Shown here in pieces: positions 1 to 64,000 of a stretch of 64,000 bases of DNA. The stretch is from Candidatus Woesebacteria bacterium (GTDB lineage: Bacteria; Patescibacteriota; Microgenomatia; UBA1400; PJMF01): NCBI GenBank assembly GCA_050123235.1, contig JASFHL010000003.1, forward strand, positions 50,077-114,076, given 5' to 3'. Position numbers and translations under genes: made by a program. A model generated the notes under the pieces. The model did no database searches and was not told where the DNA came from. It was given only the letters and a program-made list of their open reading frames with translations. Position 1 is the first letter of the stretch. Every line of letters begins with the position of its first letter.

Positions 1-354
1 ATATTAATGAGAGCTAAATATCCTTTGGTAGTTATATTAAAAAATGATCGGAAGAAATACTATCGTGTCCTTGATCAAGCAGACAAAGGAAACCCAACAC
101 AATTGGTCAAATTTGTCGCTCAAGCTGTTGAAAGATCTCTAGATATTTATCTAAAAACGCTGACCCCTATTAATAAACAAAGAGAAAAATTTCAGCTACT
201 GTCTGAAGTTAGTCAACAAACCCCGTATTCAAGCAAATATTTGAACCTTTTAGCTAGGCAAGGAAAATTGGAAGCTCATAAGCAGGGACGAAATTGGCTG
301 ACAAGCGTCGATGCAGTAAATAGATATATAAATAAAAGAAAAAGACAACGTTAA
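1..354 (+). CDS. Fic/DOC-family protein, C-terminal part (5' end lies outside window)
   Basis: ORF open from position 1; YYRVLDQADKG..TQLVKFVAQAVERSLDIYL matches the conserved segment after the Fic core, followed by a wHTH-like tail. Confidence 0.45.
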   Translation: MLMRAKYPLVVILKNDRKKYYRVLDQADKGNPTQLVKFVAQAVERSLDIYLKTLTPINKQREKFQLLSEVSQQTPYSSKYLNLLARQGKLEAHKQGRNWLTSVDAVNRYINKRKRQR

Positions 355-380
355 AACTATTTCGTGTAAGTAAAAATGAT

Positions 381-394
381 GCTCCCCAGGTGGG
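381..394. repeat. 14-bp direct copy of the tRNA-Asn 3' end (candidate att site)
   Basis: gctccccaggtggg identical to 17964..17977 (T-stem 3' strand + acceptor 3' strand + discriminator of tRNA-Asn); GC-rich 14-mer in AT-rich DNA. Confidence 0.4.
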
Positions 395-513
395 TTGCTA
401 AACGGACTAAAGACTGGATATTTAACTTCTTATTTTACTCTGATAAACAGCGATTTGCTTTAAATCATGCTTAAAGAGTAAAAAAATGTTATGGGTTTTT
501 AGTATAAAATTTA

Positions 514-732
514 TTATTTCATAACAACCCACCAGCTTCCGTCTCCTTCAACACAATCTAATTTTCCATCTTGAATCAATTGAATTAATTCACTATCCAT
601 TGAATTACATTTCTGATGTCCTGATTCCACTTCACCACCTCCATCACGGCATCCTTTACAGCAACCCTGTGTTAAAACATTTCCGATATTTTCTCTTGTT
701 CTGGGTTCTCCATATTTTTTTACTAAATCCAT
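514..732 (-). CDS. Cys-rich hypothetical protein (CCKGC...C..C); possibly the 3' portion of a disrupted gene
   Basis: ORF track; reading frame continues upstream in-frame (..SKDTIEAIQGKSTSATFTEQER) before stops; further fragments in other frames at 733..900. Confidence 0.3.
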   Translation of the reverse strand: MDLVKKYGEPRTRENIGNVLTQGCCKGCRDGGGEVESGHQKCNSMDSELIQLIQDGKLDCVEGDGSWWVVMK

Positions 733-900
733 TCTTTCTTGTTCCGTAAAAGTAGCTGAAGTTGATTTTCCTTGAATAGCTTCTATTGTATCCTTAGATG
801 GTTTCCAACCCTGGGAGGCCCATATACTTCAATTGTTCCAGGTTGAACATCTAGTCCCTCATGTGTATGAATAATAGAAACGTTTGGAGAGACTTTATAA
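733..900 (-). pseudogene. frame-disrupted ORF remnants contiguous with 514..732
   Basis: short ORF MFNLEQLKYMGLPGLETI* and an in-frame extension of 514..732 separated by stops/frame change. Confidence 0.25.
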
Positions 901-910
901 CCTTAGTTTA

Positions 911-1126
911 TTATTCAGCATAACTCTCTAAATATCCACACTTGCTACATCTGTAAGTTTTTACTTCTTTATTATTCTTCAACCCCCACCAACCCCATTT
1001 TAAACCTGTTCCCCATTTTTGTTTATCTACAATTTGCAAGTCTGTCCTTGAATCACCAATAAATCCCAACTCCATTTTACCTTTACATTTTGAACATTTT
1101 ATAGTTTTTCTCATATTAACCCTCAT
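911..1126 (-). CDS. small zinc-ribbon protein (two CxxC pairs)
   Basis: CSKCKG...CSKCGY motifs. Confidence 0.5.
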   Translation of the reverse strand: MRVNMRKTIKCSKCKGKMELGFIGDSRTDLQIVDKQKWGTGLKWGWWGLKNNKEVKTYRCSKCGYLESYAE

Positions 1127-1289
1127 GAATTAATTATAGCATAATAAAGAAGACTGATATAACAGTCTTTTTAAATGAGTGCTCCCCTTATTGGACTCGT
1201 TACGGAACGGATATGAATCAAGATTGTTGACTATTAATAAAGAAGATATAAAAATATTTGCAGAAAAAACAAGGAACTTGTTTATTTAA

Positions 1290-1493
1290 TTACTTAATAA
1301 GTTTAAATCTAGGAATTTTCTTTCCATCCACTTCAACCTTCTCTTCAAACATTTTTTTAGGTCTTACCCAGATCTTATCTTTATCATTCATATCTTGGTA
1401 AACTACCATTTCTTCCAAAGTTTCGCTATGCTTAGCTATACCGATAACCTGATAATATTTACCTTGATAGTGCTTATAAGTGCCTAATTTCAT
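1290..1493 (-). CDS. DUF1653-family protein
   Basis: 67 aa, GTYKHYQGKYYQVIG..VVYQ..WVRP..F pattern typical of DUF1653. Confidence 0.6.
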   Translation of the reverse strand: MKLGTYKHYQGKYYQVIGIAKHSETLEEMVVYQDMNDKDKIWVRPKKMFEEKVEVDGKKIPRFKLIK

Positions 1494-1498
1494 AAATT

Positions 1499-1987
1499 TT
1501 AAGCTATCTTTTTAAAAAAATCTATTCTTCCTTCACCTTTAACATAATAATCAGGAATTTTCGCTACTTGTTCATAGTCATTCTCTAAATAAAACAAACG
1601 TGCAGCTTCATAAGATTCAATATCACATGAAAGAACATGGATATAACGCCCACCTCTTTCTTTTACGAATTTTTCAACCTCTTTTAATAATTTAGAAGCC
1701 AAACCTTTTCTCCTATAATCCTGATGAACAGCTAGATAATCTTCATTCATCTCATAGCCACTACTGCCATATTTATTTTCTCTCACACCCATAGCAGCAA
1801 TCACTCTTCCATCGTCTTCTATATACCAATATCGGTGATTCTCAAACTTTAAACTATCTACAGGAGCTTGTTGTACCATTTTCTTTTCTGCTGGTGCCCA
1901 TGTCTGGTCAAAAGCATTAGAACTTGTTAAAAAATCCCCTATATTTTTTGCCTCTTGCTTAGTTTTGGCAATTTTGATATCTAACAT
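1499..1987 (-). CDS. GNAT family N-acetyltransferase
   Basis: acetyl-CoA binding motif region RRKGLASKLL and GNAT fold length. Confidence 0.7.
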   Translation of the reverse strand: MLDIKIAKTKQEAKNIGDFLTSSNAFDQTWAPAEKKMVQQAPVDSLKFENHRYWYIEDDGRVIAAMGVRENKYGSSGYEMNEDYLAVHQDYRRKGLASKLLKEVEKFVKERGGRYIHVLSCDIESYEAARLFYLENDYEQVAKIPDYYVKGEGRIDFFKKIA

Positions 1988-3297
1988 TATCTTTTTAATT
2001 TGATTTTTATTAATCTTTGGATACTACTGACTACAATACTAGCAATTATAACTGAACCAATAGTAAGATTGAAAATATGAAATGTGCCATTTTCAACCAT
2101 GGCACCAGCTGTAATAGCAAGTAAAGCGTATGGTAGTTTAGAGATTAATGCAACTGTTGATAATGTTGTTGCCCTATATTTAGATGCAATTTCTCTATTT
2201 ACTACAATCGAAACCCAAGGGTATGCTAATTGACCACTTACTGCTATCAGGAATAGAGGAATTACTCCTAAATAACCAAGTTTAAAAAAGGCTAACATGA
2301 AACCAGACCCCATTACTAAACTCAAAAAATATAAGCCTCTTTTATCTGAAATATATTTACGATAACTGGGAATAAACTTAACTAAGATTGCTCCGACAAT
2401 GCCAAATAAAGCAAATAGAATAGCTTGCTCTTTATCAAAAAAACCAAAACTAGTTGCCATAGCAGGTTTAATTAAACCCCAACTATATAGATAATCAGCT
2501 CCAAGTAAAACAAAAATAACAACCACAAATGCTTGTAATTGAGGTTTAAATAATTCAACTGTTCCTCTGTAAAGTTGTTTTACATAACTATTCAAAGAAA
2601 ATTTCTCTGTATCTATTTTTGGTTCTGTCAAAAATAGAGAAATAAAAAAAGCTAAAGCATAAGCAAAAGCCCAAGCGTAATGTGGCAATCTAAAATGAAT
2701 GACATAAAATAGCCCGCCAAGCAATGTAGCTGTAATTGCTGATATAGTAGCAATTGTGCCACTAGTAGAAATAACTTTATCGTAAGACTGTTCTTTATTT
2801 CTATCCACTAAAGTATCATATGCCAAAGCTTCTGCAGAACCAGAATATAAAGCCCAACCCAGTTGAGCAAACATAAATGAAATCCATATTTGAGTTAAAG
2901 AGCTAGCTGAAGCAAAACCAAAAATACTTATAGCAGCCAGCAACATTGAAGCTACAATTGTTCTCTTTTTACCTAATAAATCAGATACTGCACCTGAAGG
3001 GACTTCCATAAGCAAACCAAAAGCAAATGCAGAAGCATCAACCCACCCAAGTTGTCCATAAGTCATAAATCTTGTCCAAAAAAATATCCAGTTACCTGCA
3101 ATAAACCACAGATTGTTAAAAGTTGTTAACAAATAAAAAAGGGCAATATTTTTAATCTTAATTTCTGGAAATAAGACACTTTTAACTGGGGGTGGTGTTT
3201 CAATTTGAACGATTTCAGGCACGAAAATATTATACTTTAAATCCTGATTAAGCGTCTTAGTTAAAATTAATAGGAAATATTCATGGTATATAGTCAA
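1987..3297 (-). CDS. MFS transporter
   Basis: 436 aa, ~12 predicted TM helices, MFS-like loop motifs. Confidence 0.7.
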   Translation of the reverse strand: MTIYHEYFLLILTKTLNQDLKYNIFVPEIVQIETPPPVKSVLFPEIKIKNIALFYLLTTFNNLWFIAGNWIFFWTRFMTYGQLGWVDASAFAFGLLMEVPSGAVSDLLGKKRTIVASMLLAAISIFGFASASSLTQIWISFMFAQLGWALYSGSAEALAYDTLVDRNKEQSYDKVISTSGTIATISAITATLLGGLFYVIHFRLPHYAWAFAYALAFFISLFLTEPKIDTEKFSLNSYVKQLYRGTVELFKPQLQAFVVVIFVLLGADYLYSWGLIKPAMATSFGFFDKEQAILFALFGIVGAILVKFIPSYRKYISDKRGLYFLSLVMGSGFMLAFFKLGYLGVIPLFLIAVSGQLAYPWVSIVVNREIASKYRATTLSTVALISKLPYALLAITAGAMVENGTFHIFNLTIGSVIIASIVVSSIQRLIKIKLKR

Positions 3298-3309
3298 TAA
3301 GATGAATAC

Positions 3310-3552
3310 CTAGTTTTTTCTATTTCTTAAATTCCTTTTAGTTAGATCAATTTGTAATCCTTGTAACCCTTGTTGTATTTGAGCTAATAGAGCCTGTGGA
3401 TTCATTCCAGCCTCCGCGGCAAGTTCCTGAAATATCCTCATAACAACAGTTCTATCTTGAGCTGCTTCTGGAAATTCTCTAAAGAATGTAACAACAACTA
3501 ATTCATCTCCTTGTCTTAATTCTTTCAAATGGGCTAAAGTTATTTCTGACAT
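3310..3552 (-). CDS. hypothetical protein
   Basis: ORF track, no recognisable motif. Confidence 0.4.
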   Translation of the reverse strand: MSEITLAHLKELRQGDELVVVTFFREFPEAAQDRTVVMRIFQELAAEAGMNPQALLAQIQQGLQGLQIDLTKRNLRNRKN

Positions 3553-3572
3553 TTTATTCTTTTTTAACCAAA

Positions 3573-3604
3573 AATCTTAGCTTAGTTTTGCTAGAGCTAA
3601 GATT
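3573..3604 (-). terminator. 10-bp perfect-stem hairpin (aatcttagct/agctaagatt) followed by U-run on minus strand
   Basis: seen in sequence; lies between the R-M operon region and gene 3310..3552. Confidence 0.3.
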
Positions 3605-3668
3605 ACTAATATTCAAGAATATATATTATACTATTTTTTTTCTAAAAAACGTGAAAAGGTAGTTAATT

Positions 3669-3842
3669 ATGAAAACAAACTTTACTTGGCTCCCAGGTTC
3701 CCCATTTGCTCTGTACGATATATTCTCTGGAGAGTCTTTAGCGAGGGTAAAAAATCAAATAGAGGTCTTAAACAAAATTTTAACTTCAAAACCTAAATAT
3801 GCAGTCGTAAAGGTAAGTAATGGAGAGTTTGTTAAGCTTTAA
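3669..3842 (+). CDS. small hypothetical ORF (57 aa, below ORF-track cutoff)
   Basis: ATG 3669, stop 3840..3842, MKTNFTWLPGSPFALYDIF...; located just upstream of the hairpin array. Confidence 0.25.
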   Translation: MKTNFTWLPGSPFALYDIFSGESLARVKNQIEVLNKILTSKPKYAVVKVSNGEFVKL

Positions 3843-3852
3843 AATGTCTATC

Positions 3853-4110
3853 ACCTGTGAGTCAGGCTCACATTAAAACCATATTCGCCTGGAGAATATG
3901 GAGTGTATAGAAAACTGTTCCCCAGGGGAACAGTTTTTCCCATTCCGTAGATGGAAGGGTAGAAATTCAATAACTGTGAGCCTGGCTCATAGTTTTCCCT
4001 AAAAGTGTAAGCCTGGCTTACACTTTATTGGTTGAAGCGAGAGCTGTAAGCCAGGCTTATAGCTATTCGCCAGGCGAACAGCTCCTAAAGGGTCTATGCC
4101 AGGCAAGTAC
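3853..4110. repeat. array of at least seven palindromes/hairpins each centred on a CCWGG pentamer
   Basis: 3856-3872 tgtgag-tcagg-ctcaca; 3888-3908; 3911-3937 aaaactgttcccc-a-ggggaacagtttt (perfect); 3974-3992; 4002-4026 aaagtgtaagcc-t-ggcttacacttt (perfect); 4041-4084 compound (gagctgt..acagctc enclosing two CCAGG hairpins); mismatches are G.T on plus strand. Confidence 0.6.
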
Positions 4111-4114
4111 CCTT

Positions 4115-4894
4115 TTACTTTTCAATCTCTTTTACCGCCTCTCTATAAGCACAATAGTCACAATCCTCACCAGCATCAGGAATAGAATCACTATTTAAAC
4201 ATTTATGAGCACTCTTTATAGCTTGTTCAACCCAGCCATCAATTCCCTCATAAGCGATTAAAGTTATATTAAACTCAAGTTTGGCATCAAAAGCTTCTTT
4301 GTCTGTAATTCCATTACAATAGACAAAATAGCCTGTATCAGAAACTTTGTACTCATTTTGCCTTAGTAGCCACTGATACACCTCCATTTGACGCTTATAG
4401 CCTTCTTGCCAGTCCTTATCTAGCTCTGTTATCTCTTCACCCTTAGAAGTTGACTTGTAGTCAACAACAAGATATTCATCTTTAGAGTTGATCCATAAGT
4501 CATCAATGGCACCAAAGATTAATAAGTTAGTAGGCTTATGTAAATATTGAACCCCTACAAAATTTTGCCTCCAGTCGTCTAGCTTCTCATGGGCCACTGG
4601 CTTAGCATCTACCCCATACTTTTCTATCAATGGATGTTGTGTCCCATTAGCCCTATGAACATCAAATTCAAGCTTCAGAAGCTTATCTACGGCACTATTT
4701 AGAGCAAAAGGGAAACCAGGTGGTCTAGATACGCCTAAGCGTCTATCTAAATAAAAACATCTAGGACATTCTAAAAACAGGTCAATCTTAGATCGGCTCA
4801 ACTTAAAGGGTTGCTTAGAGCCTGGTTGGTAACAATATTTTGCTGATCGTTTAGCATTATAGTATTGAGACATAGTTATTTTTCTCCAGTCCAA
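4115..4894 (-). CDS. PD-(D/E)XK nuclease, Cas4/RecB-nuclease-like with 2+2 Cys (possible Fe-S)
   Basis: IDDLW...EYLVVDYKS (D..ExK), QMEVYQWL (QxxxY), N-terminal CPRC and C-terminal CDYC; 19-nt overlap with hsdR. Confidence 0.6.
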
Positions 4895-7800
4895 TCTTTA
4901 GCTAACAACTCTGCTTGCTCTAAGACAATTTTCGTTGCCCCCTCTTGTTTGTCGGGCGGGTACTTATACTTCTTCAACAGTCTTTTTATATAGACCCTAA
5001 GTTTAGCCTGGACACTTTCTTTAATAGTCCAGTCAATCGTGGTGTTCTTGCGAAGCATGTTTACCAACTCTTTGGCCATGGCTTTGAGTGTTTTATCTCC
5101 CAACTCCCTAACGGCACTTTCGTTATTTGCCAGAGCATCATAAAAAGCCACTTCTTCCTCAGATAACCCAAGGTCTTCTCCTTTGTCTCGCTCTTTTTTA
5201 ATCTTTTTAGCTAGCTCTAAAAGCTCTGCAATAACTTGGGCCGCTTCCAAGGTTCTGTTTTGATATTTTCGGATTGTTTCAGCCAGCATGTCAGCAAAGG
5301 AACGTGACATAACTAGATTCTTTTTAGTCATGGTTCTCAGCTCATCGTTCAAAAGCTTTTTCAACAGTTCCAAAGCCACATTCTTATGCTTCATATTTTT
5401 AACTTCAGCTAAAAACTCTTCTGAAAAAATGGAAATGTCTGGGGCTTTAATTCCAGCGGCAGAATAAATGTCAACTACATGGTCTGAAGCTACCGCAGAA
5501 GATACTATCTGCTTAATTGCCACATCATAGTCATCATCAGTTGGACCGCCACCTATAGGCTCCATCTTTACAATCCCACTCCTCACTATCTGGAAAAAGG
5601 AAACCTCATCTCTAATCTTTATTGCCTCTTCATGCGGAACCGCTAAAGAAAATGCCTTAGAGAGCTCAGAAACGGCTTTTAAGTATCGTTTCTTGCCATC
5701 TTTAAGCCCTAATATATAGTTTGTCGCTCCAGAGATAGTTTGAGTTCTTTCTGCTGGTGTACCTGTCAAATATTTCTTGTAGTCAAAGCCGTGATACATG
5801 CTCTTAACCACTTCGTATTTCTCAAGCATTAAAGAAACTGCTTTATCTTGAGGAATCGCTGTTTCTTGCCTGTCACTTTCAGAGTAATAAGATAGGGCTT
5901 CTTTTAATTGAGGAGCAATGCCAATGTAGTCAACGATTAAGCCACCCTGTTTGTCTTTATAAACCCTGTTCACCCGAGCAATGGCCTGCATCAAACCATG
6001 GCCTTGCATTGGCTTATCTATATACATGGTGTGAAGACAGGGAACATCAAAACCCGTTAACCACATATCTCTCACAATCACCAGCTTCATTTCATCATCT
6101 GGGTTTTTCATTCTCAAGGCCAACTCATCTAAAACGTGTTTTGGCCTGATATGGGGCTGAAAATTCAAGGGGTCAGAAGCAGAACCAGTCATCACTACTT
6201 TAACCACGCCTTTTTTATCATCATCGCTGTGCCAATTGGGTCTGAGTTTGACTATCTCGTTATAAAGGTCAACGGCAATTCTTCTACTCATGGCCACTAT
6301 CATGCCCTTGCCCTCAATAGCGCTTTGTCTATTTTCAAAATGTTCTACCAAGTCACGAGCCACCAGACTAATTCTTTTCTCTGAACCCACCATTGCTTCA
6401 AGCCTGGCCCACTTACTCTTGAGCTTTTCTTTGCGCTCTACTTCTTCACCCTCAGTTAACTCTTCGAACTCAGGGTCAATCTTAGGCTGTTCTTCTTTTT
6501 TCAACTCGATTCTTGCCAGCCTAGCCTCATAGTAGATAGGTACTGTGGCTTTATCCTCAACTGCTCGGGTTACATCATATACATCAACGTATTCACCAAA
6601 AACAGCTCGTGTATTTCTGTCTGTTAACTCAACTGGAGTACCAGTAAAGCCAATAAACGAAGCATTGGGAAGAGCATCTCGCATGTGGCGAGCAAAGCCT
6701 TTGATAAATTCATACTGGCTTCTATGTGCCTCATCAGCAATAACAACAATGTTTTTCCTGTCAGAAAGTTGTGGATACGACTTATGTCCGTTCTGAGGTA
6801 AAAACTTCTGTATGGTCGTAAATACCACACCACCAGAGGCTACTCTTAATAGTTCTTGTAGTTCATCTCTATCATTGGCTTGCTTAGGAGCCTGTCTGAG
6901 TAAATCGGAACATCTAGAAAAGGTTCCGAAAAGCTGATTATCTAAGTCATTCCTGTCAGTCAAAACAACCAAGGTCGGATTATTCAGAGCCTGAATTACC
7001 TTACCAGCATAAAAAGTCATGGTTAAACTCTTACCAGAGCCCTGAGTGTGCCAAACTACACCCGCTCTTCTATTTCCCTTTTCCTTGGTAGCATTAAAGG
7101 TGCTTTCAATGGCTTTATTGGTAGCAAAGTATTGATGATAAGCGGCGGCCTTCTTGACTGTCTTTTCACCATCAGTTTCAAAAACAATAAAGTTGTTGAT
7201 TAAATCCAAGAATCTAGTCTTATCAAAAATACCTTTAAGCAAAACCTCCAGTTGAGGGAACGCATTAGGGGCCAATTCTTCACCGTCAACTGTTCGCCAG
7301 CGAGTAAACCATTCAATACTAGCGCTTATTGTCCCAACTTTTGCTTCCAAACCATCACTAATAATTGAGAGCTCGTTATAAGTAAACAAAGAGGGAATAC
7401 CTTGCTTGTAGGTTTGAATCTGGTTAAAAGCACTCTTTACTGTAGCCTTCTCATCGCCTGGATTTTTCAACTCAATCACCACAACAGGCAAACCATTTAC
7501 AAAGACTACTACATCTGGGCGTCTGTTTACATTATTCTCAATAACCGTATACTGGTTAACTGCCAAAAAGTCATTTTTCTCAATATTTTTAAAGTCAACC
7601 AATTTCACCTTATCACCAGCCACCGAGCCATCCTCTCGCATATATTCAACATCTACACCATCCCTCATGTATGAGTGAAATATCTTGTTGTTAAGCACAA
7701 GACTAGGCGTAGCATTAGTAGCTTGCAAAACCTTTTTAACAGCTTCTTCTTTAGCATCTGCTGGAATGTTGGGATTAAATTGGTCGATAGCAGAACGAAG

Positions 7801-7956
7801 CCTACCTTCTAACACCACTTCAGAATAGTTCTTGCGCTCTGGTCGTTCACCATCTGGAGGCGGAGCAATTTCTGGACCACCAATAACAGTAAATCCTAGC
7901 TCCTCAAGCCATTCTAGTGTTGCTAATTCTAGGTCTGATTCTGTGTATTTAGTCAT
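4876..7956 (-). CDS. hsdR: type I restriction enzyme R subunit
   Basis: 1026 aa; helicase motif [12 protein letters not shown] and DEAH ([10 protein letters not shown]); N-terminal nuclease region. Confidence 0.9.
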
Positions 7957-7957
7957 A

Positions 7958-10399
7958 TTAATTTATATTTACCTTATCTGTTATTTTAATAAACGATTGA
8001 ATGTGCTTATCTAGTTCAGATATAGCAGATGGTATTTCCTTATCTGCATGTAGCAAATTTGAGTAATTGCAATATTTATATAAACTAGTTAACTTTTTTA
8101 AGTCGTCATCTGATAGTTTGCTCAGTTTGCTCCTGTTAGTTACCAAGTTATTAGTAACATCCTCAAATTTGTCTTCTTTGTTCCACATCAGCAAGTCATT
8201 CTTAATGAATCTTTCGATTGCGAGGCGTAATAACTGCCCATATTTAAGAGCCAGGGCTTCCATTTTAAGAGTTCCTTTGCTTACTTCATCTGATATTTCT
8301 TTATAACAACCCTTAACTTCACTTAATACATCAAATCCAGGGTCAACAAAGATAAATCCTCCTCCAAATTCTTCTCTGTTTTTTAAGACTCCAAACCTAT
8401 TTGAGTCTGGCGAAATACATTTAGATAGGTATTTATAAAATAGTGGATGGTGAGTAAAAATAAATACCTGACTAAAATCCTTAGTTTGAGAATGAATAAG
8501 CTCAGCTAAAATTTTCAAATTCGGAGCATCTAGACTCGTAATTGGGTCATCAAAAACAAGTATCTTTGCATCCTTTGATTCAAGCTTTTTGTTTAAAGCA
8601 AAAAAGAAAGCTATTGATATTATTTGTCTTTCTCCTTCAGACAACCCTTTTTTAAACTCTCTTTTATTATTACCTTTATCAATAACTTCAAAAGAAAATG
8701 GATATTCTTTAGTGTTTGGAGCTGGTTTAATATGTTTCAGTGAAAACGCCAGTTGAAAATTTTTTAGAATCGAATCCATCTCCTTGATAATAGAAGCTGG
8801 AATTTTTTTGGCTAAGTTGTTATCTAGTTCTTGCTCAAAGACTTTAATTTCTGATTGGAGAGCTTCCTTGTTCGAGTTAACCTTATCAAACTCTTTTATC
8901 TTGTCCGTTTTTTTATCAGAAATAAATGTTATCTTTTGAATAATGTCTGTGTTCTTTGATTCTAGTGATTGTATTTCTCCTGTTATTTTTTCTTCGCTTT
9001 TATATTTATCTTGGAAATTTTTTATTAAAGTATTTTTTAACTTTCTGAGTTCTTCGAGAGAATCAGCAAATAGTTTTAAGTCAGAAGTACCTTTAAGAGT
9101 GTTTAGAATATATCTCTTCTTTTTATCTTTATCTGCAATATCTATATTTTTTAACTCTTGAGCATACTTTTTAGCCTGCTCTGTTTGATCTGCAAAACTA
9201 TTTATCTGAGTGTCCTTTTTATGATATTTTTGTTTCTCTTCAAGAGAATATATGCCTTCAATCTTGAAGTCTTGATATAGTTTTTCTAAATTGGAAAAAA
9301 TTTCGTCTCTCCTTGTAAACAACTGAGCGATTGTGCTTTTTATTTTCTCTAGCTGTTCTACAAACAAGTCAATATCATCTATGTATTTTTTCTTTTGCTC
9401 CTCGTAAGATTTATCAAAAATCTGTTTGTAATAATTTATTACCTTAGTTGCGCCACTCAAGGACTGAGCACAAAGGGGACAGTCTTTTTCTTGAGGATTA
9501 AGTATCCTCTGATAGTTAGAATCTTTTTCTAGAAAACTTTTGTGTTTCTGAAAATGTGTTTCCAGAGCCTTATCAGTTTTAACTTCAGCTTTTTGTTTGA
9601 TGCTTCTATTAAATAACTCCTTAATTCCAGGTTCATCTAATAAATCTAGGTTATAACTTATCTCATCAATCTGTTTAATATTTTTAATGAAATCTATTTT
9701 CTTTAATAAACCTCGTATGGTTGCTAGCTTATTCTCAATTTCTTTTTGTTGTTTTTTTAGACTCTTTATTTCTTTTGCCAGTGAAGCTTGTTTTTTGTTT
9801 TTATAATTTTCGAATAATACTCTCTCTTCCTGAGTAAACGTGCTTTGTAATGCCAGCTTATTTGCTTCTAGAAATAACTTTAGTTCTTCCTTTTTTTCTG
9901 CTATCTGCTTTTTAAGTACATTAGCTTCGCTATCCAAATTGATAACCAAGTTGCCTGCATTTTGAGAATGTTGGCCTTTAAGGTTGCTTCTGGTTCCGTG
10001 TGTATGAATATTTTTGTTTACAAAGTCTATATCAAAAAATAGAATCGGGTTATTTTCCGTGGTTTGCTTATCCCAAGCTTGCTTTTGATAGGTAAAAACA
10101 GTTTGTTTTTTAGTTTTATTTATATGAACTTTCCCGTCTGGAGATTTATTTGACTTTGCCTCAATTTCTTCTGCTTCCAGAACAACCATCTCTGGATGTT
10201 TTTCTTCAATAGTTTCTACCCCAACCAAATCTTTTAATATTTCGCATACAGTTGTTTTTCCTGAACCATTTTCGCCAAAGAATAAGTTGAAGGGGCCAAA
10301 AACACATTCGTCAAGTTTTGCATTTTTACAGAAAGCATCCCATTTAAAATCTGTAAATGATTTATATTTAGTGATTTTATTTATCTTTTTTATCTTCAT
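7958..10399 (-). CDS. rloC: RloC-like anticodon-nuclease-family ATPase (PrrC homologue with Rad50-like coiled-coil/zinc hook)
   Basis: 813 aa; N-terminal Walker [10 protein letters not shown], long coiled-coil with central CPLC zinc-hook-like CxxC, distal [11 protein letters not shown] (Walker B/D-loop), C-terminal extra domain; embedded between hsdR and hsdS. Confidence 0.55.
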
Positions 10400-10400
10400 G

Positions 10401-11612
10401 TCAATTTACTCTCAACTTCCCACTCATTAGTCTTGGTAATAAAGAGCCACGTATTGATGATAATTTTTCGTTTTCCAAGGCATTTATTTTAATTTGCTGA
10501 AATATGGGTTCCATCGAATTGTGAAACTTTCGTATCAATGCTGTTTGAGGTGATTTTAATTTGTAGTTTCGAATAGCATCAATTTGAACTCGTTGTCTCC
10601 CAGAGCTTCCGACCATGCTTTTAATTGCATGTTGTCGAAATTGCTCATTCCTTACTAAGAAATAAACATATTCTCTATACTGATTGTCGTTAGGTCTGAA
10701 AACTATATATTCCGTGGAACCAAAAGCTAGCTCACCAGCTTCTAAGAAGCTTACCAGGGCACTTTTGCCATTCTCTAAGCAGGGGGTGATTCTGGCCATT
10801 AGTGAATCACCGTTCCTGAATTTTGAACCTCCTTTATAAGGTTTGCTAATCTGAGAGGAAACCCACATTCCTTGTTCTGGTAAATCTTTCATCTCAACAT
10901 ATTTGGTAGTTTCTCCTTTTTTTAAACTCTCTCTAGGATTCAATTCAATAAGACTTTCTAGTGCTATCGCGCCTTCCAAGGCTTCTGAATCCACAAACCA
11001 ATTCTTAAACAGAGCCTTACCCATTTCCTCCAGGGTCTGATTCGTCTTTCGATTTAATTCAATTTTTTCATCGAGAGAGCCCAAAACAGAAGCTATCTTT
11101 AATTGCTCATCATAAGACGGTAACAAAACCCTTACTTTTCTGAACTCCGACTGTCTTATGCCTTTTACAACTGAGCCAGTAGCTCTAGAAACAAGCTCTT
11201 GTTGTCCTATGTATGAAAGCAAGTAATATTTAAGAAAAGTATTGTCTAGTTCACCGTCTTTTCCCCGTAAAGTTAACAGCCTTTGGGCTAAACCTATATT
11301 TGCAGTATCAAGCTGAGCAACTTCACCTAAGGGAGCTTCTGTAGTTATTACAACGTCTCCTTTTTTTGGCAATCCTCTTGTCATCCAATTTTTCCAAGTT
11401 TCTTTGGTAATATACTCAGGATTGGAATAATCTATCCTTCCCGCCTTAACAACCTTTGCAGTCACAAGAGGTATCCCTGAATTTGTTTTTGGAGGTGTCT
11501 TGCCTCTGTAGTCAATAATTTTATCCAAGACATCAACGGATTTTACTATTCTCCAACTTTGGGGAATCTCACCAATTTCTGTTTGTTTGTAGTTAGTTTG
11601 TTGTTTAGTCAT
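10401..11612 (-). CDS. hsdS: type I restriction-modification specificity subunit
   Basis: 403 aa, two target-recognition domains separated by conserved central/terminal coiled repeats (LPSYDEQLKIASVLGSLDEKIELN ... LLPRLMSGKL). Confidence 0.85.
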   Translation of the reverse strand: MTKQQTNYKQTEIGEIPQSWRIVKSVDVLDKIIDYRGKTPPKTNSGIPLVTAKVVKAGRIDYSNPEYITKETWKNWMTRGLPKKGDVVITTEAPLGEVAQLDTANIGLAQRLLTLRGKDGELDNTFLKYYLLSYIGQQELVSRATGSVVKGIRQSEFRKVRVLLPSYDEQLKIASVLGSLDEKIELNRKTNQTLEEMGKALFKNWFVDSEALEGAIALESLIELNPRESLKKGETTKYVEMKDLPEQGMWVSSQISKPYKGGSKFRNGDSLMARITPCLENGKSALVSFLEAGELAFGSTEYIVFRPNDNQYREYVYFLVRNEQFRQHAIKSMVGSSGRQRVQIDAIRNYKLKSPQTALIRKFHNSMEPIFQQIKINALENEKLSSIRGSLLPRLMSGKLRVN

Positions 11613-12360
11613 TTCTGCTTATTAAGTCATAGGCTAGACTTGCCAATGATATGTAATGAATAGCCAAGTTCTTATCTAATTTTGTTGCTGGAGTATGTGA
11701 TTTTTCATTTCTTAAAAACTGTATAGCCATGTGTAAAAATTTAATCCCTTCGAAAAAATCCCTCTCTGCGTCATCTTTTGGCAAATGTCCAAATATTTTT
11801 TGGTAGTTACTTTTGTTAAAAGCATCTGTAGCTTTTTCTTTACCTGTAATATCTTTTAGTTTTTTTCTTACCACTTTGTAGGCTTCTTCAACCGCATTAA
11901 AATAATGACCATCGTTTAGTAAATTTTGAACATGATTAAAAATCTCATCTTGAAGCGTAATAGTGATATTCCCATTTTTGAAACTTGCTTTAAGCGCAGC
12001 CTCTTCTTTAATTGTTGTTTTACCAAGCAATCTTTGGGCAATCTTATTACCAGCATTTACTCTTGCCTTTGGAAAATCGTCTCTGTTGAGATTTTCTACT
12101 AAAATTTGAGTTTCAATATAAGAAATCAGTTTAAGAATGCTTTTGGCAACAGTGGTGTCATCGGCAGTGGACCAAAAACCCCGCATTCTATTAGCCTTTG
12201 AACCGCTAGCATAGTTATATTTCTGGCTATAAATTTTAATCTTCAGGTCATCTCTAAAAAACTCTCCCATTGTCCTGTCTGAGAAATTCAAAACATATCC
12301 ACTCTCCATCTGAAAAAGCTTTTCTAAGATTTGTTTTTCGTTTGTCGTTAAATTAGCCAT
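11605..12360 (-). CDS. HEPN-like (Rx4H motif RNEKSH) Abi_C/TIGR02391-like protein embedded in R-M operon
   Basis: C-terminal helical region with FLRNEKSHTP; 8-nt overlap with hsdS start and 2-nt gap to hsdM stop. Confidence 0.45.
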   Translation of the reverse strand: MANLTTNEKQILEKLFQMESGYVLNFSDRTMGEFFRDDLKIKIYSQKYNYASGSKANRMRGFWSTADDTTVAKSILKLISYIETQILVENLNRDDFPKARVNAGNKIAQRLLGKTTIKEEAALKASFKNGNITITLQDEIFNHVQNLLNDGHYFNAVEEAYKVVRKKLKDITGKEKATDAFNKSNYQKIFGHLPKDDAERDFFEGIKFLHMAIQFLRNEKSHTPATKLDKNLAIHYISLASLAYDLISRND

Positions 12361-12362
12361 AT

Positions 12363-13901
12363 TTATAAATCAAATCCTACTTTTGCTAAGTTCTCTTTAA
12401 TTTTCTTTTCTAACTCTTTAGACTCTTTGAATTGTTGACTTAACTCATTTGTGAGTCTTTTCATTTTCTCCTCAAACACCTCGTCATCTTCCATCTCAAA
12501 ATCTGTACCTACATAACGACCAGGAGTTAACACAAAACCATTCTTTTCTACTTCTTCAGTTTTGGCAGCCTTACAAAAACCCTTAACATCTTCATACTTG
12601 CCATTCTTATTTCTCCAGTTGTGATAAGTGTCAGCAATTCTTTGTAGCTCTTCTTCTGTCAACTCTCTATGCCTTCTATCTATCATCTTGCCTAATTGGC
12701 GAGCATCAATAAAAAGAATTTCATCGTGGCGGTCACGGAATTTGTGGTTATATCTATCTCTACTTACAAACCACAAAGAAGCGGGAATGCCTGTTGTGTA
12801 AAAGAGTTTATCTGGCAAGGCCACAATACAGTCAACCAAACCAGCCTTGATTAAACTTTTTCTAATCTTTCCCTCATTAGAAGTATTGGAAGATAAGGCC
12901 CCATTGGCCATGACAAACCCAGCTATACCTTCAGGGGACAAATGATGAATAAAATGCTGAATCCAAGCATAGTTGGCATTTCCTGTTGGAGGCGCACCAT
13001 ATTTCCAGCGCACATCGTCTCTTAGCCTCTCTCCACCCCAATCACTATCATTAAAAGGAGGATTAGCCAAAATAAAGTCTGCTTTTAGGTCCTTGTGTTG
13101 GTCATTATGGAAACTGTCTGCATCGGAAGTACCAAGGTTACCCTCAATTCCTCTAATAGCCAGATTCATCTTACAAAGGCGCCAGGTAGTAGGGTTGCTC
13201 TCTTGCCCATAAACTGAAATATCGCCAGTCTTTCCTCCATGCTCTTCTACAAACTTCTCACTCTGCACAAACATACCTCCAGAACCACAACAAGGATCAT
13301 AAACTCTGCCCTTGTAAGGCTCTATCATCTGAACCAGAAGTTTAACTACTGAGGCTGGAGTATAGAACTCACCACCACCCTTACCTTCTGCACTAGCGAA
13401 TCTCCCAATAAAATACTCATAAACTCTGCCCAATATGTCTTTAACCTTAGCTTCTTTATCTCCTAAACCTAGAGAGCTGAAAATATCGATAATCTCTCCT
13501 AAGCGCTGTTTGTTAAGGTCTGGTCTGGCAAATCTTTTTGGAAGTACGCCTTTGAGAGTAGGGTTGTCCTTCTCAATGGCTATCATGGCATCATCAACAA
13601 GCTTACCTATCTCTGGTTTCTTAGCATTTTGCTTTAAATAATCCCAACGAGCCTTTTCTGGTACCCAGAAAGCATTTCTAGCTTTGTAAGCATCTTTATC
13701 TTCCCATTCACCATCAAAAGCGTCTTTGTCAGCCTTAATTGCTTGGTAGATATCTTCAAAAGAGTCTGAAATGTATTTGAGAAATATCAAACCCAAAACT
13801 ACATGCTTATACTCGGCTGGGTCCATATTGTTACGCATTTTATCTGCGGCGGCCCACAACTTTTTTTCAAAGCCAAGATTGGCTGTGGTTCTTTTTGTCA
13901 T
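12363..13901 (-). CDS. hsdM: type I R-M DNA methyltransferase subunit (N6-adenine)
   Basis: NPPF motif (ILANPPFN), AdoMet motif, conserved HsdM N-terminus [16 protein letters not shown]; ORF-track start 13991 is a 30-aa over-extension that runs into the upstream HTH gene, so start set at 13901. Confidence 0.85.
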
Positions 13902-13929
13902 AATTTTCTTAATTCTCTTTTTATTATTT

Positions 13930-14109
13930 TCAACTATTTTCTTTAAGATATTTTTTAATATCTTCTTGGCGATAACGTCTATCACCAACACCCTTACGAC
14001 TTCCGATTCTGACTGCCTTTAATTTACCTTGATTATCCCAACGTCTTAGCGTTTCTGTGTTTACTTTTAATAATTCAGCTGCTTCTTTTATTGTTAGTAA
14101 TTTCTTCAT
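13930..14109 (-). CDS. excisionase/MerR-like HTH DNA-binding protein (59 aa, below ORF-track cutoff)
   Basis: [36 protein letters not shown]...; paralogous to 15793..16017; first gene of the R-M operon. Confidence 0.5.
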
Positions 14110-14202
14110 ATCAGTGATTCCTCATTGATTAGTGAATTCCATTTAATTATACATCCCTTCTTGTGTATTTGAAATGATAACAGTAAAATATAACTACAAA
14201 AT

Positions 14203-14308
14203 CAGAGCTGCGAAACTATAGCCTTTGGCGTGTCTTGAACCCAAAAAGGGGCGACTCTCGTAGGGTTCAAGGCTTCGCAGCTCTGAATACTGGGGGTCGT
14301 CCCTTTTT
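14203..14308 (+). ncRNA. candidate structured RNA/DNA element: nested stems plus pseudoknot-type pairing
   Basis: P1 14203-14214/14274-14285 (12 bp perfect), P2 14233-14242/14263-14272, loop 14243-14255 complementary to 14296-14308 (13 bp with one G.U, wobble only valid for plus-strand RNA). Confidence 0.3.
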
Positions 14309-14338
14309 ATTAATTTTGGATGGCCCAGAAAGGTAATC

Positions 14339-14674
14339 ATGGGCCTATTTTTTAAATCTGACGAAGAAAAGAAAAAAGAAGAGAAAGCAAAGCTTGAAGC
14401 AGTTCAAAAGCAAACTAATAAACTACTTCAAGGCTTAGGCTTAGACTTTGACAACTATTCTGAAGACAATTTAGAAGAAAAAAACAAAAACGATATTACA
14501 GCTATTGCTAAAACCACGGGTATAGGTGCAGCTGGAGAGCTTCTCTCTTCATTTAATATGTCCAACTATGAAAAAATCGCTACAACTCACCTAGGCACGC
14601 TTATAAAACAAAATTGGATCATCATCCGTCAACTCGAGTTAATCACTAGATTTCTTAATAAAACAGAAAAATAA
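14339..14674 (+). CDS. hypothetical protein
   Basis: ORF track; AAAGG SD upstream. Confidence 0.4.
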   Translation: MGLFFKSDEEKKKEEKAKLEAVQKQTNKLLQGLGLDFDNYSEDNLEEKNKNDITAIAKTTGIGAAGELLSSFNMSNYEKIATTHLGTLIKQNWIIIRQLELITRFLNKTEK

Positions 14675-14838
14675 ATGTAACTTTACTTGACATCGCAATG
14701 TTTCTTGAATAACCTAAGAATAGGTATAGTTTCAGTAAAAGGTCTAGGTCTAGCTATTGTTGCTGGGCCTTTTTGTTTCTAGGCATAGTGGAGGGTGAGA
14801 TTCCCACCGAGGTTTGATTTTATCTCTGGAGGGAATCT

Positions 14839-15585
14839 ATGTTATATAACAAATCAAATAAAAGGCCTGTCGGTTGGTGCTTAATTCCACCCGAAGTTAT
14901 GGCAAGAAATGATTTATCTAATAGTGAAAAGCTTTTACTAGGTAGAATTAATGGTCTAAGGAATGAGAAAGGTTACTGCTATGCAACTAACAGATGGTTG
15001 GGAGAACAAATCGGATTACAAGAAGGAACTATTTCCAATATTATTAGTTCTTTAGTAAGAAAAGGTTTAATTGATAGAAAAATCATAAGAGATGAAAATA
15101 AGGAAGTTATCGAAAGGCAACTTTACCCTATTGAAATTACACAATGGATATCTGCTAAAACAAAGCTAACTCAATCTAGCCACGAAATAATTGATACCCC
15201 TGTCCATGAAAACGTTGAAGGTAGTATTAGAGATTTTAGTAATAGATATAATAATAATGGTAAGGCAAAGCCTTACACAAAAAGTGTTTTTGAACATATA
15301 GAAGAAAATCCTAGTATATACGAAGAAGTTAATACTGCTATCGACTACTACATTAATAACTACCAATGCCTTATAAGGAAAATGCACCCAAGAATTACTT
15401 TGGATCAATGGTCATCGGTTAAATATGGATTTGAGCTTATTGCTGGAGAATACACTCCAAGCATAGAAGAGTGGGAGAAAATGATAAACAAATGGTTTGA
15501 TATGAATATCCGTACAGATTACAACATCATCCATTTTAGTACGGGAGATTTTATTAAAAATAGGTATTTTGAAGAGTGTTACTAG
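14839..15585 (+). CDS. HTH_36-type winged-helix protein (plasmid/phage replication-initiator-like)
   Basis: N-terminal LSNSEKLLLGRINGL...GYCYATNRWLGEQIGLQEGTISNIISSLVRKGLIDR pattern; GGAGGG SD. Confidence 0.5.
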   Translation: MLYNKSNKRPVGWCLIPPEVMARNDLSNSEKLLLGRINGLRNEKGYCYATNRWLGEQIGLQEGTISNIISSLVRKGLIDRKIIRDENKEVIERQLYPIEITQWISAKTKLTQSSHEIIDTPVHENVEGSIRDFSNRYNNNGKAKPYTKSVFEHIEENPSIYEEVNTAIDYYINNYQCLIRKMHPRITLDQWSSVKYGFELIAGEYTPSIEEWEKMINKWFDMNIRTDYNIIHFSTGDFIKNRYFEECY

Positions 15586-15792
15586 AAACGTAGTATTTTA
15601 ACGAACTTTACTCATTAATGAGTCTTTTAAAAGAAGAGTCAAAACGCTGATTTTAAGGCTAAAAGCAAGAGTATCCTTGTTTATGAATTAATCACGAATC
15701 AATTTTGATAACCCAGCTTATGTCAATCCTTAAATCATAAGGAGAGATATAACAAAGAAAAATGCGTCAAATATGAGAGACCCATCCAGTTT

Positions 15793-16017
15793 TTAAGATG
15801 ATTTCTGCGAATCCTGAGCACCCCCATCTACGCCAGATTCATCGATAAATATCTTAAGATCAGACTCAGAGAAACGATATTCACCCTTACCACTATCTCC
15901 AGGGAGCTTAATAAACTTTATTTTCCCATCACGACACCAACGTCTAACCGTTTCTGGATTGACGTTAAACATTACTGCTACATCTTCGATAGTTTTGTTG
16001 TAGGTAAGTTCACTCAT
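15793..16017 (-). CDS. excisionase-family HTH DNA-binding protein
   Basis: VAVMFNVNPETVRRWCRDGKIKFIKLPG typical excisionase/MerR-type HTH. Confidence 0.55.
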   Translation of the reverse strand: MSELTYNKTIEDVAVMFNVNPETVRRWCRDGKIKFIKLPGDSGKGEYRFSESDLKIFIDESGVDGGAQDSQKSS

Positions 16018-16064
16018 ATATTAGTGATTGTAGTACTTAGTGGCACTAAAGTCAATTTAGTTGC

Positions 16065-16093
16065 TTGACATTGTATATAATATTATGTAATAT
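16065..16093 (+). promoter_or_regulatory. sigma-70-like promoter TTGACA-17-TAATAT
   Basis: seen in sequence upstream of recombinase gene group. Confidence 0.4.
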
Positions 16094-16137
16094 GGTAGTA
16101 TAAACGTGTATGCAGGAGTACTAATCACATGATTAAA

Positions 16138-16302
16138 CCAACCATAAAAGACAATAAAGACTGGATGGGCTTAGTAGCTCAAAAACTAGCCGAAATAAGA
16201 CTTTCTGAAGTAGGTTTTCGTTTTGTACCTGGAGTATTCCCTGCTTGGAGGCGTGTTAGAAGATTTTTAGAGGCAAAAGCCAGAATTATTAATTCAAACT
16301 AA
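16138..16302 (+). CDS. small hypothetical ORF (54 aa)
   Basis: ATG shortly after predicted TSS; no motif. Confidence 0.2.
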   Translation, partial: PTIKDNKDWMGLVAQKLAEIRLSEVGFRFVPGVFPAWRRVRRFLEAKARIINSN

Positions 16303-16329
16303 ATATTTTATAGAAAGGAGTAATAAAGT

Positions 16330-16494
16330 ATGAAAAAAATAATAGGTTATTCTCGCATATCAAGTATAAAACAGTTATCTGACAATCAACTAGCTAAAAG
16401 TCAAAAAGAACTGGTTGCTGAATATGTGAATAAAAATAGATGCAAATTAATAGTGACGAATAACGATAGATTTTGCAGAAAGGGAATGAAATGA
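16330..16494 (+). pseudogene. serine-recombinase N-terminal fragment (54 aa) directly upstream of full-length recombinase
   Basis: MKKIIGYSRISSIKQ.. mirrors catalytic N-terminus (xxGYxRVSTxxQ); stop overlaps recombinase ATG (ATGA). Confidence 0.4.
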
Positions 16495-17996
16495 AAAAAG
16501 CAGTTGTCTATGCCCGAGTTTCAGACCCAGGACAAGTTGGAGGTTTGTCACTCGATGTTCAAAAGGAAAAGTGTGCAGAATGGGCAAAGAAAAATAAGTA
16601 TCAAGTAGTCGGGGTATATGAGGATGGTGGCAAAACAGGAACTAAAACAGTAGGTCGTGAAGGTTTAGAAGATATGATTATTCAATGTCAAGAAGAAAGC
16701 ATAAATGTGGCTTTGGTGATAGATACAGACAGAATTGCTAGAAACGAATTTGATCATTATAAAATCGTACACATTCTTAGGGAAAGTAACACTCAACTAG
16801 TAGCAATAAACCAACCAATGATAGATGATTCTGCAGAAGGTAAGCTCATGGAAGGCATGTTAGCCAGTATTAATGCCTTTTATAGTCGTCTAACAGGTCG
16901 CAAGGTTAAAAAAAGTCTAGAGAAGAAGCTCAAGGATGGTGATTGGCCTGGTTGGGCTCCTCTTGGTTATAAGAATGTTAATCTAGGCTCAGAAGACAAA
17001 CCCCATCGTGTTATTCAAGTTGATGAGGATAAGAGTTCCCTCATTAGTGAGTTATTTAAACTTTACTCTACGGGTAGCTATTCGGTTGACGAGCTAGTAG
17101 ATCATATAAACAAGAGGGGTCTAAGAAGCAAAACAGGCAAAAAAATGTATCGCAGTATTGTTTATGAGATGCTTAAAAACCCTTTCTATATCAGCTGGAT
17201 GAAATATAACGGTCAAACTTATAAAGGAAAACATAAAGCCTTAACCACACCAGAAATATTTGAAACCTGCCAGAAAATCATGGATCGGCACAACCATAAT
17301 GCCTGCAGAAGAAGAAAGTACAAGTGGCTTTTAAATGGTTTTGCTTATTGCCAAGAGTGTAATGCAAGACTTTATGGAGATAGGGTTAATGCGAAAAATA
17401 AGGCCTATTATCACGGCAACTCTAGAAGTGGTTGTAGTCACTACATTCCTTTAGATGAGCTTGAAGACGCTGTAGCAGACGAATTTAAGAAGATCGAGTT
17501 ATCAAAAGAGTTTATCCAAGCAGTTTTAGATAAAGCTAGAGAGCTTATCAAACAGTCTAGAGACTCCAGAACATCTGAGATAAACGGCGTGAGAAACGCT
17601 ATCAAAAAATTAGAAGATAAACGCAATATTCTTGAAGATAATCTCTTGGACCAAACCATTGATAAAGAGTCATTCAAGCGTAAACATCAAGACCTTAATT
17701 TTCAAATTCAAAACTTAGAGAATGATATAGCTACTATTGAAAACCAGAGAGGCTTTGATGTTGATGTGATAGAGGAGGTCTTAAAGCTCACCAACAACAT
17801 CTATGAGGTCTATTGTGATGCTGGCTTTGAAGCCAAGCGCCATTACTTAGCTATTTTCTTTGAGAGATTTGATATTAAAGACAAAAAGGTGGCAAAAGTT
17901 ACCTACACACCACTCTTTAAAAAGCTACTTGACTCGAGGAAAGTTAGAGTAAGTAGTAACTGGCTCCCCAGGTGGGACTCGAACCCACAACCTTGA
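16491..17996 (+). CDS. large serine recombinase (resolvase/invertase N-domain + recombinase domain + zinc ribbon + coiled coil)
   Basis: MKKAVVYARVSDPGQ catalytic motif, CQECNARLYGD zinc ribbon; likely start ATG 16491 (track start is TTG at 16473); 3' end overlaps tRNA-Asn. Confidence 0.85.
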   Translation: MKKAVVYARVSDPGQVGGLSLDVQKEKCAEWAKKNKYQVVGVYEDGGKTGTKTVGREGLEDMIIQCQEESINVALVIDTDRIARNEFDHYKIVHILRESNTQLVAINQPMIDDSAEGKLMEGMLASINAFYSRLTGRKVKKSLEKKLKDGDWPGWAPLGYKNVNLGSEDKPHRVIQVDEDKSSLISELFKLYSTGSYSVDELVDHINKRGLRSKTGKKMYRSIVYEMLKNPFYISWMKYNGQTYKGKHKALTTPEIFETCQKIMDRHNHNACRRRKYKWLLNGFAYCQECNARLYGDRVNAKNKAYYHGNSRSGCSHYIPLDELEDAVADEFKKIELSKEFIQAVLDKARELIKQSRDSRTSEINGVRNAIKKLEDKRNILEDNLLDQTIDKESFKRKHQDLNFQIQNLENDIATIENQRGFDVDVIEEVLKLTNNIYEVYCDAGFEAKRHYLAIFFERFDIKDKKVAKVTYTPLFKKLLDSRKVRVSSNWLPRWDSNPQP

Positions 17997-18035
17997 AGTT
18001 AACAGCTTCCTGCTCTGCCATTGAGCTACCGGGGA
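17961..18035 (-). tRNA. tRNA-Asn (anticodon GTT), CCA encoded
   Basis: hand-folded: acceptor TCCCCGG/CTGGGGA, D-arm GCTC-AATGGCA-GAGC, anticodon loop CTGTTAA, T-arm GTGGG-TTCGAGT-CCCAC, discriminator G; one G.A at top of anticodon stem. Confidence 0.65.
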
Positions 18036-18282
18036 TTGTAAAAGAACTCAAAAATTATACCAATCAATTATTCAAAATACCAGCTATCCAGCCGAGGGTT
18101 TTTCTCTGTCAATCAAAGCTATTAACAATTATGTCTTTGTAAATCGTTCTTTTGGTATACCAGTGATATCTGACCAAAAACTTATCGTTTTTTTTCATTA
18201 TTATTATAATGAATCTAAATTCGGCCTCGTAACTTGCTGCTATCGACTTTCCCAAATTTTTTTAGCCAAGCAAAATTTTAAA

Positions 18283-18684
18283 TTAACTTTTCTTTTTCCT
18301 CCATCTCAAAAAATCTTTCCCCATATCACCACCACTGATCAATATTCCCAAAAATAAAGTCCCCCAACCGCTCAGATATAAAATCATGGGTACAAAGTCA
18401 TTAAAAAAAACGTCAAACCACCTCTTGGCTCGATGATGTCCTTCTTCTTGAATGACCGTGGTCACAGTTTGTTCTTGCAGAGGATCTACCACGTGTTTGA
18501 GATACTCAAATCTGGCTAGTAACAAAACAAAGGCTAGCAAAAAGAAAACATAAACTCTTCTTGGTTTTCGCAGTAATAATACTAAAGCCAAGATAATCCC
18601 CAAAAATAGAGCAATGGCATCGCTGTTATGCAAAAAAGTGAGGTATACCAGTCTGGCTAGGCCAGTTTTGAGGGCAGGGTTCAT
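18283..18684 (-). CDS. hypothetical membrane protein
   Basis: several hydrophobic helices; no motif. Confidence 0.4.
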   Translation of the reverse strand: MNPALKTGLARLVYLTFLHNSDAIALFLGIILALVLLLRKPRRVYVFFLLAFVLLLARFEYLKHVVDPLQEQTVTTVIQEEGHHRAKRWFDVFFNDFVPMILYLSGWGTLFLGILISGGDMGKDFLRWRKKKS

Positions 18685-18693
18685 AGTTAATTT

Positions 18694-19788
18694 TTAATCA
18701 AGAAAATCTTGTAATTTTTTTCTACTACTAGGATGCTTGAGTTTTCTTAAAGCCTTAGCCTCTATTTGTCTAATTCTCTCCCTAGTGACACCAAATTTAC
18801 GACCCACTTCTTCCAAAGTCATGCTCTTGTTATTATGTAAACCAAATCTCATTCTTAAGACTTTTGCTTCTCGATCAGAGAGGGCTGACAAAACTTCGTT
18901 GACATTCTCTCTCAACATCTGCTGACTAGTGGAATCATAAGGTGAAGTTTGTTTATCATCAGCAATAAAGTCTCCCAAGATACTGTCATCTTCACCATCA
19001 CCCACTGGAGTTTCCAAGGAAGCTGTGTTTTGGGCAATCTTGAAAATCTCACGCACTTTATCAGGGTGCATCTCCATTTTTTTGGCAATTTCTTCTGGAG
19101 TGGGCTCACGACCCAGAGCCTGCATCATTCTACGGGAGGTTCTCATCAACTTATTGATGGTCTCCACCATGTGCACTGGGATGCGGATAGTGCGAGCTTG
19201 ATCAGCTATGGAACGGGTGATCGCTTGTCTGATCCACCAGGTGGCATAAGTAGAAAATTTAAAACCTTTGGTCCAGTCATATTTTTCTACTGCTCTGATC
19301 AAACCTTTATTACCTTCTTGAATTAAATCTAAAAAAGTTAAGCCACGACCAATGTATTTTTTAGCAATCGAAACTACCAAACGAAGGTTGGCATCAATTA
19401 GTTTTTTCTTAGCTCTTGCACTGCCTGCTTCTACTCGTTGAGCTAATCTAATTTCTTCTTCTCTAGTTAAAAGTGGAATACGACCAATCTCTTTGAGGTA
19501 CATCCTGACTGGGTCAGAAACACCCACATTACCTAGAGTGGCTAAGACATCCAATTCTTGTTTGAGTAAATCTTCGTCTTCATCTTCAGGTCTATCAGAA
19601 ACTGACTCAAAGATATCAATGTTATTCTTTAAGATTTGATCATAGAAATCATCGAGTTCATCAAGATATAGTTCTGGCTCAACAAAAACATCTAAGACTT
19701 CATCTTGAGTAATGAAACCATGTTTTTTTGCTTTTTTGAGCAACTCCTTAATATCTTTGACTAGTGCCTTAGGAATTTTCTTTTGCAT
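18694..19788 (-). CDS. rpoD: RNA polymerase sigma-70 factor (primary sigma)
   Basis: regions 2-4 including [28 protein letters not shown]. Confidence 0.9.
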
Positions 19789-19903
19789 GGAGATCTCAAT
19801 ATTATAATCTGCTAGGCTATTTTCTGCAAATCTGGAATAGAGTTTTATTCCAGATATCTAAAACACTTTAATTAATTAAAGCAAAAATTGTTTAATTTGG
19901 CTC

Positions 19904-20680
19904 TTAATTTATAATCGGCCAGTCTAAAGTTTTAGTTAAATAGATGGGTTTCTTTTTACCCACCACTAACATATATTCAAACATAGCTGCTTTGCTGCCA
20001 TCAGCTGTTTTGACTGTCCAAGCATCCTTTTCTATCCGGATACGTCTGTCACCGGCTACAATTTGAGCTTCAACACAAATTACCTGGCCTTCAATTAGAC
20101 GTGTGCCCGATCTGGGTGAGCCATAAGCTGGAATCTGTGGATCTTCATGCAAACTATGACCAATCCCATGGCCAATGAATTCTCTGACCACTGAAAAACC
20201 AGCTGTTTCAGCCACAGTTTGCATAGTATAGCCTAAATCGCCAGTGGTATTAGCTACAATTGCTTTTTTACAAGCCTTTTGAACAGCTTTTTTGGCTACT
20301 CGTACTAGTTTCTCATCTGCCGGTGATAGTTGCTCCACGCCCACTGTAAAACAATGATCTGTATTCAAACCTTGATATTCAATGCCAAAATCTACTTTCA
20401 CTAGATCACCTTTCTTAAAAATTCTATCATCAGGTATGCCATGCACCACTGTATCATTAACAGAAATACAAGTGGCGTGTTGATATTTATTTTTTTTAGG
20501 ACCGACGCCCTTAAAGTTTGGACTTACCTTATATTGTTTACAAAGTCTATCTGCTAAGGCATCAACTTCTAAAGCAGTCACTCCAGCTTTAATTGCTAGC
20601 CTAAGTTGTTCTAGAATCTCAGTGGAGATTTTAGCTGCCTGTTGGTATTGTGCAAGTTGTTGAGAAGTTTTAATTATCAC
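19904..20680 (-). CDS. map: type I methionyl aminopeptidase
   Basis: 258 aa, metal-binding D/H/E residues in conserved contexts (DHCFT, HGIGHSLHE). Confidence 0.9.
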   Translation of the reverse strand: MIIKTSQQLAQYQQAAKISTEILEQLRLAIKAGVTALEVDALADRLCKQYKVSPNFKGVGPKKNKYQHATCISVNDTVVHGIPDDRIFKKGDLVKVDFGIEYQGLNTDHCFTVGVEQLSPADEKLVRVAKKAVQKACKKAIVANTTGDLGYTMQTVAETAGFSVVREFIGHGIGHSLHEDPQIPAYGSPRSGTRLIEGQVICVEAQIVAGDRRIRIEKDAWTVKTADGSKAAMFEYMLVVGKKKPIYLTKTLDWPIIN

Positions 20681-20745
20681 AAGTTTTAAAATTTTCTATA
20701 AATTTGTAAAAATCTTCAATGGACAAAGTGGCTTTAATTTCGCAA

Positions 20746-21948
20746 CTATAAAACAAACTGACCTTTTTTATAAATTAGTTTTTTTGAGCCATCCACCAAA
20801 TATGCTGTCACAGTTCTATCTGTAGTAGAAATTATATCTGTGTGTTCAGCTGACTCGTTAAAGCCCTTAGCTCGCCAGTCTTTTTTCTTTAATTTACCCA
20901 TATCACCGCGGTAGCAATCTTTATATGACATACCAACTGCTAAATGCGTATTACCAAAGGGCCCAGCAATATTTTCATCAAATAAAGTTTCTGCCATTGG
21001 ATGACGGATACGAGACATGCGTTTATCAGTCAGAGAAAATTCTCCAAATTTATTAGCATTCTTACTTTTGAGCATTGCTTGCAAAAATTGATTACCTTTT
21101 TCAGCTTTGGCCTCCACGATGATTCCTTTTTCAACTCTAAGATAAATATTCTGTAAAACATTGCCATAGCGATAGAGAGGTTCATTAAAGCGCACCCAAC
21201 CTTCGATGCCACGCCAATCCGGGGAAGTAAAAATCTCAAAACTGGGGATATTCCTGCCACTGCCACCTTTCCAAATACGATCAGCGCCTAAAGTAACTTT
21301 TAAATCCACATCTGGGCCTTTGACTTCTAAATAATCAATTTTAAGTTTATTAAGTTTATTTTTAATTTCAGTTTGCAATTTAAAAACTTCTTGCCACTTA
21401 GCTATGGGGTCTGCTTTATCCAAAAAACAAGCTCGAACAATTTCCTGCCAATATTCTTTGAGCGATAAACCCACCTCTTTGGCTTTAGCTTCAACTCCCC
21501 ATAGTGCTACTGTCCAAGTAAACTTACCTTGCTGCTCTTTTTTATTTAACCAATCAAAATAAGGTTTTTTAATATCACGAGCCATAATAATTTTTTTAGG
21601 GTCAATTTCACTCAGTTCCCTCGGATTAGGATCAGCAATAATGCCTATGCGGTGATCAATAAGATTGACTTTAGCTCTGAGATATTTTTTGGGAAAAAAT
21701 TTAAGTTGCTGATCATTAGCTAAGCTATAAAAATCTTTAGAAAACTCAGTAGGTAATAAACGTATCAGTGGGTGAGCAGCAGCTTTTAAAAGAGTATTTT
21801 GTAACTCTAATGCCAGTGCTTTTGCAATGTCTGGTACTATGACTTCAACTACTTCATCTTTTTTAACACCTCTGCCACTGTTTAAGGCAAAATTAACTAA
21901 AACATCAGCATAGTTAGCTAGAATTTTTTTTGATGGTTGATATGACAT
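20746..21948 (-). CDS. aminopeptidase, M29 (AmpS/PepS-like) family
   Basis: 400 aa, overall similarity pattern to thermophilic aminopeptidases; no finer assignment possible. Confidence 0.5.
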   Translation of the reverse strand: MSYQPSKKILANYADVLVNFALNSGRGVKKDEVVEVIVPDIAKALALELQNTLLKAAAHPLIRLLPTEFSKDFYSLANDQQLKFFPKKYLRAKVNLIDHRIGIIADPNPRELSEIDPKKIIMARDIKKPYFDWLNKKEQQGKFTWTVALWGVEAKAKEVGLSLKEYWQEIVRACFLDKADPIAKWQEVFKLQTEIKNKLNKLKIDYLEVKGPDVDLKVTLGADRIWKGGSGRNIPSFEIFTSPDWRGIEGWVRFNEPLYRYGNVLQNIYLRVEKGIIVEAKAEKGNQFLQAMLKSKNANKFGEFSLTDKRMSRIRHPMAETLFDENIAGPFGNTHLAVGMSYKDCYRGDMGKLKKKDWRAKGFNESAEHTDIISTTDRTVTAYLVDGSKKLIYKKGQFVL

Positions 21949-22060
21949 ACAGTAGCTATTTTACCAGACTAATCAAAGATCTTAAGCGGTAACTTAATTA
22001 AGCTGTATTTAAGAATCTTATGAGTTCTTGTTATAATACTTTCATCAAAAAATAAAAACT

Positions 22061-22678
22061 ATGTCAAAAAAAATCAAATTTTATCAAGCTAAAAAAAAAT
22101 TACAAATTTCTGATAACATTTATAAAACTAGTATCAATGGCCTATATTACATAGTCAGCCGAAAGTATACTGATGAACGTGGTTTCTTTTCTGAAATAGT
22201 GAAATTACCTGAACTAGAAAAGGCACTCAAAATTAAATTTTCTGTCAAACAATTTAACTATTCCTATTCCAAAACTAAAGTCGTCAGAGGCATGCATGCT
22301 GAAGGCTGGAATAAATTAGTCTTGGTCTCTCGTGGTTTAGCTTTTTCTGCTTTAGCCGATGTAAATCCTAAATCAAAAACTTTTGGTAAAGTTGAATATT
22401 TTAAATTAGGAGCTAATCAAAAACCAGGCTATGCTAATGGACTTTTTATTAGTCAAGGCATTGCTAATTCCCTCTGCGCTCTTAAAGGCCCAGTCAATTA
22501 TATTTATTTGGTTGATAGACTTTATTGCCAAAGAGATAAAAAAGATGACCAAGCCATCTCTATTTTTGACCCAGATTTAAAAATCACTTGGCCGTTTCCA
22601 GATTCAGAGTTAATTATTTCAAAAAGGGATAAAAATAGTGTTACTTTAAGAGAACTTTATCCTGAAAAATTTAAATAA
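22061..22678 (+). CDS. RmlC-like cupin (dTDP-4-dehydrorhamnose 3,5-epimerase family)
   Basis: DERGFFSE ... VVRGMHAE motif pattern of RfbC-type epimerases. Confidence 0.6.
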   Translation: MSKKIKFYQAKKKLQISDNIYKTSINGLYYIVSRKYTDERGFFSEIVKLPELEKALKIKFSVKQFNYSYSKTKVVRGMHAEGWNKLVLVSRGLAFSALADVNPKSKTFGKVEYFKLGANQKPGYANGLFISQGIANSLCALKGPVNYIYLVDRLYCQRDKKDDQAISIFDPDLKITWPFPDSELIISKRDKNSVTLRELYPEKFK

Positions 22679-22683
22679 AATTA

Positions 22684-23271
22684 TTAACTATTATTAAACT
22701 CTTCATTGCTGTTCATATCTGATTCAATTAAATCACGTAAATAAACAGACCTTGGAATTCTTTTATTTCTAGAAATCCAATCTAAATAATTTTGATGCTT
22801 AGGTGAGATAAAAAAATTAAAACGAGTATCTTGTTGATCTGAAGCATAGTTAAGTGCATATTTAAGCAATTCTTTTAAATCATCTTTATCAGAATATTCC
22901 AAAACCTGCAATTTATCATTTTCTACCCCCATAATATAGTGGGGCTCAAAACCTTTGTGATACAAAGCAATTACTGGAGTGCCACTCTCAAGGGCTTTAT
23001 GTAAAAGAAAACCCATAGAAAGACTATGAACAGATAACTCTAAAACTACTACATCTGCTTTTTTTATTTTATTGATTGTTCTTTTGTAATGCTTAATTTT
23101 TTCATCATGCTTGCCGTTATAAAATTTTTGCCTAAACTTCTTACTTTGTTCTGCTTGAATTAATTCATTTATGTTCTCATGACCTAAATCGATAATTAAT
23201 TGATAGATTTTTTGATAATATTTACCAAATTTATCTATTCCTCTCCCAGATGAATCAAAGTAAATTTTCAT
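22684..23271 (-). CDS. nucleoside 2-deoxyribosyltransferase-like (NDT/SLOG-fold) protein
   Basis: ADVVVLELS...SMGFLLHKALESGTPVIALY resembles NDT catalytic-Glu region; weak. Confidence 0.35.
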   Translation of the reverse strand: MKIYFDSSGRGIDKFGKYYQKIYQLIIDLGHENINELIQAEQSKKFRQKFYNGKHDEKIKHYKRTINKIKKADVVVLELSVHSLSMGFLLHKALESGTPVIALYHKGFEPHYIMGVENDKLQVLEYSDKDDLKELLKYALNYASDQQDTRFNFFISPKHQNYLDWISRNKRIPRSVYLRDLIESDMNSNEEFNNS

Positions 23272-23431
23272 ATTAAATTTTCTATATAATATATAAATAG
23301 TATTTTAAAAAAATATTGTTATAATATAGAACATTTTTATTAACTTTTTATTAAAAAACCTTTATAAACAGTTAATAAAAATTTCTTTTTTGTATAATAT
23401 CATAATTTATTATTAAATATAAAACAAACTA

Positions 23432-24667
23432 ATGAAAAACAAGAACTATATTCTTTCAGATATATATCGTGTGCCAAAAGATAAACAGCTGAAAAGGAGT
23501 GAAATCTTATATCACGGCTCACTTACTCCTTTATGGTTCAATCTTTATAAATGGAAAAATTATTCTATTAAGGTTAGTTATGCTGATTCAGTATTTACTG
23601 CTGATTACAAAGTGCTTCCTTATGAAAACGAAATTAATCCTCATTTATATAAGCCACTCTTTTACGAGAAAAAAAATGAGCAAACACTCTATATTCAAGT
23701 CACTAGTGTAGATACTCTTTGGCACACGCTGAGATCTCTAGCAATCATCAATGCTCACTTGAGTCTTAGTAATGATATTCCAATTACTGTTAGTTTCTAT
23801 AATAAAGATTATCATCATTTTGCTAGCCATTGGCAGCTTCATGAAAGAGTGATGATTGGCCGTTGTATCAGTATCATTAATTATTTTCGTTTGATTTATC
23901 TATTAGAAAATAAATACCTCGATCGAACTGAATTGGATAAAATTAGCATTAATCTAGAACTTTCTCGAATTAAACCAATTGAAATAAATCAATATGATAG
24001 TCTCTTTGAGCTAGCAGATAAAGCCATTAAACTTGAAAAACTTCAATCCAAATCAAAAGTAGTGATTGGCTATAATCTTTCTTGGCAAAATCAAAAACTT
24101 ACTGTTCTACAGCTACCTTGGGGCGTAGGCATGGCTGAAGAACTAATCAAAGCGCTTTATCAATTACAGCCACAGCTTAAAAAAATCGGCTTGGTAGGTG
24201 GGGTTGGCTACATCGGCCAAAACAAAGCTAGTATTGATGACCTATTTGTACCAGATTCATTGATTAAAACAGATAAAGAAGGAAATTACTCGGAAACTAA
24301 AATTGCTAATTTTTATTCATCAATTCCCAAAAACAAATATTTCCCTGAGGAGAAGAAAAATCTAAGTACAGGTAAAATTTTTTCTGTCATCCCTCTAAAG
24401 GGGGCTCTATCTAGATCTGAGATGGTCAAAAAAAGTCCCATTGAATGCCAAGCTATTGACATGGAATTAAAAGGATTTATTAAAGCTTTTGAAGCAATTG
24501 ACTCAAAAACTGATTTAGCTGCTGTCTATTACATCATGGATACCATTCATAAACTTCAAGGTGATACTTATTATAGTTATCGATTTTTAGAAAAACTGTT
24601 TTCTTCAACTGAGCGAGGCAAGTATGTTTGTATTGAAAAAATTAGCAATTTCTTAACTAGCGACTAA
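23432..24667 (+). CDS. hypothetical protein with C-terminal purine/uridine-phosphorylase-like (PNP_UDP) domain
   Basis: C-terminal ~200 aa: VVIGYN...GVGMAEELIKAL...IGLVGGVGYIG...ECQAIDMELKGF; N-terminal ~200 aa unknown. Confidence 0.4.
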   Translation: MKNKNYILSDIYRVPKDKQLKRSEILYHGSLTPLWFNLYKWKNYSIKVSYADSVFTADYKVLPYENEINPHLYKPLFYEKKNEQTLYIQVTSVDTLWHTLRSLAIINAHLSLSNDIPITVSFYNKDYHHFASHWQLHERVMIGRCISIINYFRLIYLLENKYLDRTELDKISINLELSRIKPIEINQYDSLFELADKAIKLEKLQSKSKVVIGYNLSWQNQKLTVLQLPWGVGMAEELIKALYQLQPQLKKIGLVGGVGYIGQNKASIDDLFVPDSLIKTDKEGNYSETKIANFYSSIPKNKYFPEEKKNLSTGKIFSVIPLKGALSRSEMVKKSPIECQAIDMELKGFIKAFEAIDSKTDLAAVYYIMDTIHKLQGDTYYSYRFLEKLFSSTERGKYVCIEKISNFLTSD

Positions 24668-24750
24668 AAAGTTAAGTCAGCAAGTAATTTAATAAAAAAA
24701 CCGAGAAAAATATCCTCTTAAGCATCGATTCCAAAATAATAAAATAAAGC

Positions 24751-27700
24751 CTAATCCAAAAACTTTAATTCTCTTATTTCTACCATCACCTCCCGGATTA
24801 AATTCTTGAGATCTTCCACATCATCTTGAGGCAAGCTAAATTTTCTTTGTACTAACTTGCCACTCTGTTTACTAGGTTCTACAAAATCAAAAACTCCTTC
24901 TTCCACTTGATAATTAAATGATTTATCTAACTGAGCTAAGAGTTTATAAAACAAAAGCTGGCGTTTGTAGCTTCCACGAATACTTTTTGGCAAAGTTTGC
25001 TCTCTCTCACTCAAGCCAGCTGAGAGAGTACGACCCTCAATAAAGCCCACAGTTTTAGCAGCTCCAGTTTTATAATCTATTACCCTGACTGTTTTTTTAT
25101 TTCTATCTAGAAGATCCACTCGATCAACTCTTCCAGTTAAGGCAATATCATCTAAAACTGTTTTGTGAAAACCACTACCAAAAAACTGCTCCATCATCAG
25201 AATCTTAGGTTGATCAGCTTGATAAAATTGATAATATTGAGTTAAAATTTCTTCACCGTATTTCAATCTTTTTTTAAATTCATTTTCATCTAAAAGCTCT
25301 TTTTCCAGAGCAAGTTTGAAATGAAGTAAAACTTCTGGTAATGGCAATTTTTGTCTTTTTTGCAAACAAGGTTTATACATTTGTTCTAAAGCAAAATGCA
25401 CAGCTGTCCCAAAAGCCATTGCTACTGGTTTAGCCCGAGGAACTTTTAACAAAACATTTTCCAGAAACTCCTGTTTATCTCTCAGATAAGTATTTAAATT
25501 AGTCACCGAAAGCTTAAAATTCTTTAATAACTGAGCAAAAAATTGTTTTTCAGTTGATTTAATTTTTCTTACTTTGGGAGCACTGATGATTTTCTCTAAA
25601 TACTGCTCAGCGTTTTGATTAATTTGTTTTGCCTCATCAACTTCTACTTTCTCTAGTTCATGTAAAAATAGACTTGCGGCCACATCTCTACTGTAATTTT
25701 CAGTCAAAAATGTGGCTGAATAACTAATGCTCACTTGTTTTTTCGCCCTGGTCAAAGCTACATAAAATAATCTCCTCTCATCTTCATTTCTTTCTTTTTT
25801 ACTTAGATCAGTATTTTTAAGGATTCCATCTGGCAGAGGAATCAAATCGCGCTTACGAGCATTGCCCCATTTACCATCAATTAGATGCATCAAAAAAACA
25901 TAGTCCCACTCTTGCCCTTTGGCCTTATGAACTGTGGATAAATGAACAGCATCTTGCCTTAAATTAAGATCTTCAGCTGGAATCTGTAGTTTATGCTCTC
26001 TCATAGTGTCAATGGCAGTTAAAAAACTGGCTAAATTAAAAGCATGATTAGCATTAGCTTGTGATTTGATCTCACGATATAGAGAATTTAGATTAGTTAA
26101 AATCTCTAAACGCTGCTCATGTTTTAAAACCCAATCCAGAAAATTAGATTCTTTTAGCAGGTACTCAAACCATTGAGGAAAAGTCATTTGAGGCTCTTGG
26201 CTTGTCCAAAGCTCTAGTTTAGCAAGAAAGTCAACTAACTTTTGAAAGTCCTCTTCTGGAAATTGATATTCTTTAGCTGCCTCGGCAATTGGCTCAAAAC
26301 CAAGTTTCAATAAATCTACAATACTGTTTTTCTTAAACTGATTTGCCAAACGAGTCAATTTCATGACTGATAAATGATCTAAATTAAAAAAAGGATATTG
26401 CATTAATTCAAAAAATCTTTCATCTTCTGTAGCAGTCCTTAAATCCAAAAGCACCTGCAAAAGAGTTAAAAGTTGATTAATAAGCGGATCAGTAAGAATA
26501 TTGCCACCGCCATCAATTTCATAAGCAATCTCCCATTTACTTAAAATCTGACAAAGCAAATCAGCATCACTATTATTGCGATATAAAACAGCAATCTCTG
26601 CTAAATTAACAGCTTGCTTTTTCAATTTTTTAATTTCTTCGGCAATATAGACTATTTCTAAAGTTTGCACTGCGGCCTCATGGACTTTAATCTTTTTGCC
26701 AGTTCCATGTGGACTTTTGAGAGCCAAATTAAAATCCTTAAAAGCAGTCTCGTCCAAAGACAAACTATTTTCAGCAATCAATTTACTAGCAGCATCATAT
26801 AAAGTCTGACTACAACGATAGCCTTTATCTAGAGTAATAATCTCAGCTTGAGGATAATGCTTAGTAAAAGCTAAAACATTCTCCACTGAAGCCCCCTGAA
26901 AACGATAAATAGACTGATTAGGATCACCAACCACAAAAATATTTGCGTCTTCACCCCAATAGGAAGTTAATAAATCCAGGACACGATTCTGAGCTGAGTT
27001 GCTATCTTGATACTCATCTACCAAAAAATAAAGAATGTTTTCCTGATATTCTCTAAGTAAAAGTTCATTTTGTTCAAAAGCTGAGAGCACCAAGGCAATC
27101 ATATCCTCATAATCAAACTTTAAACTATCTCTTAAATTTTCTTGATATTTTTCATAAATCAGAATCAATTCCTGATTCTTAGCCAATATTTTTTCTTTTC
27201 TTTTTAGCTCAGTTTTAGTGATTTTCTTGTTTTGAAGCAATTTTTTTTGTTTTTTGGGAAGCTTAGTCTCCTCTTCAAGCTGATCACGCAAAGACTCTAG
27301 GGCTTCGGCTTCTGACTTAATAATTTTTTTAAAATCTTTAACTGAAACTCCCTCCCTTTTAAGATTCGCAATGCTTTTAACAATATCTTTTAAATAAAAA
27401 TAAGGCTTATTCAAGGGTTTCAAAGCATGTAAGTCCAATTCATCAATAATTTTTTGCAAAAAATCATAGGATTCCAAAGATGTCAGAGGTTTACTAGCAC
27501 GCTCCAAGGGAAAATATTCAGGATGACTGTCAATTACTTCCTTACAAAAAGCATGAAAAGTATTAATCTGGACATAATAGGCAGCCTTGCCAATCATTTG
27601 TGCTAGGCGTTCTCGCATGTTTTTGGCAGCAGACTTAGTAAAAGTCAAAGCTAGAATAGAACGCGGATCAGTGTCAGTTTGTTTGAGAATATTGGCAATC

Positions 27701-27837
27701 CTGGCTGATAAAACCTGAGTTTTACCAGTACCAGGGCCAGCTAAAACCATCACTGGCCCATCAATTTGATCAACAGCCGCTCGTTGTTGTTTGTTGAGTT
27801 GTTGGTAGACTTTTTTGAAGTAATTTTTAGCTTTCAT
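24751..27837 (-). CDS. UvrD/PcrA-family helicase fused to C-terminal PD-(D/E)XK nuclease (AddA-like)
   Basis: Walker A GPGTGKTQ, UvrD motifs, C-terminal ..VIDYKTG.. RecB-type nuclease. Confidence 0.75.
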   Translation of the reverse strand: MKAKNYFKKVYQQLNKQQRAAVDQIDGPVMVLAGPGTGKTQVLSARIANILKQTDTDPRSILALTFTKSAAKNMRERLAQMIGKAAYYVQINTFHAFCKEVIDSHPEYFPLERASKPLTSLESYDFLQKIIDELDLHALKPLNKPYFYLKDIVKSIANLKREGVSVKDFKKIIKSEAEALESLRDQLEEETKLPKKQKKLLQNKKITKTELKRKEKILAKNQELILIYEKYQENLRDSLKFDYEDMIALVLSAFEQNELLLREYQENILYFLVDEYQDSNSAQNRVLDLLTSYWGEDANIFVVGDPNQSIYRFQGASVENVLAFTKHYPQAEIITLDKGYRCSQTLYDAASKLIAENSLSLDETAFKDFNLALKSPHGTGKKIKVHEAAVQTLEIVYIAEEIKKLKKQAVNLAEIAVLYRNNSDADLLCQILSKWEIAYEIDGGGNILTDPLINQLLTLLQVLLDLRTATEDERFFELMQYPFFNLDHLSVMKLTRLANQFKKNSIVDLLKLGFEPIAEAAKEYQFPEEDFQKLVDFLAKLELWTSQEPQMTFPQWFEYLLKESNFLDWVLKHEQRLEILTNLNSLYREIKSQANANHAFNLASFLTAIDTMREHKLQIPAEDLNLRQDAVHLSTVHKAKGQEWDYVFLMHLIDGKWGNARKRDLIPLPDGILKNTDLSKKERNEDERRLFYVALTRAKKQVSISYSATFLTENYSRDVAASLFLHELEKVEVDEAKQINQNAEQYLEKIISAPKVRKIKSTEKQFFAQLLKNFKLSVTNLNTYLRDKQEFLENVLLKVPRAKPVAMAFGTAVHFALEQMYKPCLQKRQKLPLPEVLLHFKLALEKELLDENEFKKRLKYGEEILTQYYQFYQADQPKILMMEQFFGSGFHKTVLDDIALTGRVDRVDLLDRNKKTVRVIDYKTGAAKTVGFIEGRTLSAGLSEREQTLPKSIRGSYKRQLLFYKLLAQLDKSFNYQVEEGVFDFVEPSKQSGKLVQRKFSLPQDDVEDLKNLIREVMVEIRELKFLD

Positions 27838-27877
27838 ATTTGAATTTTGTGCTAGCTGATTGGATTGTTTATGTAGT

Positions 27878-27983
27878 TGATAGGATAATATTCTAAAGAC
27901 TCACCCACTCTCGCCAGAATGTTCTTCTGCTTTGCAGAAACTCTGTAACGCACCGGGTTCGCTTGTAGAATATTATCCTATCA
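27878..27983. repeat. family-2 palindrome-embedded intergenic element, copy A
   Basis: ~70-nt core (aaagactcacccactctcgccagaatgttcttctgctttgcagaaactctgtaacgca) flanked by 17-bp perfect IR gataggataatattcta/tagaatattatcctatc; inverted copy at 55260..55359. Confidence 0.55.
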
Positions 27984-28026
27984 GCTATAAATACCAATAT
28001 TTTAACTAAGTACAAAGCTCATAACT

Positions 28027-29133
28027 CTAAACAAATTTTTTAAACAGCATTTCAACTTCATCAGCACTATTAGTCAGCACTAACTCTTGCCGAATCCGGC
28101 TAGCATCCTTGATACCTTTAATATACCAAGCTAAATGCTTTCTCATTGGCAAAAAGCTATATTTTTCATTCATCGCAAAGGTCTTTTCATAAAGCCTGGC
28201 ATGCTCGAGAGCGATTTTGAAAATTGACCTTTGCTGCCTAGGAGCTGCAGGCTGACTTTCTGCATCAGCGCCTTGTTTACTATAACCAGCTGGCTGAGCT
28301 TCATCAAGAAAGACAAAAGGATTACCTAAACTAGCCCGAGCAATTAAAACTCCAGCTACGCCATATTCTTTTGCTTTTACTAAAGCCTCTTGCCTGGATT
28401 TAAGATCACCATTTCCTAAAATAAACGTCCCAGTACCTTGAGCTAGCTTAACTGCTCTGCCAATCTCTTGCCAGTTTGCTTGCCCCTTGTAAGCTTGCCT
28501 TAAAGTACGCCCATGCAGAGCAATGGCTGCTGGCTGCGTTTCTAATAGGGTCGATAGCCAATCCTTAGTAATCACCCGATCAAAACCAATTCTTGTTTTA
28601 ATACTGACTGGAATTTTGCGTTTTGCTTGATATTTTTTGGGCAAAGCTTGATGCTTCTTTTCCACCTCTTGCCAAATCTCTTGAGAAATATCAGCACAAT
28701 CACGACTATGTTTACCTTGGTAGCAATCTTCAATACCTGCTTGAGTGGCTTTGATAATTTTTTGGGCTAGTTTAGGATTTTTAATCAAGGCTGCCCCAGC
28801 ACCATGACTAGCTACAGTTTTAGCTGGGCAGCCCATATTCAAATCGATACCATCAAAACCTAACTCTGCCACCAGCACTGCTATTTGGCGAAAGGCTGCT
28901 GGAGTTTTACCATAAAGCTGGGCTATGATGGGGCGTTGACTTTCATCATATAAAAGCTGTCTTAATAAAACCTTGGCAGCATGACAAAGACCCTCTACAC
29001 TAGTAAATTCTGTGTAGATTAAGTCTGGATTGCTATATTTTTTGACTAAATGACGAAATGGCTGGTCAGTAACTCCATCCATGGGAGCAAGAGCAACGAT
29101 GGGTTTGGGGAGTGTTTGCCAAAAGTTTTGCAC
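28027..29133 (-). CDS. dus: tRNA-dihydrouridine synthase
   Basis: ALAPMDGVTDQPFR N-terminal motif, TIM-barrel flavoenzyme pattern. Confidence 0.8.
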   Translation of the reverse strand: MQNFWQTLPKPIVALAPMDGVTDQPFRHLVKKYSNPDLIYTEFTSVEGLCHAAKVLLRQLLYDESQRPIIAQLYGKTPAAFRQIAVLVAELGFDGIDLNMGCPAKTVASHGAGAALIKNPKLAQKIIKATQAGIEDCYQGKHSRDCADISQEIWQEVEKKHQALPKKYQAKRKIPVSIKTRIGFDRVITKDWLSTLLETQPAAIALHGRTLRQAYKGQANWQEIGRAVKLAQGTGTFILGNGDLKSRQEALVKAKEYGVAGVLIARASLGNPFVFLDEAQPAGYSKQGADAESQPAAPRQQRSIFKIALEHARLYEKTFAMNEKYSFLPMRKHLAWYIKGIKDASRIRQELVLTNSADEVEMLFKKFV

Positions 29134-29209
29134 AAAGAGAGAATCTTAAGGAATTATTCAGAATTTCATTATGGATAACCCACTTAACTAATTTATAGCT
29201 ATATTAAAT

Positions 29210-29485
29210 TTAATATGTTTTGCCTACCTTTCTCAACTTTTCAGACAACCACATTCTAGCTAAACTGGAAACACTTAAATTATAGTGCTGAGCAATTTTT
29301 TTTAATTGCTTTTTTAATGAAGTTTGTAATCTAATAGTTAATACTTCTTTTTTTTGAAAAACCTGTTTAAAAAATTTCACAGAAACCTTTTTCATTTCAG
29401 GTAAATAATCAGTCAGATCATGCTGATCCCAGAAATTAGCTTCTTCTTGAACTGATTTAAATCTAGGAATTTTATTTTCTGACAT
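29210..29485 (-). CDS. brnA: BrnA-type antitoxin
   Basis: 91 aa, EANFWDQHDLTDY motif, overlaps upstream brnT. Confidence 0.6.
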   Translation of the reverse strand: MSENKIPRFKSVQEEANFWDQHDLTDYLPEMKKVSVKFFKQVFQKKEVLTIRLQTSLKKQLKKIAQHYNLSVSSLARMWLSEKLRKVGKTY

Positions 29486-37604: not shown

Positions 37605-40600
37605 TTGCGGCCAATAAATAATCAGCAGTTCTAATTCTTCACCCTGAGGCAAAATCCAAGCATTGGCCCAACCGTTATATTGCCAATGTGCTAAAGTCTT
37701 CCATAACTTTGGTTTAATAAAAGCTATCCAGCCTCTATCAAAAGCCTGCGGTAAGACTAATAGGCCTTGCTCACTAGATACCTTTATTTTAGCAGCATAA
37801 AAACTAGTACCCCATTTTTTCTGGCTAATTAATTCTGTATCAAAGTTAAGCTTGCTTTGCTCATCTTGGGAATAAATAGAACTTAACCAGGAAAGTGGCG
37901 CAGTGATAAACTCTGAGCGCTCTACTTGAATAATATTTTCTTCTTTACCATAACTCTCAGCACTTAAATTGAGCAAAAAGAAGCCTTTTTTTGCTGAATT
38001 ATTCTTAGAAGGATAAACTGGAAAAAATAAGTTAAAAGCACCATCAGGAGTCATAGCTTCTATATCAGCCCTTTTGGTGAGTGGATTAATCAAAGATAGG
38101 CTAAGACCAACACCTTGACTATTTTCCCCTTTCAAGTGGTATAAATACTCCAATTCAAAATCTAGGCTCGGGTAAATTAAATTCTCGCATAAAATAGCCT
38201 GGTCTTTAGCCCAATATTCAATTCCATTAGCTAAAACCTTTTTCTTTACCTCTCCCTTTTCTTCAAAAGCGCAATTTTTGGCTGCTAGCTCGCGCCCTGT
38301 TTCTTCTTGCCAAGATTTATCAACAACAAAGGCTTTATTTTGACCATAAGGAATAGCTATTGCTAATTCATTATTTTGTTCAAGATCCAAATTTTGCAAT
38401 TTTTGATCAAAGTTTGCTAACTTTTGCTGGATATCTAATTTAAACTCATCTACTAAAGCAAAGTAAAAAACTAAGACATCATCATATTCAATTGATTGAG
38501 GCGTGTCTTTTTCAGTATTTTTGCTTTTGAGATAAACTTCATAATTTTTGCTCAAGTCAATAGCTGCAAATTCTGATACAGACTGCCATTGCTCGCTAGG
38601 TAAAATATAATTTGTATTTTTTGAATTTTCACATTCTTTGCTTGAATCTAATTGATGGATACAAATCTGTGGATACAAATCATCATCTGTTCTGAAACGG
38701 CTAGTGACTGCTACCAAATACTGCCCCTGTCTGTAAGGAAAGCCACCACTGGCTAAGTTGAATTTGACACAAGCATCAGCATTAAATGATGCCAGATGAA
38801 TAGAATCTGCTTTTTTACTAACACTGTGTGTCCTTGTCCAATTTGTCCAACAAGAATCAAGTTCTTTTTCTTTTAAGAACTCAGTAAAATCCTCGCCAGC
38901 AACACTGCTGGTTTGGAAAACTTTTAATTTAGCTTCTTCTTTACTTGATAAAGAAAAACGTCTAATTATTTTTTCTTTCTCTGACAACTCATTAAGATCC
39001 AAATGGATGATATTTTCACCAATTGAAATCAATAATTCCTCTTGACCATTAATTTTTAAGGTCACTGTTTCACTGCTACTAATATTTAAAAGTTCTCGAT
39101 TGCCTTGATAAAGTTGTGGCAATTGTAAGTCAATAGTTAATTCTAAATTATTGTTTTCTTGGCTGGCTAATAAAGCAGCTGGTATTTTAGAAGTTTTACT
39201 TGAAAAAGTAGGGAAAGTTAAAGCTTGCTTTGTTTTTAACTTCAAAGGGATTAATAAGGCACTATCTTTGACTTCAAAGTCAGCCACTGATAACTCTTCT
39301 TTTTGTAAAGCAGAAAATAGATAAGTAATCCCCTGAACTGACTTTTGTAAATAAGGGCCGTGGTCTAGATAAGCTTGATCTTTGCTGGTGTAATCCACAT
39401 GGTAATTCACATCTACTAAAATTACTTCTTTTGGGGTCTCTAAAGATAAATTTTTGCCTTGATTATCAATGCTGTAAAGCTCTAAATTCTTGAATGATTG
39501 CTCTTTTCTAATCGTTGGCAGTTGCTCAAAAAAATCATCAGTCTCTTGAGCAAATCTAGCCTCTACATAACTACCGGGATTAAAAACTGAGCGGTCTAAT
39601 AAAATTAAGTTTGTATGATATTTTTCAAAAGTTTTCTGAAAAGCTGCTTCATCTAGGCTATATAAGGCCCTATTCATTTGCAGAAATGCAGTTTCGTTCT
39701 TTTTACTCCAAGGATCAAAAGAACGATGATGCATTGCTTGAGGAATTGCTTGCCAATCAAAACCAGAACCACGATAACCCCAATCATTAGTATTAGTTAG
39801 CCAACCCCAAAAAGAATGAATTGGAAAACTAGCAATGCGCGATTGCTGGTAATTTTTATCTAAAAATGAAAAAAGCTCAAAGTAATTCGCTGGTACTTTT
39901 ACTCTCAGCAATGGATAAAAAAACAAACCTTTAAAAGCAGGTGAGGCTAAAAATAAGATTAAAATAACAGCTGGTATCAAAAATATACTTGCCAAAAAGG
40001 AATAAAACTTAGATTGGGAAAAAGTTCTTATCAAGAATAAAGTTGTCACTGAAATTAAAATGCTGACTATCAAAGCATAGAGCAAAGCAAACTTGGTAAA
40101 AGTAAAACGAAAAATCTGAGCAAAAAAGGGCACAGTATTTCTCAGAAAAGATGAAATTGAGCCAATAATTGGAATATTTGTCCCTAGCATTAATAAAGCT
40201 AAAGCCCAAATGACTATTAAGGATAAGGGCAAGGCTTTATTCTTTTTCTTAATCAGTGAATAAGAAAGAATAACAATTCCCAATAAAGATAAGACTGTAA
40301 AAAAAATAGCTATTAATTGGTAAGGGCTAGATTGATAAAACTCAAGCCATTCTTTCATAATTGGCCTGAATTGTTTTTCTTCTGGATGCCAATCATAAAA
40401 ACCAAGATGCATACCGCCAAATTTGGCTATTGAAGCTAGATCACCCCAGCGATGACTGCGGTAAAAAATACCTTCAGTAGAAAAGCGATTTTGTTTGGCA
40501 TTGGTGATTTCAGCTGATTTACTTAAGGCTGAATAAACATAAGGTAAGCCCCAAAAAGAATGTACTAGAATTAAAGTCAAGCCTGCAATCAGAACTCTCT

Positions 40601-41357
40601 TGAGTTTATCTTTATTAAGTTTAGAAAAAAGATTAAAAAATAAAATAATAGCCATTACCAATGCATAAGGAATGAAAATAGTGGGCACATGAGCTTGAGA
40701 AACTCCTAATAAATTGAGTAAAATCAAAAAAAAGAGTGCGGAATAGTTTCCCAGACGCAAATAACGCCGTAAAGCCCATATTCCCCAAGGAAAAACTGCA
40801 AAGTGAATCACAAACAACTCAAAAGCCAAGTGATACATTTGGATAGTCATTAGATTGAATTGATAAAATAAAGCGCCAATCAAAGCAGTGCCCATCAACA
40901 ATCGTTGAATTTTTTGATATTTACTATTGCTATGCAGACGATTAGCGATCTTAGTCGAGCTCGCACGCAGGTCTTTTTTCTTTTGAAGACTTAAAACAGC
41001 AGGTAAGATATCTCTATATAAAAGCAAATACATGCCTATCCCACCCAAAAGGTGAGTCAAAACAATAAAAATGTAGCGAAGACTGTTATTGGGAAAAATA
41101 AGAGACAATAAAAAAATATAAAGCCAATGCACTATGTTAGCGCTATGAGCTTGTCCATCAAGCGAGCCGAGACCGCGATATTCTTGCCATAAACTAAAAA
41201 TAATTCGTTTAAGGTTGAGTGAAAAATTAAATTCTGGGGTGGTCACATCCCAACCCAGCAGATACGTCTCCACACCATAATTGCTCAAAAACAAAAGCAA
41301 AGATAATATTGATAAAATTAAAATCGGCAGCAGATGAAATAGCTTTTTTGCTTTCAC
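37515..41357 (-). CDS. 1280-aa polytopic membrane protein with large extracytoplasmic C-terminal domain (possible YfhO/GT-C-like)
   Basis: N-terminal ~20 TM helices then ~650-aa soluble region then C-terminal TM; 90-nt convergent overlap with 36663..37604. Confidence 0.55.
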   Translation of the reverse strand: MKAKKLFHLLPILILSILSLLLFLSNYGVETYLLGWDVTTPEFNFSLNLKRIIFSLWQEYRGLGSLDGQAHSANIVHWLYIFLLSLIFPNNSLRYIFIVLTHLLGGIGMYLLLYRDILPAVLSLQKKKDLRASSTKIANRLHSNSKYQKIQRLLMGTALIGALFYQFNLMTIQMYHLAFELFVIHFAVFPWGIWALRRYLRLGNYSALFFLILLNLLGVSQAHVPTIFIPYALVMAIILFFNLFSKLNKDKLKRVLIAGLTLILVHSFWGLPYVYSALSKSAEITNAKQNRFSTEGIFYRSHRWGDLASIAKFGGMHLGFYDWHPEEKQFRPIMKEWLEFYQSSPYQLIAIFFTVLSLLGIVILSYSLIKKKNKALPLSLIVIWALALLMLGTNIPIIGSISSFLRNTVPFFAQIFRFTFTKFALLYALIVSILISVTTLFLIRTFSQSKFYSFLASIFLIPAVILILFLASPAFKGLFFYPLLRVKVPANYFELFSFLDKNYQQSRIASFPIHSFWGWLTNTNDWGYRGSGFDWQAIPQAMHHRSFDPWSKKNETAFLQMNRALYSLDEAAFQKTFEKYHTNLILLDRSVFNPGSYVEARFAQETDDFFEQLPTIRKEQSFKNLELYSIDNQGKNLSLETPKEVILVDVNYHVDYTSKDQAYLDHGPYLQKSVQGITYLFSALQKEELSVADFEVKDSALLIPLKLKTKQALTFPTFSSKTSKIPAALLASQENNNLELTIDLQLPQLYQGNRELLNISSSETVTLKINGQEELLISIGENIIHLDLNELSEKEKIIRRFSLSSKEEAKLKVFQTSSVAGEDFTEFLKEKELDSCWTNWTRTHSVSKKADSIHLASFNADACVKFNLASGGFPYRQGQYLVAVTSRFRTDDDLYPQICIHQLDSSKECENSKNTNYILPSEQWQSVSEFAAIDLSKNYEVYLKSKNTEKDTPQSIEYDDVLVFYFALVDEFKLDIQQKLANFDQKLQNLDLEQNNELAIAIPYGQNKAFVVDKSWQEETGRELAAKNCAFEEKGEVKKKVLANGIEYWAKDQAILCENLIYPSLDFELEYLYHLKGENSQGVGLSLSLINPLTKRADIEAMTPDGAFNLFFPVYPSKNNSAKKGFFLLNLSAESYGKEENIIQVERSEFITAPLSWLSSIYSQDEQSKLNFDTELISQKKWGTSFYAAKIKVSSEQGLLVLPQAFDRGWIAFIKPKLWKTLAHWQYNGWANAWILPQGEELELLIIYWPQLLNFLGYLLLAGLLIVGATKLFFTYFKKQ

Positions 41358-41384
41358 TCTACTATCATATAATATTTCGTGAAA

Positions 41385-42290
41385 CTAAGACACAGTCGTG
41401 GCAAGCTGCTTCCAACTCCCTTTAAATCGAGCTATAAAAGGAAAAGCTAAATCAAATGGCTTCATGCCTTTCAATACTAAATAAGTGCCAATAGAAAGCC
41501 ATTCTGGCAAAAACAAAATATAAGCGCTTTGCATTAACATTAAAATCAGCATTTTGATGTTCACAGGATAGCCCAAGTCGCGAATTGCATAATATCTTAC
41601 CCTCAAGCTATTAATAAATTTAGCTCGCACATTTTTCATTGAGTTATTGTTACTATGCAAACGATAATAAATTAGCTTTTCTGGTAAATTAGCAAATTTA
41701 CCATTCATCAATAAAGTAAAAAGGGTCATATAATCATCAGCTGAACTGAGTTGATCAGTCCACAACTTTTTTTGATCTGGCAATAAAGATCTCCTCACCA
41801 TAATACTAGGATGCAAAATAGGATGGAAATTACCATATTCTTTGTAAATAGTCTCATGATCTAAAGGAAAAAGTTTATGGCCTACCACTTGCTTATTTTC
41901 GTCAATAATATGACCTTGAGTAGCTACCAAAATATGATCAGGGTTATGATCAAGAAAATAAACTTGTTTAGCAAACCTATCTGGATGAGCAATATCATCT
42001 TGGTCCATCCTAGCAATATACTTTGCTTGAGCTGCTTTGAAACCCACATTAGCTGAAGCTGATTCACCTAGATTCTGCTTATTATTAAGTAATTTAATTC
42101 TTTTATCCTTTTTAAGAAAACTTTTGATGATCTTTTCAGAATTATCGGTACTGGCATCATTGACAATAATCAACTCAAAATCTTTAAAAGACTGTTTTAA
42201 AATACTTTCAATTGCTTCAGCCAAAAAACGAGCGCCATTAAAAACGGGCATGATTACTGAAATAGTAGTTTTTTTTCTATTTTTAGACAT
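41385..42290 (-). CDS. glycosyltransferase family 2
   Basis: ISVIMPVFNGARFL...IIVNDASTDNS. Confidence 0.8.
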   Translation of the reverse strand: MSKNRKKTTISVIMPVFNGARFLAEAIESILKQSFKDFELIIVNDASTDNSEKIIKSFLKKDKRIKLLNNKQNLGESASANVGFKAAQAKYIARMDQDDIAHPDRFAKQVYFLDHNPDHILVATQGHIIDENKQVVGHKLFPLDHETIYKEYGNFHPILHPSIMVRRSLLPDQKKLWTDQLSSADDYMTLFTLLMNGKFANLPEKLIYYRLHSNNNSMKNVRAKFINSLRVRYYAIRDLGYPVNIKMLILMLMQSAYILFLPEWLSIGTYLVLKGMKPFDLAFPFIARFKGSWKQLATTVS

Positions 42291-42305
42291 ATTTTTATTA
42301 AGGAA

Positions 42306-42334
42306 ATTATATCAAGAAAAGTCTTTTTTGTCAA
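42306..42334 (-). promoter_or_regulatory. promoter TTGACA-17-TATAAT (minus) with conserved TATCCTATAG upstream element; short leader
   Basis: revcomp of 42306..42346 gives tatcctatagttttgaca-N17-tataat. Confidence 0.45.
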
Positions 42335-42423
42335 AACTATAGGATATTATTATCTCAAGTACAACTCTTAAAATATAAAAAAATTGAAATTTAGCCAAAA
42401 AAAAGGTTATGATGAATTAAATA

Positions 42424-43926
42424 ATGATTTTTACCAGTAACAGGCGAAATCTAACAATTATGAAAAAAATAACTAAAAACTTTAAACAAAATCTGGGCTT
42501 AATAATTATCCTCACTTTTAGTCTAGCAGTAGGCTTATATCAATTACAAAAACCCATGATTGCCAATTCTGATGCATACATGCATTCCTTAGTAGCTTAC
42601 CGATCATATTTTTATGACCCTCATTATGTCTGGCTTCCTGGCTATAATTATCTAATACATAGCTTGGTTTTAATTTTGCCTCAAAGCTTGAGATTTCTTA
42701 AAATAATTAGGGTTTTTTCCTTAATCTTTTCACTGCTGACTATTATCTTCTCCTATTTACTTGCCAAGAGAATTTTCAAAAAAAACAGCATTGCCAATAT
42801 TACTGCCTTACTCGTAGCTAGTTTACCTATGTTTGTCTTTATGTTTACCCAAAGCTTCCAAGAGGTCGTTTTTATACCTCTGTTCTTGGCTGCTATTTAT
42901 TTTTTAATGGCCAAAAAATCTCCTTTTTTGTCATTGACTTTAAGTCTCTTGCTATTAAATTTAGCTCATAGTATCCGCTATGAAAGCTGGTTTGTTTTAC
43001 CATTATTGTGGCTATATCTTATCTTGAAAAAAAATATCTCTAAAAAATTGAAAATTTATTTTGTGCTGGCTTCTCTAGTTGTGCCTATTGTAATGTCATT
43101 AGTTTTTTATAAATACAATCATAGCCTTTTATTTTTACAAGAATTCCGACAGAAACAACAACAAGGCTATGAAGAAATATTAGGGCCAATTTCTAGTAAA
43201 GGCAATTTAAGTCAAAGCATGATTAAGTTTTCAGAATTCTACACTAGCGTTTTTGATTTAGCATATATTGCTCTAGCTATCTTGAGCTTTCTATTAATAG
43301 CCAAAAGAAACAAAAAAACTTATTTACTCTTTTTTCTCCCTTTACTGCTTTTAGCTCTACAGTTCTGGTCTTTTTTTAATGGATCTAATGTTGATCCTCA
43401 TGACAGGTATTTTCTGATTCCTGCTATCATCCAAATGCCATTTGTAGCCTTGGTGCTAAATAAAATTATCAAAGCAAAACCCTTTTTCTCTAAAGCATCA
43501 ATTCTCAATTTCTTAATCCTCTTGCCATTATCGACCCTTGTCTACGTTAACCAATATCAAAAAAGCAAAGTTAAACATTATCAGCATGAATTAATTGGTA
43601 TTCGAGATAATATTGAACAATTAATAGTAGTAGGTAAAGGTGTACAAGAGCATGTAATTAATGAAAGTTACTATGCTTTTTTTCCTGTAGATCAAAATAA
43701 TTACCATGTAGGCAAGGCTATTGAATACTTCTCTGATAGAGTACAAATCCCCATGCCTCGTGAGCAATTAAATCCAGATGATGTTTTTGCTAAAGGAGTG
43801 AACATTGCTGTGCTTGAAACTGAAGGAGAGATTGAAGCTGATTATTTAAATTCTTTGCAAATGGAGATGGATTTACTCGATCAAAACATTGGACAAAGAT
43901 CATACTACACTTTTATTATGAAGTGA
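42424..43926 (+). CDS. GT-C fold glycosyltransferase (ArnT/PMT_2-like)
   Basis: polytopic; first-loop acidic motif NSDAYMHSLVAYR; true start may be MKKITKN at 42460. Confidence 0.55.
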   Translation: MIFTSNRRNLTIMKKITKNFKQNLGLIIILTFSLAVGLYQLQKPMIANSDAYMHSLVAYRSYFYDPHYVWLPGYNYLIHSLVLILPQSLRFLKIIRVFSLIFSLLTIIFSYLLAKRIFKKNSIANITALLVASLPMFVFMFTQSFQEVVFIPLFLAAIYFLMAKKSPFLSLTLSLLLLNLAHSIRYESWFVLPLLWLYLILKKNISKKLKIYFVLASLVVPIVMSLVFYKYNHSLLFLQEFRQKQQQGYEEILGPISSKGNLSQSMIKFSEFYTSVFDLAYIALAILSFLLIAKRNKKTYLLFFLPLLLLALQFWSFFNGSNVDPHDRYFLIPAIIQMPFVALVLNKIIKAKPFFSKASILNFLILLPLSTLVYVNQYQKSKVKHYQHELIGIRDNIEQLIVVGKGVQEHVINESYYAFFPVDQNNYHVGKAIEYFSDRVQIPMPREQLNPDDVFAKGVNIAVLETEGEIEADYLNSLQMEMDLLDQNIGQRSYYTFIMK

Positions 43927-43933
43927 TAAAAAA

Positions 43934-43959
43934 ACACCCTCAAAGGAGAGTGTTTTTTA
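43934..43959 (+). terminator. rho-independent terminator (acaccctc-aaag-gagagtgt + TTTTTT)
   Basis: seen in sequence after GT-C gene stop; A-run upstream. Confidence 0.45.
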
Positions 43960-44013
43960 CTTGTGTTTATCTAGACTACATAATCTAGACTTAACTAATT
44001 TAATAATTTCTAA

Positions 44014-44298
44014 TTATTGAATTAGTTCATAACCATTATTTCTGACACATTGCTCATAGATAGTGCCATTAGGCATTTCTGAGGTAGTGACAGTGTCTTT
44101 CTTCTCATCGATAGTTTCGATGGTCACTTTACTAGCCATAGCACAATCTTTAATAGCTCTGCTTTTAAGATCTTTTTCTTTGAAAGCTAAAACGCTTTGC
44201 ACAGAAAGATAAAGAACCAGAGCCAAAACCATGGCACTCAAAAGCATAAATACTGGACGCATAACTAGGCCCAGCTCTTTAAGGTTAGGCTTTTGCAT
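44014..44298 (-). CDS. small membrane-anchored hypothetical protein
   Basis: single N-terminal TM. Confidence 0.35.
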   Translation of the reverse strand: MQKPNLKELGLVMRPVFMLLSAMVLALVLYLSVQSVLAFKEKDLKSRAIKDCAMASKVTIETIDEKKDTVTTSEMPNGTIYEQCVRNNGYELIQ

Positions 44299-44417
44299 AG
44301 ACTTTCCTTTCTTTTTAAAATTTAGCTAGCTAACTAATAATGAAAAATGTTTAGCTAAATTTTATTTTTTAATTAATAACAAACTTGAGGCAGCAATCTG
44401 GTGATTAATGACTAAAG

Positions 44418-44452
44418 TTTGTGCCCCTCGTCCTCCAGGTGAGGGGCACAAA
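44418..44452 (-). terminator. hairpin tttgtgcccctc/gaggggcacaaa (12-bp stem) downstream of lipoprotein gene
   Basis: seen in sequence. Confidence 0.4.
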
Positions 44453-44575
44453 GCACACGAAAGCGAAATTGGCAGCTGGTCAAGCGCGCTGGGTGGAGCC
44501 CGGGGTGTCGCTCGTGGTGCAGACGATGCGCGCACCACTTGGGACGATGCTAGTAGGGTGGGCATGAAGCCCTCC

Positions 44576-45715
44576 CTACTGAATCATACCTGAGTAGGTG
44601 GGCAGCTCGAGCAGAGCCTGCTGCGGGATGTCAAGCAGGGTGACGCTGACCCAACCAATTCTCTTGTCGGGCGCATCATACAGGAGTACGCGCGCGCCGT
44701 TATCCGAGAGCTGGACGGGGTATACACCGATAAGGCTCCCATTGAACAATCCAGTAGGTTGGCTGGATTCGGGAGTTCTATAGGTGACAGCGCCGCGCTT
44801 ACCACCTTCCACCCAATCCACCGCGTACAAAAAGCCCTGCCAGCGGAATGAGAACCCGCCGGCCGCGCCGCCCACGTTGTCTACGCGAGCGCAGGCAGCA
44901 TTGGGCCCTGTAACGAGCATAAAGCTCCCGTTCGCAAAAGAACCAGCAAACTCACCCAACGACAGCGGCCCCTCGCAGTCAAGGTCATATGAGACCTTAC
45001 TGCTCAAGAAAAGCCCCGAATAAAACGTCCCCTGCACGACTTCCGGGTAGGTATGTTTAGGATCCGGATATGTCTGATCCGGCCCCCAGAACATTACTGA
45101 CACTGAGTGGGCCGCCTTCGTGCTGGGGTCGCCCGGGGTGTCTGGCGCGAGATCTGGCTGAAAACAAAAGCCGTACTCATCGCACTCGACATTGAACCTG
45201 TCGTCACGCACGCCGCCCGACCAACCGGAAAAGGCAAAGGGCTCCAGCCCCGCCTCTCCCCGTCCCTCGTCCGAGTACGGAAAGGGGCGGTCGTTCCCCC
45301 AGTACGCTTCGCGGGAGGGCAGAGCGGCGGTGGCGTCGGCGTCTGCCTCGGGCGCAGGGTTGTCGGCGAGTTGGGGGGTGGCGGTCGGTGTGGGCGTGTC
45401 AGCGGGCCTGGCCGACTGCGCAGTCGCCGCCAGCTCCATGCCCGACAGCGCCCCCTCGGGCCCGCCACCGTCACCCAAAAACGCCTGTTGCGTGGCTAAC
45501 TCGGCCGACAACTCCTCCACCCGCCCAGCAGCCACCACGCGCGTGGCGACCATCTCGGCCGTGGCCGTGGCCTCAGCCCGGGCAACCTCGTCGGTTGCCC
45601 TGACCTGGGCCGTAGCCAGCTCGTCACCAGCCGGCAGCGAGTTCGAGTCTTTGTTACAGCCACTGGCCACCAGCAGCAGCAGCCCAAACAACACCAAAAA
45701 AAACTTCTTATCCAT
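44576..45715 (-). CDS. lipoprotein (signal peptide + lipobox LVASGC), Ala/Thr-rich linker, unknown C-terminal domain; high-GC codon usage
   Basis: MDKKFFLVLFGLLLLVASGC; strong SD; overlapping plus-strand ORFs 45107/45192 are GC-rich artefacts. Confidence 0.65.
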   Translation of the reverse strand: MDKKFFLVLFGLLLLVASGCNKDSNSLPAGDELATAQVRATDEVARAEATATAEMVATRVVAAGRVEELSAELATQQAFLGDGGGPEGALSGMELAATAQSARPADTPTPTATPQLADNPAPEADADATAALPSREAYWGNDRPFPYSDEGRGEAGLEPFAFSGWSGGVRDDRFNVECDEYGFCFQPDLAPDTPGDPSTKAAHSVSVMFWGPDQTYPDPKHTYPEVVQGTFYSGLFLSSKVSYDLDCEGPLSLGEFAGSFANGSFMLVTGPNAACARVDNVGGAAGGFSFRWQGFLYAVDWVEGGKRGAVTYRTPESSQPTGLFNGSLIGVYPVQLSDNGARVLLYDAPDKRIGWVSVTLLDIPQQALLELPTYSGMIQ

Positions 45716-46891
45716 GATGTACTACCTCCTTATGTCTGTGGCACATCCCCCTCATGGAACGCGGCCCCTTAGGCTTTCGGCTTGGGGTCCGCTTCAGGGA
45801 GTGCCTGGGTTTGGGCCGGCCAGCGGCGCGATCCTCGTCGCGCTCCGCATTGCCAGCCCTATTCAAAGAAATAAAGTGGGTCGCACGGCTCGACGACCCC
45901 CGTCCGTAACGCGTGCCCCGCAGACCGCGCTGCCGGGGGGACTTAGCCGTTCGGCTCAGAGGGTCGCACCGCGCGCAACCATGAGCAAGTCCAGTCTAAA
46001 GAAAACTCATTTTCTTCACACTGGACTTGCCCAGTTTCATTTATCTATTTTTTTTAATTAGGAGGTTGTTTTTTCCACCATTTCTAAAACCCCAATTTAC
46101 TAATTTAATTTCGCCAATTTATGAAATCCATAACTGCAACTAATTTCTAATCACAAAATTATAGATTTAATTTAATACTTGTGTGCTTTGTTAAAGAGCT
46201 GTTTTAACTATCAATAAAAATTATTTTTAGTAAAACTACCCTGCTAAAAAAAATTTCTCTCCCGCCAAAAAGCTCGTCATTGAGCCTCAGGCAAGTAAGC
46301 AGACATTTTCAAAATAAAAATGCCTAAGATTAATCTTCAGCGTAATTTTTATTTAAAAAAAATAAAAACATCACTAAAGACTAATTTTTAGCAGCTACCA
46401 GATCAAATTATAACACTTTTTTATTACTTCTGTCAATGTTATAGGACTTTTGAAAATTACACTTTATGTAATCTTTCTCATCTAAAATAATAAGTATGAA
46501 ATTAAATCAAGCTCAAAATAAATTAATGGCTAAGCTTCATATTGATCTCGCTAAAAATTTCGCTGTCACAGTATTAATTAATGAAACTAATAAAATAAAC
46601 AATACCCTAAATAAGACAATATTTATTATGACTTGTGGTATAATATTTTTATCTTTAATTCTATTATCATTAGATTATTTAAAGAAGGTAAAATGAATTT
46701 TAATTTAGAAGCAATTTATGAAGGGGTTTATTCTTTTCAATTGTTGATAGTTCTTACAGGAATTTTTGGAGCATTAGTTTTGATCTCTCACAGGATGGGT
46801 AGCAAAGACAAAAAAGATAAAAAATAATCTTAATCTTATCTAAAGATTATCTTTTTTTATGTTGAGGATTGAAACATCTAAATATTTAATA

Positions 46892-47053
46892 AACAACTTA
46901 CTACAAATAAATATTAGAGTGTTGAAGCGAGGTCTGGCCAGGATCGAACTAGCAATCAATTTACTGCCGAGCTTCACTGAGTGAGCCTTGTATCTTAAAA
47001 ACAAATAAAATGCTGTAGCGAACGACTCTAATATTTATTTGTAGTAAGTTGTT
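46892..47053. repeat. family-1 palindrome-embedded element, copy 2
   Basis: 104-nt core flanked by 29-bp perfect IR aacaacttactacaaataaatattagagt (46892-46920 / 47025-47053). Confidence 0.65.
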
Positions 47054-47082
47054 GAATATATAAATTATAATATTTTTTTTAA

Positions 47083-48123
47083 TCACTCAGCATAAAAATC
47101 AAGATATATCTCTACCACTTGTTCCCAGCTTTGTTTTTTAGCCAAGTTATAAACTTTTTTAAGAAACTGTTCTTTTTTTTGACTATTTTTTTGATAATCT
47201 TTGATTTGATCAGCTAATTTTTCAGGTGAACTATCAATCAGAAGATAATCTTTAAATAAGCTCATCTTAAGGTAATCTTCCCTCAAGTGATTATCATAAG
47301 CAGCCACTACTAGACATTGATGTATCATGCCTTCTAACATAGAAAGATAACCTCCAGCAAAACATATTTCTGCCTTTTTTAGGTAGCTTCGATAATCTTT
47401 GGCTAGCAGAAAACCATGTACTTTACCATATTTTTTACATTCTGTTCTCAAAGGCCCATCACCACAGAAATTAACTCGATAGTCTGGTAATAGGGCTAAA
47501 GTTGCTAGCAAAACATCTAGTCCATTATCTTGGTCTAAGCGCCCCAGATAGACTATAGATTTTGCTTTTTTTCTGCTAGCGGTCACCCCTAAATGCCTCA
47601 CGCCGCCATAAAGCAGAGCATCAGCTTTCACTGCATAATATTTCTCAATATAGCTACCAACACAAATTACCTTATCTGCTAATTTAGCTGCCAGCCGTTT
47701 ATACAAAATATTTTTTTTAGGAATAGGGAAACTGCCTTCCCAGCCATGCATGGTGAGCACTATTTTTTGTTTTGGCCAAAGATGTATTAAAGATAATAAT
47801 TTAAATGGCCAGAACCAGATTGAAACATCATGGATATGGATTAGTTTAATTTTAAATAACTCTTTAGAAATAAATAATTTAAATAATTGCCACCAGATAA
47901 CCAGCAAGCCCAAAAATTTAATTTGAGGATAGCTAAAACGAATTATTCTTATGCCATCAATTTCCTCTTCATCTTTTAAATCAGTTTTATGTTTGGGGCT
48001 TAGGACTACAATTTGATAGCCTTTTTGAGCTAAAATTTGATTAGTTTCTCTGAGGTGAGTTTCTACCCCACCTAAACTAGGATGATAAGCAGGAGCTAAA
48101 ATTAAGAGTTGTTTTTTTTTCAT
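47083..48123 (-). CDS. glycosyltransferase family 1 (GT4-like)
   Basis: N-terminal LILAPAYHPSLGGVETH, C-terminal GT-B fold pattern. Confidence 0.75.
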   Translation of the reverse strand: MKKKQLLILAPAYHPSLGGVETHLRETNQILAQKGYQIVVLSPKHKTDLKDEEEIDGIRIIRFSYPQIKFLGLLVIWWQLFKLFISKELFKIKLIHIHDVSIWFWPFKLLSLIHLWPKQKIVLTMHGWEGSFPIPKKNILYKRLAAKLADKVICVGSYIEKYYAVKADALLYGGVRHLGVTASRKKAKSIVYLGRLDQDNGLDVLLATLALLPDYRVNFCGDGPLRTECKKYGKVHGFLLAKDYRSYLKKAEICFAGGYLSMLEGMIHQCLVVAAYDNHLREDYLKMSLFKDYLLIDSSPEKLADQIKDYQKNSQKKEQFLKKVYNLAKKQSWEQVVEIYLDFYAE

Positions 48124-48148
48124 TGCTAAAATCTATTATAATCTAAAT

Positions 48149-49126
48149 ATGACTCAGCCAAGCAAAACAAGTATTTCGCTCATTATTACTGTACTTAATG
48201 AAGAAAAAACAATTAAGCTTTTACTAGATGCTATTAAAAAACAGAACCTGCTGCCTTCAGAAATAATCATAGTTGATGGAGGCTCAACTGATCGAACTTT
48301 GAAGATCATCCAAAAATTTGCCCAAAAAAATCCCAAGTTAAAAATCAAAAGTTTTGTCAAAAAAGGTAATCGGAGCGTAGGGCGAAATTTCGCCATTCAA
48401 GAGGCAAAAAATCAGTTAATTGCCATCACTGACGCCGGTTGTATTCCTCAGCGTGATTGGTTAGAGCAGTTGTATAAAAAATGGCTAGAGGCAAACTCAA
48501 GCGATGATAAAAAGCAGCAAACTAAGGTAGTGGCTGGTTATTATCAAGGCCAAGCAGACACTGCTTTTCAAGAAGCAGTCATTCCTTATGTTTTAGTGAT
48601 GCCAGAGCGAGTGAATGAGAAAAATTTTCTGCCAGCCACGCGCTCGATGCTGATTGAGAAATCTATCTGGCAGCAAGTCAATGGTTTTGATAAAAAATTA
48701 AATTACAATGAAGATTATGCTTTTGCTAAAAAACTAAAAAAACAGGGCTTTAGAATCGTTTTTGCTAAAAAAGCTGTGGTAGACTGGCTACCCAGAACTA
48801 ATTTAAAGGCTTTTATGAAAATGATTTATCTGTTTGCTCGAGGTGATATTGAGGCTGGTATCCTGCGACCGAAGGTGATTCTGATTTTTGCTAGGTATTT
48901 TTTGATGGTGTTTATCTTAGTTTTGCTAGAATGGAAAATTTCTGGCCAAACTGCTTTATTAGTTGCGCTAACTGCCTTAATCATTTATTCAGCCTGGGCA
49001 ATTGTTAAAAACCTTAAATATACGCCCAAAGGCTGGTTCTATCTGCCTCTTCTTCAAATCAGCTCTGATTTAGCAGTCATCTTAGGTAGTCTGAGAGGAT
49101 TTTTTATTTACTATTTTTTAAAATAA
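48149..49126 (+). CDS. glycosyltransferase family 2 with C-terminal TM helices
   Basis: ISLIITVLNEE...IIVDGGSTDRT. Confidence 0.75.
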   Translation: MTQPSKTSISLIITVLNEEKTIKLLLDAIKKQNLLPSEIIIVDGGSTDRTLKIIQKFAQKNPKLKIKSFVKKGNRSVGRNFAIQEAKNQLIAITDAGCIPQRDWLEQLYKKWLEANSSDDKKQQTKVVAGYYQGQADTAFQEAVIPYVLVMPERVNEKNFLPATRSMLIEKSIWQQVNGFDKKLNYNEDYAFAKKLKKQGFRIVFAKKAVVDWLPRTNLKAFMKMIYLFARGDIEAGILRPKVILIFARYFLMVFILVLLEWKISGQTALLVALTALIIYSAWAIVKNLKYTPKGWFYLPLLQISSDLAVILGSLRGFFIYYFLK

Positions 49127-49148
49127 AAATCTTGAAGAGAGTGACAAG

Positions 49149-49307
49149 AACATTAATATATATAAATATGAGAGCGTTGAAGCGAGATCTGGCTAAGTTT
49201 ACATTAGCAAAAAACATACTACCGAGCTTCACTGAGTGAGCCTAGTATCTTAAAAAAAGAAGAAATGTTGCAGCGAACGACTCTTAGATTTATATATAGT
49301 AATGTTC
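49149..49307. repeat. family-1 palindrome-embedded element, copy 3
   Basis: core conserved with copies 1 and 2; 27-bp flanking IR gaacattaatatatataaatatgagag / revcomp with 2 mismatches + 1 wobble. Confidence 0.6.
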
Positions 49308-49378
49308 TAGATAACTTCTTAAAGTTTACCGCGACTGTGTCTTATTTTAAAAAGATAGTAAGTGAAATAAAGAAACAA

Positions 49379-49465
49379 AAAAACCGCGTCTGCCTAATTT
49401 GTCTGACAAATCGGGCAGACGTTAATCGATTCCTAAAATAAGGGAATTTAAGAGACGCGGTTTTT
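49379..49465. terminator. bidirectional terminator: 13-bp outer stem aaaaaccgcgtct/agacgcggttttt enclosing inner hairpins
   Basis: T-runs on both strands; spans stop codon of 49448..49840. Confidence 0.5.
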
Positions 49466-49840
49466 AAGTTTTAGAATGCTAGCAAAAGCTCCACCCATTA
49501 AAGTGGTGATAGCAGCTAAGCTAGTTTTGAAGTCTAAAGCTGTATCGGCAGGTTCATGTACCTTGACGGGTTTACCATCAACATAAATGATTGTCTCGCC
49601 TTCAGCTGTTTGCTCTTGACTGATTCGTTGAGCTTGAACCTGAGCTTGATCTAATTCACAAACTAATTCAACGTCTTGTCCATAAGCTCCACTGGAGACA
49701 TAGCGACATTCAGCTGATTGAGCTTGAGCTTGAACCTGCTCAGCTTCTTGGCTCTGTTCTTGAGCTAAGACTGGAAAGCTAGCTTGACTTAGCATTAAAG
49801 CTGCTAAGGCTAATGCTGACACGAGTCTGAACTTTTTCAT
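49448..49840 (-). CDS. secreted Gln-rich hypothetical protein
   Basis: signal peptide MKKFRLVSALALAALMLSQASFPVLA. Confidence 0.4.
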   Translation of the reverse strand: MKKFRLVSALALAALMLSQASFPVLAQEQSQEAEQVQAQAQSAECRYVSSGAYGQDVELVCELDQAQVQAQRISQEQTAEGETIIYVDGKPVKVHEPADTALDFKTSLAAITTLMGGAFASILKLKNRVS

Positions 49841-49971
49841 TAGCTCCTTTCCTCTATTAATATTACAAAGACATCACTAGATGTAATTTGAAATATTAAT
49901 ATATTTTTATAAGTATGTAAAATAATACTATAAGACTATCACTTTGTCAATAATTATGAGGATGTTGTTAA

Positions 49972-51207
49972 TTAATAATTCACATGGAGATAATAAGTGC
50001 TAATGCCATCTTCTTTATGTTTAACCTTAACATAGCGCAAGTAACCACCACCACAAGCAATACTACCTCGATAAAGTTCACCTTCTCTAACTGCTTTGAC
50101 AGTATAATCTGAGCTTGTTTTACTAACTAAATCAATGCCTGAATGGGGCAAACCACCATAGTAACGTTTAACTCTAGCGTAGTAGGTCATACCATAGCCT
50201 TGAGTAACTCTAGCAGCATTATTAACTGGCCATTGCCAACTACCACTGAAACCAAAAGGTCCATCTGGGCTATTGTCCCAATTGATACTTTCACTTTTTA
50301 AATAAGAAGCTGGATCTCTATGAGCACCATCTTTAACTATCTCAAAATGTAAATGAGTACCAGTAGAACAAGCACTAGCTCCAGCAATAATTGAAGCAAT
50401 TTTTTCACCTTCTTTAACATCTTTAACCTTAGTTTCTGTACCTCTGCCAGCAATAATTGATTGGATAGCTTTTAATTCACCCAGGGTTTTAGCCAATTCT
50501 TGCTGATAACGAGCTTCGTTATTTTGAGTTTCCTGCAAAAGATACTGTTGCTCTTGTTTTCTCTTGGTTAAAGTATTCTGCTGAACCTCTAAAACTTGCT
50601 TTTTTCCCTCAAGTTCTGTTTGCTTTTCCTCTTTAAGGGTTTTTTGTTCGTGATAAGTTAAACGCTGAGTTTCAGCCAATTGCATTGCTCGAGCAGTTTG
50701 TTCTTCTGCTTTTCTTAGATAATAAAGATTGGCAATTAATTTATTAAGTGACTTTTCTTTAACTAAAATAGTCAAATCAAGACTGCTGGCTTTTTGCTTA
50801 TAATCAGCTTGTACTCTTTCAATCAAAATATTGGTCAGGCGATCGAGTGATAAACCCAAACCATTGATTCGATCAGTCAATACCTTAATTTCCTTTTCCA
50901 ATTTGTTGATTTCAGAGATAGTTTGCTCTATTTGTAATTGCTGAAGAGAAATTTCTCCATTGATAATATTGATTGTATTGGTCAGAGTGATGCTAGCATC
51001 TTGAGCTTCTTTAATTTTCCGCTCCAAGCAGGCTTGCTTTTCTTTATTACAATTTAAATAAGCATCTTCATCTTGAGTATCCCTAGAACAAACAATCTTA
51101 TCGCAATTTTCAGCAATCACAAGAGGAACTAGGACTCTCAAGCGAAAGACAGCCATGAAAAAAACAAAAATGAGACTAGAAATAAAAAAGATAGTCCTTT
51201 TTTTCAT
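49972..51207 (-). CDS. M23 (LytM) family metallopeptidase with N-terminal coiled coil (EnvC-like)
   Basis: HxH motif context GTHLHFEI; long coiled-coil; sits downstream of ftsEX. Confidence 0.75.
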   Translation of the reverse strand: MKKRTIFFISSLIFVFFMAVFRLRVLVPLVIAENCDKIVCSRDTQDEDAYLNCNKEKQACLERKIKEAQDASITLTNTINIINGEISLQQLQIEQTISEINKLEKEIKVLTDRINGLGLSLDRLTNILIERVQADYKQKASSLDLTILVKEKSLNKLIANLYYLRKAEEQTARAMQLAETQRLTYHEQKTLKEEKQTELEGKKQVLEVQQNTLTKRKQEQQYLLQETQNNEARYQQELAKTLGELKAIQSIIAGRGTETKVKDVKEGEKIASIIAGASACSTGTHLHFEIVKDGAHRDPASYLKSESINWDNSPDGPFGFSGSWQWPVNNAARVTQGYGMTYYARVKRYYGGLPHSGIDLVSKTSSDYTVKAVREGELYRGSIACGGGYLRYVKVKHKEDGISTYYLHVNY

Positions 51208-51279
51208 TAAAACCTTAATTATGAAATAGTATAACGCATAACTAGACTTTCAGTAGAATAAGGAAAAGCTCGCCAAAGT

Positions 51280-52149
51280 CTATTTTTTGATCAATCTAGC
51301 AACTGCAATTAAACTAGCAAAAGCTGACAATAAAATTCCAGCTGCAGTGCCAATGACTAATTGATAAACAAAAATACTCCAATGAATTGGCCAAGAAATG
51401 ATGCTGCTTAAAAAACCCCGGAGTAAAGGACTAGCATAAAGGAAACCTAGCAACATCAAGCCCCAACCAAAGAGAGAACTCAGCACTGAGTAGATTACAA
51501 CTTCAAGTAAAAAAGGAGCAAAAATAAAAGATTTACTTGCCCCAATAATACTCATTACTGCAATGCTGTTTTTCTTATTAGAAATTTTAAGACCTAAAAT
51601 AATAATCAGCAGCAAAAAAGAAGTCACAGCCAAAATTATTACACTCACAATTCCTGTCATTCTCAAAAATGAAGCCCAGTTATTGAGTGCCTTAATAATA
51701 TCTTGCTGTAAAACTACATCTTCGATTTCTGAATAAGCCTCCAAATCTTTCTCTACTTTAGTTAAATACTCTAGTTCAGTAGCTGAAACTTCAATACTAG
51801 CAGGCAAGATATCTGCTGTTACCAATTCTAAAAGCAGGGGATTACTTTTATAATCTTCTTGATAAATATTTAGAGCTTCTTCCTTGGTCACGATGGTAAC
51901 AGTTTCTGTATAATCCTTAGCTTCCATCTCAGCAGCAATTTCTTTGATTTCTTGAGTTTCTGTACTAAGATGGAAAAAGGCAATTACTTCTGGTCTAGTT
52001 TCAAAAAATTGAACAATAGCTTTAGCACCGAGCATGGTCAAAGAAAATGTGTAAGCTACAAAAAAAGTAATTGTAATCATTAAGACAGCTACCATCGCTT
52101 GGTAGGGGGTACGTCGAATATTAGTGAGTGCTGTGTTTAAAGCTTTCAT
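51280..52149 (-). CDS. ftsX: FtsX-like permease
   Basis: N-terminal TM, periplasmic domain, three C-terminal TMs; 4-nt overlap with ftsE. Confidence 0.7.
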   Translation of the reverse strand: MKALNTALTNIRRTPYQAMVAVLMITITFFVAYTFSLTMLGAKAIVQFFETRPEVIAFFHLSTETQEIKEIAAEMEAKDYTETVTIVTKEEALNIYQEDYKSNPLLLELVTADILPASIEVSATELEYLTKVEKDLEAYSEIEDVVLQQDIIKALNNWASFLRMTGIVSVIILAVTSFLLLIIILGLKISNKKNSIAVMSIIGASKSFIFAPFLLEVVIYSVLSSLFGWGLMLLGFLYASPLLRGFLSSIISWPIHWSIFVYQLVIGTAAGILLSAFASLIAVARLIKK

Positions 52150-53180
52150 TTTGTTGATTTTTTCTTTCCAAAGACTGATTTAATTTTTTTAAAACCTAAT
52201 TTTAATCTTGTCTTTTTTTTGCTTGCTTCTTCAGTTTTATCTTCTTGATCTTTACTAACTTCTGAGCTTGCTTTTTCTTCATTTGTCTCGCTTTCTTCAT
52301 CTACTACTTCTAAAACTAGTTTTCTTTTGCCAGATTTTTTAGCTTTTTTACTTTTTTCTTCTTTCTCAGTTTTACTGCTTTGCTCATCATCTTTTTTGGC
52401 TTCTTTCTTTGATTCAAGTTGAGCTTCCTCCTTATCTTCTTTTTTTGCTGGCTCATGCTCGTCATCGCTGTTCAAATCTAAAACTTTTTTAGCCTTTATT
52501 TTTAGTTTAGCTTTATCAGCTGTGTCTTTGACTTTTTGACCTTGATCAAGAGATATTTTGCGATATTTATTTAAAGAATCTAGCACCACTGAATCGTGAG
52601 TGGCTAATAAAAGAGTAGTTCCTAGATCATTGATCTTTTTTAAAATCTTAATAATACCTTGGCTAGTATCAGGATCAAGATTACCAGTTGGTTCGTCAGC
52701 AAAAATAAGTTTAGGGCCAGTGGCTAAAGCTCTGGCAATGCTAATTCGTTGAGCCTCCCCACCAGAAAGCTGATTAGGAAACACTAAGGCTTTATCCGTC
52801 AAAGAAACGAGTTTGAGTAAATCAGTCACTCTAGTTTCTATTTCACTCTGACTTTTACCAATAATATATAGTGGTAGAGCAATGTTCTCCCAAACATTCA
52901 AATCAGGAATTAATTTGTAATCTTGAAAAACCACTCCAATTTTACGTCTATGATGAGGAATTTGAGATTTTTTAAGTTCTTGAACAGCTTGATCCAAAAA
53001 AATAATCTCACCACTACTAGGTAGGTATTCTCTTATTAAGAGTTTCATTAAAGTAGTTTTACCACTTCCGGAAGGACCGGTGATCAAAACTAACTCTCCT
53101 GGATCAACAGCAAAATCTACATCTTGGATGGCAATAGTGCCATTGGGGAATTGTTTACTAACATCAGAAAATCTAATCAT
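52146..53180 (-). CDS. ftsE: cell-division ABC ATPase FtsE with ~120-aa Lys/Glu-rich C-terminal extension
   Basis: Walker A GPSGSGKTT, signature LSGGEAQRISIARAL, Walker B LIFADEPTGNLD. Confidence 0.85.
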   Translation of the reverse strand: MIRFSDVSKQFPNGTIAIQDVDFAVDPGELVLITGPSGSGKTTLMKLLIREYLPSSGEIIFLDQAVQELKKSQIPHHRRKIGVVFQDYKLIPDLNVWENIALPLYIIGKSQSEIETRVTDLLKLVSLTDKALVFPNQLSGGEAQRISIARALATGPKLIFADEPTGNLDPDTSQGIIKILKKINDLGTTLLLATHDSVVLDSLNKYRKISLDQGQKVKDTADKAKLKIKAKKVLDLNSDDEHEPAKKEDKEEAQLESKKEAKKDDEQSSKTEKEEKSKKAKKSGKRKLVLEVVDEESETNEEKASSEVSKDQEDKTEEASKKKTRLKLGFKKIKSVFGKKKSTK

Positions 53181-53252
53181 ACACTAGTTATTAAAGCATT
53201 AAAAAGGGATGGAATTCAATAGAAGCTTGCTCATTAGACTTGTAGCAAAATA

Positions 53253-53272
53253 AAATTTAATAGCCTGCTAGG
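53253..53272 (-). terminator. short hairpin aatagcct/aggctatt followed by U-run on minus strand
   Basis: seen in sequence. Confidence 0.3.
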
Positions 53273-53896
53273 CTATTCTTCAACTGGAGCTTCACCGTCG
53301 ACATTAAGTACCTCAACTCGACCAACATCCATCAGCCAACCAGCCTTTTGAGCTTTAAAAGTTTCACCTGCTACTTTGACATTCATACCTACAAACTTAT
53401 CAAGATCTGTAGTGGAAGAAGTTAGATAAACGGTTTGTGATTCACCACCGGGACGGAGTAGACGATGAGAGCCTTCATCTTCAATACCACCAGATTCTAG
53501 ATAACCCTCTGCTTTGTCGTCACCAAAAATGCTTTCGTCTTTGACACCATAAACATCACCATTTTTAATGGTATCACCAGCCACCCGTTGCTCTATTTCC
53601 ACTGAACCACTCCCAGATCGAGATTTGCTTCTCAACTTATATGCCCCAACGCCTGTGGCTGTTCCAGCAACAATTGAGATAACAGTAATTAACAATAAAA
53701 TTTGTTTAGATTTTTTTCTCATATCTCTCCTATCTATTTTCTCAGCCTCTGCTGCTTGCAGATCTTTTAATTTAAGTGAAGAGCTTTGATTGTCTCCGAC
53801 AACTTTTGTTTCGTCAATATCTGTTTCTTTAGTTGTTTTACCTTGAATCGGATTTTCTGCATTTTTTGTTTTGGAATGAAAATATATTTTCTTCAT
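53273..53896 (-). CDS. membrane-anchored hypothetical protein
   Basis: single TM after charged N-terminus; probable start MKKIYF at 53896 rather than track 53977. Confidence 0.4.
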   Translation of the reverse strand: MKKIYFHSKTKNAENPIQGKTTKETDIDETKVVGDNQSSSLKLKDLQAAEAEKIDRRDMRKKSKQILLLITVISIVAGTATGVGAYKLRSKSRSGSGSVEIEQRVAGDTIKNGDVYGVKDESIFGDDKAEGYLESGGIEDEGSHRLLRPGGESQTVYLTSSTTDLDKFVGMNVKVAGETFKAQKAGWLMDVGRVEVLNVDGEAPVEE

Positions 53897-54017
53897 AGAT
53901 CTATCATAAAAGTTATTACAAAATAAGAAAAGAGTTAATTTTAAATAACTTTTGATCTTTAAATAAGATTTAACCACATCTACTACAGAGGAAATTTAAG
54001 GTCGCTGTCTACAAGAG

Positions 54018-55202
54018 TTATTTTCTGAGCAATCGAATTTCTGCCTCAATAAAATCATCTAATTCTCCATCTAAAACAGCTTCAACATCTGAACTTTCTA
54101 CTTTAGTTCTGAGATCTTTGATTAATTTATATGGATGTAAAACATAATTGCGAATCTGAGTGCCCCAGCTAGCATGTTGATGCTGACCTTTAGCTTGCTG
54201 AAGCGCTGCAGCTTGGCTTTCTTCTTCTATTTTAGCTAATTTTGCCTTGAGCATTTTCAAAGCTTTTTCTTTATTTTGTACCTGAGATCTCTCTTCACGA
54301 CACTTCACCACAATCCCAGTGGGTTTATGGCTTAGTTCTACAGCAGTATTAAGCTTGTTCACAGACTGGCCACCAGCTCCACCTGCTCGAGTAAAGTGCC
54401 AAGATAGATCTGTTTCTTTGATCTCAATCTCTTGCTCAGCAGTTAAAACTGGTAACACTTCAACCAAAGCAAAAGAAGTTTGCCTTAAATTATCTGCATT
54501 AAAAGGACTCAACCTAACCAGTCGATGAGTGCCTTGCTCAGCCTTGAGTTTGCCATAAGCATAAGGGACAATTACTTCAAAGCTAACTTCTTTAATTCCA
54601 GCTTCATCACCTCTAGATTCTGTCAAAAACTTATATTTCCAATCTTTTTTTTCAAAAAATTTAAGATACATTCTTTGCAGCATCTCTGCCCAATCCATAG
54701 CCTCAGTACCACCTTGACCAGCGTGAATAGATAAAATTGCATGGCAATGATCGTATTTACCGTTTAAATATTGTTGAATTTCTAGTTCCCGAATTAATTT
54801 TTCAGCCTGGGCAATTGTTTTTTTAATTTCTTGTTTTAGTTCTTGCTTTTCAAGCTTGCTTTTCTTATCAAGCTGCTTACTAATCGTTGAGCTTTGTTTA
54901 ACTGACCGGTTAGAAGCTAGATCACTATCTAGTTTTTGACCAGATTCTGCTAGTAACTCTTTTGAAGCCTTAAGATCTTCAAGCAACTGAGTCAATTCCT
55001 CCATTTTTGCCAAGATTGACTGTAAAATAGAGATTTCTTGCATTACTTGCTGTGAGCTATCCTTTTCCCAGAAATTGGACACTAAAGTTTGCTTCTCTAA
55101 ATCAGCTAGTTCTGCTTTTTTAACCGGAAGATTAAGATCAAGCAATAAATCAGAAGCTTGAGAAATAAGCTCATCGAGCTTGGATGATTTAATTTGAGAC
55201 AT
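54018..55202 (-). CDS. prfB: peptide chain release factor 2 (single frame, no programmed frameshift)
   Basis: SPF motif (LSPFNADN), GGQ motif (AGGQSVNK). Confidence 0.85.
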
Positions 55203-55259
55203 AGAGGCTTTATTTAGATTAGGCTTTGTGCTAGTTTATTAAATTGTTTCTATATTCAC

Positions 55260-55359
55260 TAGAATAATATTTTAAAAGCGAAGCCATTGCGTTACAGAGT
55301 TTCTGCAAAGCAGAAGAACATTCTGGCGAGAGTGGGTGAGTCTTTAAAATATTATTCTA
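55260..55359. repeat. family-2 palindrome-embedded intergenic element, copy B (inverted relative to copy A)
   Basis: core ~90% identical to revcomp of 27896..27965; 18-bp flanking IR with compensatory change relative to copy A. Confidence 0.55.
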
Positions 55360-55389
55360 CTAAATATAAACACCCATATTTTAATTTAA

Positions 55390-57291
55390 CTACCAAAAAC
55401 TAAGTAATTCATCTGTCTGCAACAAAACATTTTTTGTCTTACCCCTGTATTCTACTGAATAATCACTAGCAGGTAAACCTGATTGTTTTTGAATTAATAG
55501 ATTTGGATCCTGATCAAAACTATCTGCCAAATCAAATTCAACTAGCAATTTATCTGTTTCTTTTTCTTTAACAACTATTAAAAAACCAGTTTGTTTAAAA
55601 AGTTCTCCTTTACTATTACTAATAGTCTCTTGATCAAGTTCTTTTATAGTTTGGCCATTAAAAATTACTTTATTCACTGTCAATGAAGGGTGAGTGATTA
55701 AACGCTGGTAATTAATATATGCCAAATGATCTGCTGCTAATAAATATGGGTTTTTTGCTTGGCGTTTAACAGGAGGAGAGTTATTGTTAGTAAAATCAAG
55801 TTCTAATAGCATTTTTTGATCAGTGATTTTAATTCTTACTGTTCGAGTGATGGCTTTATTGGCTTTATTCACCCCTACATTTGACTCTAGCAGTAATAAA
55901 GATCTAAAAGATTTAGAATCTGCCCCAGATTCCAGAACTTCTAAAGCCTGCTGTGACCATTGTGAAACTGCCTCTGTTTTCAAAAAATCAATACCTGAGG
56001 GGCGATAGGGAGAACTTTGTGAAAATTTTAAAATAGGAGCCAAAGGAATTTTGAAATGATGGCTGATCTGCCCAACTACAGCATGTTTTTCAAAGATTGT
56101 CTGAATTTCTTCATTATTTGAATAAAATTGTAAATCTTTTTTTATTAAGCTATTGAGTATTAATTTTAAAACCGCCATCTGCTGATCTTGATTAGCTTCA
56201 GCTAGGCGAAACTTCAATTGATTAAAGACTATTGATAAAAAATGTTGTTTTGCCTGGCTACCTGGAAAAAACAAGTTTCTCTCTACTCTGGCCAATTCAT
56301 CAAAATTGTCACTACGCACTTCTATTTGATAATCTGGCAAATAAATTGGTTCAAAAATAGCAATTAAATCTTTGGCTAAGCTTAAATTAAGAGCGATGAC
56401 GCCTTCGACGTTTTCTTGCTTACCTTTGGCAAAATAGTATAAAACTTGACGGCTACTAGTTGGAAAATCAGCATGCCAGTTAGAATCAGGTAACAGCATT
56501 CCTTGACCACCGCTAAGGTACTGCTCTACTCCCTTTGGGGCTTTAACTATACCTTGAAATTGCCCAGCTGGTTCGTAAATATCTTGAATTTCTAAGTCTG
56601 CGATATGACCTTCTTTGAGATTTAATCGAGCAAATGAGCCCATAAAACCTCCTGTAGCTCTGATTTCCTGGCTATTTTGAAATAAAATTAAATAATTGCG
56701 CTCTCCAGTTAAAAAGTGTCTTATTAACTTCTCAGCATCCTCGATTAAGACGGCTGAGTTTTCAAAAAATTGTTTTTTAAATAAACGCTGTATTAAAAAT
56801 GATTTTTTAAGATTATACTGGAGTTTTGTCCAATCCTGTTTAAATTTATCAACTAAAGTTTCTAGTTTTATTTGAGCTTCTTGATCTTCTTTCTTAGAAA
56901 TAGTGACTGCAGATTGATCTAGAAAATCAGTGATATTTTGAGCCACAGATTCTTGAATAAGAGCAGCATCAATAATTAATATCAAAGATTGTTGCCAGCT
57001 TTCTAGTTCTGGGCTGAGTTTTAATGTTAAGATTGAGACTGATTTAGGGAAAAAGCTAGCTCTTTTGGCAAATTTGGCTGCCTTATTAAAATTTAATTTT
57101 TTCAAATATTTTACAGTTTGCTTAGTATAAAAAAGGGAAATTAGAAAAGATAGAAAAAAAGAAAAAATTAACAAGCATAACAAGCACTTACTTAACATTT
57201 TTTTTTCTTTTTTGATTAAAAAAAGTGAACGTTTAAATTTAGGCTGCCATCTAGCAAACAGTTGGTATTTTTCTTTGTCCATTTTAATCAT
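55390..57291 (-). CDS. membrane-anchored hypothetical protein (possibly DUF4012-like)
   Basis: N-terminal TM, 600-aa extracytoplasmic region; family assignment from memory only. Confidence 0.35.
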   Translation of the reverse strand: MIKMDKEKYQLFARWQPKFKRSLFLIKKEKKMLSKCLLCLLIFSFFLSFLISLFYTKQTVKYLKKLNFNKAAKFAKRASFFPKSVSILTLKLSPELESWQQSLILIIDAALIQESVAQNITDFLDQSAVTISKKEDQEAQIKLETLVDKFKQDWTKLQYNLKKSFLIQRLFKKQFFENSAVLIEDAEKLIRHFLTGERNYLILFQNSQEIRATGGFMGSFARLNLKEGHIADLEIQDIYEPAGQFQGIVKAPKGVEQYLSGGQGMLLPDSNWHADFPTSSRQVLYYFAKGKQENVEGVIALNLSLAKDLIAIFEPIYLPDYQIEVRSDNFDELARVERNLFFPGSQAKQHFLSIVFNQLKFRLAEANQDQQMAVLKLILNSLIKKDLQFYSNNEEIQTIFEKHAVVGQISHHFKIPLAPILKFSQSSPYRPSGIDFLKTEAVSQWSQQALEVLESGADSKSFRSLLLLESNVGVNKANKAITRTVRIKITDQKMLLELDFTNNNSPPVKRQAKNPYLLAADHLAYINYQRLITHPSLTVNKVIFNGQTIKELDQETISNSKGELFKQTGFLIVVKEKETDKLLVEFDLADSFDQDPNLLIQKQSGLPASDYSVEYRGKTKNVLLQTDELLSFW

Positions 57292-57327
57292 CTCGAATTA
57301 TAGTATACAGTTTAATTAATTTGAGAT

Positions 57328-58071
57328 GTGTATAATAAAATCATGTCCAAAAAAAATAACAATGTAACTTTGTATATTTTACACGGCTGGATTGTTGATC
57401 CAAAAATTGAAAGTCGTTGGCAGAATTTTATTGACTTGCTTAAAAAAGCCAAAATTAAAGTCAAGTTTTTAAAATTGCCAGGTCTATCGAGTCAGTCTAA
57501 TAAAGTTTGGACACTAAATAATTATCTATCTTGGCTTAAAAAAGAAATTGCAGACTCGAAAAAGATCATTCTTCTAGGTCATTCCTTTGGTGGACAATTA
57601 GCTATTCGTTTTGCTGCCACTTACCCAGAAAAAGTTGATAAACTAATTTTAATTGCTAGCTCAGGTATTAGAGATCATTCCCTTAAAGCAATTTTAAAAA
57701 GAAAATTCTTTTTAGTGCTAGCCAAAACTGCAAAATTTGTTTTTAAGGATCATGCTTTTAAAAAAATTCTTTACATACTTACAGGCGAACGTGACTACTA
57801 CAATGCTCCTGCTAATATGAAAAAAACTATGGTCAATATACTGGAAGATGAAATCATAGCTGATTTGGATAAAATTCAAGCTCCGACCTTAATAGTTTGG
57901 GGAGAGCATGATCAAGCCACACCTCTAAAAAATGCCTATTTTAAAAAAGAAAAAATCAAAAACAGTCAATTAAAAATAATTAAAGGAGCTAGACATTCAC
58001 CAATGTATACTCATGCTCAGACTACAGCTAAGCTGGTAATTGCTTTTTTGAAAAAAAATAAATATGAATAA
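57328..58071 (+). CDS. alpha/beta hydrolase
   Basis: GHSFGG nucleophile elbow. Confidence 0.7.
   Translation: MYNKIMSKKNNNVTLYILHGWIVDPKIESRWQNFIDLLKKAKIKVKFLKLPGLSSQSNKVWTLNNYLSWLKKEIADSKKIILLGHSFGGQLAIRFAATYPEKVDKLILIASSGIRDHSLKAILKRKFFLVLAKTAKFVFKDHAFKKILYILTGERDYYNAPANMKKTMVNILEDEIIADLDKIQAPTLIVWGEHDQATPLKNAYFKKEKIKNSQLKIIKGARHSPMYTHAQTTAKLVIAFLKKNKYE

Positions 58072-64000: not shown

Follow-up and report, generated by a model that had tools for sequence, protein, structure and literature searches.

What lies at the centre of the long inverted repeats in this Candidatus Woesebacteria genome, and how do the two arms of such a repeat come to differ from copy to copy and yet match each other? 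In the window, by which we mean the whole 64,000-nucleotide stretch of DNA that was analysed, a short sequence recurs three times within 16 kb of a cell-envelope glycosylation region. The sequence-only reading had described a core of about 105 nt set in copy-specific inverted repeats, and had proposed either a structured RNA family with a covarying closing helix or a miniature mobile element inserted into the middle of pre-existing palindromes. The three locations that it gave were recovered. The central 22-mer CCGAGCTTCACYGAGTGAGCCT occurs three times in the window against 0.00 expected by chance, and nhmmer, with a profile made from the copies (E 1e-51 to 1e-54), finds these three copies only, with which cmsearch agrees.

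33453..33602, minus strand: copy 1 of the 150-nt unit (recovered by the 22-mer, nhmmer, cmsearch and alignment)
46898..47047, plus strand: copy 2 of the 150-nt unit (5' terminal inverted repeat, or TIR, 46898-46920; core 46921-47024; 3' TIR 47025-47047)
49153..49302, plus strand: copy 3 of the 150-nt unit (the most diverged, with 4 imperfect stem pairs)

Pairwise local alignments with wide flanks place the ends of the unit. Homology between copies stops sharply at TAGTAA on the 3' side, and between copies 1 and 2 it also stops sharply on the 5' side, at the mirror-image TTACTA. The repeated unit, TTACTA…TAGTAA, is 150 nt long and consists of a 23-bp TIR around a 104-nt core. The core proposed earlier is therefore real, but it is the inner part of a larger unit that includes the TIRs. 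Likewise, the innermost 23 bp of the supposedly non-homologous flanks are homologous and belong to the unit, whereas the outer flanks are indeed copy-specific and complementary, and reach further than had been noted. The TIR pattern TTACTAnAnATAAATATTrGAGT matches 6/6 arms against 0.01 expected. Identity between copies is 74-87% in the TIRs and 81-89% in the core, and copy 2 is nearest to copy 1 (88%). The arms are A+T-rich; the core is asymmetric and has a higher G+C content than the arms.

With a window of 34% G+C, and with two Logan contigs that break inside copies (L154 in copy 1, L001 in copy 3), it had to be considered that the copies might resemble each other by chance, being A+T-rich, or be a product of faulty assembly. 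We regard this as hardly credible, given that essentially no matches to the 22-mer or to the TIR pattern are expected, that the nhmmer E-values are so low, that the palindromes are imperfect and carry indels, unlike fold-back chimeras, and that L001, an independent assembly, reproduces copy 2 and its flanks exactly. The similarity among the cores thus exceeds what A+T-rich sequence gives by chance.

The absence of an ORF that the sequence-only reading had reported was also borne out. ORFs across the unit are short and different in each copy, with none conserved; in copy 3 an in-frame stop falls at the place of KYKAHS in copies 1 and 2, for which reason a protein-coding unit was dropped; and translated core ORFs used as protein queries had no match among 5.8 billion proteins. 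On these grounds the repeat unit is non-coding. It shares with MITEs its small size, the lack of a transposase ORF, and terminal inverted repeats at both ends of all three copies. No direct target-site duplication was found at the copies, the adjoining flanks being reverse complements of each other (AACAAC/GTTGTT, AGAACA/TGTTCT), and no cognate transposase lies within the 64-kb window. With four readable copies, the three in the window and one, r1, in the nearest relative, the statistics carry little weight as regards ends, targets and strand.

The inverted repeats themselves are as first described. In copy 2 the arm is 38 nt long and 92% complementary, and includes 29 perfect base pairs; in copy 1 it is 27 nt long and 93% complementary, with a perfect run of 20; and the inverted repeat of copy 3 is imperfect. 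What is unusual is the way in which the arms differ. Between copies 1 and 2, each of the differences in the 5' TIR (3/3) is mirrored in the 3' TIR. By alignment count, 11 pairs are changed on both sides, a number reached in 0/500 shuffles, and the closing stem holds 10 of these 11. The stems are nearly all Watson-Crick, the four imperfect pairs of copy 3 including only one G-U, and complementarity reaches the ends of the unit directly, with no loop remnant. The covariation foreseen for an RNA closing helix is therefore real; as we argue below, however, the evidence favours a process at the level of DNA.

Inside the unit, the following helices can be drawn on the plus strand of copy 2.

46923..46976, plus strand: left-half hairpin of the core, P3 (TGAAGC 46923-46928 with GCTTCA 46971-46976)
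46937-46941 and 46949-46953, plus strand: hairpin 2, inside P3 (GCCAG with CTAGC)
46971..46986, plus strand: central hairpin GCTTCAC-TGA-GTGAGC, which excludes simultaneous P3

The internal hairpin that had been called conserved is thus present, but it competes with the TGAAGC/GCTTCA helix. The full element folds with z = -7.5 to -8.7 against shuffles, and its reverse strand folds almost equally well. The 104-nt core minus the TIRs gives z of -0.4 to +1.0 on either strand, no better than shuffles, and its minimum-energy folds vary between copies, so that the arms account for the stability of the whole-element fold. One pair of hairpin 2 is compensated. Some one-sided changes in the helix GCGA/UUGC obey the G-U wobble rule on the plus strand, whereas in copy 2 hairpin 2 contains, on the plus strand, a C·A mismatch for which the minus strand would have G·U; read in this way, the evidence on strand is contradictory. 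The core holds three similar 10-mers: TGAAGCGAGG, the reverse complement of CCGAGCTTCA, and TGAGTGAGCC.

Searches for known RNA features returned little. The Rfam scan that had been suggested as a way to recognise an RNA family was negative at the copies: no Rfam 15 family reaches its gathering threshold there, the only passing match in the window is one tRNA, and around copy 2 there are sub-threshold matches only, to generic long hairpins. ARAGORN found nothing at the copies, and in a promoter and terminator scan no signal stands out there. The stems, A+T-rich and 23-29 bp long, are unlike an intrinsic terminator with its short G+C-rich stem and U tract. A tRNA-like, tmRNA or Y-RNA-like origin was rejected, since the T-loop-like hairpin GCTAG-TTCGATC-CTGGC that copies 1 and 2 carry on their reverse strand is absent from copy 3 and from r1, and since ARAGORN gave no hit.

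Beyond the unit, each copy lies within a larger palindrome with outer arms of about 70-170 nt, spanning approximately 46841-47115 at copy 2 and 49102-49367 at copy 3.

33356..33729: extended, imperfect palindrome centred on copy 1
33388-33414 and 33652-33678: perfect 27-bp pair of the copy-1 palindrome
33356-33379 and 33706-33729: 24-bp pair (88%) of the copy-1 palindrome
46841..46897: left outer arm of copy 2, in which 46841-46870 repeats the last 10 codons and stop of GT4 in inverted, diverged form
47048..47115: right outer arm of copy 2, in which 47083-47115 is the conserved 3' coding end of GT4 (…VVEIYLDFYAE-stop)
49102..49152: left outer arm of copy 3, overlapping the end of GT2, namely its C-terminal tail, which is not conserved, and its stop codon (…FFIYYFLK-stop)
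49303..49367: right outer arm of copy 3, an inverted copy of TTTACTAT-TTTTTAAAATAA plus a 13-nt insertion

Within a copy the outer arms resemble each other's reverse complement (p<0.0005, shuffling). Between copies they are dissimilar, with the sole exception of the left flanks of copies 1 and 3, which have about 32 nt in common (p<0.0005); copy 2 is without this common flank and carries a copy of its own right flank in its place. At copy 1, a poorly paired stretch of 38-48 nt separates the unit from the perfect 27-bp outer block. The copy-2 palindrome takes in about 33 nt of conserved GT4 coding sequence. The C-terminus of GT4 aligns with its orthologs, in which W333 and Y340 are invariant, and because of this conservation the right, coding arm is ancestral and 46841-46870 in the left arm a decayed inverted copy of it. 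The idea that the repeat had donated the tail of GT4 was dropped, given that this tail is conserved in orthologs. The tail of GT2 is not conserved among homologs, and for it both a donation by the repeat and the direction of arm copying at copy 3 are ambiguous. Formation of the palindromes by folding back around the central hairpin was dropped as well, as the core is not palindromic.

Several other hairpins and palindromes lie in this part of the window. A hairpin AAAACCGCG…CGCGGTTTTTTT at 49373-49471 overlaps the 3' end of a 130-aa ORF, downstream of an M23 peptidase operon, and is conserved at the orthologous place in the nearest relative (L147, 12688-12765); it is likely an ancestral terminator. 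An extension of the copy-3 palindrome to 49385-49400 was dropped, because that stretch belongs to this terminator, common with the relative. 'Empty' imperfect palindromes occur elsewhere between window genes, for example at 32573-32653 with 40-nt arms. The latter lies, together with copy 1, in a stretch of 1.8 kb without a convincing gene (32544-34335), from a tRNA-Leu to the first G+C-rich gene. Around copy 1, tblastn found no pseudogene remnants.

A second family of palindromic repeats is found in the same window. Its two copies, at 27866-27994 (plus strand) and 55246-55375 (minus strand), are both located between tandem genes, and have perfect arms of 17-18 bp around a 66-nt core that is about 95% identical between them (AAGACTCACCC…TTCGCTT). 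A Logan contig, L136, breaks inside one of the two. The family is unrelated to the 150-nt unit and shows the same mirrored arm changes, the variants AGGAT/AGAAT and TTCTA/TTTTA each being present in both arms of a copy. That two unrelated families have changed in the same mirrored manner speaks for a general process in this genome, one that acts on DNA.

The region that carries the 150-nt unit is the only part of the window in which synteny with relatives is broken. In the relatives (L149, L151, L152, L155 and L156), Dus-C39-(MT) is directly followed by GT4, with GT2 later, in some after one or two genes. In the window, GT4 is inverted, and about 14.7 kb (32343-47083) of inserted or rearranged DNA separates it from MT; this stretch is bracketed by copy 1 on the minus strand and copy 2 on the plus strand. 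GT2 and GT4 were vertically inherited, and their neighbours are conserved in relatives. Copies 2 and 3 sit between convergent genes.

Between copies 1 and 2 there are two islands, at 33700-36540 and 44400-46010, with 55-74% G+C, or 60-65% by a second figure, against 34% for the window. They encode a 716-aa beta-helix/NosD-like protein and a 379-aa protein without a Pfam match, and are probably foreign DNA. In two independent Logan assemblies, L154 and L001, both are continuous with their A+T-rich flanks. Elsewhere, at 16473-18035, a large serine recombinase of 507 aa abuts a tRNA-Asn; it is the only recombinase in the window and lies 15 kb from the copies. Upstream of it are a type I restriction-modification system and a PD-(D/E)XK gene, and this region is probably an integrated island.

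How widely the unit is distributed was approached at several scales. The closest database genome has only 56-60% protein identity to the window genome. A covariance model of the three window copies finds one diverged homolog in this nearest relative, with 32 bits and E of about 5e-6; its score of 97 bits with model R2 is not independent, since R2 includes it.

L137, 14047-14201, minus strand: r1, the relative's copy, between the starts of trmD and ugd (divergent genes, a different locus)

The relative's copy retains, in order, the blocks TTGAAG.GA, CTTCAC-TAA-GTAAGC, TTAAAA and GCGAACG, and in its closing stem and hairpin 2 the sequence has changed and the pairing has been kept. Its P3 is TGAAGTGAAG/CTTCACTTCA, with two compensatory pairs relative to TGAAGC/GCTTCA. 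Within r1 (L137, 14071-14174) CTTCAC is duplicated (CTTCACTTCAC), giving a perfect 10-bp helix with TGAAGTGAAG, and this duplication could be the footprint of a template switch.

With nhmmer and covariance models, no copy besides r1 was found in about 1.4 Mb of related CPR loci. The GTDB representative genomes hold 0 exact matches to the 20-mer central hairpin; a 17-mer matched 48 loci in JGI metagenomes, all of them chance matches confined to the pattern; three core motifs gave chance matches only in IMG/VR; and blastn against phage and plasmid collections gave no match. The 3' flank of GT2 in the nearest relative contains neither palindrome nor unit, and the relative is too distant to serve as an empty site. 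In the literature on Patescibacteria we found nothing about miniature inverted-repeat elements. The repeat family is genuine, restricted to one lineage and apparently undescribed.

How, then, could arms that differ between copies stay complementary within each? We suspect that the 150-nt family is a lineage-restricted, MITE-like palindromic repeat whose arms are maintained, and have grown outward, by hairpin-templated (template-switch) DNA copying, and we hold this account about as likely to be right as wrong. The unit was copied several times in the glycosylation region, and a strongly diverged version survives at a different locus in the closest related genus. Its sharply bounded homology, its TIRs and its uniform divergence favour a MITE-like unit, and we infer its mobility only from its dispersal and sharp boundaries. 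In this scenario, intrastrand or nascent-strand template switching at quasipalindromes would keep the arms complementary and extend them outward, as hairpin-templated synthesis would put the reverse complement of one flank onto the opposite side. A single event of this kind would change several pairs in a compensatory manner, the growing palindrome would automatically be centred on the unit, and enlarged units could later be duplicated along with the added flank. Published work on template switching (PMC8794818) describes how it turns imperfect inverted repeats into perfect ones, creates reverse-complement copies and, in a single event, makes compensatory changes at several bases. The term stands for a way of mutating and not for a family of elements, and outward growth into the 3' ends of genes is what we infer for the present case.

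Template switching would account for the mirrored arm changes, the complementarity up to the ends of the unit, its central position and the inverted end of GT4. It also fits the history of the flanks, in which copy 2 is closest to copy 1 and yet has had its left flank replaced. We favour a DNA-level process because the closing stem accounts for 10 of the 11 covarying pairs, pairing in the stems is almost exclusively Watson-Crick, complementarity extends into the flanks and GT4, the core by itself is no more stable than shuffles, and the second family behaves in the same way. Some observations do not sit easily with it. The separated 27-bp block at copy 1 looks like nesting and argues against smooth outward growth, and the wobble-rule changes in GCGA/UUGC on the plus strand are RNA-like. 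Furthermore, the core blocks TTGAAG.GA, CTTCAC and GCGAACG survive between genera at 56-60% protein identity, which implies selection on the core that template switching leaves unexplained.

One alternative is a family of structured non-coding RNA genes, in which selection on the RNA fold would maintain a long closing helix. The RNA, rod-like and about 150 nt long, would have conserved junction motifs, a hairpin in its left half and, on the 3' side, a segment rich in A. Such an RNA is what one would read from the covariation in the closing helix, the compensated pair in hairpin 2, the two compensatory P3 pairs of the relative, the wobble-compatible changes in GCGA/UUGC, the persistence of ordered blocks in two genera and the low z of the whole element. 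We nevertheless consider it rather unlikely. The z of the whole element disappears with the TIRs, the remaining core folds differently in each copy, and the reverse strand folds almost as well, with the hairpin 2 mismatch of copy 2 favouring the minus strand; perfect stems of 29 bp, and complementarity of 70-170 nt running into flanks and coding sequence, are unexpected under selection on an RNA. In addition, the position relative to genes is inconsistent, between convergent ends at copies 2 and 3 and between divergent starts at r1, promoter and terminator signals are not outstanding, and the weak Rfam matches are generic.

The other proposal of the sequence-only reading was a miniature mobile element inserted into the middle of pre-existing palindromes. 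In the form considered here the targets would be long palindromes, for instance terminator hairpins, entered specifically at the dyad centre, which recalls the REP/PU-targeting insertion sequences and the mobile sRNA module of ISPpu9. Part of it agrees with our reading, namely a MITE-like unit with sharp ends and TIRs; its pre-existing target palindromes find no support. Sharp ends without direct target duplication, reverse-complementary adjoining flanks, the perfect 27-bp outer inverted repeat around copy 1, the 'empty' palindromes between window genes, and the precedent of documented REP-targeting insertion sequences (PMC1525189, PMC12288879) are all in its favour. It would require, however, three independent hits exactly on the axis of loop-less palindromes, one of which contains conserved GT4 coding sequence, unusual for a pre-existing terminator. 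Independent events would not be expected to leave copies 1 and 3 with a common left flank, the GT2 3' flank of the nearest relative has no palindrome, and the window has no transposase. We judge this explanation unlikely, though least so for copy 1, where a poorly paired stretch sets the perfect 27-bp outer block apart from the unit. Improbable, in our view, is a third possibility, that the copies are protein-binding or recombination sites at the borders of exchangeable blocks of glycosylation genes, with copies 1 (minus) and 2 (plus) on either side of a variable segment of some 13 kb, and copies 2 and 3 (both plus) on either side of the GT4-GT2 pair. The clustering of three copies in 16 kb at the one region of broken synteny, the two foreign-looking islands between copies 1 and 2, and the recurring 10-mer in the core could be understood in this way. 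No recombinase is adjacent, however, the only one in the window being that beside tRNA-Asn, 15 kb away; GT2 and GT4 are vertical with conserved neighbours; and the relative's copy, between trmD and ugd, is at no cassette border.

Known repeat families provide partial parallels to the 150-nt unit. The bcr1 element of the Bacillus cereus group is about 155 bp long and MITE-like, flanked by 5-bp direct repeats and transcribed, and is reported to show compensatory changes between copies (PMC3184786). The unit described here resembles it in size, intergenic location, dispersed copies, long fold and compensatory changes, and differs from it in having flanks that are reverse complements and not direct repeats, and in sequence, with no similarity. 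Correia/CREE, ERIC, RUP and SPRITE elements have TIRs, a non-coding core of about 100-170 bp and long stem-loops, often at the 3' ends of genes (PMC3184786), and in these respects (TIRs around a non-coding core, a long fold, the 3' ends of genes) our unit is like them. Unlike classical MITEs, it has no target-site duplication, the drift of its TIRs is mirrored, and it lies in larger, copy-specific palindromes; no cognate IS was found for it in the 64-kb window.

REPINs and REPs, mobilised by RAYTs, are hairpin-forming intergenic repeats for which long vertical persistence is possible (bioRxiv 10.1101/2021.07.10.451892). They have short, G+C-rich, conserved arms and a variable loop, whereas here the arms are A+T-rich and about as diverged between copies as the core, and between genera only core blocks are recognisable; no Y1 (RAYT) transposase domain occurs in the window ORFs scanned. 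Palindrome-targeting insertion sequences (REP/PU-targeting, the IS110 family, ISPpu9 with Ssr9) insert so that they are flanked by the halves of a palindrome without direct duplication (PMC1525189, PMC12288879). The arrangement of a conserved insert between palindrome halves, without direct duplication, is similar. Elements of the IS1397, ISKpn1 and IS110 type, however, carry a transposase gene and are directed at a family of palindromes that is itself repeated, whereas our unit has no ORF and its flanking palindromes are unrelated to each other, one of them with coding sequence. The unit does not fit the definition of an integron attC site, since its GTTGAAG and GCGAAC, read directly, depart from GTTRRRY and RYYYAAC, nor that of a retron msr-msd, as no reverse transcriptase is adjacent; neither an integron integrase nor a reverse transcriptase domain was found in neighbouring ORFs.

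From the perspective of how repeats are recognised, the window offers a clear case from nature of paralogous repeats whose two inverted arms have changed in concert, and of palindromes that have absorbed the 3' coding end of a conserved gene. Covariation in a closing helix is usually taken as proof of a functional RNA. Copying at the level of DNA can give the same signal, and RNA-discovery pipelines can therefore be misled. Such repeats also break assemblies, as the three Logan contigs that end in them illustrate. What a long hairpin may do for the cell where convergent genes meet at their 3' ends is a matter of conjecture; it might act as an RNA 3'-end hairpin or as a barrier to transcription.

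The genomes of CPR bacteria (Patescibacteria) are small and generally thought to be low in repetitive and mobile DNA. There is a bolder reading of the core, which we advance tentatively and do not consider the probable one: that it is an undescribed structured RNA or protein-recognised element of one Woesebacteria-like CPR lineage, multicopy and kept across genera, whose DNA grows palindromes that capture inverted gene ends. If this were true, a small replicator or RNA gene would be reshaping the 3' ends of cell-envelope genes in genomes that are thought to be poor in mobile DNA.
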